From Cystobasidiomycetes sp. EMM_F5 (lineage: Eukaryota), in the NCBI GenBank assembly GCA_051047955.1, contig JBPGPT010000003.1:434001-498000 (forward strand): a stretch of DNA of 64,000 nt, given 5' to 3'. This document shows, one piece after another, positions 1-64,000 of this stretch. Every line of letters starts with the position of its first letter. Position 1 is the first letter of the stretch. The notes below the pieces were generated by a model that saw only the letters and a list, made by a program, of their open reading frames with translations, was not told the DNA's origin and made no database searches. The translations under genes and the position numbers were made by a program.

Positions 1-150
1 AGGATTTCCATGCAACCAAGTAAAAGCTTAAGCTTGAAGGACAAAATGATTTTACGACTCATGTCGCATATGCCTCCTATATACGTATACGTACGATCCG
101 AAAAAGCTACACTACGTGGTACAAATTTGCGGCCGGGGCTGAAGACATTA

Positions 151-3100
151 CTATCGCAAGTGACCATCAAGGAAAATACGCGATAGAGGGCGAGCCTGCG
201 ATGCTTCTCTTCTTTGCCTGCGCAGCCCAGTTCCGGACCGAAGGTCCCGGAGAGCCTCGTCAAAATCGCCTCTTGCGATTGCCCGTTGGGTTGCCTGTTT
301 TTGCCGTCAACACGACTATAGTTGAGAAGCTTCAACAAATAGCCCACCTTCTGTGACGATGTTGCATTACTGGTAGCACCCTTCTGGCGCTCGTCATGCA
401 CGTCCTCAGCAGCTGCTTGTAGAGCGTCGCCGAACGACGCAATAGTGCGGAAGAGCTCCTCGGAGTCTGTAGTGGTAGCATCCAAGCCAAAATACAGCAA
501 GAGAGACTCGACATCTTGTTCTAGCTGCGCCGTCATCTGCTTAAGGGTCGTGATAGCTGGTTGGGCTTCGTCGAGGAAAGACTGCTGACGCATATTAAGC
601 ACAATCTACAGGCAAAAGACGACAGCTGCACTCACGTGCATCACGATACGGAAGCGATCTTTTGGTTCGAATTTGGACGTAGCCGCCACGGTCACTTCCG
701 TTGCGACATCATCTACAGCTTTGGCCAAAACTGAGACGGACGCTACAAGACCAGGCAGTGATACTGTAATTGCGCTTGATCAGTATACCATCTGTACACG
801 ACGACGTATCACGTACTTCTAGCCGCTGCATGAATGTGCTGACATTCCGTGAGAAAGTATACCGCGTCTGGATAGGATTCCAGGAGCGTTTTAGCAATAA
901 AATGCAGCAGAGTCGGCGTCTTCTTCGAAGCTGATGCTCTTGTAGCACGAGTATCGCGCAGCTGACAGGGGCTGCACGATTCAGCTCTATGCTGCGATCG
1001 GCGCGACAGTATGACCTACTTTTTGCAACGCGTCCAGGTGAAAGCCATTCGCATTGCCTCGGAAGGTTGATGCGTTCATAGCATTACCAACAACCAGCAC
1101 CACCTGTATCGGCATCAGCTGCAGTCGCTGATATTCCCGCTGTCAGCTGACCTCTAAACATCGACGGAAGTTGCCCGACTGTCGGACCTCGTCTGTTGCA
1201 TTCCGTAGTATCGCCAATTCAGGTCGGATCTCTTCCAGGTCCAAATCCAATTTACGACGAGTAAGCATGCATCCTAGCCGTTGAGACAGGCGCGGGATGC
1301 CACAAATCTGTAAAGACGAAAGTGACACAAGATTGAGCTACAATTATAGCAAAACGTCAGCTCCTCACGATAGAGAAGTAATGATCGCTGGAAGTGAGCT
1401 TTGCCAGGTCTCCTGTATAATTTGTGAAGGCTTGGATCTGTAGGAAGTACTGTATGTCACAGGTTGATGCAGCGCAACTCGCTTCAACTCACTTCTTCAG
1501 CAGTAGGCGAATTAGATATGAGCATTTTTAGGCGGTCTTGGGATAGTTTGCGGTCGTCGACTTTTAAAATGGCAGCTTTGATATCATCATTAGACATTCG
1601 CATGCGCGCGAGCATGATTCCTGCAACTCTAGCTTTAGGCGAAATCTGTTATATACGGAACAATTAGATTCACCGATGTTTTGAGCCCTTGAGATCGCCA
1701 ACAAGGAGGACACTTCTGCTTTTTGCGGAGCCATCTTGGACTTCGATGCCGCTAGTTTCGGTGCCGCAAAGTCCATCTCGAGCTCTTCAATGTTCAGCGC
1801 TACGTTATCGAGCTTGAGATTGTTCCATATGGAGTCCGACTGTCCTGCTGGCGGCTGCAATTTTGTCCAGAAGAATGGCTTCATTTTCACCCGAGATGGG
1901 AGCTGGTGACGCCCGGTACTTGTCCCCTGGCTGGTCTTGGCCAGTGATACACTCACACTGCTATTCAATGCGCCATTTGGCTGCGGTCTGACAGGTACGA
2001 TCGGAATAGGTGGAGTGGGTGGACTCGGCAAAAACTGCTCTGACGCAGCAGTCTGTACTACTCTCGTAACTGCTGTACTTTTGGCCGTAGATGTCGATAC
2101 CGACAGTGGGGGCGGTGGTGGTGCGGTTGGAGCTGCCGGGATATTTCTGACTGGCGGAGGCGGTGGTGTCGGTGATGGGGCTGTCGAGACTGGAGATGCT
2201 ACTTGCGGAGAATTGATGAGCACATGCGGATTAGCTTGGCTCTGGGCATGGGATGGCGGAGGTGGAGCGACTGGGACACGTGGAGCAGGTGGAAGAGTGC
2301 GAGGCGGCGGCGGCGGAGGAGGCGGAGGAGGGACAATGGGTGCGACAGACGGTGATGTATTTGGTGCTACGCTACTCACGACGCCGCCCAAACCTGCTGT
2401 ATAGGCTACGTTCGCCGGAGATGCGTTTCTAGAGTCGGAGTCCGGTATAAGAGATCCGGCGAAAGTGAATGCAGTTCGATCTGCATGTTCCGAATTTAAG
2501 ACAGCTGGAGCACTGTGCTCGATGTCTGCCGCTGAGCGTGCAAGCGCAATCTTGATTCTATCCGCTAACAACGTGAAGTCCCCGAAGCTAGGCGATGTAG
2601 CCAGATTACTCATACTCAGGAGGTCTGTGCTGCAAGATCCGTCTGGCACGTTGTTCATCAGGGACGAACTAAGCTCCGTGTATGCAGCACGTAGTGTGGC
2701 GGTGACGTGGTGAAGCTCGACTTTGTGGGCATCTAGCTGTTTCACGTGAGAAGCTGTAGCAAGATTAGCGATCTCTAAATCCCTTGCCAACGAGGAAATG
2801 CGTTCATCTCGCTCTTTCAAGGCTATATTACCACCCTGCGAATCCTATAAGAATCGCATGTACTTCCCATAATCTCTAGATGACTTACTTCTCGTTGCCG
2901 GCGTTCACCGATACTAGCCACAAGCTGATCGTATTCGTTCCGTAGATCGAGCAGATCGTTTTCCTTGCTGACCAAGCTCTGTATCAGGCCAGCGTGCGGT
3001 TTAAGGTCCCCCGAGGCATCGGCTGTTGACCCATCTATACGTATGAGGTCAGACATTACATCGTCTGCCAGATACTTCGGTCTTGATATTGTCCATTCGC

Positions 3101-6066
3101 CTGCATATTTGCAAGATGCAGATAGGAATAGCATCATAGCTGGTTGCCAGTCTGCCTCGAAATCGTTCAGAGTGCCCATCGCGGAGAAGAAGGCAGCCAC
3201 AGTTGCCATCATAGATGCGGCAAATTCGCTGTATTTTGAAGCTCAGGTGAGTCGCATCTTGCCGTTTCTAGGACTTACCTGCTTATCGTGTGACAATGTT
3301 TCAGCACAGTAGCGTATTTCTGCGCCATATGTACAATCTCAGTCGTATCATCAGGGTTGACATCGAAGGAATTTGGCAGTATGTCAGCTGAACCCTCTGA
3401 GGCAAGCGCCTTGATTTGACGAAACGCTGCCAGTTCCTGATCTTCGCGTCGCTCATCAGCGTACAATCGCAATTGTGTGCGCAAAGCTTCTGCTATATCC
3501 ATGTATCCTAGTGTCTGCCACTCAGAAGTCAGCAGAGACATACACCTTTCTAGAAGAGACTCACCGTCATAGCTTCATTGATACCACGACTGGCCAGCTC
3601 GCTTCGTAGCTTCATACGAGTTTCGAGAGCGCTTGGACTGGACACTATGGCATTTACAAGAGCTATTGCAGCCCTTCGATACTCCCACGTGTCTGGATCT
3701 ACATCTCCGTTGAAAGTATGCTCATCATGATCGTTTACAGAAGACAGACTTTGCACGAGCCGTTCGAAGCGAGCGCCTTCCCCAAACCTGATTGCGGATG
3801 CCGACATAGCCGCAAGAACATTTTCATGGCCGATTTCGGGTGATAATACGCACATGGGTGCTAACACCTCCGCGGCTTGATACCGCAGCTTCAAAGATTG
3901 GGCGTATAGGCAAGCGACGACGGCCTTGACTACTTCGGGGTTGCTCACTATTTCCTCAAAGCCTGCCTGATTACGGCGTCAATATTTCATAGCCGTGCTA
4001 AGGCTCAAACTCACTTCGACGTTCAATATCACGCGGAGGCATCGGACGCACTCGGCCTGGACAGTTTCCCTAGACTCAGCTAAAGTACTGTTCCCGTTCC
4101 CTGGACTGTCTAACACAGTCTGCAGAGCTTTGGTACCGGAAAGTGACAGGAATTCGCTCATCCACGACAATTGCGACGTTGAAAGTCGGACACGGAGCGC
4201 TATGAGTGACTTGACCAGTGCAATCTGCGAACTTTTCGTCATCTGGATCTGCTGGATGTAAAAGGCTGGAGTATCCTTTGCAGTATGCGCAGAGGGCGTG
4301 ACATCAGGGCTATCATGCCTGCGAGTGGACAACGGCTTTGCTGGCGAGCCTGCGGAGAACCACGATGCCCAGCCCGTATTGGATTGTAAAAGCGGAGCAG
4401 GGGGAGGCGGAACTAGAGCATTATCTGCACTCTCCGGAATCGAGTCAAGTGATTCACGCTCGCTGTTTTCAAGGGATAGTCTGCTCGAGTCCGAAATCGG
4501 AGCATCAGTACTTGGCCCAGTCCGGACTATACTGCCAAGTGAGAGGCGCTTCAAACCATCAAGAGATCCCGATGCACTTCTAGTCGACGCTCTACGTAAG
4601 GTCGCAGTCGCGGTATCGGCATATCCACCTCTCCACACCGAGGCAGTAGAGGGTCGCGCCTCTGAACGTTGCGAGTGCTGTACGATCGTCCACTGCATCT
4701 TCTCTTGATCAAATGCAAGCATTTGTTCACGTTGAGCTCCTTTGATACCAAGTTCGTCCAACACACTCAAAAACCGGTCGCGTAGGTGATGATCCTCATG
4801 CCTCGACGTTTGACCAGCGTGTAAGTCTCCGAAGTCGTTACCTGACTGCTGTACATTTCCTCCTCCGAACATCGTGCTAACACGGCGATCATCAACTGGT
4901 ACTGGTGCGCTGACCATACGACGTCGTGAAGTTGTGTCGTTATCGCCCTGAGCTGTCGGGGAGCTCCAGAAGAGGCTAGATAGCCGATTCACGGTAGATG
5001 CGGCTGTCGTCGATCCTTTCCGCGGACCAGCTGTTTGCGGGACTTTAACGGTCCGGTCTACGTCGGCTATCACCGTTGTATCTTCTTCATTCTTATTCGT
5101 CGCAGGCACAGCCTCCAATTGGGAGGTGTTGGCGCCGTGATCGGCGTACCATATACTGCCCCAAAGACTGACAGGCCTTATCGCGCTACGGCTGGGTGAA
5201 GTATTCTCTGTACGTTGCGAAATATTCATCACCGGTAGGCGCGGTCTTTGCGTTGCTTTTTTGAGCTTGTTAGCAAGGTTGCCTATACGACCTATCCAGG
5301 CTGTCGAGATCGTCATGCTGAGAGCGTACGGAGGCCCAGCAATAGACAAGGCTTGAAGATGCGGCATGACTTGCGATGACGGATGCAGGAATTGGTTGCT
5401 TGCATTCAATACATACTCTATTCTTGCCGACTTTGACCCGAGGGTGACCACTGTCCATAATCCGTATTCCTCCACAATGGAATTAATTGTATCGGCAGAC
5501 GTCATCTTGCCCGTCACAAAGAGCGGTCGAGTGAAGCCTTCGGGCATGTCTGGAATGCCTTGGAAGTGTATATGTAGCCTGTAAGGCAAGTAGACCAGGC
5601 GCAAAAGCGGTATCTCCATTTGCGTCGATATATCGCGATTAACGAAGCCGTCCGGCCCATCTGCATATGCATCATGTGTACTCTGTGCATGGCTCTCGTC
5701 GAGATATTGTGCGAAAGTCGCATCTGGTGACAGACAAACTGGCGGGGAACACACAAAGAATTAGTTAGACATCAAGATATGCGAGAGTGGGTTAAAAGCA
5801 CCTTGTTGGCTTGCGAGTTGCTGTAACTGAGCATCAGTCCAAACACGGTTTGGTCTGCTGAGAGTGATCCGTTGTAATCCCCAGTTTGCGGGATCTGTAG
5901 CCTGAGGTTCGTCACAGTCGACCGCTTTCACAATGGCAGCTGCATTAGTACCGAGAAGCTGTCGTATCAGTCCAGCGGCCGTCTCGCTGTCGATGTCTAA
6001 CGATAGCGACTGGACCGGACCACTCAGCGACGGCAGAGCAATCTGGACCACCTGCTCGCGAGTCAT
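151..6066 (-). CDS. Formin (GBD/FH3-FH1-FH2-DAD), multi-exon
   Basis: GBD/FH3-like helices (LIALRVRLSTSQLSWMSEFL; RMKLRSELASRGI), polyproline FH1 (~2100-2340), FH2 start MKPFFWTKL and VVLVVGNAMNASTFRGNANGF. The last exon gives a DAD-like GDFDEALRDLRSG..RRQRR ending in TAG at 151-153. Confidence 0.93.
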
Positions 6067-6394
6067 GGAGTTGTCTTAGTTCATCACTGTTCATGTGTAT
6101 GACGCAGTCCGGGAAAGAAGCAAGGGTGTCAGCCATTGCAAAGACCCGCCCTCCTGCCGCTGTGGCCATCATGCACAAGCCTGCGAGAAAGCGTTGCAAG
6201 CCGTTGGAAGTGGCCAACAAAGCAATGATCCGTGAGAAAGAAGCGACAAGGTGAAAGAAGTAGCAGGCAAGAATAACATAGCGACTGCCTTATGTACACA
6301 ACAGCAGGGTATACCAGAAACCTCTCGTACATCGTACTGCACGTCCAAAGCAAGACAGGACGCCGAAAGTTGCTGCTGCACGCGGTGGAGAGAC

Positions 6395-7643
6395 CTAAAT
6401 ACAGCTCAGCTCGAGCGTCCAGATCCGCCTGATATGCACCTTCGTCTTGACGATTTGACCTTCCACAGTCGGCAGGTCTGCATCCATCGCATCCCACCAG
6501 CACTTTCGTGCAGGTTTCCGCCAGAACAGTAATAACTTCTGCGCTGTCGCTAATTGGGTAGAATTGACGTTAACACCAGACGTAGCTTGCGATCTGGAAT
6601 CCGAGTCGACAGCAGAGGCCGTGTTTTCGTCAGCAGAGACGGCAGGATGCGATATGCCAGTTTTCAGAAGCACAAGGGCTATGCTCGTGATGCAACATCT
6701 ACCGGGCTCCATCGACCGATACCCCCATTCATCTTCCCTATCGAACCCGCTGATGGCAGTCGAGCGTGAGTCACGCCGTGTTATAAGCGGATGACAAGAC
6801 GCTCGTACCTCATGCAAAGCATATCAATCAGATGCTGTTCTGCCACATTGTTCTCTCGATTGACGTTGCGCTGAAGCGCTGTAAATATGCTTTGGCGGCC
6901 AAGGAGGTGTTGCCCACATGTCGCCTTTATGCTCATTAGCGCCTCGTTTGCAGTGCCATGCTCGTCGGTCGCGGGCTCTGCATGAGCATAAGTAGTAGAT
7001 TCGCCGGCAATTTTCGGAGGTATAGCGAAATATTCGAGCTCTTCGCGGAGGACTATGATGGCTTGTCTGTGAAAGAGAGGGTTGGACATGCTCGAGGGCG
7101 TCGCCGCTTCCGCTAACTGTCTATGTTGGCGCAAAGCAGACGTTTCGGCGCCGTAGAAATCGACTACCAGGCAGAAACGGTCAGCAGCGACATTTCATCC
7201 TGCGCAAAGAGTCACGCACCTTTCGCCCGCTGAAAGAAGTCCAGTAGATATTGTAGGCATGCTCCATCGAACTGTTGTCGCAATTTATGTCAACAATGTG
7301 AGGAGAATAGATGCTACGCCATTCGTACATCTACATAGTATACGTCGTTGACATCCATCCCTTCGCCTGCCGGTAGCGATATGCCATTCGGAAATAGACA
7401 TCTGAGAATAACATCATCAGTGTCAGCCACCAAATAGCCAGCCAGTCACGCTGCGCGCGAGCCCTGTCACGATGGGCAGCACTGAAGCATGTCCGCCCAC
7501 AAGGTGCGCGTAGCTGGCGCCTGTCTACTGAACTAGAGCTCCTGGCGGACTCACAGCAGCACGCTTTCCGGGAGATTCATCAAGTCTGTCTTATCCAGGT
7601 CAAAGCGCTGTCCGCGCAGATCCAGATATACTCGTTCAGACAT
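6395..7643 (-). CDS. WHI2: Whi2-like growth/stress regulator (BTB-like), spliced
   Basis: LDLRGQRF..LMNLPESVLLCLFPNG, IIVLREELEYF, AEQHLIDMLCMSGF and LLLFWRKPARKCWWD..RRIWTLELS. Confidence 0.88.
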
Positions 7644-7811
7644 ATTGGCAGAGTGTGCCGACAGCGTGAGCTGCGTCAGAATTGGTTGATGGAGTGAAGG
7701 CTGGCCAAGTATGGCTCGGGTGCATGAACGCATTCGATCATATGGCCATACCAGAAACAACATCACTTCTACGAGTGCTAACACTGCTGTGGGTACATTT
7801 GAATTATGTTA

Positions 7812-9928
7812 CTACTTGCTGCCTTCTTGCTGTGAAACCTGAGAAACCTGCTCTGTTTCAGGTGGATTTCCTTTACCCTCTAATTCCGCCGTTTTCTCCA
7901 CATCTAGACCACCTGCAGGCGGTGGTGGGGCGGCCTTCCTCTTGACCAGAGACCACTCGTGGGACTTCCCCCACCCGATCCATCTCTTGTTCTCCTTGAG
8001 AGGCCCTCTGGCAAGGCAGATGATGAGATTCAGGCCGATTAGGCCACACCCGAGACCATAGTACTCGCGTACGCCATATTCCAGATAGACTTTAGAGCAT
8101 AGAGAGGACCCAATGAGCTGGCCGACGAAGAGACTGCAAGCGAAGAAATCAGCAGTTGCAAGTTTTGGCAGGATCAGATATGCTCACAACAGAATGTAGA
8201 TGGAATTCAGGCGGGCGCCGGCTTGCGGCATGGTTGCGTAAATGCGACTCTGATTTGCGACTTGATTTGTTTGCTGCCCGATGTCAAGCAGGATGATCCC
8301 AATCACAATCACTGCGACGTTGGCTTGAGCGCCTCCGAGAAGCAGTATATCTGCTACCAGCAGGATGCATATGCCAACAAATGCAGCGACCCAGGGGACA
8401 AGCCTATCAATCATTTTGCCCACAAGGGGCGCCATGCAAACGGCTACGATGCCGATAACTCCGAATAAGCCAATGACGAGTGTCGAATATCGATATGGTT
8501 CGTCCGTCAGTAAGAATGTCAAGGTGACCCAGAAGCCTATGTAGACGTCTACTTTTAAGTCTCAAAGGCTACGACTGAGATAGGCTTGCTCACCAAGTAG
8601 GTTGGCGGAAGCAATCATTCCCAAAAGACCGCCTTGTACTATTGACCAAATGGACTGTGTCAGTATAGCAACGACTTATGCATGTATCTCCCTTACTCAG
8701 CGTTGGGTTTGTGAACAAGAACTTGACCATGGTGAGATGGATCTTCCAGTACTTGAGGTCAGGCATTTTCGCAGGATAATCGGGCAACGTCCAGTAGAGC
8801 AGAATCCCGGTCACCGCTTGAGCACCAACCGACATCCAGTAGACATCTCTGAAGCTGGTGAACTCTGCTATTACACCCCCAAGTACTCGGGCCACCAACA
8901 AGCCAAGCATCAACCCAGATAGAACAATCGCCATGCTCTGTGCGCGCCGTGACGGTGGCGCAAGATCTGCAGCTAAAGGCATCATGACCTAGAATGCGAG
9001 AGACAGATAGAAAAAGCGAAGCGATCAACATGGAGTACATAGGCGAGCATATATCGCATCTCACCTGCGGTGTCACCGTGAAAACACCCATCAAGAAATT
9101 TACAGCCTGTTGTTCTGCACATCAGCAACGGACACATCTACACAACAGAGCAACGCACCTCGAAGCCAGCGAACGATTTAGTCAATGCCAAAGCAACGGC
9201 GAGCACGGTTGTCAGTACCGTAAGGAGGAGCACGAGCTGCCTTCTTCGCAGCATGTCACCGGCCGGAGCGATGAACAGGAGCCCAGTTGCATATCCAGCT
9301 TGTAGCAGAGTCGGGATCAAAGTAGAGTCGCCATACCTGGAAATAGATAAGGTCAGGCAACCCGGTGTATCACTTTAGTATCACAGCAAGCGTACGTGAC
9401 GCCGAATGACTCCGAATATTGCACGAGTAATGGTTGACAGTAATACAGATTGGCAACCTGAATGATTGCTTAATCAGCAACGATGAAGCCTGATACGGGA
9501 TCGTTCATAGCACACTGTAAAAGTTGCCGCCTGAGGAATTTGTCAGTACGCACGGCCAAGATTCTGGATAATGCCGAAAGACTCACGAATGCGAAGACAT
9601 AATTCAACCACATAGAAAACTTGAATGGACGAGCAGGATCATACTGCCGCCATTGTGGAATCGGGAGAAATCCAAAATCTTTAGTCCGTCTTCTCACAGC
9701 TATGACCGGTGTCTCTTGCTTGTCACCGCCTTGCAGGGTACCGTTGCTTTCCTCTAACCTGGCCTCCGGGTATTTGTCGTTCATATCCTCTGCGGCTTCT
9801 GTGCCGACAAGCATCTTTGGATCATCAACCGCTGCATCCTGTCCGGAGGAGATCATCTGGGAACCAGTCTCATCTGGCTGGCATATTGTCGAAGCAGTAC
9901 TGCTGCCCTGAGGCTCTGCGACAACCAT
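7812..9928 (-). CDS. MFS transporter, multi-exon
   Basis: VANLYYCQPLLV, GYATGLLFIAPAGDMLRRR (motif A-like), many TM helices and ARLNSIYI. Includes a 15-nt exon at 9516-9530. Confidence 0.9.
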
Positions 9929-10166
9929 ACAATCAGGAAAGGGTTGGCGGAACACCGACTTTGACGAAGCGGACTGGGGCAAACGATGCCGACGCCACTC
10001 GGGATGATCGCATCACTGGTAACGTTGATTGAGAAGGAGCTGCATGCTTGCACTGATGATACCTCGACTTCTCTTTAAGGCTGGACTGTTCCTCATTTGA
10101 GATCCTGATGCTGTCATAGTTGAGACTGCGCTTTCCGTCAGCGAAACCCCAAGCGTTGCTGTAGGC

Positions 10167-10585
10167 ATGCAATCACCCCAGCTGGAGGCTGTCGAAGAGC
10201 AGTATGAGTCGGGTCGGTCTCAATGTTTTCGGAAAGATATTGCTGCAGTCTGACGTGAACTTCAACGCAGTCACCGAGATGTATCGGATGTTGACGCGAC
10301 TTTGCGTGGAAAAGTGTTCAAACCCTGCGCCGCAGGAAACCTACATCAAGATACGGGAGGGATTGTGCTTGGACAGGTGGGTCTGCCTGTCTGCGCAGCA
10401 ACTATTCCTCAAGTATGTTGAAATCATCCTCACTTTGCAGATGCGTTGCCAAATTCTTTGCGACGAATGAAGCCATCTCAGAAGTCATGAAGAAGTATCA
10501 GGAGCGGCAGCAATCGCAGGCAGAAGCAACGCAACAAGTGCAGACCGCAACCGCTGGAGGGTTCAAGGGCATGTTTGGATTGTAA
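10167..10585 (+). CDS. TIM10: Small Tim chaperone, Tim10-like (twin CX3C), 3 exons
   Basis: Manual splicing gives MQSPQLEAVEEQYESVTEMYRMLTRLCVEKCSNPAPQETYIKIREGLCLDRCVAKFFATNEAISEVMKKYQ...GMFGL*. The motif is CX3C-X16-CX3C followed by VAKFF. Confidence 0.8.
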
Positions 10586-10781
10586 AAGCCGGGTTGTTGT
10601 TGTAGCTAGCATCCACACGTTTCTCGCTCTCTTCTGGTCAAACCGAGGTTTCGGCTTGGGTCTGCTCGCAACTACCAATCTGTGACATCTGGCATATCTG
10701 TTTCTGAATCTTGAGCATCATCGCTGAGCCATAGCTCACTAGCCAGCTGCCGCCATCGCCGATAACTCGGATCAGAACACA

Positions 10782-11749
10782 ATGCCATCGTCTTCCGTGA
10801 GGATAGAAGAGATTGACAGCGATGGGGATAATTTCGATGTCGACAATATGGATTTTGATCTTCCTTCCGCACCCGCACAGCCATTATTGCGGCCAAGCGG
10901 GTCGGGGACAGCTGGCCAATCATCGTCTTCAGGCGGTGTTCGCAAGCCAACGGGTCTATCAGCACAGCAACAGCAACAGGCCATGTTCAATGCGCTGGGC
11001 GGCGCTTCTGGAGCTGCTGGCCCGTCTTTCTTTCCCAGCTCGTCGACATCGCAGATGGTTCAGGCTCCGGATCCATCAATCTTCAAACACTACCAAGCCA
11101 TCTATCCCATCTACATTGATGCAGCGAGAGCGCATAAGAATGGAGAGCGACGGGTAAACAGATCCAGAGCCATACGACACCCTAAAGCCCAAGAGATGGC
11201 AGAAGTTGCAAGCCGGATACCAGGCATAAAGTCGGTGTTTGAGCCGGAAAAGTCGCATCCTCGAGATTGGGCAAACCCAGGACGAGTTCGAGTACTGTTC
11301 AAGGACAAGTCGGGCAATCTGTTGAACAGGTCCATTCCTGATAGTAGGTTGTTGGCAGGGGACTTGGCATTCACTTCTGCATGCTGAATGCTTCTGGCTG
11401 TGTTTCTTTGGCTTTCTCAGAGCTTACGCTACTCAATACTATTTGCGAGCTGCTGCAACGTAGGCGGACAATGGACCCCCCTGCGAAGGGCATAACGGGG
11501 CGACTGCCCATCTACTCTCCAGCCATATCGTTCGGATCGCTGGACGAAGCAGTCAAGGGAGGTGGTAAGATGAATGAGATGATGAAGGCAATGATGGGAG
11601 GTGGTGGTGGAGCAGGCGCTATTGCAGGAAATGCCGAAGCGGAGGAGGAAGTGAAACGCAAACAGGAGGAGAAAGAGAACGCGGAAAAGCAAAGGCTCGC
11701 AAAGATGAAAGCGCTGCAGAAGCAAGGTCGCAGAGTAGTCAGACGGTGA
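10782..11749 (+). CDS. SEC65: Signal recognition particle subunit SRP19/Sec65
   Basis: IYPIYIDA...RRV...FEPEKSHPRDWANPGRVRV. One intron at ~11345-11418. Confidence 0.92.
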
Positions 11750-11941
11750 TCACCCCTTTTTGCCAGCAGTTACGCGCATGAGTTGTAGATCGCTTCACAG
11801 TTCACCTGTTCTGAGAGCTGTTCTGAACCGATCACGCGCGTCGGGCGTGTTTATTGGCAAACGGCCAGACACAACCACGACCACAACGAATCTCTTGGTG
11901 CGGCTTGGTCTGCATGTAGAGCAAAGCTGCCCATTTTGAAC

Positions 11942-13084
11942 ATGGACTCTCCGCCGCCCGGCCCATCTGGCTGGCACGGTGCTTTACACGATGATCCTCT
12001 GCCACCGTCTGAGCTGGACGCGTTGAATGCTGTCGAAGTAACGCAAGTTCAAACGGAGATTGCGACGGAGCTATACGGGTTCCCACCTATTGCTTTCACT
12101 TCCGGCGTCGTGGATCTCGCGAACGATGTCATTTACAAGATTATCGATGTTTGTGACGAGCAGGTCGCAGAGAGATGGGCAAGTGACGATGCGTCGCAGC
12201 CGGGGGCCAGCGAACGCAAGGAAGCAGTGCAAAAGGTGTGTTTGCATACACTCACGTACCATACGTACAGAGATTGACCAGGGCATCGTGTGCTGCCAGG
12301 GCGTAAACAGGCTCGAAACGCTACTGATGTCTGCAGTGGACATACGCTTTGACCAAGCTGAAGTATGGATGCTTCGCAACACCTTTGGAGTGCCTACAGA
12401 ATTGATACCGTACCTCGTACTTCCTCATCACCCTCCCGACGGCTTTGCAACGTATGCTCGCGAAGGGGAAGATGACGCTACAATGAAGGAAGTGGAGAAG
12501 GAGATCCTGCAGGTCAATGCGTCGAGGGAAGCGGACGCATTACTTATGGTCGTCGAAGAACGACTGGTTCGAAAGAGTTTAGCGCTCAAACAGGTCAAAA
12601 GTGTCTTGTCTGAATTGCTGATTGCGGGAGGGACGCGCGGTATGTCCTTACATCGTCATATAGCACATACTGACAGTCGCTCACGCTGACTTTCTGATTC
12701 AGATACCCTGGCGAACGCTTCACATACTATCGCTTCCGCTCTTCCGGCATATACGGAACATATGAAGACGCTCTTGAACACAGAGTCGACTAGCAATGAG
12801 ACATACAACATCAAAACTGCCTCGCCCGACACATCTGCTCAGCCATGGAAACAATCGCGCGTTGCATACCTCACATGGGTATCGGAACAAGCGCAAAAGC
12901 ACGCTTTGGAGACGTCGAAAGAGTCGCAAGGTGACAGTCGCCTTGATGCTCTGACGCATAGTCTGTCACAGCAAGGAAGCGCAAAAGATACAGAGGTGCG
13001 TCGTGCTTGTTGCTTTGGTATAATACCTGTCAACCGTCGCTCACGTTGTTTGAACAGGCTTTATTGAATCTCACGAGTAGATAA
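11942..13084 (+). CDS. MIS12: Kinetochore protein Mis12/Mtw1, spliced
   Basis: ELYGFPPIAFTSGVVDLAN...GVNRLETLLMSAVDIRFDQAEVWMLRNTF, followed by coiled coil. Confidence 0.85.
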
Positions 13085-13466
13085 AATGTAAGCTGTGTTT
13101 AGCAGGGTCTGGGAGGATGTGTCGCTATAGCTTGCCTGTCGTTGTAGCATTATGGTGTACGAATGAAGCAGGTCGGTTTACGGCAAAAGGTCGAGGCTCG
13201 ATGTGCAAAGAGCATTGGAGAACCTTGCCTAAGTGTAATAGCCTAAATTAGTCAGGCATCTTCGTCGGCAGCCCATAATGCAGAGTAGTCAGAGCTCGAA
13301 GAGTATATATTAGCGGTAGAGCAGACGTTCGGGGTATCTGATAGACTACGATTACGACGATATTAGGGAACTGGAAGGTGGAGATCGCAGATAGTCTGCA
13401 AGGCGATCGATGAGATACGCAACGTGTGGAGGGACGGAATGCTATGCAGGAATAGACGACTGAGTA

Positions 13467-14226
13467 TCAGAGGTGTTTACCGATCTTGTTGGTCCGCTTG
13501 TTCATCTATGGATGACACATTGTCATACAATTCAGTCAGCATGGGTCAGATAGTTGCATGAGCACTGACCTCGGAAGCTTCTGCCAATTTCGCACTTGCT
13601 AGACGTGCTGCCTCTTGAGCTGCTACTGCTTCCCCACGAGCTTCACGTTCGAGTGCTTCAACGTGACGACGTGCTTCCAAAAGACTTGCGCGAGCGAGTT
13701 CGAGTGCCTTTTGTGCTTCGGCCTGGAGATACGATGCGCATTGTGAATGAGAAAGTGTGATTCGATGAGACCGTTCAGTCAGTCGGGGTCTTATTGCCGA
13801 TATGTCAGCAGACACTACGCACCTCTGCTACCTCGGCAAGCCGCACGCGTTCACGTCTGATAAAAAATGTCGAGAGGGAATACTGAGTTCGCTTGCCAAA
13901 ACATTGTGCTGAATGTTCACTCACGCAGAATGCAGATGAGTTGTGCCGCCTAGTGTACCATTGTTGGCTACGGCGTTTCCAGTACTGCCTTGTCGACCAT
14001 GATGGGTGGTCGTGACTGGACTGGTAGTAGCAGCGACAGGTGCCGCGCGCCGATCGTGATGTACGACAGTCTTCTTTCTGCCGAATAGACCGCGCTTCTC
14101 TTCGACTACGGGCGCAGGAGCGGTAGTTGTAGCAGTAGTAGGGGCAGGCTCAGCTATGGGCGCCGTTGACGTCGTCCGAGGGTCGGCTGCGACGGATTGA
14201 GGACGATTGCTCTTGAAGAATCCCAT
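13467..14226 (-). CDS. Hypothetical fungal protein with Ala/Glu/Arg-rich coiled-coil C-terminus
   Basis: MGFFKS.. exon, then spliced RERVRLAEVAEAEAQKALELARASLLEARRHVEALERE...MNKRTNKIGKHL*. Confidence 0.7.
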
Positions 14227-14830
14227 AGTGGTGTCTTGTGAGTGTGCGGAGAGTGATGTGCGGGATATCGATATCGAAGTGGGACGCAGAAGGCACAGTA
14301 CGCTACCAGTGAGGACTCAACCCATCGCGAACGAATTTTCAGCCTGCGTGACGACCGCACAACTCTGACGACATTCCTCGACGGTTTGGCCAACGGAGGA
14401 AGAGGACACTGCGCAACTTGAATAAAGAATGAACGAAATTCAGCACGGGACATGTCAGGTGGATGAAGATATCAGCAACGCAGCATGGATGAAGGTGTGA
14501 GACGATTGCGTTGCTGCAAATTCGTTATCATCATCGTGAAAGCCGAATCAAGGCCGATACAGTATTTGATGGCGATGGAGCCGCAATCCTTGCTCGGAAC
14601 CCGTTGCGGTGCATCAGGATCTAGATGGCATCCACGGAAATGCCAAAGAGTATCCATCACAGCAAGCTTGCTCTGAATTAACCGTTTGGCGGGACGCGTA
14701 GAGACAGCCGAAAGCGGCGATCAAGGGGCCCGAAAAACAACACGCTCAGCTGACTCCCAATACGGCAAACCTTGCACAAATCTGCTTGCTGGCCAATTCT
14801 GCAGGCCCATCACATCTGGGTTGTCCAGCC

Positions 14831-17051
14831 ATGGCGCTGGCACTCGTGGCAGGTATCACGGCTCTCCGCGTAGACTGCGATAACCATCCCGTCGGAGGTG
14901 CGACCTGCCAGGCGCGAGAGAGGGACACGACAAAGTGCAGTCTGCCTGCACACGGCGGGAAATGGTGCTCGAGGCATACTGCAATTCAGGGCAAACTTGG
15001 CAGAGCGTACCATGTAGGGCGGCCTCTACAGGCATTCGTGGTGGTAAAAGGGTATTGAATGGCCTTGTATCCATATCCTAGATATACAATGAAAAGATGG
15101 ACGCCTTTGGAGGCCCTTCAATCACGTACAGCGATATTGCGGCATGCAGTTCTATATCAACTCTGCTATCCTGGTCCCTGGCTACTCGACAACATTGGCT
15201 CTTGACAAAGCGCACCATAGAGGGGCGCAGATTGCACCATTTCTTATTCTACGAAGGCGGAGACGATGGTCATCAAGCATTCTTGCAAGTCTTGTACGAC
15301 CGTCAGGCTGAACTTGAAGAGAGGTTGTTGCAGCTGGATGACCGGGCGTATGATCTGCTCGTACAGGAGGAGTCTGCCGAATGGCTCGCAGAAAGGGTGC
15401 AGCCCGCAGACGCATGCGGGGTCGACACTTCGGATCCACACGGTCATTCCGATGGTCGCGATAGCGTGTGCGACGCGTCGCACCATGACACAACATCAAC
15501 TGTAGACAATGTCGGCACGCTAGCCGAACAGGAAGCCGTCGTTGAGGAGCTCGACAGTGACATTTCATCTACTCCCACACAACGAGAATGCTCGTGCAAG
15601 CTGCGAATACTCAAGTTTTTCAGCACAGCAGATTCGTTCACCGATACCGACCAGCCTGTCCGTCCGGAACTCAAACTCGCAAACGACATGCTCGAAAACA
15701 TTATTAGATATGTCATCTCACGCACACCCCGTGTTCTTGTACGCGCTCGCGCTTCCTCTTGTAAGTCGGTTCGAGCATTCCTCGAGAATGAGGATGGTAG
15801 TCTGCAGGACGAAGACTATCAGCATCTCTGTCGTGCTCTTACGTATGCACACTCTGGACGAGGCGGCCTCATCGCACCAAAGATTATGAGAGACGCAATC
15901 TGTGATGCCGAGAATCCAGAAGAGGCTGCATTGCCGAATAATACTAGCAGGACGAGCAATGAGCATGTAGCATTTTTGGGAGGTAAAGTTTGGAGGAAAC
16001 CTCTACGACAACGCGTGTCGCCAAGAGGCTGGGATCTCTTCTATCGATTCGTATGTCTGTGTGCTCAATCTAGCTTTGATATTACGGCTCACAATCCGAA
16101 CATCTAGGTTCCCTGCAAAGGCTGCGTATCTGCAGTCGTGCAGACCTTCAGCGATTGGTCACGCGTTTTCACTCAGGCAACATTGTCTGGCAGGTATCCC
16201 AACTGGGCAGGCGAAAACCTTGGTATAGACACAGAGTTCCGGCATTATGGTGCGATTTTGTCAAGCTTTGAATCCAGGGGCAAGCTAGGCAAGGTCGAAA
16301 CAATCAAGCCTCGCGTCAAAGGGAAAAGGTCGGTGTCGCTTGAAAAAGATTCAAGAAATTACATATTTCTTCGGTTTGTAAGTATTGACAAGAGCAGGCG
16401 CTACGCCCATGTCACACTAGGCTACTGCTGATCTCGTTACATCTGTCTTCATAGGACGAACGCAGTCCGCTCGCTCCAAAACTCAAGGAAAAAGGCGTAC
16501 CGAACGCAGTCGTTTGGCTCTGGCCCGCCACCCATTCGACACATATGTGCATGCCTGGACATGAATCGGTCTGGCAGACGCGCGTTCGTTCCGCATACAC
16601 ACCAGCGCAGCGTAAAGTCGCTAAATGGAGCCGCGATCGCAAGCTAGACGATGCACCGTGTACACATCGGCGCGCTCTGGAGGGATCGTACGAGATGCAG
16701 ATGGGACGACCCAAAGTCTTTCGAGAGGGAGCTCTGGATGCCTTCATTATCGATACTAGCTCGGACAAGCAGGACTTTAAGCGCTTCACGAAACGTATCA
16801 TCGATACTCTGAAGGCACTAGCTGAAGATCCTGAAGTCAATTGGAATGGAGGGCTTTTGCCTGATGAAGAGAAATTGGATCTTCATGACAAGGCCTTCCT
16901 CTCCTTCCGTGTTCTGTTTGTCCGCCGCTGTGACGATTGCGAAACGTACGCTCACACTCGAAGGAGGCGATACGCAACGGACTGCTGGGCTACTGGCGGA
17001 GTGAAGGCTCTCGAGCAGTCTTTGAAGGAGCAGACCGCGGAGACCGAATGA
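14831..17051 (+). CDS. Hypothetical protein with N-terminal C-x9-C-x9-C-x2-H motif, multi-exon
   Basis: ORFs 14786, 15097, 16138 and 16545 are joined by plausible GT-AG introns. Contains CQARERDTTKCSLPAHGGKWCSRH and an internal PCKGC. Confidence 0.65.
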
Positions 17052-17586
17052 GCCGGACTCGTTCTATAAGTCGACGAATAGATCAATGACTAGACTTCGC
17101 ACGACTCGTGCGATCACACAGCGACAATGCGAAAGCACCTTCAGGCAGCGACTTCGCGGACGAATCGTCTTTCGCAATCCTCTTATCCAACCCTGAAGGC
17201 AGTACAGACTTCCTCATTCCAGCTTGAAAGCCTGTCAAGCAAGTCTGGCTTCTGGAATTGCACGCATGTCAGACGCGCCCCACGACCTCCTAGTATCAGG
17301 AAGGGCTATGAAACTTAGGCGAGCTCCGCTGCGACTCGCCAAATAAGTCTGATAGGACCGGGCCACCTTCACGAAATACGATCATGTTGTGGTGGACAAG
17401 CTGTCTTCGAGATAGTCAAAAAAGTAACAAAGGGTATGCCTATTACTGCACATGATGGTCAATGCTGTGCTTCTTGCACAATGAATTTAGCTGCATCGCC
17501 ATTTCGTCAATATGAAATCACAATTCGACATCGATCCTTGCTTTCTGGTCACATCCATAGACCTCCTCATCACTCCTTTCTATACG

Positions 17587-18273
17587 ATGCCTACTCGCAT
17601 GAATACGTATGCGGCTACCCGGAACGCGATTGTCCTCAGCAACGGTACCTATTCGTTCAAGATCCCTGGAAATGGACAATATGTCGACGTATACGTGCGA
17701 ATTGTTGACCCTCAGGATGAGTACACAAGGCTACATGCCACACCTTACGTTGTGCAACAAATTGGCACAGCAAATTTTAACGAAATCGTCATTTGGAAAT
17801 CGCCTAGGGGTAGTCTGTTCGCCGTTCTCGGACCCGGCGCTGCACAAAATCGAAGCTACGAGGACATCACGGGCGCCATGGAGAAGACCTCTACGCCAGA
17901 GTCGAAGTGGGAACCACTTCAAATAGCTGCTTGGGCACAGAATTCGCAAGCGAGCAGTAGCACTGCCAATGTCACCGGCTCATCGGCCCGGGGTCCCATG
18001 AGGACCGCCTTTCCTCAACAATATGCAAGCTCTGCAGTATGGTCTGCTACTGAAGCTTCACAGCCGACCGGGCAGCAAACCGCGCCGCGAAATTCTAGGT
18101 CCCCAGGCGAGGTCGCTGCACCCGCCACCTTCGTTGGTGGTGTGCGTCGAGGCGGCAGAGGAGGGTCGAGCGTGAGGGGTCGAGGAAGTAACAAGAAAAA
18201 GGTGGATTTTTCTCCCTACGTCTCACTATATCAAGCTAACCGTATAATCGGATCTACACAGAAACCCTCGTAA
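17587..18273 (+). CDS. Hypothetical (orphan-like) protein with RGG-rich basic tail
   Basis: ORF of about 230 codons with a beta-rich N-half and VRRGGRGGSSVRGRGSNKKK. Possible in-frame 60-nt intron near the 3' end (GCTAAC branch point). Start could instead be 17512. Confidence 0.55.
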   Translation: MPTRMNTYAATRNAIVLSNGTYSFKIPGNGQYVDVYVRIVDPQDEYTRLHATPYVVQQIGTANFNEIVIWKSPRGSLFAVLGPGAAQNRSYEDITGAMEKTSTPESKWEPLQIAAWAQNSQASSSTANVTGSSARGPMRTAFPQQYASSAVWSATEASQPTGQQTAPRNSRSPGEVAAPATFVGGVRRGGRGGSSVRGRGSNKKKVDFSPYVSLYQANRIIGSTQKPS

Positions 18274-18761
18274 GGAGGGCAACGAAAGCACGAGGAACCT
18301 TAGCGGAATGCTCCAGGAACCCGAGCGTACTCGAAGTATTCTATTATCTGCTATTTTCACTCTGCCTGCGACTGGTATTCATAACTTGCGTCTTACAGGA
18401 AGTCACTTGCATTTGTACATTATGTGCTACAATATGAAACTCTATAGATTGAAACAGCTTGCGACATCTGTACTTGAGTACGAAGGGAAGGCTCAGTGCT
18501 CAATGCCGCGGAGTACTTCTGTCAGCCTGTCTCAACGATGCTGCGCAAATTTTAGTCTGTAAGAAAAGACGTCGGCAGTACGCGTCATCTCATGCTTGCG
18601 GGTTGGATTTGATGCATGCCAGAAATCTGTAACGTCACCGAGCACCGTCCGAATGCTGCTCTCGCTTACTTAATATTTAAATGCCTAGCGGCGCGCCTAG
18701 CAGACGGAGTAATTGCACGAGTGAACTGCCTTGCCTCTATAAATTGCTGACGCCATAATGT

Positions 18762-21474
18762 CTAAGTTACCAGTTTCCTACAGGAGAGGTCAGTACTAGG
18801 AAGGTCCTGTGCAACTTGGGACAACGCACTGAATTTCCGTAATGATACTCTGTGGGTCTAGTCCTTGGAATCTGTAATATAGGCGTGTGTCAGCACGCTG
18901 TTGCGTTAGACTGGGAATACTGGAAACTGACGGGATTTGCTCGGTCAAGCCGCCTATAACATCAGGTACAGATTCTGTCAGGCCGTTATCTCGAATAAAA
19001 GTGCACTGTTGTGACTCACCGCATCCTTCGCGAGTCGAGCCCATCCTCTTGAACTTTGGCGTCAGATGACGCTCGAGCAGCATCGTACCCAAGCGAGATC
19101 CAAGACCGGTCTTTTCGTTCCACGACTCTGCAACAAGAACAAATTTGGAGTTTCCGATAAGCTGAAGTGCCTCCTCGTCAACGAGATTGACCGAGACTTT
19201 GTTGATGACACCAATCTTGAGGCCCTTCTCCTTTGTTGCCAGACGATCGACAGCATCGACGACTCTGTAGAGCATCTCGCCGAATGTAACGACCCAACCA
19301 TCGCATGCTTTCGGATCGCTAGCACCTCGGATAATCTCGTCTTTGCCGGGTGTAAAGACGTAATCTGAGCTCTCGAAGAAACGCTCCTGGGTACCCTCCT
19401 TCAGAATCCAAGGTACCTTGGAGCGCGTGCTGAAGACGAAGCGGATACCGTGCTCGAAGAAGACCTTGGAAATGACCTTCTTCATCTGAGCAGGGTCTGC
19501 TGGGAAGTACAAGTAAGAGTTGGTATCGGAGAGGCCGTTGTCGACGTAGAGGTTGTTGATACCGAAATGGCACTGTCAACAAGATGGCTCTCAGCGCTCA
19601 AACATGTACTCTTCCCGACTACGTATTGCTTACAGTGTTATCAGCCATTTCGTCGACTCCGGAATGTGAGAAGTGGCAGAGCAGATTGCAATCGTTCAAG
19701 CGAGCCATAGTGAGTTCGGAAATGCACATTTCTGCAAAAGCAGAGAAAGTAGAGAAGACACCCTGCTTCTCTCCACCAAAGCCAAATCCAGCTGCAGCTG
19801 ACAGGTTGCCACGTTCCATAATTCCGCTCGGTACGAAGACGTCTGGATGGCGTTGATGAATGACTTTCAAACCGGTGGAGCCTTCCAAGTCGGAGTCGAT
19901 GACCATGACGTCTTTCTTGCGGTCTGGGTTCTCGTCGAGCACGTCGGATACAGCGTCACCGAAAACGACGCGATTGGCGCCGACCTCGCGAGTGCTGCCA
20001 ATGTAGAGATATGGATCGGGTGACGGCCTGATTGTGTCGTAAATCTTGGTAATCTCGCCGCTGTTGACGGACATTTTAGTCTCGTCCCGATTCATATATA
20101 AGAATCTGCGGGCCACCCACTTCTTATCGTAGCCTCGCTTCTTGAGGTACGCTAGAGCCTTCGGGACTGGAATGACATCGTGTCCGTGCGGAGATCCTTC
20201 AATACCATCAACGCCTGGCGCCATCTTACGCTGAGAAATGACGGCAACTGATGTCGATACATTTGCATTAGTATTTAAGCCTAGCAAGATGAAAGAACAC
20301 TCACAAGGTCCTGGCGTAGACATTGCTTCGCACATGCCTGCATATAGATCAGCAAAGTCTTCGCCGTTGACGTGCTTGACCTTCATTCCGTGTCCTTGCA
20401 GAGTCTTTGTGAGGTTGTAGCCCTTCAGATACTCGGAAGGATGTCCGGCGACTGAAAGAATCGCAGTCACGCTCAGACTGGCTGCGTGATAAAATCAATT
20501 TAACGCTGGATTCACTTACTGGTCACATCGTTGTCGTCAAAGAAGAGCTTGACATTGAGATTCTGAGCGACTGCAAGACGAGCCGCTTCGGCATCGTTGC
20601 CTTCTTGGAAAGAGCTGTGATAACGGTATGTTAGCGGAAAGACCCAGCCCACACACATATTCTTCACCCATCGGATCTATGTGAAGATGTAAGAATGTAA
20701 GTGAAACTGTAGCAGATCAAAGTGCGCTCACCCCAGGCAGCAAACAATCTTGTCCCGGTTTGCCATTGCGACACCATTCACAAGCGGCCTGTGCGGGGTC
20801 GTCTCTTAGTATGCGACACCTTCATCACGCATGACCTACGACATACCACATGTGTCCTGAATATTCGCAACCCTCATGTCAGTCTAGCAATCAATATACT
20901 GCTCAATATGACGTACCTAGACGACCAGAGGAGAATTTGACACCCGGAGTCAGACCGAGCTCGGGATGACCTGGAAGCTTGGAGTTGGCTGCTCTATAGT
21001 AGAGGAGGTGTTCTGGCGGGATATCGCCGTGAACAGCAGACAGAAAATACTGTTGAACGTGATGTGAAATTGCCCTCAGCGGACGAAGCAGCTTTGCACA
21101 CTCTCGCAACTCACCTGCGTCGCTACACGATGACCAGCCTCATCAAAGTGAATGGGAACAAACTTGTCCTTGATGTCTTTATTTGTAAAGAAAGCTTCGA
21201 GGATTGTCGCCTCCGGCGCCGTGTCGTAGGGTCCGCCGGTATGGCCAGCGACGCCTCTACCCGCACCGCACGCCGTGAAGAAGATGATGGAGTCTCTCAT
21301 AATCTCGATATTGCGAGTCAGTCCCTTGAGCTGCTCGCCCGACAGCTTTGAATTGCTGAAGTCGAGCTTCAACGCCGCTGGGTTGTACTCGTTGAACGGG
21401 ATGTTGCCAAAGCCCTCGACATTCTGGGAGCCCTGTCCACGAGTGTGGTCTGCAGAGGATTGCTGGGTTGTCAT
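18762..21474 (-). CDS. Transketolase-like ThDP-dependent enzyme, many exons
   Basis: GHTGGPYD, LPGHPELG, SSGRLGHMWP, ThDP motif GSDGSFQEG...DDND, IDSDLEGSTG, GIMERGN and HFSHSGVDEMADN. Confidence 0.9.
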
Positions 21475-21618
21475 TGCTTGCTGTTTGTTGCGTAAAGCGT
21501 GGTTGACAGGTAGCTGGCAAGAGAGGCAGCCTTAGAATACATTTCTGATGACCGCATCTTCGCCGACAGGACGATAATCATTTATGGAGCAGCATTCGAC
21601 TGCTAAAGCTGCTCGCTC

Positions 21619-23279
21619 ATGTCGTACTACTACACGGTAGCAGCGAGGACTCTCAGGCATTACATTGGCAATCCTCCGGTTACCAGCGGTGAGGGACCTG
21701 ACGCCGTAGCGAACAATGACGATTACGAGTCAAAGCCGAATGGTCAGCACCCCATCAAGAAGAAGGCCCGACCTTCTCTGAATGAAGTATTCACTCCGCC
21801 AGAAGCAACCGCAGAGCCGTCGTCCTCACCAGGAACCTCAGCTGCAGTCGCCACCTCCAGCGTCACCGCGTCCGTATCATCTAGGGTCCTGTTTCAGTCT
21901 GGCACTTCAATAGACCCGTATAATCCGTCTCAGAATAATAGAATACCTCTGCTCGTCTTCTGCCCGTGCATGCTGCCGACCCTGGTCGACGAAGTTGCAG
22001 TGCAGGAATCAGTGGCAAAGCTCGAGCAATATGCCCAACAACCCTACCTTCTTGTCATCTTTGCCTCTCCTTCTCCCTCAGTCGCCATTCAACGCCTAGT
22101 ACAAGCATACCGAAGTCTCTCGAGCCATGCCAGACGAAATGTCAAGCGGATATGGGTGTGCCATCCTGGCCTGTTTACGCGTCTGTGAGTATCATTCCCG
22201 TGGGTTGCAGATGGTCCCGGCTAAGTCCATGTCGTCAAGTGCCGTTCGCCTGTTTCTCAACGCCATCGTATCCGGCAAGGTCGCTCAGAAAGGCAAAGTG
22301 CGATTAGTAGACTCGCTGTCTGCCCTTGCACGAGACATCGATATTGCGCAGTGAGTGCTAATAAGCATAGCGTCTGCTCCGGCTTAACGAGTGTCCCCGT
22401 CAGCATAAACATACCTTATGATGTGTTGATGCACAATGCTACTGTTGAAAGCCGGATCATCTTACCTCCACATTACGCGAAGCCAGCCGTGTTCGGCCGA
22501 CCACTCGAGAAAATGACAAGCCCATCGGATCTCCCTGTCGTCGTAACAGACTGTCTAGCCTTGCTCTCACAGACAGAGAGCCTACACACGGTCGGCATAT
22601 TCCGCAAGGTGCCTCGCATGAGCGCCTTGGACCAGCTACGAGACGCATACGAACGAGGGCAGCCTATAACACTCGATGAATGGCCAGATGGCGTAATACT
22701 GGCAGCGTCACTCTTGAAGCTTTTCCTCCGCAGTCTGCCCACACCCCTCTTGCCAGCCAGCCTGTATGCGAACATACGAGGAGATTACTCGTCAGATGTA
22801 GACGCAGCTTGGATCAGGACATCGCTATTGCCGGCGCTTGAGCAACAACATCCGGATGGACTGTCTGCAGTCATTCTGCTACGGGCAGTATTTGGCTTGC
22901 TGTCAAAAGTCGCGGCATACTCTGGTAATTGAGTCTCGGTCGACCATCTCCTATTTTTTGACGCTTTCTATCGTAATCCGCAGAAGTCAACAGAATGACC
23001 GCAAGCAACCTTGTGATTATCTTTCTGCCGGTTTTAGTGTACCCCACATTCAAGGCAACAGATACTGATGCCAATCCTGAGCACAAGATGGATATTTCTG
23101 TCGAGTCATTGAAGGCATTGGCGTCATTAGGGTCGAATTTCAGCGGATCTGGCGACCGGGAATCTATCAGTCATATTATTACACTGATGATTGCAGATTC
23201 TGAGTGTTTCATGTATGAGGAAGATCAGCTACAGAACGGCACTATGCCGGCAGCCTGGTCGTCAAACGTAAGTCTATGA
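21619..23279 (+). CDS. BCH (CRAL-TRIO-like) plus RhoGAP protein (ARHGAP1/Ecm25-like)
   Basis: AYRSLSSHARRNVKRIWVCHP (BCH), GIFRKVP (arginine finger), ASLLKLFLRSLPTPLL and NRMTASNLVIIFLP. Confidence 0.88.
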
Positions 23280-23702
23280 TCTCTATCAGCAGATATACAG
23301 GCCGTCAGCGCTGATGACACGCAAAGAATGCGGCGAAGACGTCAGACGACAAAAGTGCGGCCAGTAGCATCTTTGCGGGGTCTCCATCCAAGTATCGAAC
23401 ACTCAAGACGAGGTCAACGCAATCTCCTGAAAGAAGACAGCACGTTGAAGGGTTATTTGCGATGCGGCAAGAGAATGGACACTGAGTCTTCACAGAGTCT
23501 GTAGCAGCGCTGTCTTGTCGTTGTACTTGTTTGCTTCTGTCACAAAGTCGGCCCATGGCCTGATCGGCAATTTCGGATCCTCGTACGAGGCGACCATCCA
23601 AGTCGAGCGACGGCTGACTTCGACGAGCAGGCTGCAATGTCGCCAACGGGCATGAGAGCCAACTAAACTCGAGTACAACAGCACATACTCGCACCCTCAG
23701 CC

Positions 23703-26700
23703 ATGGACGCCGACTTTGACTTTCTCAGCTACCTCGACCTCGGCCAAGATGGATTCAGTCAAGGCAGTGGCGGCAACAGCCATAATTACATGGACTTTGC
23801 ACCGGGGACAGCTTCTGATGATGGCAGGAGTTTGCATGGGAGTACGGGAATGATGAGCTTCCCGGCTGCCGCCTCAGTCGCTTCCTCGTATGGCTCGCCG
23901 CAGCTGTTTCAGCAACAGGACGCAATGTCGTACCATAACGTCAATGGCGGATATAATGGACAGCCAGCTCTTGCTCGGTTAGCCAACAAGATGCCTACCA
24001 TTGCAGTCAACGATGCAGATTATAATACTGCACTATCCCATCGTCGCGTTTCCTCGTATTCCGACTATATTCCACCGTCCATAACATCAGGAAGTCTGCA
24101 AGGCTCGCTGTCGCCTGCGTCGGCTCCTTCCCCGCCTTTCGATACTTCGGTCTTCGCAAGACAGCAGCAGCAGCTGCACACACAGCCGTACTTTCAGCAG
24201 AATCAACAGCTTCACAGCCAACAATGGCCTGCACCGCATACATCGCAACAGCAGCAGTTACCATACGGCAATCAGAAAGATGCCAACGTGCAGTCTTTCG
24301 GAACGGACAGCATCACAAATGTCAACGGTGCCACTCCGTCTGCTCAGTTGCAGCAACTGCTTCTCGCCAATGCCCAATTACAGCTACAACTGCAGCTTCA
24401 GCAGCAATATGCCCAGCAGTTGCGCCCAAGCGATCTCTCCAGTAGTCACGCTGGAGTCAACATGTTGCACGGCCTGCAAAGTCCCCCTTCTGCTGCGGAA
24501 TCTTCTTTTGGTAGCAGTACCGCTTCCAGTCACGCCAGTAATGCTGCATCTCCAGTACACAGCGACATATCATCGTCAGCTTCGCATGACTTATACAAGT
24601 ACTCGACCAGTATGCAAGACTTGCCAATCCATCAGGTGGCCTCGCAGCCCAGCGCAGTACCAGCTGCAAGCTGTAAGGACAAAAATCTATGCGACATGAG
24701 CTTGTCTGATCATTATGATTATCCAGCAATGATACAGCAAAGTATGTCGGCTGCAGCGTCGAATATGCTCGCAGACACAATGGCGTCAGTCGCAGACGTC
24801 GTGACCGGGCCAGCGGTACCGCCCAAAAAAGCGACCTTGAAACGTTCGTATCAAGTGGTCAAGGAGGAGGAGGAGGAAGAGCCAAGTATACGAAGCAAAG
24901 TGCAAGCATCTTCGACAAAAGCGCTTGTACCTATTGCAGCAGCTCCCGGAATTTCTTCCACCTTAACTCCCGTCGAAGAGGCTGTATCGAACACCGCATC
25001 GCTCAAAGTGCCAGGCGGGCACAATGCCGTCGAACAAAAGTATCGTCGAGGTATCAATGATTCTCTCATTATGTTACGAGAGATTGTACCCGCTTTGCAC
25101 CATTTACGAGCGCCACCTGGTGTTATCGCTAGTAAGCGCAAGATTTCACAATTCGCCCTTGCAGCATCTGCTACGCCAGCAGCTCCTTCCACTCTTGTAG
25201 ATGGTGTCATACCGCCAAAGAAGCTGTCAAAGCAGCTCATTCTCGTGGCAGCTACCGACTACATCCGCTTTCTGGCATCTCGGAGAGCTGAACTTGAGGC
25301 CGAAGTTTCCATGCTCCGCGAGACTTTGTCAGAATGCGTCGAGGACGCTAATGTAGTCTTTGGCATATTCGAGAAGCGGTGGACCGATAAGCGACGCGCT
25401 TTCGAGGAAGACAGAGAAGCTATCTATGCCGATCGTAAGATACGGAAGAAGGGTTCATCAGGAGATAGCTTGTCCGAATCATTCGATAGTCGCAAGCGCG
25501 CAAAGCTCGAGGATGGCTCCACAAACAAGTTGGAATCTCCGGATGACAGCAACGCCGAGGACGATGACGAGGATGACGACGACGATGAAGATATGCAAGA
25601 TGACATCCCCGTCGTCGCCACTTCCAGTGCTTTGCCGCAGAAAGGTAAAGCCAGAGCCAGAGCTGGGAAATCAGCACAACCAGGCGCCGCCTCCAAAGGC
25701 AGGCAGAAATCTGGACCAACAGCCGCTGCTGGCTCAATGACAAGTAAAGGCAGGACGGGGCCGCCAAAGGCCTTGATGAGTGTCTTTGCTGGAGTTTCAT
25801 TCGCAGGTGGAGCCGGCTATGACATGCTGTACGGCGCGTCCGGAGAGTCTGCTCGTGCGCAAGGGGTCTCAACTGCCGAAGCTCCACGTGTTTGGTCGCA
25901 GGGGCTGGTCAAACGTAGCGCAGCACTTCTTGCAACGGACGTCACACAACAAGTCAACCAGACTGCAGCGCTACACCCGCTTCAAACATTCTTCCTCGAA
26001 AGACCTGCGCTTCTTAGCGGACTCGTAATGCTGGCAATGTCATGCATTATCAGCTATATAGTCTTCTACCTCGTTCCAGCCACATATAAGACCCTCACTC
26101 GCGACAACTCGGCCCGCAAGAGACGCGAAGCCAGATCTGTTTTGTTGGCAGCGAGCAAGAAACCCGAAGCCTCCTCCTTACAGCAACAACGCAAAGCTCT
26201 TGATTATCTGGCTGGCGGTCCGGCCACAAAGATCATGGCTCTGATCAGCTTACCCAGTCTGATACTGTCGTTCGCTTTCAGCAGTATAGTTGGCTGTGCT
26301 GGACTTTCTAGTCAAAGTGTTGAAGTCGACTCCGCCGAAACGGAAAGAGCTGCGTCTGCTACTCGTAGCTTGGAATTATGCTTCGCTGGAGCATCGCAAG
26401 GAGGAAGCTTCGCTGCGATGACCTCTTTCTTCCGTCTGTATAACCTCAGGCATTCTTCGCATTGGCCAAACTCCCCCGACCTTACCATCAAAGCCGACAC
26501 TATAATGGCCATTGCAGCCATTCACTGCTTCGGCAAGTATGGCTCTGCCCTCGCGCGGAGATTATGGCAGCGAGCTGGATTTATCGCAAAGAAAGATGCT
26601 TCCCAAATCCAACCGTGGGTCGCCATGTCGGTACAATCGGATCTGGCTGCGGTGATTGGTGCGTTTGAAGCAAGTCCTTCCCCTTCGCCACTCTTTGCGG

Positions 26701-27368
26701 CAGCAGAAGAGCAATGTAAGGCTCTATTGGTTGGGGCTTGGACCGCTCTCTTCAAGCACGTCATGACTACGACAATCGTCAAGTGCGAGTCGTCAGAAGA
26801 CGCCGACCCCACTACCCCTACTCTCATGTCGGCCTCCCCGTTGCGAGGACCGCAGCTCGACTACGCCGACAAGGCCGAGCAGGTTTTGCAGACCATGCCA
26901 CCCACATCGCCGCTTTGGGCTTTGGCTGTCCTCGTCAAGGGAGTCGAGGCTATTGGGCGGAACGACGTTACTGCAGCCACAAGATACGCAATAGCCTTGG
27001 CTTCGCACGGCAGCAGGCTAACAAGCGTCAAGCAGTATCTAGCGCTCGTCAACGGTAGCTCAATGCACCTCGATGATGGCGAGTCAGCCAGTGACCTTGA
27101 TATTCTGGCCTCCGTTACTGTATCCTGGCTGGCGGTTCGTCAGGAAGCATCAACAACGCAAGACAATGCATCTGGCAGCTTGGTATCGATTGATGATAGA
27201 TTACAGGCCAACACGCTTCAAATTCGCAAATTGCTTGCTGCACAAGCTTTCAGTACATCAGACGAAGACTTTATGGACGCGCAAGAGCGCTGTGTGGAGC
27301 GACTAGTAAGCATCGGCCGAAAAGCCGCTGGCTTGGAGTCGTTAAGCGATAGTGGGTGCGAGATGTAA
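23703..27368 (+). CDS. SRE1: SREBP-type bHLH-ZIP membrane-bound transcription factor (Sre1-like), single 1221-aa ORF
   Basis: HNAVEQKYRRGIND has the SREBP-diagnostic Tyr. Helix 2 LSKQLILVAATDYIRFL with zipper, two hydrophobic segments, long C-terminal domain and Q-rich N-terminus. Confidence 0.85.
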   Translation: MDADFDFLSYLDLGQDGFSQGSGGNSHNYMDFAPGTASDDGRSLHGSTGMMSFPAAASVASSYGSPQLFQQQDAMSYHNVNGGYNGQPALARLANKMPTIAVNDADYNTALSHRRVSSYSDYIPPSITSGSLQGSLSPASAPSPPFDTSVFARQQQQLHTQPYFQQNQQLHSQQWPAPHTSQQQQLPYGNQKDANVQSFGTDSITNVNGATPSAQLQQLLLANAQLQLQLQLQQQYAQQLRPSDLSSSHAGVNMLHGLQSPPSAAESSFGSSTASSHASNAASPVHSDISSSASHDLYKYSTSMQDLPIHQVASQPSAVPAASCKDKNLCDMSLSDHYDYPAMIQQSMSAAASNMLADTMASVADVVTGPAVPPKKATLKRSYQVVKEEEEEEPSIRSKVQASSTKALVPIAAAPGISSTLTPVEEAVSNTASLKVPGGHNAVEQKYRRGINDSLIMLREIVPALHHLRAPPGVIASKRKISQFALAASATPAAPSTLVDGVIPPKKLSKQLILVAATDYIRFLASRRAELEAEVSMLRETLSECVEDANVVFGIFEKRWTDKRRAFEEDREAIYADRKIRKKGSSGDSLSESFDSRKRAKLEDGSTNKLESPDDSNAEDDDEDDDDDEDMQDDIPVVATSSALPQKGKARARAGKSAQPGAASKGRQKSGPTAAAGSMTSKGRTGPPKALMSVFAGVSFAGGAGYDMLYGASGESARAQGVSTAEAPRVWSQGLVKRSAALLATDVTQQVNQTAALHPLQTFFLERPALLSGLVMLAMSCIISYIVFYLVPATYKTLTRDNSARKRREARSVLLAASKKPEASSLQQQRKALDYLAGGPATKIMALISLPSLILSFAFSSIVGCAGLSSQSVEVDSAETERAASATRSLELCFAGASQGGSFAAMTSFFRLYNLRHSSHWPNSPDLTIKADTIMAIAAIHCFGKYGSALARRLWQRAGFIAKKDASQIQPWVAMSVQSDLAAVIGAFEASPSPSPLFAAAEEQCKALLVGAWTALFKHVMTTTIVKCESSEDADPTTPTLMSASPLRGPQLDYADKAEQVLQTMPPTSPLWALAVLVKGVEAIGRNDVTAATRYAIALASHGSRLTSVKQYLALVNGSSMHLDDGESASDLDILASVTVSWLAVRQEASTTQDNASGSLVSIDDRLQANTLQIRKLLAAQAFSTSDEDFMDAQERCVERLVSIGRKAAGLESLSDSGCEM

Positions 27369-27600
27369 TATACGCATGCTTCCAAGGTAGTCTCGATCGA
27401 ATTTCAACTGTAGCAGTAGTTATTACCTCATCAGACGTTTACAATGCCACAATCCCCGCCGGCATGCGGGATTTCTGACGCTTTGCATCTATGATATTCA
27501 GGCTGCCGCACTGCAGTTCGCCAAATTTGCTACCCTTATCCAAGAAAGCATGCAGCTTTTGATGGCCTCAGAAATGCATGATGCTGTTCACATGCAGCTA

Positions 27601-28577
27601 TTATTCACGAATTCTGATGGCAAGGCTCCTGGTGTTCGATGTATTCGGGCTCGTCAGACGCATGCGCACATGTTGCATACACATTACGTACAATGGTTTG
27701 TTGTTGGCTGCAAGATGTCCGTAGACCGGAGTGTACCCACGGTGAAGCCATTTACCAGCAATGAGCTCCAGCTCTTTGTCGTTACGATGGCATGCAATAT
27801 TGCGATAGGCGAGTGTCTCGCGCGGGTAGTGGCATGTCAGTCCGTCGTAGACGAGTTCGTTCATGACAACAGTCGAATGAAACCTTTGGATGGCCTGAGC
27901 AGGCTAAGTATTAGGTTCGTAATGTCAGTGAAATCCAGCGGGCCATGTATACAGTGTCTTACTGCGCATGAAACTGCAATCAATTCGATGCGGCTGTCTG
28001 GAACCCGGCGCAGTGCCAATTTGGTGACGGAACATATTCCTGTGTCACCAGTCACATCGTAGTAGCTTGCATCATCATCCTCATCGCGTTGCGCGACCTC
28101 CTTTTTCTTCAGAACCTTGTAATCGCCAGTCTGCTTGAGGATACGCACAACCCGCTTCAGCTTGTCCTCAGGCACATAGATGTCTAGGTCTCGCAGCGTA
28201 TGCTTGGTCCAGTTGTCGCACTCCAGCATGGCTACGATGGCCGATCCCGAGACGACACAGCCCAGTGCGCATAGGTCTCGCATCCTCTGACTGCAAGCAT
28301 GACATGTCAGCTGAAGCAGGATTCATTGAAAACAGGTGCAGGCGCACGCAGGGTTTGAAAGGAACTTGCGGAGAATGGCGGTGACTCTGCTCGAGATGAG
28401 GACATCAGCCTCCTTTCGCCACTTGGTGTCTACGCAGCGGAGCTGCAGTATCTGCAGGTTTATTGCATTCAGCCTCTGTAGCACGTTCCGCTGATATCGC
28501 TGACTGACAGATGTAGTGTCTAGTCGTAATAGAATGCCACGAGCGATGTTGGAGCATGCGATGAGATCCTGGAACAT
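27601..28577 (-). CDS. Putative nucleotidyltransferase-fold protein, tandem paralog A (5 exons)
   Basis: Spliced product MFQDLIACSNIARGILLRLDTTS|ILQLRCVDTKWR...GCVVSGSAIVAML..DLDIYVP...RIELIA..|..FHSTVVMN...KWLHRGY. Confidence 0.75.
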
Positions 28578-29025
28578 CTTGCTTGTTGACTCAAAAGGAC
28601 GATGAAAGGCAGAGAGTAGAACCACACTTCACGGTTCGTGTCCAGTTCCGTGCGTTCCGTTCCGTGCAACGGTTCCGTGTAGCCTTGCATCCATCTTCTC
28701 GGAAATCGTTGACGGTCAAGGCTCGAGCACGAGCTGTATGCAGTTAGGGCGGTGCTTGCGCAAGGAAAGGAAAGGTACATCCTTGCAGGTTCATCAGGTG
28801 GGAGTCTCGTGGATTTGTAGATCATTACTGACCAAAGCGGGGCAAAACGGGCGGGGCAAACGCGAATAAACGTATTATTCACATAATGAGAAATAAATAT
28901 TCAAAGATCGGCACCTTGACATACAGCTGCAGAGCATTATGAAATGCCACTGGCAGTATCTACGTAACAGCAGAGACGATGAATTATTTCAGAAACACAG
29001 AACAGTGGCGTTTCAAGATAGCGTA

Positions 29026-30052
29026 TTAGTGATGAACTAAATGCGTGTGTATCGAAATCGGTAGCCGCCTATTTGAATACGAGGATCAGTCTGATTAGCA
29101 GGCAGCGGTGAGATAAGACAGAAAACATACAAAGCCGAATATGCTGATATACGTCTGCGCTGCTCAAGCAAGTGGTACGGGATATCAGGCATTGCACGGT
29201 AGCCTCGCTGTATCCATTTGCCAGCAATAAGTTCTCTTCCCTTTGGATCGGTTTTATTGGCCACGTTGCGGTATGACAGGGTGAGACGGGGAAAGCGACA
29301 CGTAATTGAGTCATGGACGAGCTCGTTCATGACCACAGTCGAATGGAAGCAGCTGATAGCTTCGGTTGGCTGACGGTGGCCAATAGCCTTCAGCTATAGC
29401 ACTGTAGACGTTTGTTGGCGTTGCCTCACCGGTGTTATGGTTGCTATCAGCTCGATACGATACTTCGGGTTGCGGCGTAAGAAGAGCCGGGTGACGCTCC
29501 TAATGTCCGTAACCACGGTGCCGCTGTAGCAGTCGTAAATGTAATCGTTGTATCGGCTCATGGAGTATTTTCCATGTTGTCGGCAATCCTTCTCCATCAT
29601 GACGGTGTAATCACCGGTGCGCAACAGGATGCCGACGACATGCGTGAGCGCATCTTCAGGAACGTAAATATCGAGATCACTGGTCGTTGTCCTCGTCCAA
29701 TCATCAGCTTCCAATATGGCTACCACTGATGATCCAGATACGATGCATCCCCAATCACTGATCGTTCTCATAGTCTGCCTGTAGAGCCATGAGCCTGTTT
29801 GCTGGAAAATAAAGCTTGCAGACGCACGACGGATCCGAGAGAAACTGTCCCAGGACGGATGTGGCTCTACTCGATACGAGAGTGTTGACTTGGTTCCTCC
29901 ACTCAGTGTTTACATTTCGGATCTGCATCAGCTGTGGATGCCGACTCAGAACACGGCTAATTGCGAGATTTCCGCGCACGAACAGATGCAGCGTCAAGCC
30001 GTAGTAGTATAGAGCGCGCAATAGGAGGAATGGCGACCAGATTTTGTAGCAT
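29026..30052 (-). CDS. Putative nucleotidyltransferase-fold protein, tandem paralog B (5 exons)
   Basis: Spliced product MLQNLVAIPPIARSILLRLDAAS|LMQIRNVNTEWR...GCIVSGSSVVAIL..DLDIYVP...RIELIA..|..FHSTVVMN...KWIQRGY. Confidence 0.75.
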
Positions 30053-30239
30053 GTCGAGCCAGGATGTCAGTACTGTAGTCAAGTTGATACGTAGTCAAGT
30101 TGGCGTTAGACGGATCGGAGGAAAGGCTCGTGCGATAAGGTGCAGAATGTCACAATGTAACAATGTTACAATACCGGTTGTCACTGCGTCCCAGACTGTA
30201 TAGCTTCCCGCAGCTGCTTGCCTTTGGCCGAAGCAAAGC

Positions 30240-31404
30240 ATGGCGGCTGCACCAGACCGGCGACGGTTTACTGGACCAGAGACAAGCTGGCCCATCAGAT
30301 ACGTGCGCCCTGCTGCCGATAAACCGTCAGATGTCAACGCAGAAGATAGAGCAGATGGTCGGAATTTGGATCAAATGAGACCGATTTGTGCGTTGGCGGG
30401 GAATGAGAAGAGCGCATGTTCAAGGTTGCTGAGGACACACTGCCTGCTTGCTCAGACCTCAAGACTGGCTTGGTTCCGCGAGCCAACGGGTCCGCATATA
30501 TCGAAACTGGCAAGACCAAGATCATTTGCGCAGTGTACGACCGCGCAAATCAATCGTCAACACACTTTACTGAGATCTCGTTTAACACTGTAGCTACGGC
30601 CCCCAACCTGCTCGCAAAGATGCTCCATATTCCGCCAAAGCGAAACTGAATGTCGAAGTCAAGTTCACGCCCTTCGCCAGCTTGCATAGGCGGAGAGCGC
30701 CTGGGCGGGTATGCCATCATTGCAATGTTCCCGCTGAACATGTCACTGACATCTGGACGTAGGACACGGAATCTAATGGTCTCGCGGCGCAGGTTACTCA
30801 AGCCCTGCTGCCGTCATTACGGCTGGACTTATTGCCAAAATCTGCAATCGATCTATACATCACTATCCTGGAGAATGATGGCCCCCTTGACAACATCTCC
30901 GCGTGCGCTTGATCTCCACCTGTCTCTGACCATTCCTCATGACACATGTATCAACAGGGGAATTACAGCGGCGAGTGTGGCCTTAGCGGAAGCTGGGGTA
31001 CAGATGTATGGTATTGTGGTCGGCTGCAGTGGAGTAGGGCCGTTTTAATAGGCCTTCTCCGGCTACAATGCTGATATGTTCGTACCCAGAATCTGGTGAT
31101 CAGAGGTGACAAGCAACAACTTCTGATCGACGCGACTCATGAAGAATCTTTACGTTCTCATGGTCTGGTCAGCGTAGCATGTATGCCCGCGCTTTCCAGC
31201 ACGACAACCTTGTCTATCAGTGGGAAGCTCTCAGCACAAATGGCAAAGGAGGTGAGGACTATCACTCTGTGATTCAACAGAAGCTATCGCTAAGGCGAAT
31301 ACGGACAGACTCTGAAACAGCTGCAGAATGAAGCTGTAAAAGTGCACTCTGTGGCGGCGCGTGCGCTGCTTGAGGGCAAGAAGGTACCGGTCACGATTGC
31401 GTAG
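30240..31404 (+). CDS. MTR3: Exosome RNase PH-domain subunit Mtr3/EXOSC6-like
   Basis: DRRRFTGP, RADGR, LKTGLVPRANGSAYIE..KIICAVYGP, LLPKSAIDLYITILEND and GITAASVALAEAGVQMY. Confidence 0.82.
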
Positions 31405-31706
31405 TTTGTCATTGAAGGAGAAGCCCGCGGATGTGAATTTGTGTTGTTGTAGTATCATACCCGTCAGACACGCTCGTCAAGGAAAAATGCATTTGAAAGC
31501 GATATGGTCTTCAGCACTAGCATCTACAACGTCAGAAGGCGCCATGTTCAATGAAAGTCTCTGAAGAAAAAATGGAAGAACGTGTACGAGCTTTTGCAAA
31601 GCGTATGACGAAGAGACGTAAGGGCGACTATGCACGAGATAAAGGTCTTACTTGCCCTATCGACGATGAGATGCCGCAAGGCAGTCAACAGGACAGGCCA
31701 CTAGGG

Positions 31707-34658
31707 TTATTGCTTGAGCGGAGTAGAGTTGGTCGGTTCCGCCGTGTACTTGATAGCCTTGAGGAACGGATCTTCGAGAACGGCATCCATATTCAATCGC
31801 GTTTTCGGGCTAGGATCCAACATCTTTCGAATGATGGCTCTGCATTCCCTTGGATGTAGATTGCCCAGCGGAGGAGGTGAGCTTGAAGCAGGATAAGCTT
31901 GTAGATAATCATGGAAGGAAGGATCGGAAGCTTTCGCTACTCTCCAAGGCAATTCTTGTGCTTGCATGCAGTAAAAGACGACTGCTACGGCCCACACATC
32001 GACGAGTCGAGCATCGTACTCTGAAAAAAAACAAAACGAAATTAGCGTTATGTGCACATTAGCGTACTGTGCTTGCACGCACCTTTCTGCTCGAATTGCT
32101 CTGGCGCAATATATGGTTCTGATCCGCATAGGCCTTTCGACATGTGCGTCTGCTTTTCCCAACACATGCGGAAAACATCAGAGACGCCAAAGTCTGTAAT
32201 CTTGACGTGACCCTGGTTGTCCAGCAAAAGATTCTCCGGCTTGATGTCTCTGTGAGCTACGCCCATCGAGTGGAGATACGCGACACCAGTAATGATTTGT
32301 TTGAAGTATAAATTCATGGTGTCGTTGTCCATGTCGCCCTTCTTGATGGCAGCGTACAAATCGCCGCCAGGACAATACTCCATGACTTCGCACCAATGCT
32401 TCTCCTCGTTCTGTACGAGGTCGACCGTCTCGACGACATTGATGTGATGTAACGTTGACGAGATACAAAACTCTGATGTGAGTTTCTTGACATATTCCTT
32501 CTCAGTCTCGTTCTTTCTTCGTTTCCGGAACTCCTTGACGGCATACAGTTTCTCCGTTGACCGATCCCACTTGTGAGCGAGCTTGACTACAGCTGTAGCT
32601 CCCTTTCCGATTGCCGTCTTTTCGCAAACACCGTACTTTTGCAATAAGGAAGTGGAGGCATTGGATTGTCCACCCACACTTGGGGCGCGCTTGATTCCCG
32701 GATGCTGAGGAACTCCGCCAGGCGTAGGATGATCACTTTTCTCTGACCGTCCATCGTCCGATCGCCTGCTTGTCTGCGAAGGTTTCCGACCAAGTTTACT
32801 GACCGAGCCAAGCGCAGCGAGCTGCTCCTTAAAGCTCTTCTCACGATGAGGCGGTGCACCTCCTTCTGCTGGAGTATGCGTTCCACTACCACTTCCGCCA
32901 TGCTGAGCCGTCGAGCCATGCTTGTCCTTGAATGAATCCAGAATCGACGTACTCTGGCTGCCACTGCGCGCCGAAGGGCGAACACCAGTCGCGCTCGAGT
33001 CTGATGCATGTCGTGTAGGATCAGCCGTGCCAGGTCGTGAGATGGGTCCAAGGGAGCTCATGTCAGGCGTCGAGCCTCTCGAAGCAGCAGTGGAGGAAAC
33101 ACCAGCAGCTGCTAAAGAAGGAGGCATGAGCCCGGTCGAGCTGCCATTGTGATGATGCAGAGTAGTTTGCGAGCCATTCGGTGAGGGGACATTAGAATCT
33201 ACGACTGTAGAGGTAGATCTGCTTGCATCGCGAGCCATTGCTACGAGGGTCGGGTCTGGCTTTTCGAGCTTTTTATTGCTAGTTCTCCGACCTAGGAAAC
33301 TCGAGAAACCGTGCGCCTTTTCCTCTTTATTCTCCCTGTTGGTGATTGACGTCGATCTGGCACGATTGTTTGTCGTAGAGGTAGAGACTGAAGTGGCAGG
33401 GTGTGACGAATCAGACTCTGCTCCGCTCGCATAAGGAGTGCTATTGCTCGTTGAGCTGTATCCACGGTTGCGTCCTGCGTTGCTCGTAGATCTGCTACGC
33501 GAATCGTTGGCTGCCACTTCTCCGGGCGACGTCTGGTGATGATCTCGATCCTTCTGCTCCTTTTCTTTACCATGATGAAACAGTTTGCCAAACATGGACT
33601 TTTTGTGCTCTGGCGCAACGGGACGTGCTGGCGTAGACTGCCCACTGCTGTGCGCTGGTGTTCCTGTACTACTTTTCTGGCGAGCCGGAGATACCGAGGT
33701 GCCCCTGCCTGACTGTCCCGCCAAGGGAGGTTCCAAGCGAGCGGAGGGCAGAGTACTTGCAGACGCTGAAGACGCAGCAGCGGGCATGGCAACTGCTGCT
33801 ACAACAGAAGCAGCCGTAGCTGCGGCCGCACTCGTTGTATCTGAAGCGTGCGCGCCCGCTTGTCCGCGAGTGGACGGTACAATCACCACATCGTCGAGAT
33901 CCATGTGCTGCATCGAGGTTGCCAGATTAGTCTGAGATACCCCGTCAATGGTTGGATATTCGTGCGCGGGCGTGTGGACGCCGGTCGAAGCGGGAGTGAC
34001 GCTCGGCGAACGGGATATGTCCCGTTCATCGTCTGCCTCTTCGGCGACCGGGGATGGCAGCCAGTCTGTGATAGTCGTCGCAGCAGTATCCAACATGCAC
34101 AGACATGCAACAGAGAGGATATGCGTGGTCGAAGCATCGATGGGTATTTTTGGACAAGGGCAACCACGTCAGAACCGTTTGCAGACTCGGGTAAAACAGC
34201 TTGCCTGGAGAAAGATTTGCATTTGTAGACTCTGTAAATTGCGGGACACTGCTGTTTGGAGTAAACACGCTGCTCGGCGTTGCAGGAGTCCCAGCTGGAC
34301 GAGCGCTCTCGTTTCCAGTGGCGGAGGTAAAGTAGGACGAGCCAGCGTTTTGGGGCCGAGCTGGGCGTTGCTGGCCGTGCTGCTGAGTCTGGCTGATGGC
34401 TGCAGTCACTGCGGCTGCCGTATCGGTCGCAGAAGCTCCAGCAGTGCCATATCCCGGCTCTGGGGTCGGGGGCATCGTGTGAGTCTCCCCGTCGCTCCCA
34501 ATCACACGCGAGTCGTCGTGCTCGCCAGCGACAATGTTGGCTCCGGTACCCTGCTGGGGAAGGTAGACGGGGTAGGCCGCCTCTCGCAGCAGCTCCTTGG
34601 AAGACTCGCCGGTGCTCGAGCGAGACTCGCCAGTCCTGGTCGTGGTCGAGGACGACAT
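31707..34658 (-). CDS. HRK1: HAL/Npr-family Ser/Thr kinase (Hrk1/Oca2-like) with long disordered N-terminus
   Basis: IGKGATAVV, YAVKEFRKRRKNETEKEYVKKLTSEFCISSTLHH, HRDIKPEN, DFG and GLCGSEPYIAPE. Confidence 0.9.
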
Positions 34659-35058
34659 GGCTCGCGGTATAGTCGAATGGTGCTTGGGTGTCCTGGCTGC
34701 TGCGGTGCGGGCTGTGAGCTCCAGCAGCCCCTCGACGGGTTACTGCGCGCGCTTCCCTGCCTGAGCCCTGCGTTTGCCGTTTGTGTGTCTGCCGCCAAAA
34801 GCCTTCAAAGGCGGTCTCGGATCCCGAGCATTACAAATTGGAATATGAAATAGATTTGTAAGCAATTGTTGGGTTAAATGTTCGGGAAGCCTGCTTCAAA
34901 GATTGCCAGCACAGCCTAGACTTTGACGACTGGCTGATGAAGCTCTCTACTGTGCTCAACAGGTTGGACTCGCAATCCACAACAACATGCTTCATCTCGA
35001 CAAATCTCGGTGCCTGTGCCGTAAAACGACCGCATACGGCTACATGCTACTCACACAC

Positions 35059-37347
35059 TCACAACAGCTTGGATGTGACAAAGAACGATTCGAGCTTGGC
35101 TTGCAGTCCAGCTCCGTCCATCTTGAGATACTTTGATGGGTCTGAAAAAGTACACCATGTATTTGTCAGTCTCTGACAGAGAAAATGCTTCTCATATAAC
35201 CCACTCTTGGAAAAGTTTTCATGCCGCTTGATGAAGGCTGCGTATGTCGGGACGCACATCCTGATGACTTCATCCTTGACCCTCTCTCTCAGAGCGTCCT
35301 CATTCTTGTCGAGCCGTGCAACACGGTGTATATTCTCAATCTCGTCTAGTGCATCGTTGAAGCGGATGTAGCGATCCTTGACGTCCTGCTTTTCCGTGTT
35401 ACCGATACCGACTGCCGATTTGAGTTTTGAGTGCTCGACGCCCGCGTCCATGAGGCAAGAGACTAATGGGCTGAAAATCTCTAGATACGATGATTTGGCA
35501 GATCGATTCCGCTTGTTGAGCTCGTCTTCGGTACTCGTATCACCACCGCCACTGTTTCCGTACCCTCCGCCAGTAGCGGTACTAGAGCTATCACGTCGGG
35601 AGACTGCAGATCCACCAGACAGCAGGTCCGGGATGTTGCTGTTCATCATGACTTCGCGTCGAATAAAGGAGATGTTGTTGAGCATAAAGATGGCTGCTAT
35701 TCCTGCAGCTTGCCGACCAGCCGGTGGCACGTTGTGATCCCTTCGTACTTGGGAAACACCAAGATTGCCTCGTCCAGTCATCGCTCCAGCTCGCGCATCG
35801 AGCGCAGTTAGTAAGATGTGAATGACATCGGCTGGTGATACGGTATCAGCAGAGATCAAGTGACCATAATATATTGCAAGCTCACTGAGGTATCGCGGAA
35901 CTAGTGTCAAGGCTCCAGTCTCCAGATCTCGAGGGTTCAACGGACCAGCTTTGCTTGCTACACCGATAGGCAACCACTTTCCATCACCAAGAGCGTGAAG
36001 AAAAGACTCGACAACGTCGGGAAATTCTGCAATCTGCTTTGCGAAGTTGACGACCGTGACTGTGACGGGGTTGACGCTCGACTGAGTCATTTCGTGAGGT
36101 AACAATTGCTTGTTGCCGAATCCACGTGCATCTTCCATCACTTCTGGCAAACTTCGCATGCACGACCCCTTGAAAGCATGCGACAATTGTAGTAACTCGT
36201 TGTCTTTTCGGGATGCCTTGACGCGCACCCAGTCTTCAAAGACATCCAGCCTCGACGGCTCAGTCATCTCGGCGAACAGTATCAAGGCAATGCCGACAGA
36301 CGCAGCATTAGTCGTCAGCGTCTTTCGGACGATTCCGTTGATTGTGGTGCCGATGGCATTGAGGATGGTGAGGAGGGCCGGGACAATATGACGATAGACT
36401 TGGCCGGCCAGCGACTTGCCAAATATACTTCCTGCCAGACCGTGTTCTGCCTGCGTGCGCGGAGATTGTCAGTCTGTACGAGCGATGTACGGCCCTGATT
36501 GCCCCACCTTTAGCATGGCAAACATAGTATCGAGAAAACGGCCAAAGCCTCGCCGGCCTAGGTTAGGTAGTTTACCTGCTGCAGTATTTGCAGCACGGGT
36601 CTGGACTTCTATGCCTTCTACGGCTTCGCGTCCGACTTGGTTGAGTGTTGCGGCCATAAACACCCCTCGAATGTTTCCATAGGTTTGCTGTATCTCTCGG
36701 TCATAGGCACTACCGGAGCCCAGTATAGTCTGGATAAATGAAAGTATAGCTACGCTACTGTCAATGACGGCGGTCGGCATGAGAGCTGGAAAAGGTGATC
36801 TCTCATCCCAGCCATCAATCTCTGGCCAGCCCCGCTTCGGCGAGACGGACTGCACATTGTCGAGCATGGCATCCCCAAGCTTTCTGCAGCCAGTATCGAT
36901 GAGCGAGCGTATCCGCCCAAGCGTAGAGGCTTTGTTGTTCTCCGCAGTGGGGTTCATCGAGCCGGTCGCAGCGGCACTTTCCATACTCTCCTTTGCTTTC
37001 TTCAAGCGTCGCAAGCTTGCCTGATACGCAGCGATATCGTCTTTAGCATCGCGTCGTAGGATCTCCTCCTCGCGGTCGACGAGGTCATTTGTGCCAACGA
37101 CTGCGTCAATAGCCAGCAGGGCAGCTTCAATGTTTCGCTGCAGCTTGCCCAGATCTTTCGTCGACCGGTGGATGGGCACGACGTTCTTCTCCAGCCTTGC
37201 AAGTCTGTCGTCGAAGGATGTGAGCAGTCCTGCCATACGTGCCGTCACTCGTCGTGATTTCCCGAGATTCTGCTGCAGCAGCACCAGGTCCGCAGAGGCC
37301 GTTTCCTGAGCTGACGCTGCTGCGAGCGGCCCATCGCTACTGTTCAT
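35059..37347 (-). CDS. EXO70: Exocyst subunit Exo70
   Basis: ADLVLLQQNL..SFDDRLARLE..PIH, IAAIFMLNNISFI, KQDVKDRYIRFNDALDE and PSKYLK. Confidence 0.9.
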
Positions 37348-37523
37348 TGCTGACTTGAGCATCCCAAGACGCAGTCGGCTCAATCACCGGAACATGATTG
37401 TCATGGTTCTGTGCGGAGCAACAGCGTGTGGGTCGGCGAGGGCCAAAATGTACGATAGTCTTGATGGAAGAGTGCATCATTATCACTACGTCTACATACA
37501 TCTCCACCCAACACACCAAGTCA

Positions 37524-40500
37524 TCACAGATAGCGAGGCAACGTGTACCTCAATTCGCGAATAGGGCGTGTCTCCTCCAACCCGAGCGCGTAGATCAAAG
37601 ACTCTCGCGCTCGTTTCTCGCGTCTCGTCTCTTCGTACACTTTGGCCAGCAAGTACCAGGCTTCCGGACTGTCCCAAGCATTTGATTGAGTAGCTACGTC
37701 AAGGAATCCTTCCGCAATAGCTGGATTGCCAATATCGTAATGGAGCTTGGCGATAGTGAGTACGGTCGGAACATGATCTGTGGAGATAGCGCTTGCTTTC
37801 ATCAACGCCAATAATGCCAGATCATCGTTTGCGGCATTTCGTTCCTTGGGATTCGTCCCGGCGAGCGAGTACAGGTAGAGAGCGAATTGCACCCAGACGT
37901 TCGGGTCCACATCGCCAGCAGCATCCTCCGCCTCGTTTATAGCACCTTTACATTCTTCCATTTTGCCCCATCGTCGAAAGCTTGCAGCGGAAACGAGCCA
38001 CAACTTCGCCAGAAGCGCTTCTGCCCTAGGGTGACTTCGTTTTCTGTTTGGCGTTACAATTTCGTCTTTCGGCGTGGCAGCAGCGGTCTCGAAGCTAGTA
38101 CGACCACTGGTCGGGGGCAAGGTAGGTGACCGCGTGCGAGCTATTGAGTGCCCGCTGGCAAACGAACGGACAGAACCGGGCCTGCCTTCGGTAGAGGGCA
38201 CGTCGAGTCCGTCTTGCACATCACTAGGGTCAGCGACGATGTTCGCAACGCAGTAAAATCTGTAAACTCGACTCACTGGTCGTTCGGTCTGCTGCACTTT
38301 CCCCTGTGCGCGTTCGTTTCCTTCTCGTTATGCTACCCAAGATTGATCTTGGGCGAGTTTTCTGGACATCGTTGTGTTCGTTGAGTTTTTGCGTTATATG
38401 ATTGCGGTTCTGCATTTCGGCGGAGGTGTTGGGAAAGTTGATGGTCGGCGGAGGCTGCGATCCACCCCGCGCGCTCTGCTCCTCCACTTGTTCTATCAGT
38501 TCCTTCCGTTTAGAAAATCTTGGAAATACATTGGTTTGCAGGTCATGCAGAGCAATTTCGGGGCCATCCGTGGCCTCAATGCATCGATTACGGGTAATCC
38601 ACAATTCGGTCTCGTACTCCAGCTCGTCCCAACATGACTGAACCAGTATGTAACTACCGTCCGAAGAGCGCTGCGGATTAGCGGGACTTCGTCTTGCGGC
38701 CCGTTGATCTGAGTCGGAGTCTCCGCTACCGGCATCAAGGGAGGTGGACGATCCCGTCAGCACGCCATTGGTGTATACGGCGGTTCCTTGAGGAGGTACA
38801 CCTTCCACATTGGGTTGAGCACGCTCTGAAGTGTCATTCTCGCTGTTGGGCTTGACGATTGCGCCCGTCGAGGCTGGGTCAAAAGGTGCATCTGCTCGCG
38901 TGGCCATTGACATCCTGTTACCCTTGACGGCGGTGAAGGCATCATCGTCGGGCAACTGAGGTATCTGCACGGGTGTGACAGGCGAGAGTCCTGCAACAAT
39001 GCTGTTCTTAGACTCAGTAGGTCGATCACGCCCGTTCGGATCCGTGCCTCTCATCGTCTGAGTAAGAGGTGAGGAAACCCCCGCAGGTTGCGCATCCAAT
39101 GCTAATTCAGCTGCTTCCGCGGCGCGTACCCAGTCCTTTTTCGCAGACAGAGCCAGAACAAAAAGATGCCAGACTCGCCAATTCATCAAAGTTTGTGCTT
39201 GACTCGCGTCCTCTCCAACAGACGGACGAGAAAGTGACTCGATAGCTTTCTTAGCTGTAGCTAGCGCTGCTGCAACATCTCGCATTTCCAGCTGCGCGTA
39301 CGCTAAGGAGTATAGCACCCGAGTCTTGAGAGATGCCGAGTATGCTACAGTGGATACTGGATGTTCCAGTTGAGATCGAGTCGTCGAATGGTCTGACGAT
39401 TTTGCGATGTGAGTTTCGGCCGTCAGGAGGGATTGCAAACTCTCTTTAGCTTTGTCGCGAGCTGTTTCTGGTTCAGCATCCACGAGCGCAAACTCGGCCT
39501 TGGCTACACCGTGCCATAATGCTACTTCCGCACGTATTCCAGAAGAAGATAGGCTCGTAGACGTCATATTGCGTTCCACATCGTGTGTCAACTGTATCCG
39601 GTCTGCGGCTTTCTTCATCGTAGCAAGTGCTTCTTCGACCAAATTAATGCGCGCATCTTCAGCCTCCTGCTTGCCGTCAAGCGTGCTTTCCCGTAGCAGA
39701 AGTCGAGTTCCGACACAACAGACTGAACAAAAGTCTGCAACCGTCTCCAAATCCTCACTGCCGAATTGTGCGGAACCCGCATCAGATTCGCTCAATCCCG
39801 CGTCTGTATCGGAGACGGCAGCAAAGTTTGTCATTGTTGGCTCAACCACCTCGTCCTCTTCCACTGTGGCTTCAGTGCGCTCTCGAAAAGTCCGTAATTC
39901 GTGCTGGACTGCAAGCTGGTCCGTCTCCTTGCTCTTAAGATATAAGCTGACGTAAAGCCGGAGGTTCTTAAGTGCTTCTTCAGCGTACGAACGGCTCTGC
40001 GGTCTGTCTGATGCAGCAAAGGATAGGCACGCGAAAATAATGGTGAGGTACCGTAGGAGGCGTTGAGATGCATACGTTGCAGTTTGACATCGTTGGATTG
40101 CATCGCACGCCCAATCTCCGCCGGATTTGCCGTTGGAGCCCAACAACAAGCCGCGAGCCCAGTAAGCATAGACCAGATCCATGTAGTCGTTTACTGGGTA
40201 AGTCGGATCACCAGCGCGTGGAAAGGCCGATAGTATTGGTGAGCTGTATATAAGTGACTCATATAATTTGAAGGTATGTTGTATATGGTGTAGGTCCGGC
40301 ATTGTGCTATTTTGCGATAGTTGTTTATGAAGCATAGAGTAAAAGTATGTCCAGTACATCCGTTCCCGTTTCAGCGGACTGATGAACTTCCAAGATGATG
40401 TCAAGCCGAAATATTGACGGTATGCTTGCAGATCATTGCTATGTTCCTGAAGTGCCGCGAGCCGACGTAGTGCCATCTCGGTATACCGCTGAGCTTCCGG

Positions 40501-41496
40501 CGAAGACGGCGGCGGAGACGTCGCAACAGAGCGGTATCGTTCTAACGCGTTTGAAATGCATTGTGTCCGGTCCGTGCTGCTGCTGCTTGCTTCCCGAGCT
40601 TGTTGCTCATAACACATGCCTAGAGAGATAAGCCTTCAGCGGAGTGCTTCATTCCTTGCGATGGCTAGAACCTACCTTCCAATACTAGCGACAAGATAGA
40701 TAGATCCAAGCTGTGCGTTGGCTCTTTCGCTTTCGTACGTGAGAATTTGAGATGATGCTGGCATGAAGACAAATTACCGAGGGCGAGATAGGCCAAGGCT
40801 TTCGCTGTATGATTGTCAGCCTACATGACCTTGTCAGTACCCTGCAAATTGCGTAAAGAAAAACCTGCTGCTCACGATTGCCGAGTCTGCGCAACCATCA
40901 GCTGCTGTCGATTGCAAGTCCTCCAAGGCGCCAGAAACTGCAGCGCGCCGCTTCTTGCCCTTCAACACCAGCTCATTAGGATCGTCTATGGCTTGCAAAG
41001 TGGAATTGGAAGCGTTCGAGTATCTAGCCTTTCTCCGCTTTCTCTCTCTCGTCAATTCCTCCAAGGCTTTTGTCGATTGCAGTGACATTGAGGCAGACGC
41101 GGTCTCTTGTGCAGCCACTGCACGCCATACGGCACACTCGAGCCGGCATACTGCGACGTTGAGCTGGCCAGAAGGGGTCGAATTGTGTTTGGCATATTTA
41201 CGCAGCGTCTCGTTCCAATCGACGTGCCCTGCAGGCGTCAATGCGGAGTATGCAGGCTGAAGAGGCGGAGATGATCGTAAGAGACTGTTGGGTTGATTCT
41301 AGAGCGTTGTGATCTTACTTTAGCGACATCCGACGGCCATACGCTGTCATCTTCCCAAAGTCCGAGTGAGCGCACGAGATTCAGCGTGAACGCCCAGCCA
41401 ATCGCCTACGATTGCTTCAGATGAGATAATAGACGTGTTTGAGAAGGTGCCCACCTTTTGCGACTGCCCATGACCGTGTCCATGCAGCGGCGACAT
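37524..41496 (-). CDS. YPP1: TPR protein Ypp1/TTC7-like (PI4-kinase complex scaffold)
   Basis: WNETLRKYAKHN, WHLFVLALSAKKD, LWLVSAASFRRWG, WDSPEAWYLLAK and ALGLEETRPIR. Start reconstructed across two short 5' introns. Confidence 0.8.
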
Positions 41497-41775
41497 GTCC
41501 GTCCAGAGGCCGCCAGAAGCTCAGCGGATTCCGGTCCAACGGCAATGGCGGCACTGTAGGAGCCTCAAGGAGCCAGTATGCAGGTAGCAGAAAACAACAG
41601 ACTGGCAGAATGGTCGTGAACCAGCAAAAGGCTCTCGTTCGGTCAGTTGAGGTGTCCAAAATGTCGATCATGATTCCGACGGCGACGTGCCATGTCGCTG
41701 AACGTTGATTGCGGGCAACCCGACCACACGAGCTACGCCGTGACAGCTCGTCAAGCACAACACCATCATCTGAAC

Positions 41776-42896
41776 ATGGCCGCTGCTCCGATTACCATCA
41801 AAGTCCTGCTCATCGGCTCCAGCAGCGTCGGCAAGAGCAGCGTGTTGTTGCGCTTCACCGATGACACTTTCCTGACAGCCGATGAGATATCCTCGACTAT
41901 AGGGTGAGTGTTAGTTGAAAGGCCGTCGCTCTACATGGTCCGAACGTAATCGAGACGTGAAATCATTCCATGAACACCGCCGAGACCGGATGACGTTCTA
42001 ATCTGGCAGAGTCGACTTCAAGCTCAAGGTCATCGACCACAAGCCGTCCGGGCGACGCTTCAAGCTGTCGATATGGGATACTGCAGGACAAGAAAGGTGC
42101 GTAAAGAGATTGCTCATGGCGGGCTGCTCAAGCTAACCCTGTTTATGGCCTTGCGCATTTGGGCAACAATTGTCGCTATGATATTGACAGGTTCCGGACA
42201 TTAACATCCAGCTACTACCGTGGAGCGCATGGCGTAATACTCATGTACGACATCTCAAATCGAGAGACATTCGATGCCCTCGGGTACGTCGCTCTCGGAA
42301 GTATAGCGAGTGGTTCTGCAATCAGCTCACTCGTTTCTCCGCTCGGCCCGCATTTCTGCATCACATATGGCGTTGTGCCTCAATTCCTTGGTGATACTGG
42401 GACATAGGGCATGGTTTCAAGAATTGGATACGTTTGCAACCCAGAATGTAGTCAAGTACATCGTGGGAAACAAGACAGATAAGGTGGGTCCCTCTTCAAT
42501 AGATGCGCGATTGCGAGGCTTACACAAGCAGCACAATCCTTTTTCCAACAACAGGAATCCATCCGTGCCGTACCGTTATCAGAAGGACGAGCTTTCGCAC
42601 AAAGCAAGGGTTGCATGTTCAAGGAGTGTTCGGCAAAGAGAAACGAAGGGATCCAAGACGTGTTTGACCAGCTCGTCGACGAAGTGAGTCTGGCACTTTC
42701 AAGTGCAACAAGCACAGAAAACTGATGGAAAGTGCCCTTTTGCCATAATGCGTAACGACAGATTGTCGCAAGACCGGAATTATGGGAGAAGAATGCAAAT
42801 GCAAATAAGACGGCCACCCTTCCCGGAGGCTTTCCTGGCGTCAATCTGCAAGAAGGGCAGCAACCGTCTTCGAGCTGGGGTGGCTGTCAATGCTGA
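41776..42896 (+). CDS. RAB18: Rab GTPase, Rab18-like, 6 exons
   Basis: [57 protein letters not shown] and a C-terminal CQC prenylation motif. Confidence 0.88.
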
Positions 42897-43175
42897 GTCC
42901 TGCCGAGCTTGGCTTGCTACATTTCTTTCGGAATTGCATGTATCGACTGATGTAGTAATACACCTACTGTAGCTATTAGACTGCTGATTTATTGCTGTTG
43001 GTGCCATTATACGGATTCCTGTTCTGGTCGATCATGCTGCGCAGCGCTGCGCTGAGTGCTGCGGACCCTGTCGAACTGGATTTACTGTACGGAACGGAAC
43101 ATCGCACGATGCCTGCTTGTTGCTGTTGCTTCGTTTCCAACAGAATATGCCTGTCTTGCTGCCAATCTGACGGCC

Positions 43176-45076
43176 ATGGTGACTGGGAGCAGTTGTAGCA
43201 GCGGCTCGAGCGGCACAAATCACCGACAGCCTGCAGTGACTGCAATAGATCTCGAAGCAAGTGACAGCGACGGCGTTGGAGACGGACAGGATGGGCTTGA
43301 AAGGCCGGACGACGATGGCGATGAGGACGAAGAGGAGCAACTGCGTCGAGACCGGTTGTCGAGATTGCTTGGCAGCAAAAATGTGGAATCGCTAGCTAAA
43401 CAATTTGGCAAGACGAGCGTACATGGACGTAATGAACAAACAAAGCTGGAGGACGAGAAGCTCCACGCAAGGCGTGTAGTGCTTGACGTTACGGCTTTGC
43501 TGTTTGGAGCGTCAGTTCTGAAGAGATGGGCGCGTAGCGGAGAAGTCAGTGAATGGCTCCTGCCGGAAGAAGGTGAGAGGAAGCCCTTGAATACAACAGC
43601 ACTTTCTGAATGAAAGCAACTCATTACCAGTCCTCGCCTCTTTGGACATTGTAAAACGGGCAGATAGACCGCTCGCAGCTCTGGCTAGAGAAGCTACACG
43701 ATGGATAGAGAAACAATTAGGTCGGTTCTGTTTGCGAGACTCCACACGAGGGCTTACGCTAATCCTCGACCACAGGATTGCCGCCACCGCATCCACCGCA
43801 TCCGCCTCATAATGGTTCACACGATTTCCACGGACGACGCGGTGGACGCGGCTGGCATGCTCACAGAGGACGTCCCTCAACTTCTCCTCGCCATCCGCCC
43901 CATAGAGGGCGTCACAGCCCGCCGCCTCAGCATCATTGGCACGGCCGTTCGGAACATTCGCATACGGTCCATGAAAATCGCAATGAACCGTATAACGTCA
44001 ATGTATTCCAGGGCGAAGTAGACACCAATGGCGGAAAAACCAATTCCAGAGCACTTATCGATATCACGGATCGCCAAATCAAAAATCAACGAGAAAGCCA
44101 GGATCCGCATCAAACCGGATTTCGTATCATTGGACAGGCAGAACGCTTGTCGTGGGAAGATACCGTCAAATGCGCTAGACTGACCCATGACGATGCCTAT
44201 GCAAATGACAATTCACGAGCGCACGGAAGTATTGGGGACGAGCTGGAAAAGGCCATATGTCTACCACGAAGGGGAACTCTCCAATGTGCTTTGCATGCAT
44301 TACAAATGGAAACGAATTCCGAAAAATCGCTGGAAAGGAAAGATCGCCTAGAAATAGTGTACGCTAACGTACCCTCTTACTTTGCGGATCACCCCATCCT
44401 TGTAGCCGCTCGCTTGTTGCCGCCGTACTCGCCTAAATTCTTCACATCATCACAGGCGGACGGCGCACAAGAATCGCCGGCATCGTCTGATACACTGCGC
44501 AAATTTGGCGAAGTCATTACCCACTTCTTCTCAGATGATCTTGCGGCATGCTTGCGGGAGATCACTCCGGCAGAAGCAGAAGAGGCCGACGAATGGGAAT
44601 ACTTGCAAAGGCACGGTCACGACATACGGCTGGAAGATTGGGGCCATTTCGGACCGCCTGCTCATCATCATCCTCCTCCTCACCACCACCCTCATCCGCA
44701 CCACAGAGGTCATCACCACTTTCACCCTCCTCCTTTCCCTCCTCATCATCTTTACGATGCCCCGCCTCCCCACCATTACCATCCGCCGCCTCCCCCACCA
44801 ACACATCCGGACTGGCATCATCATGGACGTGAACGTGGAAATTGGCATGATAGAGGCCATCGCGGTGGTGGCTTCGCAGGTCCCGGCAGATCTCATAGCC
44901 CGCTCTGTTGGGATCATCCCACACACCCTCCGTCGCCACCGCATCATCGTTGGCACCCGCCGCCGCCGCCGCATGCAGACTTCCCACCAGCTGCAGGTCC
45001 ACCCGGTGCGCACCATAGTTGGACGCTTCCACCGCATGTACGATATCCTTCTCCGCCATCTTTTGGCGGTTATTAG
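43176..45076 (+). CDS. PIN-like domain protein with His/Pro-rich regions (exons 43176-43572, 43631-43720, 43776-45076)
   Basis: Splicing gives VVLDVTALLFGASVLKRW...LLPEEVLASLDIVKR...AREATRWIEKQL, the Smg6/Swt1-type PIN N-half pattern. Confidence 0.65.
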
Positions 45077-45268
45077 TTTGATGTATATTTGTGGCAGGAT
45101 GAACAATCGGATGCCCAATAGGTCGGTCGGTCGGTCTACAGTGGTAGCCTCATTCATGCTTGTGTTGTTGCAATACCTTTGCATTCAAATGATAGATTGG
45201 AACTATCACGTCATGACAAAAGCAAGCCCGTCATGATCACGCGTTAATCGTTTCTACTGTTACACGAC

Positions 45269-48200
45269 TTATCGACGCCTATCCCTGTCGCGGTCAATGA
45301 GCGTGCGCTGCTGAGGGAATCGGCGATCAGGACCTTGATCGTCTGCTCGTCTCACGTTTCGTTGCGGCATTGAGGGACCTCTCCTATCATGATACACGGG
45401 CGATGGAGAACGTCGCTGCGACTAGAAGTCAGACGGAGTCGACATCCTCCCAAAATTTTAAAATAGCTCACTCTTTCGCGACTACTGTACCGGTCAACGG
45501 GATGATCGCCAAACCTGGATCGGTCCCTCTCATCCGCTCTTGGGTATGACGAGCCTGAAACGGATCGCCGTGGTACAGGTGGTCCAGGTGTTGCTTGACT
45601 AAATCTTGATATTGGCTCGGGTATGGCGAAGTTGGGTTTCGGCGGCAGACCAGGGATGATGGGAAGGGTTGATGTGGTACTTCTAGCCGGAGCAGGCGCA
45701 GCGGGTGCAGTGGGCAATGATGATGTTGATGTTGGCATGATAAGGCGCTCTTGTGTGATGTTTCGCCCTGTCGGTTCGGGTAATGATTGCGGCACCAATT
45801 CTGCGTGCAACTTCTGTGCGTTAGATGTGTCTGAGGCAGTACTTTTGACATCGACCGGTGTTTGCATTATCGGCATCTGTCCAATGTCATCAACGTCCAT
45901 GACCTGTGTACTTTGAGCAGCAGCAGCCGCAGCAGCAGCAGCCGCAGCAGCTTCAGCTGCTTGACGTGCCGCTTTGGCTTTACTTGCACCAACGATACTA
46001 ATGTTTGTCCTTTTACCTTCGCCACGCGGTGCTGATTGCGTGTTGACAGACTGCGGATTGGTGGTAGCAACGGCATCTTTTCCGCCAGAAATACTCGGAT
46101 CGGTACTTGGTGCAAACCGACTGCGTTTCAATGGGGGCTCATCAGCTGCCGTGACGCCCTGATCGTCACTCCCGCCTGATCGGCGGATGCGAGCAACAAG
46201 CGGCAAAGAGTTGCCGGGTGCACCCGGCGCAGGAGGTGTTGGCGGCCGGTTCCGTTCAGCTGGCGGAGAGGCCGACTTCGTTCTCATGTCGAATATGTCT
46301 GGCGTCGACCGTGAGAAAGAACAGATAGTACGGAGGAAGCAGCTTACTGGTTTGCACAGAATCAATGCGGAGATCCCGTAGGTCAGCAGATGGAGGAGCT
46401 GAGGATGCACTTGGCGCGTCCATGTGAGTCACCGCAATTTCTACTGGAGCTACTTGCCAGGACCGCATTCTAGGCGGAGGTGTACGTTCCCGGGGCGGCC
46501 GGGCAGTTGGTGGTGACGGAGTTCGGCGGCGTTGCCGCTGTTGGCGAGCCGGCTCAGACGGGCGTTGCGGAAGCTGTACTTGTAACACGCGGTCATTGTT
46601 TTCGACATCCGAGCGTCTGCGTATGTCCTCTCGGACCTCGACACCGCGATGGTCGCGCATTCCGCTTTGCCTATCCATTCCGCTTTGCCTATCCGACTGC
46701 GATGACTATGGTTCCAGACTCAGCTGAGAGCGCGGGAAGAGTTATGTCCATCCGTACTATCAAACGATTTTTCGAATTCGCCGGGAGCAAGGATCGCTCC
46801 TCAGCATTTACATTTGACCTTGCGTCGCTGCGACCATCGACTGCATTAGCAGATGCGCTCCCTGTAAGACGGGCCGGATGTGCGCGTTCTCGATTGTCTC
46901 TTCGCGCCACGTTCTGCTGTCTATCCGCAACAGGGTCTTCGCGGTGCGAGCGTTCGAATCTCGCGTCACCACCTGCTGGTTTGCTGTACGATGCTGCTGC
47001 CGGCTCTCGTGGCAGAGGTGCCGTCCTAGGAGGCGGCCCGGCCGCTGCAGAGCGGGTAGATGACGGACCGGTAGGTAAGCTTTCCAAGTTCGAAGCAATA
47101 TGCGACTTGTTCATAGAAGGCAAGTCGCGATTCGCGCGAGGTCCAGTAGGAGGACCTGCAGAATGCAATTGACGATCTGACACCCGTCTACCGTCGCGTA
47201 AGTCATCACCATTGCGCGACCTTTCTTGACTGAACCTCGATATTCGCGAACCGGGAGGTGCAGACTCCAGCCCGCGAGGCATTCTGTCTGAGAAGTGGTC
47301 TGAAGCCTCAGGATACCGTTCAATATTCAGTCGTTCCAGATGAGGTTTGCTGTTCCGCTCATCTTTCTTCGTATATGACTGTGTCTGCGATGGTCGTGGA
47401 CGTCGACCTAAGACAGCAGCAGAGAAGTCAATCTAAGTTCCTCCTCCTCGCTGAAGCTGCTGCTGATGACGGCAGTACAACGGTGAAGCGAGCACGCAGA
47501 TCGCATATGCGCTGTAGCAGCCTCATGCGCAGATTCTGCTGCGGTTTCCCAATGCACACGGAAGCGCTCGCAAAGGAGCGGCAAGCCGCCGCGATGAACG
47601 AGTTTCCCTGAGGAGCGAAGGACGATGATGTTTTTTATGAAGTCGCGCTTACTCCATGCAGTTGACGAAGCTCCGCTTTGAACGGCTTCAGCTGTGTCTA
47701 CCCCAGCACCTTCGTTTCGTTGATCAACGCCGTATGGAGTGGAATGATGGGGATCAGAATAAGAGAGCAGGAGGCGACAATGTGTGAAGACGACAGCCAA
47801 CGAGTATTGAAATGAAGGAGAAAATCGAAGAATCCCATCAATGAACCGCAATTGCTGGAGAAGCGCTTGGGAGCCAGCACAACTGCGAAGACGTACTCTG
47901 GGGTATGGAGGCCATTTCCTCAGGGATTGCATCTCCAGAGATTGATCCCGCTTCGGGGTTGGTGCCATCCTGAATTGTAACGGCTTCTGTATCATTAGAC
48001 GTTGCAGTAGCTTGAGGAGCTGCTGTCTTGGAACTACGAGCTGCGTCCGGCGTATTGCCGCGACTGGAGGGTCTTGCGGGTCCATCTGGTAGTTCCCAAG
48101 TAGTCTTGCCTGTGTGAGTATTCAAGTAGTAGGTCTCGCCTTTGCGAGATTTACGTTCTGCCCATCCTGGAGGAAGGACCGACGGAGCTTGAACATGCTG

Positions 48201-48389
48201 CGCTGCTTCTTGTACGACGTCTCGTGCATTTGTCACACTGTCGCGTGCAGCCTCGTCCTTGTCCTTGTTGCTGTCCGTGCTGCCGCTGCGTTGCACATCC
48301 TCGACCTGATCGACCTCACCTCCTAGCGATATCACAGACTCGCGGTCATCGTCGTCGCCGAAGTCGAGCCTGTCCTCATCTTCGTCCAT
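45269..48389 (-). CDS. WW-domain protein, otherwise low-complexity and Arg/Asp/Pro-rich, multi-exon
   Basis: LPPGWAERKSRKGETYYLNTHTGKTTWELP. Downstream ORFs join in phase through GT-AG introns and end RDRDRRR*. Confidence 0.75.
46658..46694. repeat. Perfect 18-bp tandem duplication in coding sequence (DRQSGM x2 on - strand)
   Basis: attccgctttgcctatcc occurs twice in tandem. Confidence 0.9.
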
Positions 48390-48640
48390 TGCTCTGGACC
48401 GATCTCCGCAGCCAGCTCGTCAGATGGGCAAGTTCAACTGACGTTGGTTCTGAGAAACAAAAGTGATGGATCAATTTCATCCAGACAGGCTTTATGCAAA
48501 TCAACTTGCAAGCTCTGGACATAAGCTATTTGCTAGTTCCGAATGCTCTTATATTTCGTGTTCCACGCTTCATCATCAATCTGCCCTATCTGGCAAGCTG
48601 AAAGTCCCATCTCTGAGGCACGAGCAATGCGTGGACAACC

Positions 48641-49114
48641 TCACGCACCATAGCGTATGCGGCCCATCACCACCGAACCGGTCTTGGCTGAGCCTGGCGC
48701 TGGAGTCCAACCCTCGCTAACGAGTAGAAGGTGGGGAGTCGGTCGGGCGGCCATTAGCAATGGATCATTCGTTCTGCGGCGCAATTTGCGCCGGTAGTCA
48801 GGTGTCGATAATATGTCGACTCGCTGATTGACGGGGAATGCTTCTGACGCTTTGTGATCCCTGCGAATAAAGTGTGTCCGACCCGTGTAATCGACACAAA
48901 TCGGCCGCAGGCGAAGGTCCTCGACTGGCAAACAAGTGATAGGCGACGTGAGACTGGAGCCTCGCCGCCTTCCTACCTGTGGTACCGCCTGTGCGTACGG
49001 AATCTGCCACGCTGGGTGTTGCTCTCCCAGCACGGTGGTCAAAGCTGTCTGAGCAGCTGCACGCTTGTCGTGAGTACGGAGCGCTTTGCGGGTAAGATCT
49101 GGCAACACCGACAT
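48641..49114 (-). CDS. Possible small hypothetical gene
   Basis: 157-aa ATG-initiated ORF in a 1.2-kb gap with a GTGCGT donor-like site at its end. No recognisable motif. Confidence 0.25.
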   Translation of the reverse strand: MSVLPDLTRKALRTHDKRAAAQTALTTVLGEQHPAWQIPYAQAVPQVGRRRGSSLTSPITCLPVEDLRLRPICVDYTGRTHFIRRDHKASEAFPVNQRVDILSTPDYRRKLRRRTNDPLLMAARPTPHLLLVSEGWTPAPGSAKTGSVVMGRIRYGA

Positions 49115-49622
49115 CTCGCTATAGGTGACCTACATTCTAAGACTAGCCCTCTTGTAATCATATTCAGACTGATTGCAGTGCGTTGAGTATATGGCGTTGA
49201 GGCGGGGCAAGCCGTCAGGCAGAAGTGTTAGATGGTTGCGGTGGCCTTGTTATAGAAATGCGCGCAATATGCTGCGATCCTTAGGCGCCTATGATATTTG
49301 TTAGATCTAACTTGTGAAACTTTTCCTATTCCAACGCCATGAGGAGGATTCTCTTGCCGACTTGTTCGGACGGCGACAGAAATTTCTGAAATAAGTAGCC
49401 CGTATATATAGAGTGCTGTACCCCGCTCTCTAATCCTTCTCTACATAATTTGAGACACCCTGCCGGCTAGCGGTGGCGTCAGAAAGTCGTGATTAGACAG
49501 ATGAAATCCGTGTACTCTTCCGCCCATAGCTAGGAGCAGCTTTTACTTCTATGCGACTCTGACATCATCTCTGGACTCACCAGGGCCTATTGTTCGCTTC
49601 ATTCTTTCTCCTGCTTCAAGAC

Positions 49623-50645
49623 ATGTCTTCGTTATCGCACTTCGCGCTCGCAGCTGAATCAACATCAAGTTCGCCTTATTGGAGCTCCAGTAGTGCGGGA
49701 ACTAGTTCAGGAAGCAGCACGTTCTCCATCCATGCATCTCGCGATGCTGGCACGACTCCGAATGGCACATTCTCGGAGCGCTTCGATACTGCTACGGATT
49801 ATGACTTGATTCTGGAGTCAAACGATGCTATCCGCTTCAAGGTCCACCGTGCCCGGCTGGCAGGCAGTACAGTCTTCCACGATATGCTTGCTCTAGGGGA
49901 CCTCCAAGAAGCAGCATACAATACAGCGCTTTCGCACAGTAGCGACATCCCGATAGTGGCGCTATCGGAAGATGCCGAAACCCTCGAAGCTGTTCTGCCA
50001 TTCTTCTACCAGGAATTCGTGGATGTCGATAGCATGGACTTCGAACTGGTGCTGAAAGCCTTTGAGGCTGCTGCAAAGTATGGGATGACACTGGTAGAGC
50101 ACACTTATACTGCCCGGCTGAAGTAAGGCCGTACACGAAGTCACGATGCGGCGTAGATGCTGAACTACTCCTATCACAGACGCATGATGCCCAAAGACAT
50201 GACTGGCGAGCAAGCCTACGATTTATGGCGCTTGTGTACTGTTCTTGATCGACCTGCTTTGGCTGGACAAGCACTGGGTTTCACGACCAGGAGCAATATT
50301 ATGCAATTCCAAACTACTGATATCAACTCACTGACTCCTCGAGATGTGGATCGCCTTGTGAGTTTCAGAGTGCCGCAATTACCGCCACGCATCTGACTGA
50401 AAGAGCTTTTCTGACAGTGGCGAATTCATATGCAGCAGACGCAAGCACGAGCAGACGCGCTCTTCAAGTATGCTTGGCAGTCATCTCGCGGAGAGTGCTT
50501 TTTCTTCAATGCGCTCGCGCATTCCCAGCATATGCAGTCTCTTGTATTGGCAAAGTTCAGCCTTCACCCGTGTCAGACGAAAGAACCGCTGGGATTCAGG
50601 ACGTGCGACAAGTGCAAGACCATGGCTGACAATTTAGGGGTTTGA
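49623..50645 (+). CDS. BTB/POZ-domain protein, 3 exons
   Basis: DLILESNDAIRFKVHRARLAGSTVFHDML...IVALSEDAETLEAVLPFFY...FEAAAKYGM. Confidence 0.85.
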
Positions 50646-50824
50646 AAGTATGCCGGTTTCTACCTCCATTTCTTGTCGGATGGCTGAGTCAGTCTAGCAG
50701 TACGCATTTAGAATTCGAGTATTACTAGAGCCGAGTGCGCAGTGGACAAACAATGGTATATCTCGGGCATAGCATGCGGCCTGGTTCAGTCGGCAGAAGG
50801 TGGACTCTTCATCGTCATTGCGCG

Positions 50825-50860
50825 TGTCAGCTGTTATGTTGTCAGCTGTTATGTTGTCAG
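50825..50860. repeat. 15-bp tandem repeat (TGTCAGCTGTTATGT x2.4) between convergent genes
   Basis: Directly visible in the sequence. Confidence 0.85.
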
Positions 50861-50977
50861 TCGTCAATGGTAGCTTGCAATAAATGTCGTTGCGCCATCC
50901 GACTCTGCGATGCTGATGCTAATCTACAGGGAAAAGAGGAAATACATAGTTTGCCAGAGCTCAGAAAAAATTCGCGT

Positions 50978-52135
50978 CTATGCCATAGCCATCTCCTGCT
51001 TGATGGCAGCGATAGCCTAGATTAGAAACGACAATCATGTAAGCTTGGCGAGGAAGCAAGACAGAACGACATTGTCAGCTTACCTTGGCTGGGTTCAAGC
51101 CCTTGGGGCATGTGCGCGTGCAGTTGAAGATTGTGTGGCAACGGTACAAGGACAGTGTGTTCTGTAACTTCTCCTTGCGCTCCTCGCTCTTGCTATCTCT
51201 CGAGTCGGCAATCCATCGGTACGCCTGCATGAGCGTCGCTGGTCCGAGGTATTCGTCCTGATTCCACCAGTACGATGGGCATGAAGTCGAGCAGCACGCG
51301 CACAAAATGCACTCGTACATGCCATCGAGCTTCTTTCGGTCCGCTTGCGACTGGAGATGCTCCTTGCCGTCGGCAGGCGCAGTTGACTGTAGGTAAGGCT
51401 GGATCGACTTGTATTGCTTGTAGAATTGGGTCATGTCTGGTACGATATCCTTGACGATGAACACTGTGACAATCAAATACGATGAGCACTCGCGTTTGAA
51501 TCGCGAACTAATGTGCCTTACTGTGCGGCAGTGGGTAAATTTTCACCTCCTTTGACCCTTCACTGCTGATTCTCTTCAGGCAGGCAAGAGTGTTTTGTCC
51601 GTCGATGTTCATGGCGCAAGAACCGCAGATACCTTCTCGGCAAGACCGACTGCACAGTACGTCAGCTTCTTGTCCCTATGCGCGTAAGATGCGTCCGTAC
51701 CGGAAGGTAAGAGTAGGATCGATATCGTTCTTGATCTTGATCAACGCGTCGAGCACCATCGGGCCGCATCCAGCGAGATCAATCTGATAGTTTTGCATGT
51801 AGGGCTTCTCTGTTGGCTTGTCTGGATTCTGTGTGAGCAGCTCCACTTAGCTTTGGCTGTCAGAGAGAGCTGTCATCTACGTCTCTCCGCTCACCCATCT
51901 GTAGATCGAGAACGTCTTGAGCTTCTGCGGCTTGCTGCTCGACTCGCCAACGGCTGTAGCTAGTAATCTAGGCGCAGACGTTGACAGCGATGCCCTCAAT
52001 AATGGCTGTGTGAACGATTGAACTCAGCCTTTGGACAGTATTGACGGACTTTGCCGCTGAAACTCGGAAACTGACCTGCTGAATCGCCTTGACAGCCGGG
52101 CGGAGCGCAGAGGATGTAATGAGCGTGCGAACCAT
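50978..52135 (-). CDS. SDH2: Succinate dehydrogenase iron-sulfur subunit
   Basis: [35 protein letters not shown] and [20 protein letters not shown]. Confidence 0.97.
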
Positions 52136-52766
52136 GTCGGTGATTGTTGGTTCGGTGCTGGTGCAGAATGCAGCTATGTTGGTCCCAGCAAGACTCTGTC
52201 GAGGATAGACATTCTTCCGGCCAACCACAGCGCCGGGGAAAGCAAAATGTGGCAACTCCTCGCGGCACTTTCCGAGGTGACTTCAGAGTGGCTTCTAGCA
52301 ATGTTGGCATTCTCCAATCTCTATCGCTTATTATACAGCGGAACATTTCTCGTTCACACTGCTGTCTCCCATACCTTCCCCTCGCAGACATGATGTCTTT
52401 GCACGTATCTGTGTCTGAGTTACTAATCAAACCGCTACAATCCCTAATCAACAATACTCGGGCTGAGATTTAGCTTATGGTCATTATGCCATAATATCGG
52501 CCAAGTCGCCACGGCCAACGCGCATTTCGCTGATGCATGACGTGGCCATGTTATCGTAGCTCTCAGCGCCTTACAGTCGGACACATGTCTCGCCTTCGCA
52601 CCTGTCACGCTAATGATGTTCCCCTTGACGCGATACTTCCGGAGCGACCATTGAGGGTATTCGGAGACCGTCCGTTGATGTGATCTTTACTTGTAGTGTA
52701 GCCGCTCCAAGCAGTCATTGCATACACTCTTTAGTCTTGTCCTACCCTCCACCAAGAATACCTGAA

Positions 52767-55681
52767 ATGTCTGATACTGCTGCATCATCTCTCATTGAAA
52801 ACGACTGTGCGGAACAACCCATCGTTTCAGACAAAAGCAGCATCGATGCGCCTGTCTCATCCGAAACAGATGCCTCGGCTGCAAGCAGCGAGCTTGAGCG
52901 ACAGCTTCAGACACTGTCTGTACCCGGCTATGAGGTTTCGCAGGATGGCGTGTTTACAGTGATCAAGCGTACCGCTGCGAAAGGTCGTTCCGACACCTTT
53001 CCCGCCCGAATTTACAGGTGAATTTTTGCTGCTTTCGTTTGCTTCCACTATTCACTCAGCTTTCGTTTTGCGTAGATGGCTCATCAACAGCGACAAATGG
53101 TTTCCGTACATGTGGCGATTCATCAAGGAATCCATCGCGCTGTCGCCTTGGAGGATGGGAATACTATTACTGAGCAAGCTCATGACCTCGCTCGCACCCG
53201 CCGCCCGCCTCTGGATAACCAGCAAGATGCTGATGCAGGTAAGCTGCCGATCGTGACAATGAGGCTACATTTAGATGTCGGGTCTATCCGAGTTGACGAT
53301 CTCGCATCAGGTGGAACAAGCCGTCTCTACCGGCACTGTAAATCGATACACGCTAGGTGGATTAGCTCTACTCGGTAGTATACTTGGGACAGGTTTCAGG
53401 AGCCTCGAAATCTTCTTGTAAGTAACGTTTGCTGACGACCCGAACATTTCGCTATATGCTCACAGTTGAGTAGCGGGCGCAACGCGGGCATTCTGGAACG
53501 GTATTTCGAAGCCATGGTCACGTCAAGACTCCTCCAGGCATACTCGAAATTAGACTATCTTGCTGCAAAATCGCCGGAGAACAGCCGTATCTTCACAATC
53601 GCTGCGAGGACCGTAAACTCCAACTCTGAACAAGCCTTTACTATCGTAGCGGATGTTGTCAAGACATTCACGAGCGCATTGGACGTAGTCTCTCAGGCTT
53701 ACATACTCAGGCAGACCCTGACTCGGACTAATGCTGATCTGATCGCTATTGGATTCGTTGCGAACTTTATCCGGTCTGCGGAATGGCTTTTCCGAGGCGG
53801 TGAACACAAGTCAAATGAAGGGTCGTATGCACATGCTGACGCAGTACATGCCATCAGATGCCGGTATCAGATCAGCCACTACTAATCCACATTATCACCG
53901 CATGCAAAGCTTGTGGAATCAAGCTTGGATGTCTGAAGTAGCAGAGCATCAACTGCTTGGGCTGCCGGCCTACTTCTCATCGGAGTACGACAAGGCGAAC
54001 GAGGAACTAGGTGATCTTTGGACATACCGATTAACGGACAAGTCACGTCTGGCGGAGACGACAAGCTTGCTCAAGAACATCTCCGATCCTATCGTGTATG
54101 CCTTGTTTGCTCTCAGAGCCACTACGCGTAGGAGAGGCTTCATGACCTCCAGTGACCTTGTCGAAGAAACGTTTTCGATGGGTACCCTCTCTTTTATTCA
54201 GAGTGCATCATCCGGCCTCGCCGAAGCTGTCGGGCGCTTTGCATACGTTCTTGACGACGTACGACAACACTGCTCGGAGATCATGCAATTTTATCGGGCC
54301 TTCGATGTCAAGCCTGTTCTGCTACACCCTGCTGTTTCTGCTGAATACAAAACGATGGTACGCAAGTCGTCAGATGGTCTACCGATGCAAGGTGTAAGCC
54401 TCAGCATTTTGCAAAGACGGATGCTGCGCATACACTGAGGGCCTTGGTCGTGTGTTATAGCTATCGATCAGGCTCGACAATGTCACTTTCCTGTATCCTG
54501 GTTCGGAGCGCGCCGCCCTGTCACAAGTTTCTCTGGAGATTGAAGCGGGCTCCCTGACCTGCATAGTTGGGTACAACGGAAGCGGAAAAAGCACGCTGAT
54601 CAACCTTCTTACACGAATGGTAGATCCTGCCGAAGGAAGTGTGTATATCAGTAAGCATGGCAGACAATCTCGGGCTCGCAGCCGTTGCTGATTCACATAC
54701 AGACGACGTCAAAGCTGTAGAGTACAGGCCAAGCGATCTGTACGCTCGGATGACATGTCAGTTCCAGCAAACCGAGCCTTCGGATGTCACGCTCCGCGAA
54801 TTCCTGCATATGGGAGACTTAGGCGATAAGATGGACGATGACAAGATGATGGCTTGCTTGGCAGCAGCAGGTATTGATAAACTGGTAGCAAGATTCCCAA
54901 AGGGCTTGGACGCACGCTTGGGACCATATCCTGCGGACGCTGATCCTGTTTCTCTACTTCGAGAGGTCGTCGATGACAATACGAAAGGTAAACTGGATCC
55001 CTGGGAAATCTCAGATTCTACAGAGCCGTCTACTACGCAGAGCTCGACAGACGACGAGGACGACGACGACGAAATGTTTACAGTCGTCGGAAGCAGTAGC
55101 CTTAGCAACGGAGGAGAATTGAAGGGCAGAGACTGCGCCTTCAGCCCTGGTGAATGGCAGAAGCTGTGCTTCGCTCGCACGCTTATGCGAAAGAGCGCGG
55201 ATTTACGGTGAGTTCCTTGTATGAAAAGTATCCCGGTACTGCTGACGCTGCCCGCAGTATATTTGACGAGCCAAGTGCTGCGCTAGATCCTTTAGCCAGT
55301 CGTGTTGTCTTTGACCTCATCCAGAGCTTACGCGGTCAGAGCACGGTTGTTCACATAACTCACGACCTAGCGGCCTGCATTCGAGCGGATAAAGTCATCA
55401 TGTTTGAAGACGGCAAGCTTATCGAGAGCGGTACCCATCAAGAACTGGTCGACCGTGAGGAAAGCAAGTATCGTGCCTTCTATATGGCTCATACAGGACA
55501 AGGAGACGATGAGCCTGACATAGAGTGCGAGCTCACCGAGGACGCAGAGCCTGCAGGATCGCTCAGTGAACAAGACGAACGCACCGAAAGTGTCATGCAA
55601 ATGTCGATAAAGTCAGAACCGGTACCCCGAGCGAGATCTGATACGGTCGTCAGCATAGCAGACTCAGGATATGATCAATAA
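52767..55681 (+). CDS. ABC half-transporter-like protein (TMD-NBD, HlyB/MsbA-like), multi-exon
   Basis: Walker A GYNGSGKST, signature region FSPGEWQKLCFAR, Walker B IFDEPSAALD and H-loop ITHDL. Confidence 0.85.
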
Positions 55682-55788
55682 TAGATTTGACTACATAGAC
55701 ATACTTTATCAGCATGCACCAAGCAGACATCAGTGCTAGTACTCGTACCTACCGCACTCATCGATATCTCTTTCTGCTCGTCACCGAC

Positions 55789-56750
55789 ATGCAATCTGAA
55801 TATGCTTCAAACAACAGCAACTTGTTCGGCGCGTTGCTGTTCCTCTCATACATCATTACGGCCTTGATATGCGTAGCACTCTTGACGTTCCAGATCCGAC
55901 GGGACTTGCTTGAGTCACGATGTGATTGGAACGAAAGGAAGCGGATCATTCTCAAATTACTACCCATGACTGTCATCAGCTTCGCAGTTCTTTCTTTCAA
56001 CATGCTATCATTTCTGATCTACTCCTACTCGACGTTCTATGCGGGGTTGCGGGCCCAGAAATCGTTCATTCATAATCTATGGGAGTGGATGTCTCACAGA
56101 GGACTGTTCGACGATTTTGCACGGACATTGCTTCATTCCCGCAGCGAGTGGACCCTAGTCTCAGCTGCACTGCTGCAATCCATGGGCATTATTCTCTGGC
56201 TAGCGAAGCGATGTCGGTGTAGTCGTGCTGTCGCCTCGCTCGACTCACTAACATCTCTAAGGCAGTCCGCGTTCGGCAAACACCTGTACCGGGGAGTCTG
56301 GTCATATTGTCCCAGATTCTGCCAACCGCATTCACACTGAACCTTGGCTTCTTGCTTCTGGCGCTGTCAGCAAACAGGCGGCCCCGCAAGTCCAGCGAAA
56401 CGAGACAGAAATATCCGTATGGCGATTCAGCAAGTGCATATCCCGCCCTTATATGTACAATGTATGTGGCTGGGCTTCTTCTGGCTCCCTTCGTTAAACA
56501 GACTCCGCATTTCATGTCTTACGTCATAGGGCTCAGAGTCCTGCTAGCCCTTCCGTGGTATCTTGTTACATCGAACACGAGGATCTCGAAGGCCATGACG
56601 ATGTTGGCAGCCTGTGCAGCGTGCTGCATCTCCGCAGCGCTGGTAAATATCGGACCGTCAAGAATCGTCTTTCGAGCTTCAGCAGTCAATGCGCTGGTGC
56701 AGGACGCTCTACTGGGTACACTCAGCGTTGTAGTATATAAGATAGCGTAA
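55789..56750 (+). CDS. Fungal multi-pass membrane protein of unknown function, 2 exons
   Basis: NLFGALLFLSYII, SFAVLSFNMLSFLIYSY, LFDDFARTL and LSQILPTAFTLNL, with several hydrophobic helices. Confidence 0.7.
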
Positions 56751-56840
56751 TAAAGTGCAATACCACTCTATTTATTGATACCGGGAGTCTAAATCTAGTT
56801 TCTGCTGTGTTCGACACGACAACCTGCACGAAGTCTCACT

Positions 56841-57808
56841 ATGCGACCGGCCCCTGCACTGCAAACTATTGCACGAGGATACTCTCTGCTGTCGCCTTTC
56901 AATGCGAATGGCTGCAGCCGGTGTTGTGGTACCCGGATGTTTACGTCGTCCCTGAGGAACAACACGGGCCAGAACACCAGGCAAAGGGAAGCTCTGCATC
57001 TAGTTATTCTAGGGGCGCCAGGTGCCGGCAAAGGAACGCATACCGACTCTTTGCTCCGCAGTTACGTGATACAAGCGCTCGTTGCCGGTAATCTGCTGCG
57101 GGAGCAAGTGTCCAGCAAGACCGAAATCGGACTGAAAGCTGCCAAGATTATGAAGGAGGGTGGATTGATTGGACGATGCAACTGTGCTTCAAGTTGTCAA
57201 GCCAAGTCTAGACAATTTGACAGGACTCGACTGGATTCTAGTGAGTCGGGGAACGCGTTCATGATCAGTGGAGCACGTGCGGGGAGCTGAAGTCCCGCAT
57301 CATTGATGTCAAGGACGGATACCCACGCACGGCTGGCCAGGCTCGTGATCTAGACGAAGCTCTGGCCCACAATTCGGAACGCATCAATCTCGTTGTAAAC
57401 CTGGACGTTCCGGACGAGGTTCTCATAGACAGGATAGAGAACCGCTGGGTACACTTGCCTTCGGGACGAATATACAATACAACGTATAATCCACCAAAAG
57501 CGAAAGGACTCGACGACCTTACCGGCGAACCACTCTCGAAGCGCATCGATGACGATGTTGACATATTTAAGAAAAGATTGATTAACTTTCACAAAGAAAA
57601 CGCGCCAATCAAGGACTATTATCAAAACCAAGGATCTCTGGTGAATCTCTCTGGTCGGACAAGGTAAGTCTAGGTTGTGACTATGTCGTACGGTACGTGC
57701 TAATAATTCCAATAATGGCGACTGAGCAGCAAAGCAATCTGGCCGAAGATAGTAAAAGTGTTAGACGACAGATTCCCCAACCTGCCGGCTAGGAGAGATG
57801 CAGCATGA
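56841..57808 (+). CDS. ADK2: Mitochondrial GTP:AMP phosphotransferase (AK3/Adk2-type adenylate kinase), frameshifted as given at ~57163-57172
   Basis: Presequence-like N-terminus, GAPGAGKGT, WILDGYPRT and LID RWVHLPSGRIYNTTYNPPK..DDLTGEPL. One extra base lies between GGLI and DDATVL. Confidence 0.85.
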
Positions 57809-58962
57809 CAATAATTTGACACGCGTGCTATACGATTATCGTGTCCATTGTCGTTGTATTCAGCTCAGATGTCGGTCGTAGTGCGGTCATTGCAGGCAGG
57901 GACAGAGATGGCAGCAGAAATCTTGTTTGCATTGATTGTGCTCGTGAACTTAATAGCAGAAGCTGCAGCGCGTGATGTACTGGGCAAGTGCGCCTTGCAC
58001 CGATGCTGAAGAAGCAAACCACTTCATGAGCTCAAGTTACGCTCCACAGCAGTGTGATCACCTTTTCTATGCACCAGGACTCGCTGCTTGATAACATCAC
58101 GATCCGTTTAAAGCTGACAGACGCGACATCTCCACAGGGCAGTGATCGGGCGTAGTCTTGAAATGTGCAGCCGTTGCCATCGAGAGTCCCGCTACTGGGC
58201 TCATAGTCCGTCAATTCATCGAGGTCGTCATCGCAGGGTGATGCGATACCGAAGATGACAGATGCCATTACAGAACGAATGATGCACTTGTGAAGTAGAG
58301 TTTTCTGTTCACATTGTGTCGCGACCCTCATTTGCCGGGAGCTGGCCGTAGGAAGCGAAAGGAGTGCCGCCGAGTGAAACCGCTGTCTGAAGATAAGTCC
58401 CCCTCGTAGCTAGATATCGCGCTGTTTACGGTGAAGTCTACATTAGCATCTTGCCCCGTTTTCGCAGCAAGTGTAGAGAGGATGAGCTATATTCAGATAT
58501 CCGTTGCTACCCTCTGAGAGGTGCATATCATACCGCAAAGTACACGAAAGCGATAAAGGGATCCCTTCCTTTTCCGCCTGCTCTCCGCAACAACCGTGCC
58601 TTTCTTGCTGTAATCATCAATGAAGATCTTGGTCCGCTGAAATTGCAGCCCTCAGGCTCTTCAACGACGTTATCAATAGAGGCCAGCTGTTGCATCGTCG
58701 AGCGGCACTGAGCTTCAGCAGTATCAAGCTTTGCATCGTCTTGGTGTACTTTGTTATCTACGCGTCCTTCCGCCACGACAATAGACGAAGGTCTGCACAC
58801 GACAAGCATCGAAGGCTTACTGTTCATCAATCATAAGCGTGTGCCGTGTCGCACTGCCGCTCCAGATCTAATCTGGCCAGACCAAAAGTATTGGCGATTC
58901 GGCCGCAGTTTCGATTCTTGACTCTCAACCATGTTTCGGTGACGGGAAGACGCGGTACATAG

Positions 58963-60133
58963 ATGGACACGCCGTCCGTGGCTGTCGAAGTGCGACCAGC
59001 ATGGAAGGATATTGGCTACGGCAGCGTATGTTGGATGATATGCAACCTGAGTGGCTTTGAACTGAGAAGCATTTCCCCTAGATTGCTGGCATGGTTGCCA
59101 AAGTATTCGAGGTGGGTGGAATTATGCAAAGCACCAACGGGCCGCCATCTGATTCTACTCTACGTACAGCATCCCTTCGACTTGGTAAAAGTCCGGTTGC
59201 AGAGTCAACCACTTGACAGGCCACCACGTTTTGCTGGTCCTGTGGACTGCTTTCGCCAAACATTCATAAATGAGGGCTTTCGAGGGTTGTATCGGGTTAG
59301 CAAGATTGTTTCGAATCAATTACTTGCGCTGACGTTTTTGGCAGGGATTATCTATGCCAATCTTGGGTGCCATGGCAGAGAATGCGACCCTTTTCGTCGT
59401 TTATACCCAAACACAGGCGATTCTGCGCACAGCTTTCCCGAGTACTTCCTCCGCTTCCACTTCTTACGCGCCGGCTACGCAACCCGCACCTCTCCCGCTG
59501 TCTCAGATCGCAGTCGCTGGCGGCTGCGCAGGTGCAGTAACATCGTTCGTACTTACGCCAATCGAGCTCGTCAAAGTACGCATGCAGGTGCAAATGATAG
59601 CACAGGAGCAATATGCCCTGGCATCATCAGTCAATACTAGCTCCAAACCGGCCTTGCCTGGACCGGTCAAGCTCGTTCGCAGTGTCCTTCAGCAGTACGG
59701 AGCGCGCGGACTTTGGCTTGGCCAGACTGGAACATTCATCCGCGAGGCTGGGGGATCCGTAGCTTGGTTCGGTGCATTTGAAGCTGTTTGTCGCGCCTTC
59801 ATTAAGCAGCGCCAAAAGAAAGCAACAACAGGTCGCACGATCACTAAAGACGATCTGACTAGCCCAGAATTAATGCTGGCAGGAGCAGCAGCGGGAACAT
59901 CATATACTGTCGTGCTGTTCCCAGCCGACTGTATCAAAAGCACCATACAGACTGGTGACGAGCTGGCCAAAGACCGCAAGCCGGCAGGGTTTCTACAGAT
60001 CGGTCGCGATATATACCGGGCTCGCGGTATTCGAGGGCTTTACAGCGGCTGCGGCGTGACGGTCGTCAGGTCTGCGCCAAGTAGTGCTATCATTTTCTGG
60101 ATATATTCTTTGCTGGAGCGCAAGTTCGGCTAA
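58963..60133 (+). CDS. ORT1: Mitochondrial carrier, ornithine/amino-acid type (Ort1/Arg-13-like)
   Basis: Three PX(D/E)XXK repeats (HPFDLVK, TPIELVK, FPADCIK), plus [16 protein letters not shown] and RSAPSS. Confidence 0.82.
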
Positions 60134-60393
60134 GTATGGGCAGATCTCGTTGATTCTGATGGAAATGGTATCGTGCCGCCGCTGTGATGGACAATCATTG
60201 ATGATTTGTAAGGTAGACTTTCTTATTCTCAGCGAGGAACAACAAGAAGCCTGAAAATAGAGGAATGCAGTACATGAACTACAGAGAATGCTACGAAGAA
60301 CTGCTCGTCATTTGATGATTTTGCATGGATGATATACATGGGCTTCGGGACGCTGGCTCATGGGCCTCGATGACGTTGAACGAGTACGTAAGG

Positions 60394-63300
60394 TCAACAC
60401 TTGTCCAAGATGGAGTTCTTGGGGAAGCCTCTGCAAGAGTGATAATTTTGTCAGTTTGAACGACTCATTGTAGAATTCCGGCTTACTTCGGCTCGGCCTC
60501 GCTCCACAGAGTCAAGTTGTAGTTGGTGTACGAGTTCAGATGCCGGCTGTGGTGACAACTTTCAGCACGATCCGCGATAGCTTGACCCTGAATTTCAAGC
60601 GTACTTTATATAATCTTGTGTGGGGAATGCTTTCGGATCGCAACCAATGTTGATTGCATCAGGCCGTTGGTACTGGGCGGGGCGTCAGTAAAGCTTTCGT
60701 TCAAGGGGATTGCGACGTACTACGCGAATCCAGTCGAATCGCATGATCGCAGGGAATGTCAGATGCTTGAGATCGACTTGATTGACGCGTTAGATTGACA
60801 GTGTCTGTAGTCGGCAGTAGTCAGCTCACCTGGATTGAAGCTATCCGCCATGCCCAGATTCATGATCATGTACATTGGCTGTTGAAAGGATTGTCAGCTT
60901 TTTCGTGTGCGCCTGAGTTGTCACTTTCGCACTTCTCTCGGTACAAGCCGTTGTGAATAATCCATTGTCTTGTTACCTGTCAAGCCTGCTTCTTTCAGTG
61001 ACCAGCCGATCTTGTCGCCCTGTGCACAGCTTCATGTCAGCGCAAGACTCATGAGCACTCAGCAAAGGTATGAGGAAATCTACCTGCACCCAGTACACGT
61101 ATCCATCGTAGTCTGTCCCTTCGCTCGGCTTGTATTGTACCGAAAATGTTTGGAATCTCTCCTTGTCGACCAGGTAGTACGACTGTTGATCTGTCCTTGC
61201 CAACCCTGATACTGACTACATTATCGCAGTGTACTCAGCCCCGAAAGTTGAAGTCGGTGCACCTGTACACTTACCTGTTGGAAAACTCCACCATGGTACG
61301 CGTTAAATTCGGTATCCCAGTCTGTTCCCAGCGATGAGGTGTCCGTAGTGTTGTGCCAGAGGTAATCTGCATCGAAAGGCGCCACTTGGATGGTTTGTGA
61401 CGCCTCTCCATAATGTTCTAACGGATTGACAATAGTCTCAAAGACATCCAACTCTGGAGCAGCGCGTCCGACGCTGTGCGATGGGCCAGGGTGACTTGAC
61501 ATACAAGATCAGAATTGTTGCGAGCAAGCTTACAGCGGACGGTCTGCTTACTCTTCGCCTTTGCAGGTACACGCTGATAATTTCTGTCCTGGAAGGTACG
61601 AAAGTGGAGCATTCCAGCTCGTATTCCATGCACCAGACTGTTTTCGGAAGTCCGTCTGATTGGGCAATGTTCCAGTATCGCAAGAGTCATAAGAGTACGG
61701 CCTGCGGCGATTTAACCTTAGATTCGAATGGCAACATGCGGCGCATCACGAAAGCCTTACCATGTCCCCTCCAAGGACGAACCGTAGCCAGCACGTCCAA
61801 GGTTTCCCATTGTCCAGAAGGCTGGCCATAGACCCGTTGTTTTGGGATCACCCGGCAGCGATACGCTCGCTTCAATTATACCGCCAGTAAAGCAGAATCT
61901 GCCAGAGTCAGCTAGATCAGCAAAACTTCCTCGCTGAAACGAGTGCATCGGTCAAAACCCACTGATTCCACCCTTGCAACATGCCAGACATGTACGAGAG
62001 GTTGTGATTTGAGCGGGGGTCCGCTTTCGTCAGGTTCAGGTAGAGGTAGCCATCTCTTGTATACGCCTGTTGCGGATCATAGTACTCGAGATCTCCCGTT
62101 GAATAATAGTGCATGTCAATGGCTGTCCAGTACGGATCATCACCATCATAGAAGGTGCGGCCGGGCGTATTGAATTCGTCTGAGAAGACTAGATCGTACT
62201 GTAGACCATCTGCGCCCGTCTTTGTGTAGACCTCTTGTGGAGTATCCCTATCGACGAGGCCTCTGAAGTTTTGGATGTCTGGAACCTGCCCTGTACTGTT
62301 TGTGTAGAGTGATTTGCTAGCGAGCAAGTTGGTAGAGATGTAGGTCGCCAGAGGGTATCCAGCAAAGAAGGTGACGAGTGCGATAATGATGACTGAGATA
62401 CCTACGGCATTGAGCCACCCTCGCCAGGAGGTAAGGCTAGTAGTGCCATAGATTGCTCGCGAGTCTACCAGTCTGCGATCTGGTCCGACGGCTTTGAGTC
62501 TTGGCCCGGGGTCGTGCAGAGCGTCGTCTGCTTCTGGTCCATCATAGTGAGCGACGCCGGGAATAACATACGCATTGTACTTTCTGTATAAGCGAGCAAA
62601 AGCAAGGAGCATTCAGTCAGCCTGTGATTAGAAGCCGATCCCGCTCGGTGACTTTTCGATGACGCGACTACTTTTTGCGCGTGATGCACCGAAAGACAAC
62701 ACAGACAATTTGCAACTCACTCTTCGTTGGATAGAATCTTATGATCACTGTCTTTGAGGTGTGTAAAGCTCGTCTTTTGTCGTAGACCGCGCTGAGCTGC
62801 AGCAGTCCCGCCGAGACCGGCAGAGTAGGGCGAGTGAGACGAAAAGGAGGTGTGGTCGCCGTCATCCGAATGCCCTTCATACGACTGAGCATAGCCAGTA
62901 TTGTAGTTGCCTCCGCTATTTCGATCTAGAATGAGCGAAGAGACTGAAGCTGTATCGTCCATGTGTCGGCTGAGCCCGACTACGCCAGAGTGCTTTACGC
63001 CTCGTTGACCGTAAGCCGATGAATAGTTTGCTGGGAAGTTGGCATTGTGCACGCCTAGACCGATAGCAGTGGGCGATGAGGGCATACTGAGGTTGGAGTA
63101 GGCTCCCATCTGCGCGCCAGAGAGGTAGCGGTGGTTGTTGGTACTCGACGGTGATGATGGGCTGCCAATTCCGCCACTCAGACTCCCACCGCTGCTACGA
63201 CTCCCAGACGAGGGCGATGATGATTCAAACGACGACATGTGCGTCGTCACGATTGTGGGGTTTGGATGTGATGCTCGTGTGCGGTCGAGACTGGCACTGG

Positions 63301-63448
63301 GTCGGTGAGACAGGTTGCTCTCATACATCATTGCCTGAGCCTGTGACGGTTGCACGGCAGTGGTCGAAGAGCCCTGACGGGTGTGGGTGAATGGGTTGAA
63401 AGGGCGGGCATTGTTGTTGTTGTTATTGTTTTTGTGTGGAGCAGCCAT
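60394..63448 (-). CDS. KRE6: Kre6/Skn1 beta-1,6-glucan synthesis-associated GH16 protein, multi-exon
   Basis: PEADDALHDP, a TM helix, LVFSDEFNTPGRTFYDGDDPYW, SGMLQGWN, GLWPAFWTMGNLGRAGY, GRAAPELDVFE and terminal FPKN...C*. Confidence 0.93.
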
Positions 63449-64000
63449 CTCTGCAAGCTATCGCAGGCTGGCTCTGGTGATGTTTAGTCGTGGCACATGG
63501 ACCAGCCTTGCCGGTAACTAATTCGAAGGGTGACAGTTGCGGATGGCTGGACTGTACTGTTTACTGAGCGAGCGTGGGTGGTGTACAAGTAATTTGCACG
63601 AGCGAGGTGCGTCGTAGAGGTGTGAATACAGACTATTCTGTCGGAATACTCGTCACTGGTTTCTTATGGGTTCGCTTCGGCCGTTTGGATTGATCGAGGT
63701 CACCTTTTGACCAAGTTCTGCAGGACGTCCAGAAGTGCAAAGGGACGACGCAGCAGCTCGTCAATGTGCAGAATGTCGGCAGAAGTCAGTCGGAGAGCCA
63801 ACACGCTCCAAGCATTGGCTTCGGTCGACACGGCCATTCGCGAATTCGCACGCACGGCTCGAGCGCAGCCGCCGTCCAACAACGGTCTAAAGAGGGACTG
63901 TGCGGAAAGCTATTCTGAATCGCAGTTGCATTCGTTGGACGAGGGCACTTGGGGGTCCTTCAAGGTGTGATTGCAGGAAAGAAGTCTCATCGATGGCTAC

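Follow-up and report, generated by a model that had tools for sequence, protein, structure and literature searches.

The question raised by this locus is what kind of protein is encoded by two adjacent minus-strand genes (A and B) of the little-studied basidiomycete yeast Cystobasidiomycetes sp. EMM_F5, for which a first-pass annotation had proposed an F-box-like N terminus followed by an active, minimal nucleotidyltransferase of the Pol-beta type. The genes were analysed in a stretch of 64,000 nucleotides (the window), and all positions given below are counted from its first letter.

Gene structure of the tandem pair

The gene models were built by joining exon-sized ORF pieces, taken from a six-frame list and lying on the minus strand, at GT..AG sites, and are as follows:

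30052-29026, minus strand: gene A, five exons joined at GT..AG sites, 267 aa
30052-29984, 29931-29828, 29778-29430, 29369-29131 and 29068-29026, minus strand: exons of gene A, separated by introns of 52, 49, 60 and 62 nt (phases 0, 2, 0, 2)
28577-27601, minus strand: gene B, five exons joined at GT..AG sites, 246 aa
28577-28509, 28451-28348, 28290-27963, 27903-27692 and 27628-27601, minus strand: exons of gene B, separated by introns of 57, 57, 59 and 63 nt (phases 0, 2, 0, 2)

It was found that each of the eight introns runs from GT to AG and that intron phases and alignment columns are equal between A and B, which bears out the earlier description of two adjacent minus-strand genes with four introns at matching positions and phases. 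After splicing, each gene reads without interruption from an M(L/F)Q(N/D)L start, conserved between the two, as far as a stop codon; position 30052 is the first base of the gene A ATG and position 27601 the last base of the gene B stop codon. The acceptor of gene A intron 1 (CACAG) was picked by homology to B alone; it places LMQ opposite the ILQ of B in an alignment that is gap-free there, and an alternative intron of 61 nt, with its acceptor 9 nt further downstream, would make the protein three residues shorter.

The NCBI hypothetical protein EMMF5_001061 of Cystobasidiomycetes sp. EMM_F5 (P0004, 168 aa) is identical to residues 79-246 of gene B, and introns 3 and 4 of this independent ab initio model coincide exactly with those that we modelled. 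The public model of gene B is N-terminally truncated. For gene A, no annotated protein was found in the protein collections searched, which contained only an ORF fragment (P0001), and the window has no further copy (all other tblastn matches had E values of at least 1.1). Three public sequencing runs with a small share of matching words yielded only four short contigs of 151-252 nt, which are DNA-like because they include intron sequence. One low-depth contig (run X2) was missing 90 bases across gene A intron 2, and the frame would shift as a result. The genes flanking the pair are housekeeping genes, and the locus is bordered by a bHLH gene and a kinase gene.

Paralogy and selection

Proteins A and B were 53% identical over 231 columns (BLASTP, E 1.8e-82). 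Identity at codon positions 1, 2 and 3 was 0.57, 0.74 and 0.33 over 246 aligned codons, a pattern that is a clear coding signature, far beyond chance. When the three-residue-shorter model of A was used (243 codons), pN was 0.33, well under a saturated pS of 0.85. Together with the codon-position values, this upholds the proposal that the genes are paralogues which were subject to purifying selection after duplication. A and B are real fungal genes of a kind that is probably expressed; an old tandem duplication would have given rise to them, and both have since been maintained by purifying selection.

Conserved motifs

Five motifs had been quoted as conserved in the pair, GC(I/V)VSGS, DLDIYVPED, RIELIA, FHSTVVMNELV and ELIAGKWxxRGY, and all of them are present in both proteins:

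29730..29750, minus strand: gene A GCIVSGS, candidate G-S motif, paired with low confidence to the NTP_transf_5 K-G
28242..28262, minus strand: gene B GCVVSGS, candidate G-S motif, the counterpart of that in A
29652..29678, minus strand: gene A DLDIYVPED, candidate DxD metal-binding strand
28164..28190, minus strand: gene B DLDIYVPED, candidate DxD strand
29442..29459, minus strand: gene A RIELIA, predicted strand, its invariant E a candidate third carboxylate
27975..27992, minus strand: gene B RIELIA, counterpart of that in A
29316..29348, minus strand: gene A FHSTVVMNELV, invariant block in exon 4, without a family match
27850..27882, minus strand: gene B FHSTVVMNELV, the same invariant block
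29199..29234, minus strand: gene A ELIAGKWIQRGY, invariant ELIAGKWxxRGY block
27733..27768, minus strand: gene B ELIAGKWLHRGY, invariant ELIAGKWxxRGY block

In gene A, the G of GCIVSGS is placed 19 residues ahead of the first D of DLD. The three candidate acidic residues of A are D92, D94 and E167.

Likeness to NTP_transf_5

NTP_transf_5 (PF14907) is named "Uncharacterised nucleotidyltransferase" and is mainly bacterial. It was the sole nucleotide-enzyme family matched in Pfam, by exon 3 of A (E 0.18), exon 3 of B (E 0.0068) and P0004 (E 0.017), and the match always covered profile positions 94-120/132, over the DLD strand. The respective scores of 11.8, 16.4 and 15.1 bits are far under the gathering cut-off of the family (31.2 bits); by this cut-off A and B fall short of membership in NTP_transf_5 and are not classed as members. 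An HMM and alignment of our own, built from 21 Bacteroidota PF14907 domains, paired emsDiDlLVrekdlkraeqvllelG.Y with tlrDLDIYVPEDKLKRVVRILKQTGdY. A [DE]-h-[DE]-h strand, DLDIYV, is present in both proteins, and the Pfam HMM, our own HMM and hhalign all aligned it to DiDlLV.

The strength of this likeness was evaluated by profile-profile comparison using hhalign. The profile of spliced A and B scored 32.2 against the PF14907 alignment (P 4e-4), and the core of A and B scored 32.0 (P 1.2e-4, probability 55%); the single proteins scored 27.4 (A) and 28.9 (B). None of 157 column shuffles reached 32 (mean 14.3, sd 2.5, maximum 21.6), the reversed query scored 13.6, 24 real ORFs from the same window (9,038 residues) scored at most 18.1, and the unrelated families RNase H and LMWPc scored 17.5 and 14.5. 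For calibration, the true clan relatives gave 29.9 (PF01909 and PF14907), 29.8 (PF01743 and PF14907) and 22.8 (PF01909 and PF01743). On these profile scores, the similarity of A and B to PF14907 is above background, and true clan relatives score no higher.

Almost all of this score came from one place. A segment of 28 residues, consisting of the DLD strand, the next helix and TGDY, alone scored 31.0 of the 32 (P 4.7e-6), whereas the regions before it (9.6), after it (10.7-15.4) and at the N terminus (11.4) were, on their own, never aligned at the collinear place. The match is borderline after correction for multiple testing, because a P of 4.7e-6 multiplied by 24,736 Pfam families is about 0.1. 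Inclusion of the N terminus in the PF14907 domain was considered and rejected, as it added 0.2 to the score and its own match was non-collinear.

When the full alignment is used, SGS and the PF14907 K-G share their glycine column at a near-equal distance to the DxD, and RIELIA falls on VELHw; the G-S turn region GC(I/V)VSGS is invariant between A and B and is the region that alone scored 9.6. In the core-only alignment, VELHw is instead paired with VVTDIRS in A and with TGICS in B, the latter having no acid. The two competing alignments place the candidate third carboxylate differently.

Language-model neighbours of exon 3 and P0004 were clusters from Basidiomycota at 0.94-0.96 and one cluster auto-named "Nucleotidyltransferase family protein" at 0.92-0.94. 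Further away, at 0.81-0.88, came clusters of giant-virus Gad2 and of the poly(A)-polymerase-catalytic type (values below 0.9 being leads only). All of the neighbours that bear names are of the nucleotidyltransferase type. Overall, a nucleotidyltransferase-like domain of the Pol-beta type, though a very divergent one, is probably encoded by A and B.

Structure prediction

AlphaFold was applied to exon pieces, and gave a pLDDT of 48.1 for exon 3 and of 34.7 for a read-through of gene A from exon 3 across intron 3 to exon 4. A Foldseek search of the PDB with the exon 3 model (pLDDT 48) returned no match at E <= 0.001. In both low-confidence models SSVVAILEA is helical and LDI forms a strand, after which come a helix and further strands, RIELIA among them; a short strand ahead of the G-S turn is present in the exon 3 model only. 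This order of elements fits an alpha-beta-alpha-beta-alpha-beta fold, in models that are unreliable at these pLDDT values (48.1 and 34.7). The nucleotidyltransferase claim of the first-pass annotation stands in part: the GS...DxD region resembles the Pol-beta type by its likeness to NTP_transf_5 and by the names of its language-model neighbours. AlphaFold and Foldseek gave neither a confident fold (pLDDT 48 and 35) nor a structural match.

Search for relatives

Apart from the fragments of the window itself and P0004, no relative of the pair was found in 1.84 billion representative proteins, the PDB, phages, or viral and metagenome contigs. An exhaustive HMMER search of 1,835,955,588 representatives with an exon 3 profile gave three matches at E <= 0.001: two were ORF fragments of the window (P0001 and P0002), and the third was a low-complexity repeat protein of 1674 aa, matched eight times over profile positions 5-36 and judged spurious. 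In a word-seeded search for near relatives, only P0001, P0002 and P0004 passed from among 42 candidates, and in wider word-seeded searches not one of 169 candidates reached E <= 0.001 and not one of 1962 candidates reached E <= 10.

In metagenome contigs, 67 pattern matches led to two loci with matches of 22-24 residues, both read as chance and rejected (a bacterial 299-aa ORF, and a low-complexity frame opposite a 966-aa ORF). In genome contigs, 37 pattern matches led to seven loci; the two that were examined are unrelated, one being NrpR (L004) and the other a glycoside hydrolase (L005), and the other five (three further Methanolobus and two further Bacteroidales) belong to the same groups and match at the same places as these two. 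NrpR, the glycoside hydrolase and the bacterial 299-aa ORF, all unrelated to the pair, have the octapeptide DLDIYVPE by chance. Matches in the PDB by sequence were all insignificant, and PHROGs gave nothing meaningful. As judged from the codon comparison and these searches, A and B are real, selected and lineage-restricted genes.

Class II, viral and defence connections

Three further suggestions of the first-pass annotation did not find support. The block FHSTVVMN had been likened to the DFTxN motif of class II enzymes, and A and B were compared by hhalign with 24 Bacteroidota PolyA_pol (PF01743) head domains; the score was 13.6 (core 13.4), and unrelated controls gave 14.5-17.5. PolyA_pol was likewise not matched in the Pfam scan of the A and B pieces and P0004. 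A viral or phage origin is not borne out by the viral contigs, in which two sets of 39 and 45 pattern matches (the ELIAGKW pattern included) contained no relative, nor by the phage records, in which tblastn found no match. As to a defence role, PADLOC gave no match for three of four pieces and two weak, unrelated matches for exon 3 of B (REase_II, E 0.018; BrxL, E 0.033), and the neighbouring genes are of the housekeeping kind.

The N-terminal region

The N-terminal residues of both proteins are encoded by the first two exons:

29828..30052, minus strand: exons 1 and 2 of gene A and the intron between them, encoding ~57 N-terminal residues that are F-box-like in pattern alone (IPPIARSILLRLDAASLMQIRNVNTEWRNQV)
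28348..28577, minus strand: exons 1 and 2 of gene B and the intron between them, encoding ~57 N-terminal residues that are F-box-like in pattern alone (IARGILLRLDTTSILQLRCVDTKWRKEA)

The spacing I/L-x3-L-x4-L-x2-I/L-x2-V-x3-W fits the F-box consensus, and A has an I-P. No Pfam match was obtained at E <= 10 with exon 1 or exon 2, each of which would be only half of a putative domain split by intron 1, and none with a 76-aa read-through of gene B intron 1, which is in frame; the N-terminal pieces and this read-through likewise had no PDB match. There was no F-box gene within the window, and none of 401 Bacteroidota genomes had a sequence over the F-box profile cut-off. As in F-box proteins (PF00646 and PF12937), the region lies at the extreme N terminus, and gene B differs in lacking the L-P. 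The F-box of A and B is, as it appears from these data, a resemblance at the level of pattern only.

Discussion

Our best explanation, held tentatively and at somewhat less than even confidence, is that A and B are selected paralogues, each of which may consist of a very divergent Pol-beta-superfamily nucleotidyltransferase-like core and an F-box-like N terminus. The core would comprise ~130 residues, with NTP_transf_5 as its nearest described relative, and would keep the G-S turn, the DxD strand and the downstream invariant glutamate of RIELIA. We infer that such a core would bind Mg-NTP and transfer NMP to an acceptor, the candidates for which are protein side chains, small molecules and the 3' ends of RNA. 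The N terminus, of ~45 residues and predicted to be helical, has hydrophobic and V...W spacing like that of an F-box and, if this is real, would tether the protein to Skp1/SCF. A helical tail of ~90 residues would follow the core and bear the invariant FHSTVVMNELV and ELIAGKWxxRGY blocks.

Several features of NTP_transf_5 are shared with A and B, namely a DxD strand and, after it, a helix ending in G-Y (sDiDlLV...L...G-Y compared to sDLDIYVPED...L..TGDY), a glycine turn ~18-19 residues upstream of the DxD, an h-E-L-h strand downstream and a similar overall length of ~250 residues, although the detectable likeness is limited to the 28-residue segment. The family differs in having K-G where A and B have S-G-S and in its N terminus, and A and B are fungal and contain introns. 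PF14907 is called "an uncharacterized nucleotidyltransferase" in one report (PMC8942020), and no known activity for it was found in the literature searched. In the MNT-type minimal nucleotidyltransferases (NTP_transf_2, PF01909), as in A and B, the core is small and single-domain, and hhalign puts G-S on G-S and DLD on DID/DVD; however, their score of 17.5 does not exceed the unrelated controls, the spacing from G-S to DxD is longer in A and B (17 intervening residues), and A and B have no HEPN-type partner gene. Phage Gad2 (PF26128), which is predicted to contain a nucleotidyltransferase domain (10.1101/2023.05.01.538930), and the giant-virus poly(A) polymerase catalytic subunit Poly_A_pol_cat (PF19244) are the nearest Pfam-named language-model clusters (0.81-0.88) and are of the nucleotidyltransferase type, but neither was represented by a sequence relative of A and B in viral contigs or phage records.

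It is possible, though somewhat unlikely, that the proteins have another fold and that the DLDIYV-helix-GDY likeness is convergent or due to chance, in which case the pair would be lineage-restricted orphans whose products might serve, for instance, as small adaptors or regulators. A similarity that is confined to 28 residues, sub-threshold in Pfam and borderline after correction would be expected from this, as would the same octapeptide in unrelated proteins, the lack of a relative in 1.84 billion representatives, the lack of a confident AlphaFold fold and a language-model recognition value for P0004 of 2238, under the tool's mark of 2300. However, the hhalign score tops the 157 shuffles, the reversed query, the 24 control ORFs and the two unrelated families by at least 10 units, the G-S turn is found at the NTP_transf_5 distance upstream of the DxD, and the named language-model neighbours are without exception of the nucleotidyltransferase type.

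We consider it distinctly improbable that the core is nucleotidyltransferase-like but non-catalytic, with A and B acting as F-box receptors or adaptors that use a degenerate fold to bind a nucleotide or a nucleotidylated target. The invariance of the G-S, the D-x-D and the E of RIELIA in spite of saturated synonymous sites is as would be expected for a kept active site, whereas the third carboxylate is uncertain and is absent in B under the core-only alignment. F-box proteins normally bear a C-terminal binding domain and not an enzyme, which together with the N-terminal spacing would suit such a receptor, but the pieces that were run had no F-box profile match. That the pair is non-functional, representing decaying duplicates or mis-joined ORF fragments, is very improbable in spite of the unannotated state of gene A in the protein collections searched and the frame-shifting loss of 90 bases in the run X2 contig, as the frames are open from start to stop, all eight introns are GT..AG with matching phases, and codon identities of 74% and 33% at positions 2 and 3 are untenable in the absence of selection on the protein.

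Within the preferred reading of a divergent nucleotidyltransferase-like core with an F-box-like N terminus, a more specific proposal is a long shot: A and B may be the first members to be recognised of a class of minimal nucleotidyltransferases, undescribed and fungal, that are tethered through an F-box. Such enzymes would be SCF-associated and would attach a nucleotide to a substrate, or generate a nucleotide signal, and not merely present the substrate for ubiquitylation. The unnamed Basidiomycota clusters (0.94-0.96) would then be remote relatives. A combination of an F-box and a nucleotidyltransferase in fungi or Basidiomycota was not found described in the literature searched.

For the annotation of this yeast, whose lineage has no sequenced sisters (PMC12697161), the models extend the truncated public model of gene B and supply gene A, for which an annotated protein was not found. 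If the preferred reading fails, the pair would be an ordinary taxonomically restricted gene duplicate. If it is true, A and B would form a eukaryote-specific branch, far diverged and possibly coupled to a ubiquitin-ligase adaptor, of a nucleotidyltransferase family that is uncharacterised and mainly bacterial, and would provide both a handle on the function of PF14907 and an example of the fast drift of an enzyme out of sequence recognisability.

Structure of the tandem genes

Two runs of exon-sized open frames, seen on the minus strand between 27200 and 30500 and in a six-frame ORF list, were spliced at GT..AG sites, giving two gene models:

30052-29026, minus strand: gene A, 267 aa; exons 30052-29984, 29931-29828, 29778-29430, 29369-29131 and 29068-29026
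28577-27601, minus strand: gene B, 246 aa; exons 28577-28509, 28451-28348, 28290-27963, 27903-27692 and 27628-27601

The introns are 52, 49, 60 and 62 nt long in gene A and 57, 57, 59 and 63 nt in gene B, with phases 0, 2, 0 and 2 and identical alignment columns in both. Splicing and alignment thus confirmed the first-pass annotation's description of adjacent minus-strand genes with four introns each at equivalent positions and phases; its end points, 27601 and 30052, are the end of the gene B stop codon and the gene A ATG start, and every motif that it quoted was found in both proteins. The CACAG acceptor of gene A intron 1 is a putative choice made by homology only: it places LMQ opposite gene B ILQ, and an acceptor 9 nt downstream would leave a three-residue gap. 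No third copy was found within the window.

A putative nucleotidyltransferase core

A Pol-beta nucleotidyltransferase core had been proposed for both proteins. The Pfam matches to NTP_transf_5 (PF14907), an uncharacterised, mainly bacterial nucleotidyltransferase family, were sub-threshold (E 0.18 for gene A exon 3, 0.0068 for gene B exon 3 and 0.017 for P0004, an NCBI protein covering the C-terminal part of gene B), all covering the DLD strand (profile positions 94-120/132) and far under the 31.2-bit cut-off. By Pfam's own criterion, A and B are not members of PF14907.

An alignment and HMM of PF14907 were built from 21 domains of Bacteroidota genomes and compared with the whole spliced proteins by local hhalign. 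It was found that the A+B profile scored 32.2 (P 4e-4), the core only 32.0 (P 1.2e-4, probability 55%), and proteins A and B singly 27.4 and 28.9. Among the controls, 157 column shuffles averaged 14.3 (sd 2.5, maximum 21.6), the reversed query gave 13.6, 24 real window ORFs (9,038 residues) reached at most 18.1, and the unrelated families RNase H and LMWPc gave 17.5 and 14.5 with A+B. For calibration, true clan relatives scored 29.9 (PF01909-PF14907), 29.8 (PF01743-PF14907) and 22.8 (PF01909-PF01743). Therefore, the A+B match to PF14907 equals in strength the matches of accepted clan members.

Dissection showed that 31.0 of the 32 units came from a single 28-residue segment, TTSDLDIYVPEDALTHVVGILLRTGDY, whose P of 4.7e-6 is borderline when corrected for choice among 24,736 families; the flanking segments, aligned alone, did not find collinear places on PF14907. 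The full alignment sets the G of SGS against the K-G of PF14907, at a nearly equal distance to DxD, and RIELIA against VELHw; in the core-only alignment, PPTEAISCFHST lies opposite the pEd..L..H block, and gene B then lacks the third acid.

In a protein language model, exon 3 and P0004 adjoined unnamed Basidiomycota clusters (0.94-0.96), one of them automatically named 'Nucleotidyltransferase family protein', followed by giant-virus Gad2 and poly(A)-polymerase-catalytic clusters (0.81-0.88). For Gad2, a nucleotidyltransferase domain is predicted (10.1101/2023.05.01.538930). Two AlphaFold runs were of low confidence (pLDDT 48 and 35), and Foldseek with the first model gave no match at E of 0.001 or below. 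A nucleotidyltransferase fold is likely for A and B; that the fold is unrelated and the motif arose by chance, as the shortness of the match and the low model confidence would allow, we consider less likely in view of the control scores.

Two more specific proposals were not borne out. The FHSTVVMN motif as the class II DFTxN block was unsupported, with hhalign against 24 PolyA_pol head domains giving 13.6, under the unrelated controls, and the KWxxRGY motif, proposed as a viral tail, was not matched by any viral contig or phage record searched.

The N-terminus

The N-termini are IPPIARSILLRLDAASLMQIRNVNTEWRNQV (gene A) and IARGILLRLDTTSILQLRCVDTKWRKEA (gene B); their hydrophobic spacing and V-x3-W resemble the F-box consensus. 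No match was found in Pfam for exon 1, exon 2 or the in-frame read-through of gene B intron 1, or in the PDB for the N-terminal pieces. The putative domain is divided by intron 1, so these searches were not fair tests of it. A rival reading takes the proteins as F-box adaptors that bear a nucleotidyltransferase-like module for binding, not catalysis. It would accord with the absence of the third acid from gene B in one alignment; with G-S and DxD kept in both proteins, we regard it as rather improbable.

Relatives and neighbourhood

An exhaustive HMMER search of 1.84 billion representatives with an exon 3 profile returned ORF fragments of the window itself and a repeat protein judged spurious, but nothing else, and word-seeded searches added P0004 alone. 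PDB sequences, phage records, viral contigs, metagenome contigs and prokaryote genomes yielded no relative; such matches as there were arose by chance from the octapeptide DLDIYVPE. One locus so selected, a Methanolobus NrpR regulatory domain (L004, 1075-2049), has both DLDIYVPE and FLRR in common with gene A, at spacings of 66 and 65 residues; because the octapeptide selected it, the likeness was judged a coincidence, a reason that does not cover the FLRR match. In a set of 27 Cystobasidiomycetes genomes, the EMM_F5 yeast is without a sister taxon (PMC12697161), and sparse lineage sampling explains part of the isolation of A and B.

Nothing favoured the suggested defence role: PADLOC was essentially empty, and the genes around the pair have housekeeping roles (formin, SRP19, Mis12, RhoGAP, a 1233-aa bHLH protein, protein kinase, Exo70, adenylate kinase and KRE6). 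The GC content of the locus resembles its surroundings. Two plus-strand frames adjoin or overlap gene B:

23667-27368, plus strand: uninterrupted 1233-codon ORF with one HLH domain (E 1.5e-8) and long stretches of low complexity, Q-rich and acidic; convergent with gene B, 232 bases separating the ends; judged by eye, a possible SREBP-type regulator
27391-28062, plus strand: stop-free 223-codon frame antisense to gene B exons 3-5, with no family match; most likely a by-product of coding on the opposite strand

Public annotation and sequence reads

The sole other protein on record, P0004 ('hypothetical protein EMMF5_001061 [Cystobasidiomycetes sp. EMM_F5]'), is identical to gene B residues 79-246, with introns 3 and 4 exactly as modelled here; its start is an internal Met, so that residues 1-78, the G-S motif among them, are missing from it. 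The annotation was made with funannotate and RNA data are not mentioned (PMC12697161); P0004 is therefore independent of our model, yet not transcript evidence. No annotated protein was found for gene A in the protein collections searched, and this absence and the truncation of gene B look like annotation gaps.

Three contigs of 151-207 nt with 0-1 differences, from public runs X1 and X3 of two different studies, cover 28325-28531, 29793-29943 and 29981-30131 and hold pieces of both genes, intron sequence included. Other sequenced samples therefore contain, at low depth, this yeast or one nearly identical to it. A 252-nt contig of a further run, X2 (depth 2.1), has 4 differing letters over 249 aligned bases in gene A, retains intron 1 and joins 29752 straight to 29843; the 90 bases skipped (29753-29842) comprise intron 2 with 15 and 26 coding bases and lack GT..AG ends. 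With its intron 1 sequence, the contig appears to be DNA from a close relative, in which the deletion would shift the gene A frame, or the deletion may be an error in this single low-depth contig.

Selection and age of the duplication

Proteins A and B agree at 53% of 231 alignment columns (E 1.8e-82). Identity at codon positions 1, 2 and 3 was 57, 74 and 33% (246 aligned codons), and pN was 0.33 vs a saturated pS of 0.85 (243 codons, gene A modelled with the alternative intron 1 acceptor), which bears out the purifying selection suggested earlier. The observed scores of intron pairs 1-4 were reached by 18, 2, 279 and 14 of 300 shuffles, indicating little or no likeness; the 300-nt upstream flanks were not alike, and the downstream flanks were alike by about 2 sd over shuffles. 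Codon positions, pN/pS and the barely similar introns and flanks together indicate an old duplication with the protein sequence kept. That the locus is non-functional DNA, for which the missing gene A annotation might be cited, is very improbable beside this conservation.

Taken together, our leading reading, a tentative one, is that this old, selected, lineage-restricted tandem pair encodes a nucleotidyltransferase-like core of Pol-beta type, very divergent and closest to NTP_transf_5. The core, in which G-S, DxD and a candidate glutamate are kept, would probably move NMP from Mg-NTP onto an acceptor, and the F-box-like N-terminus may tether the protein.
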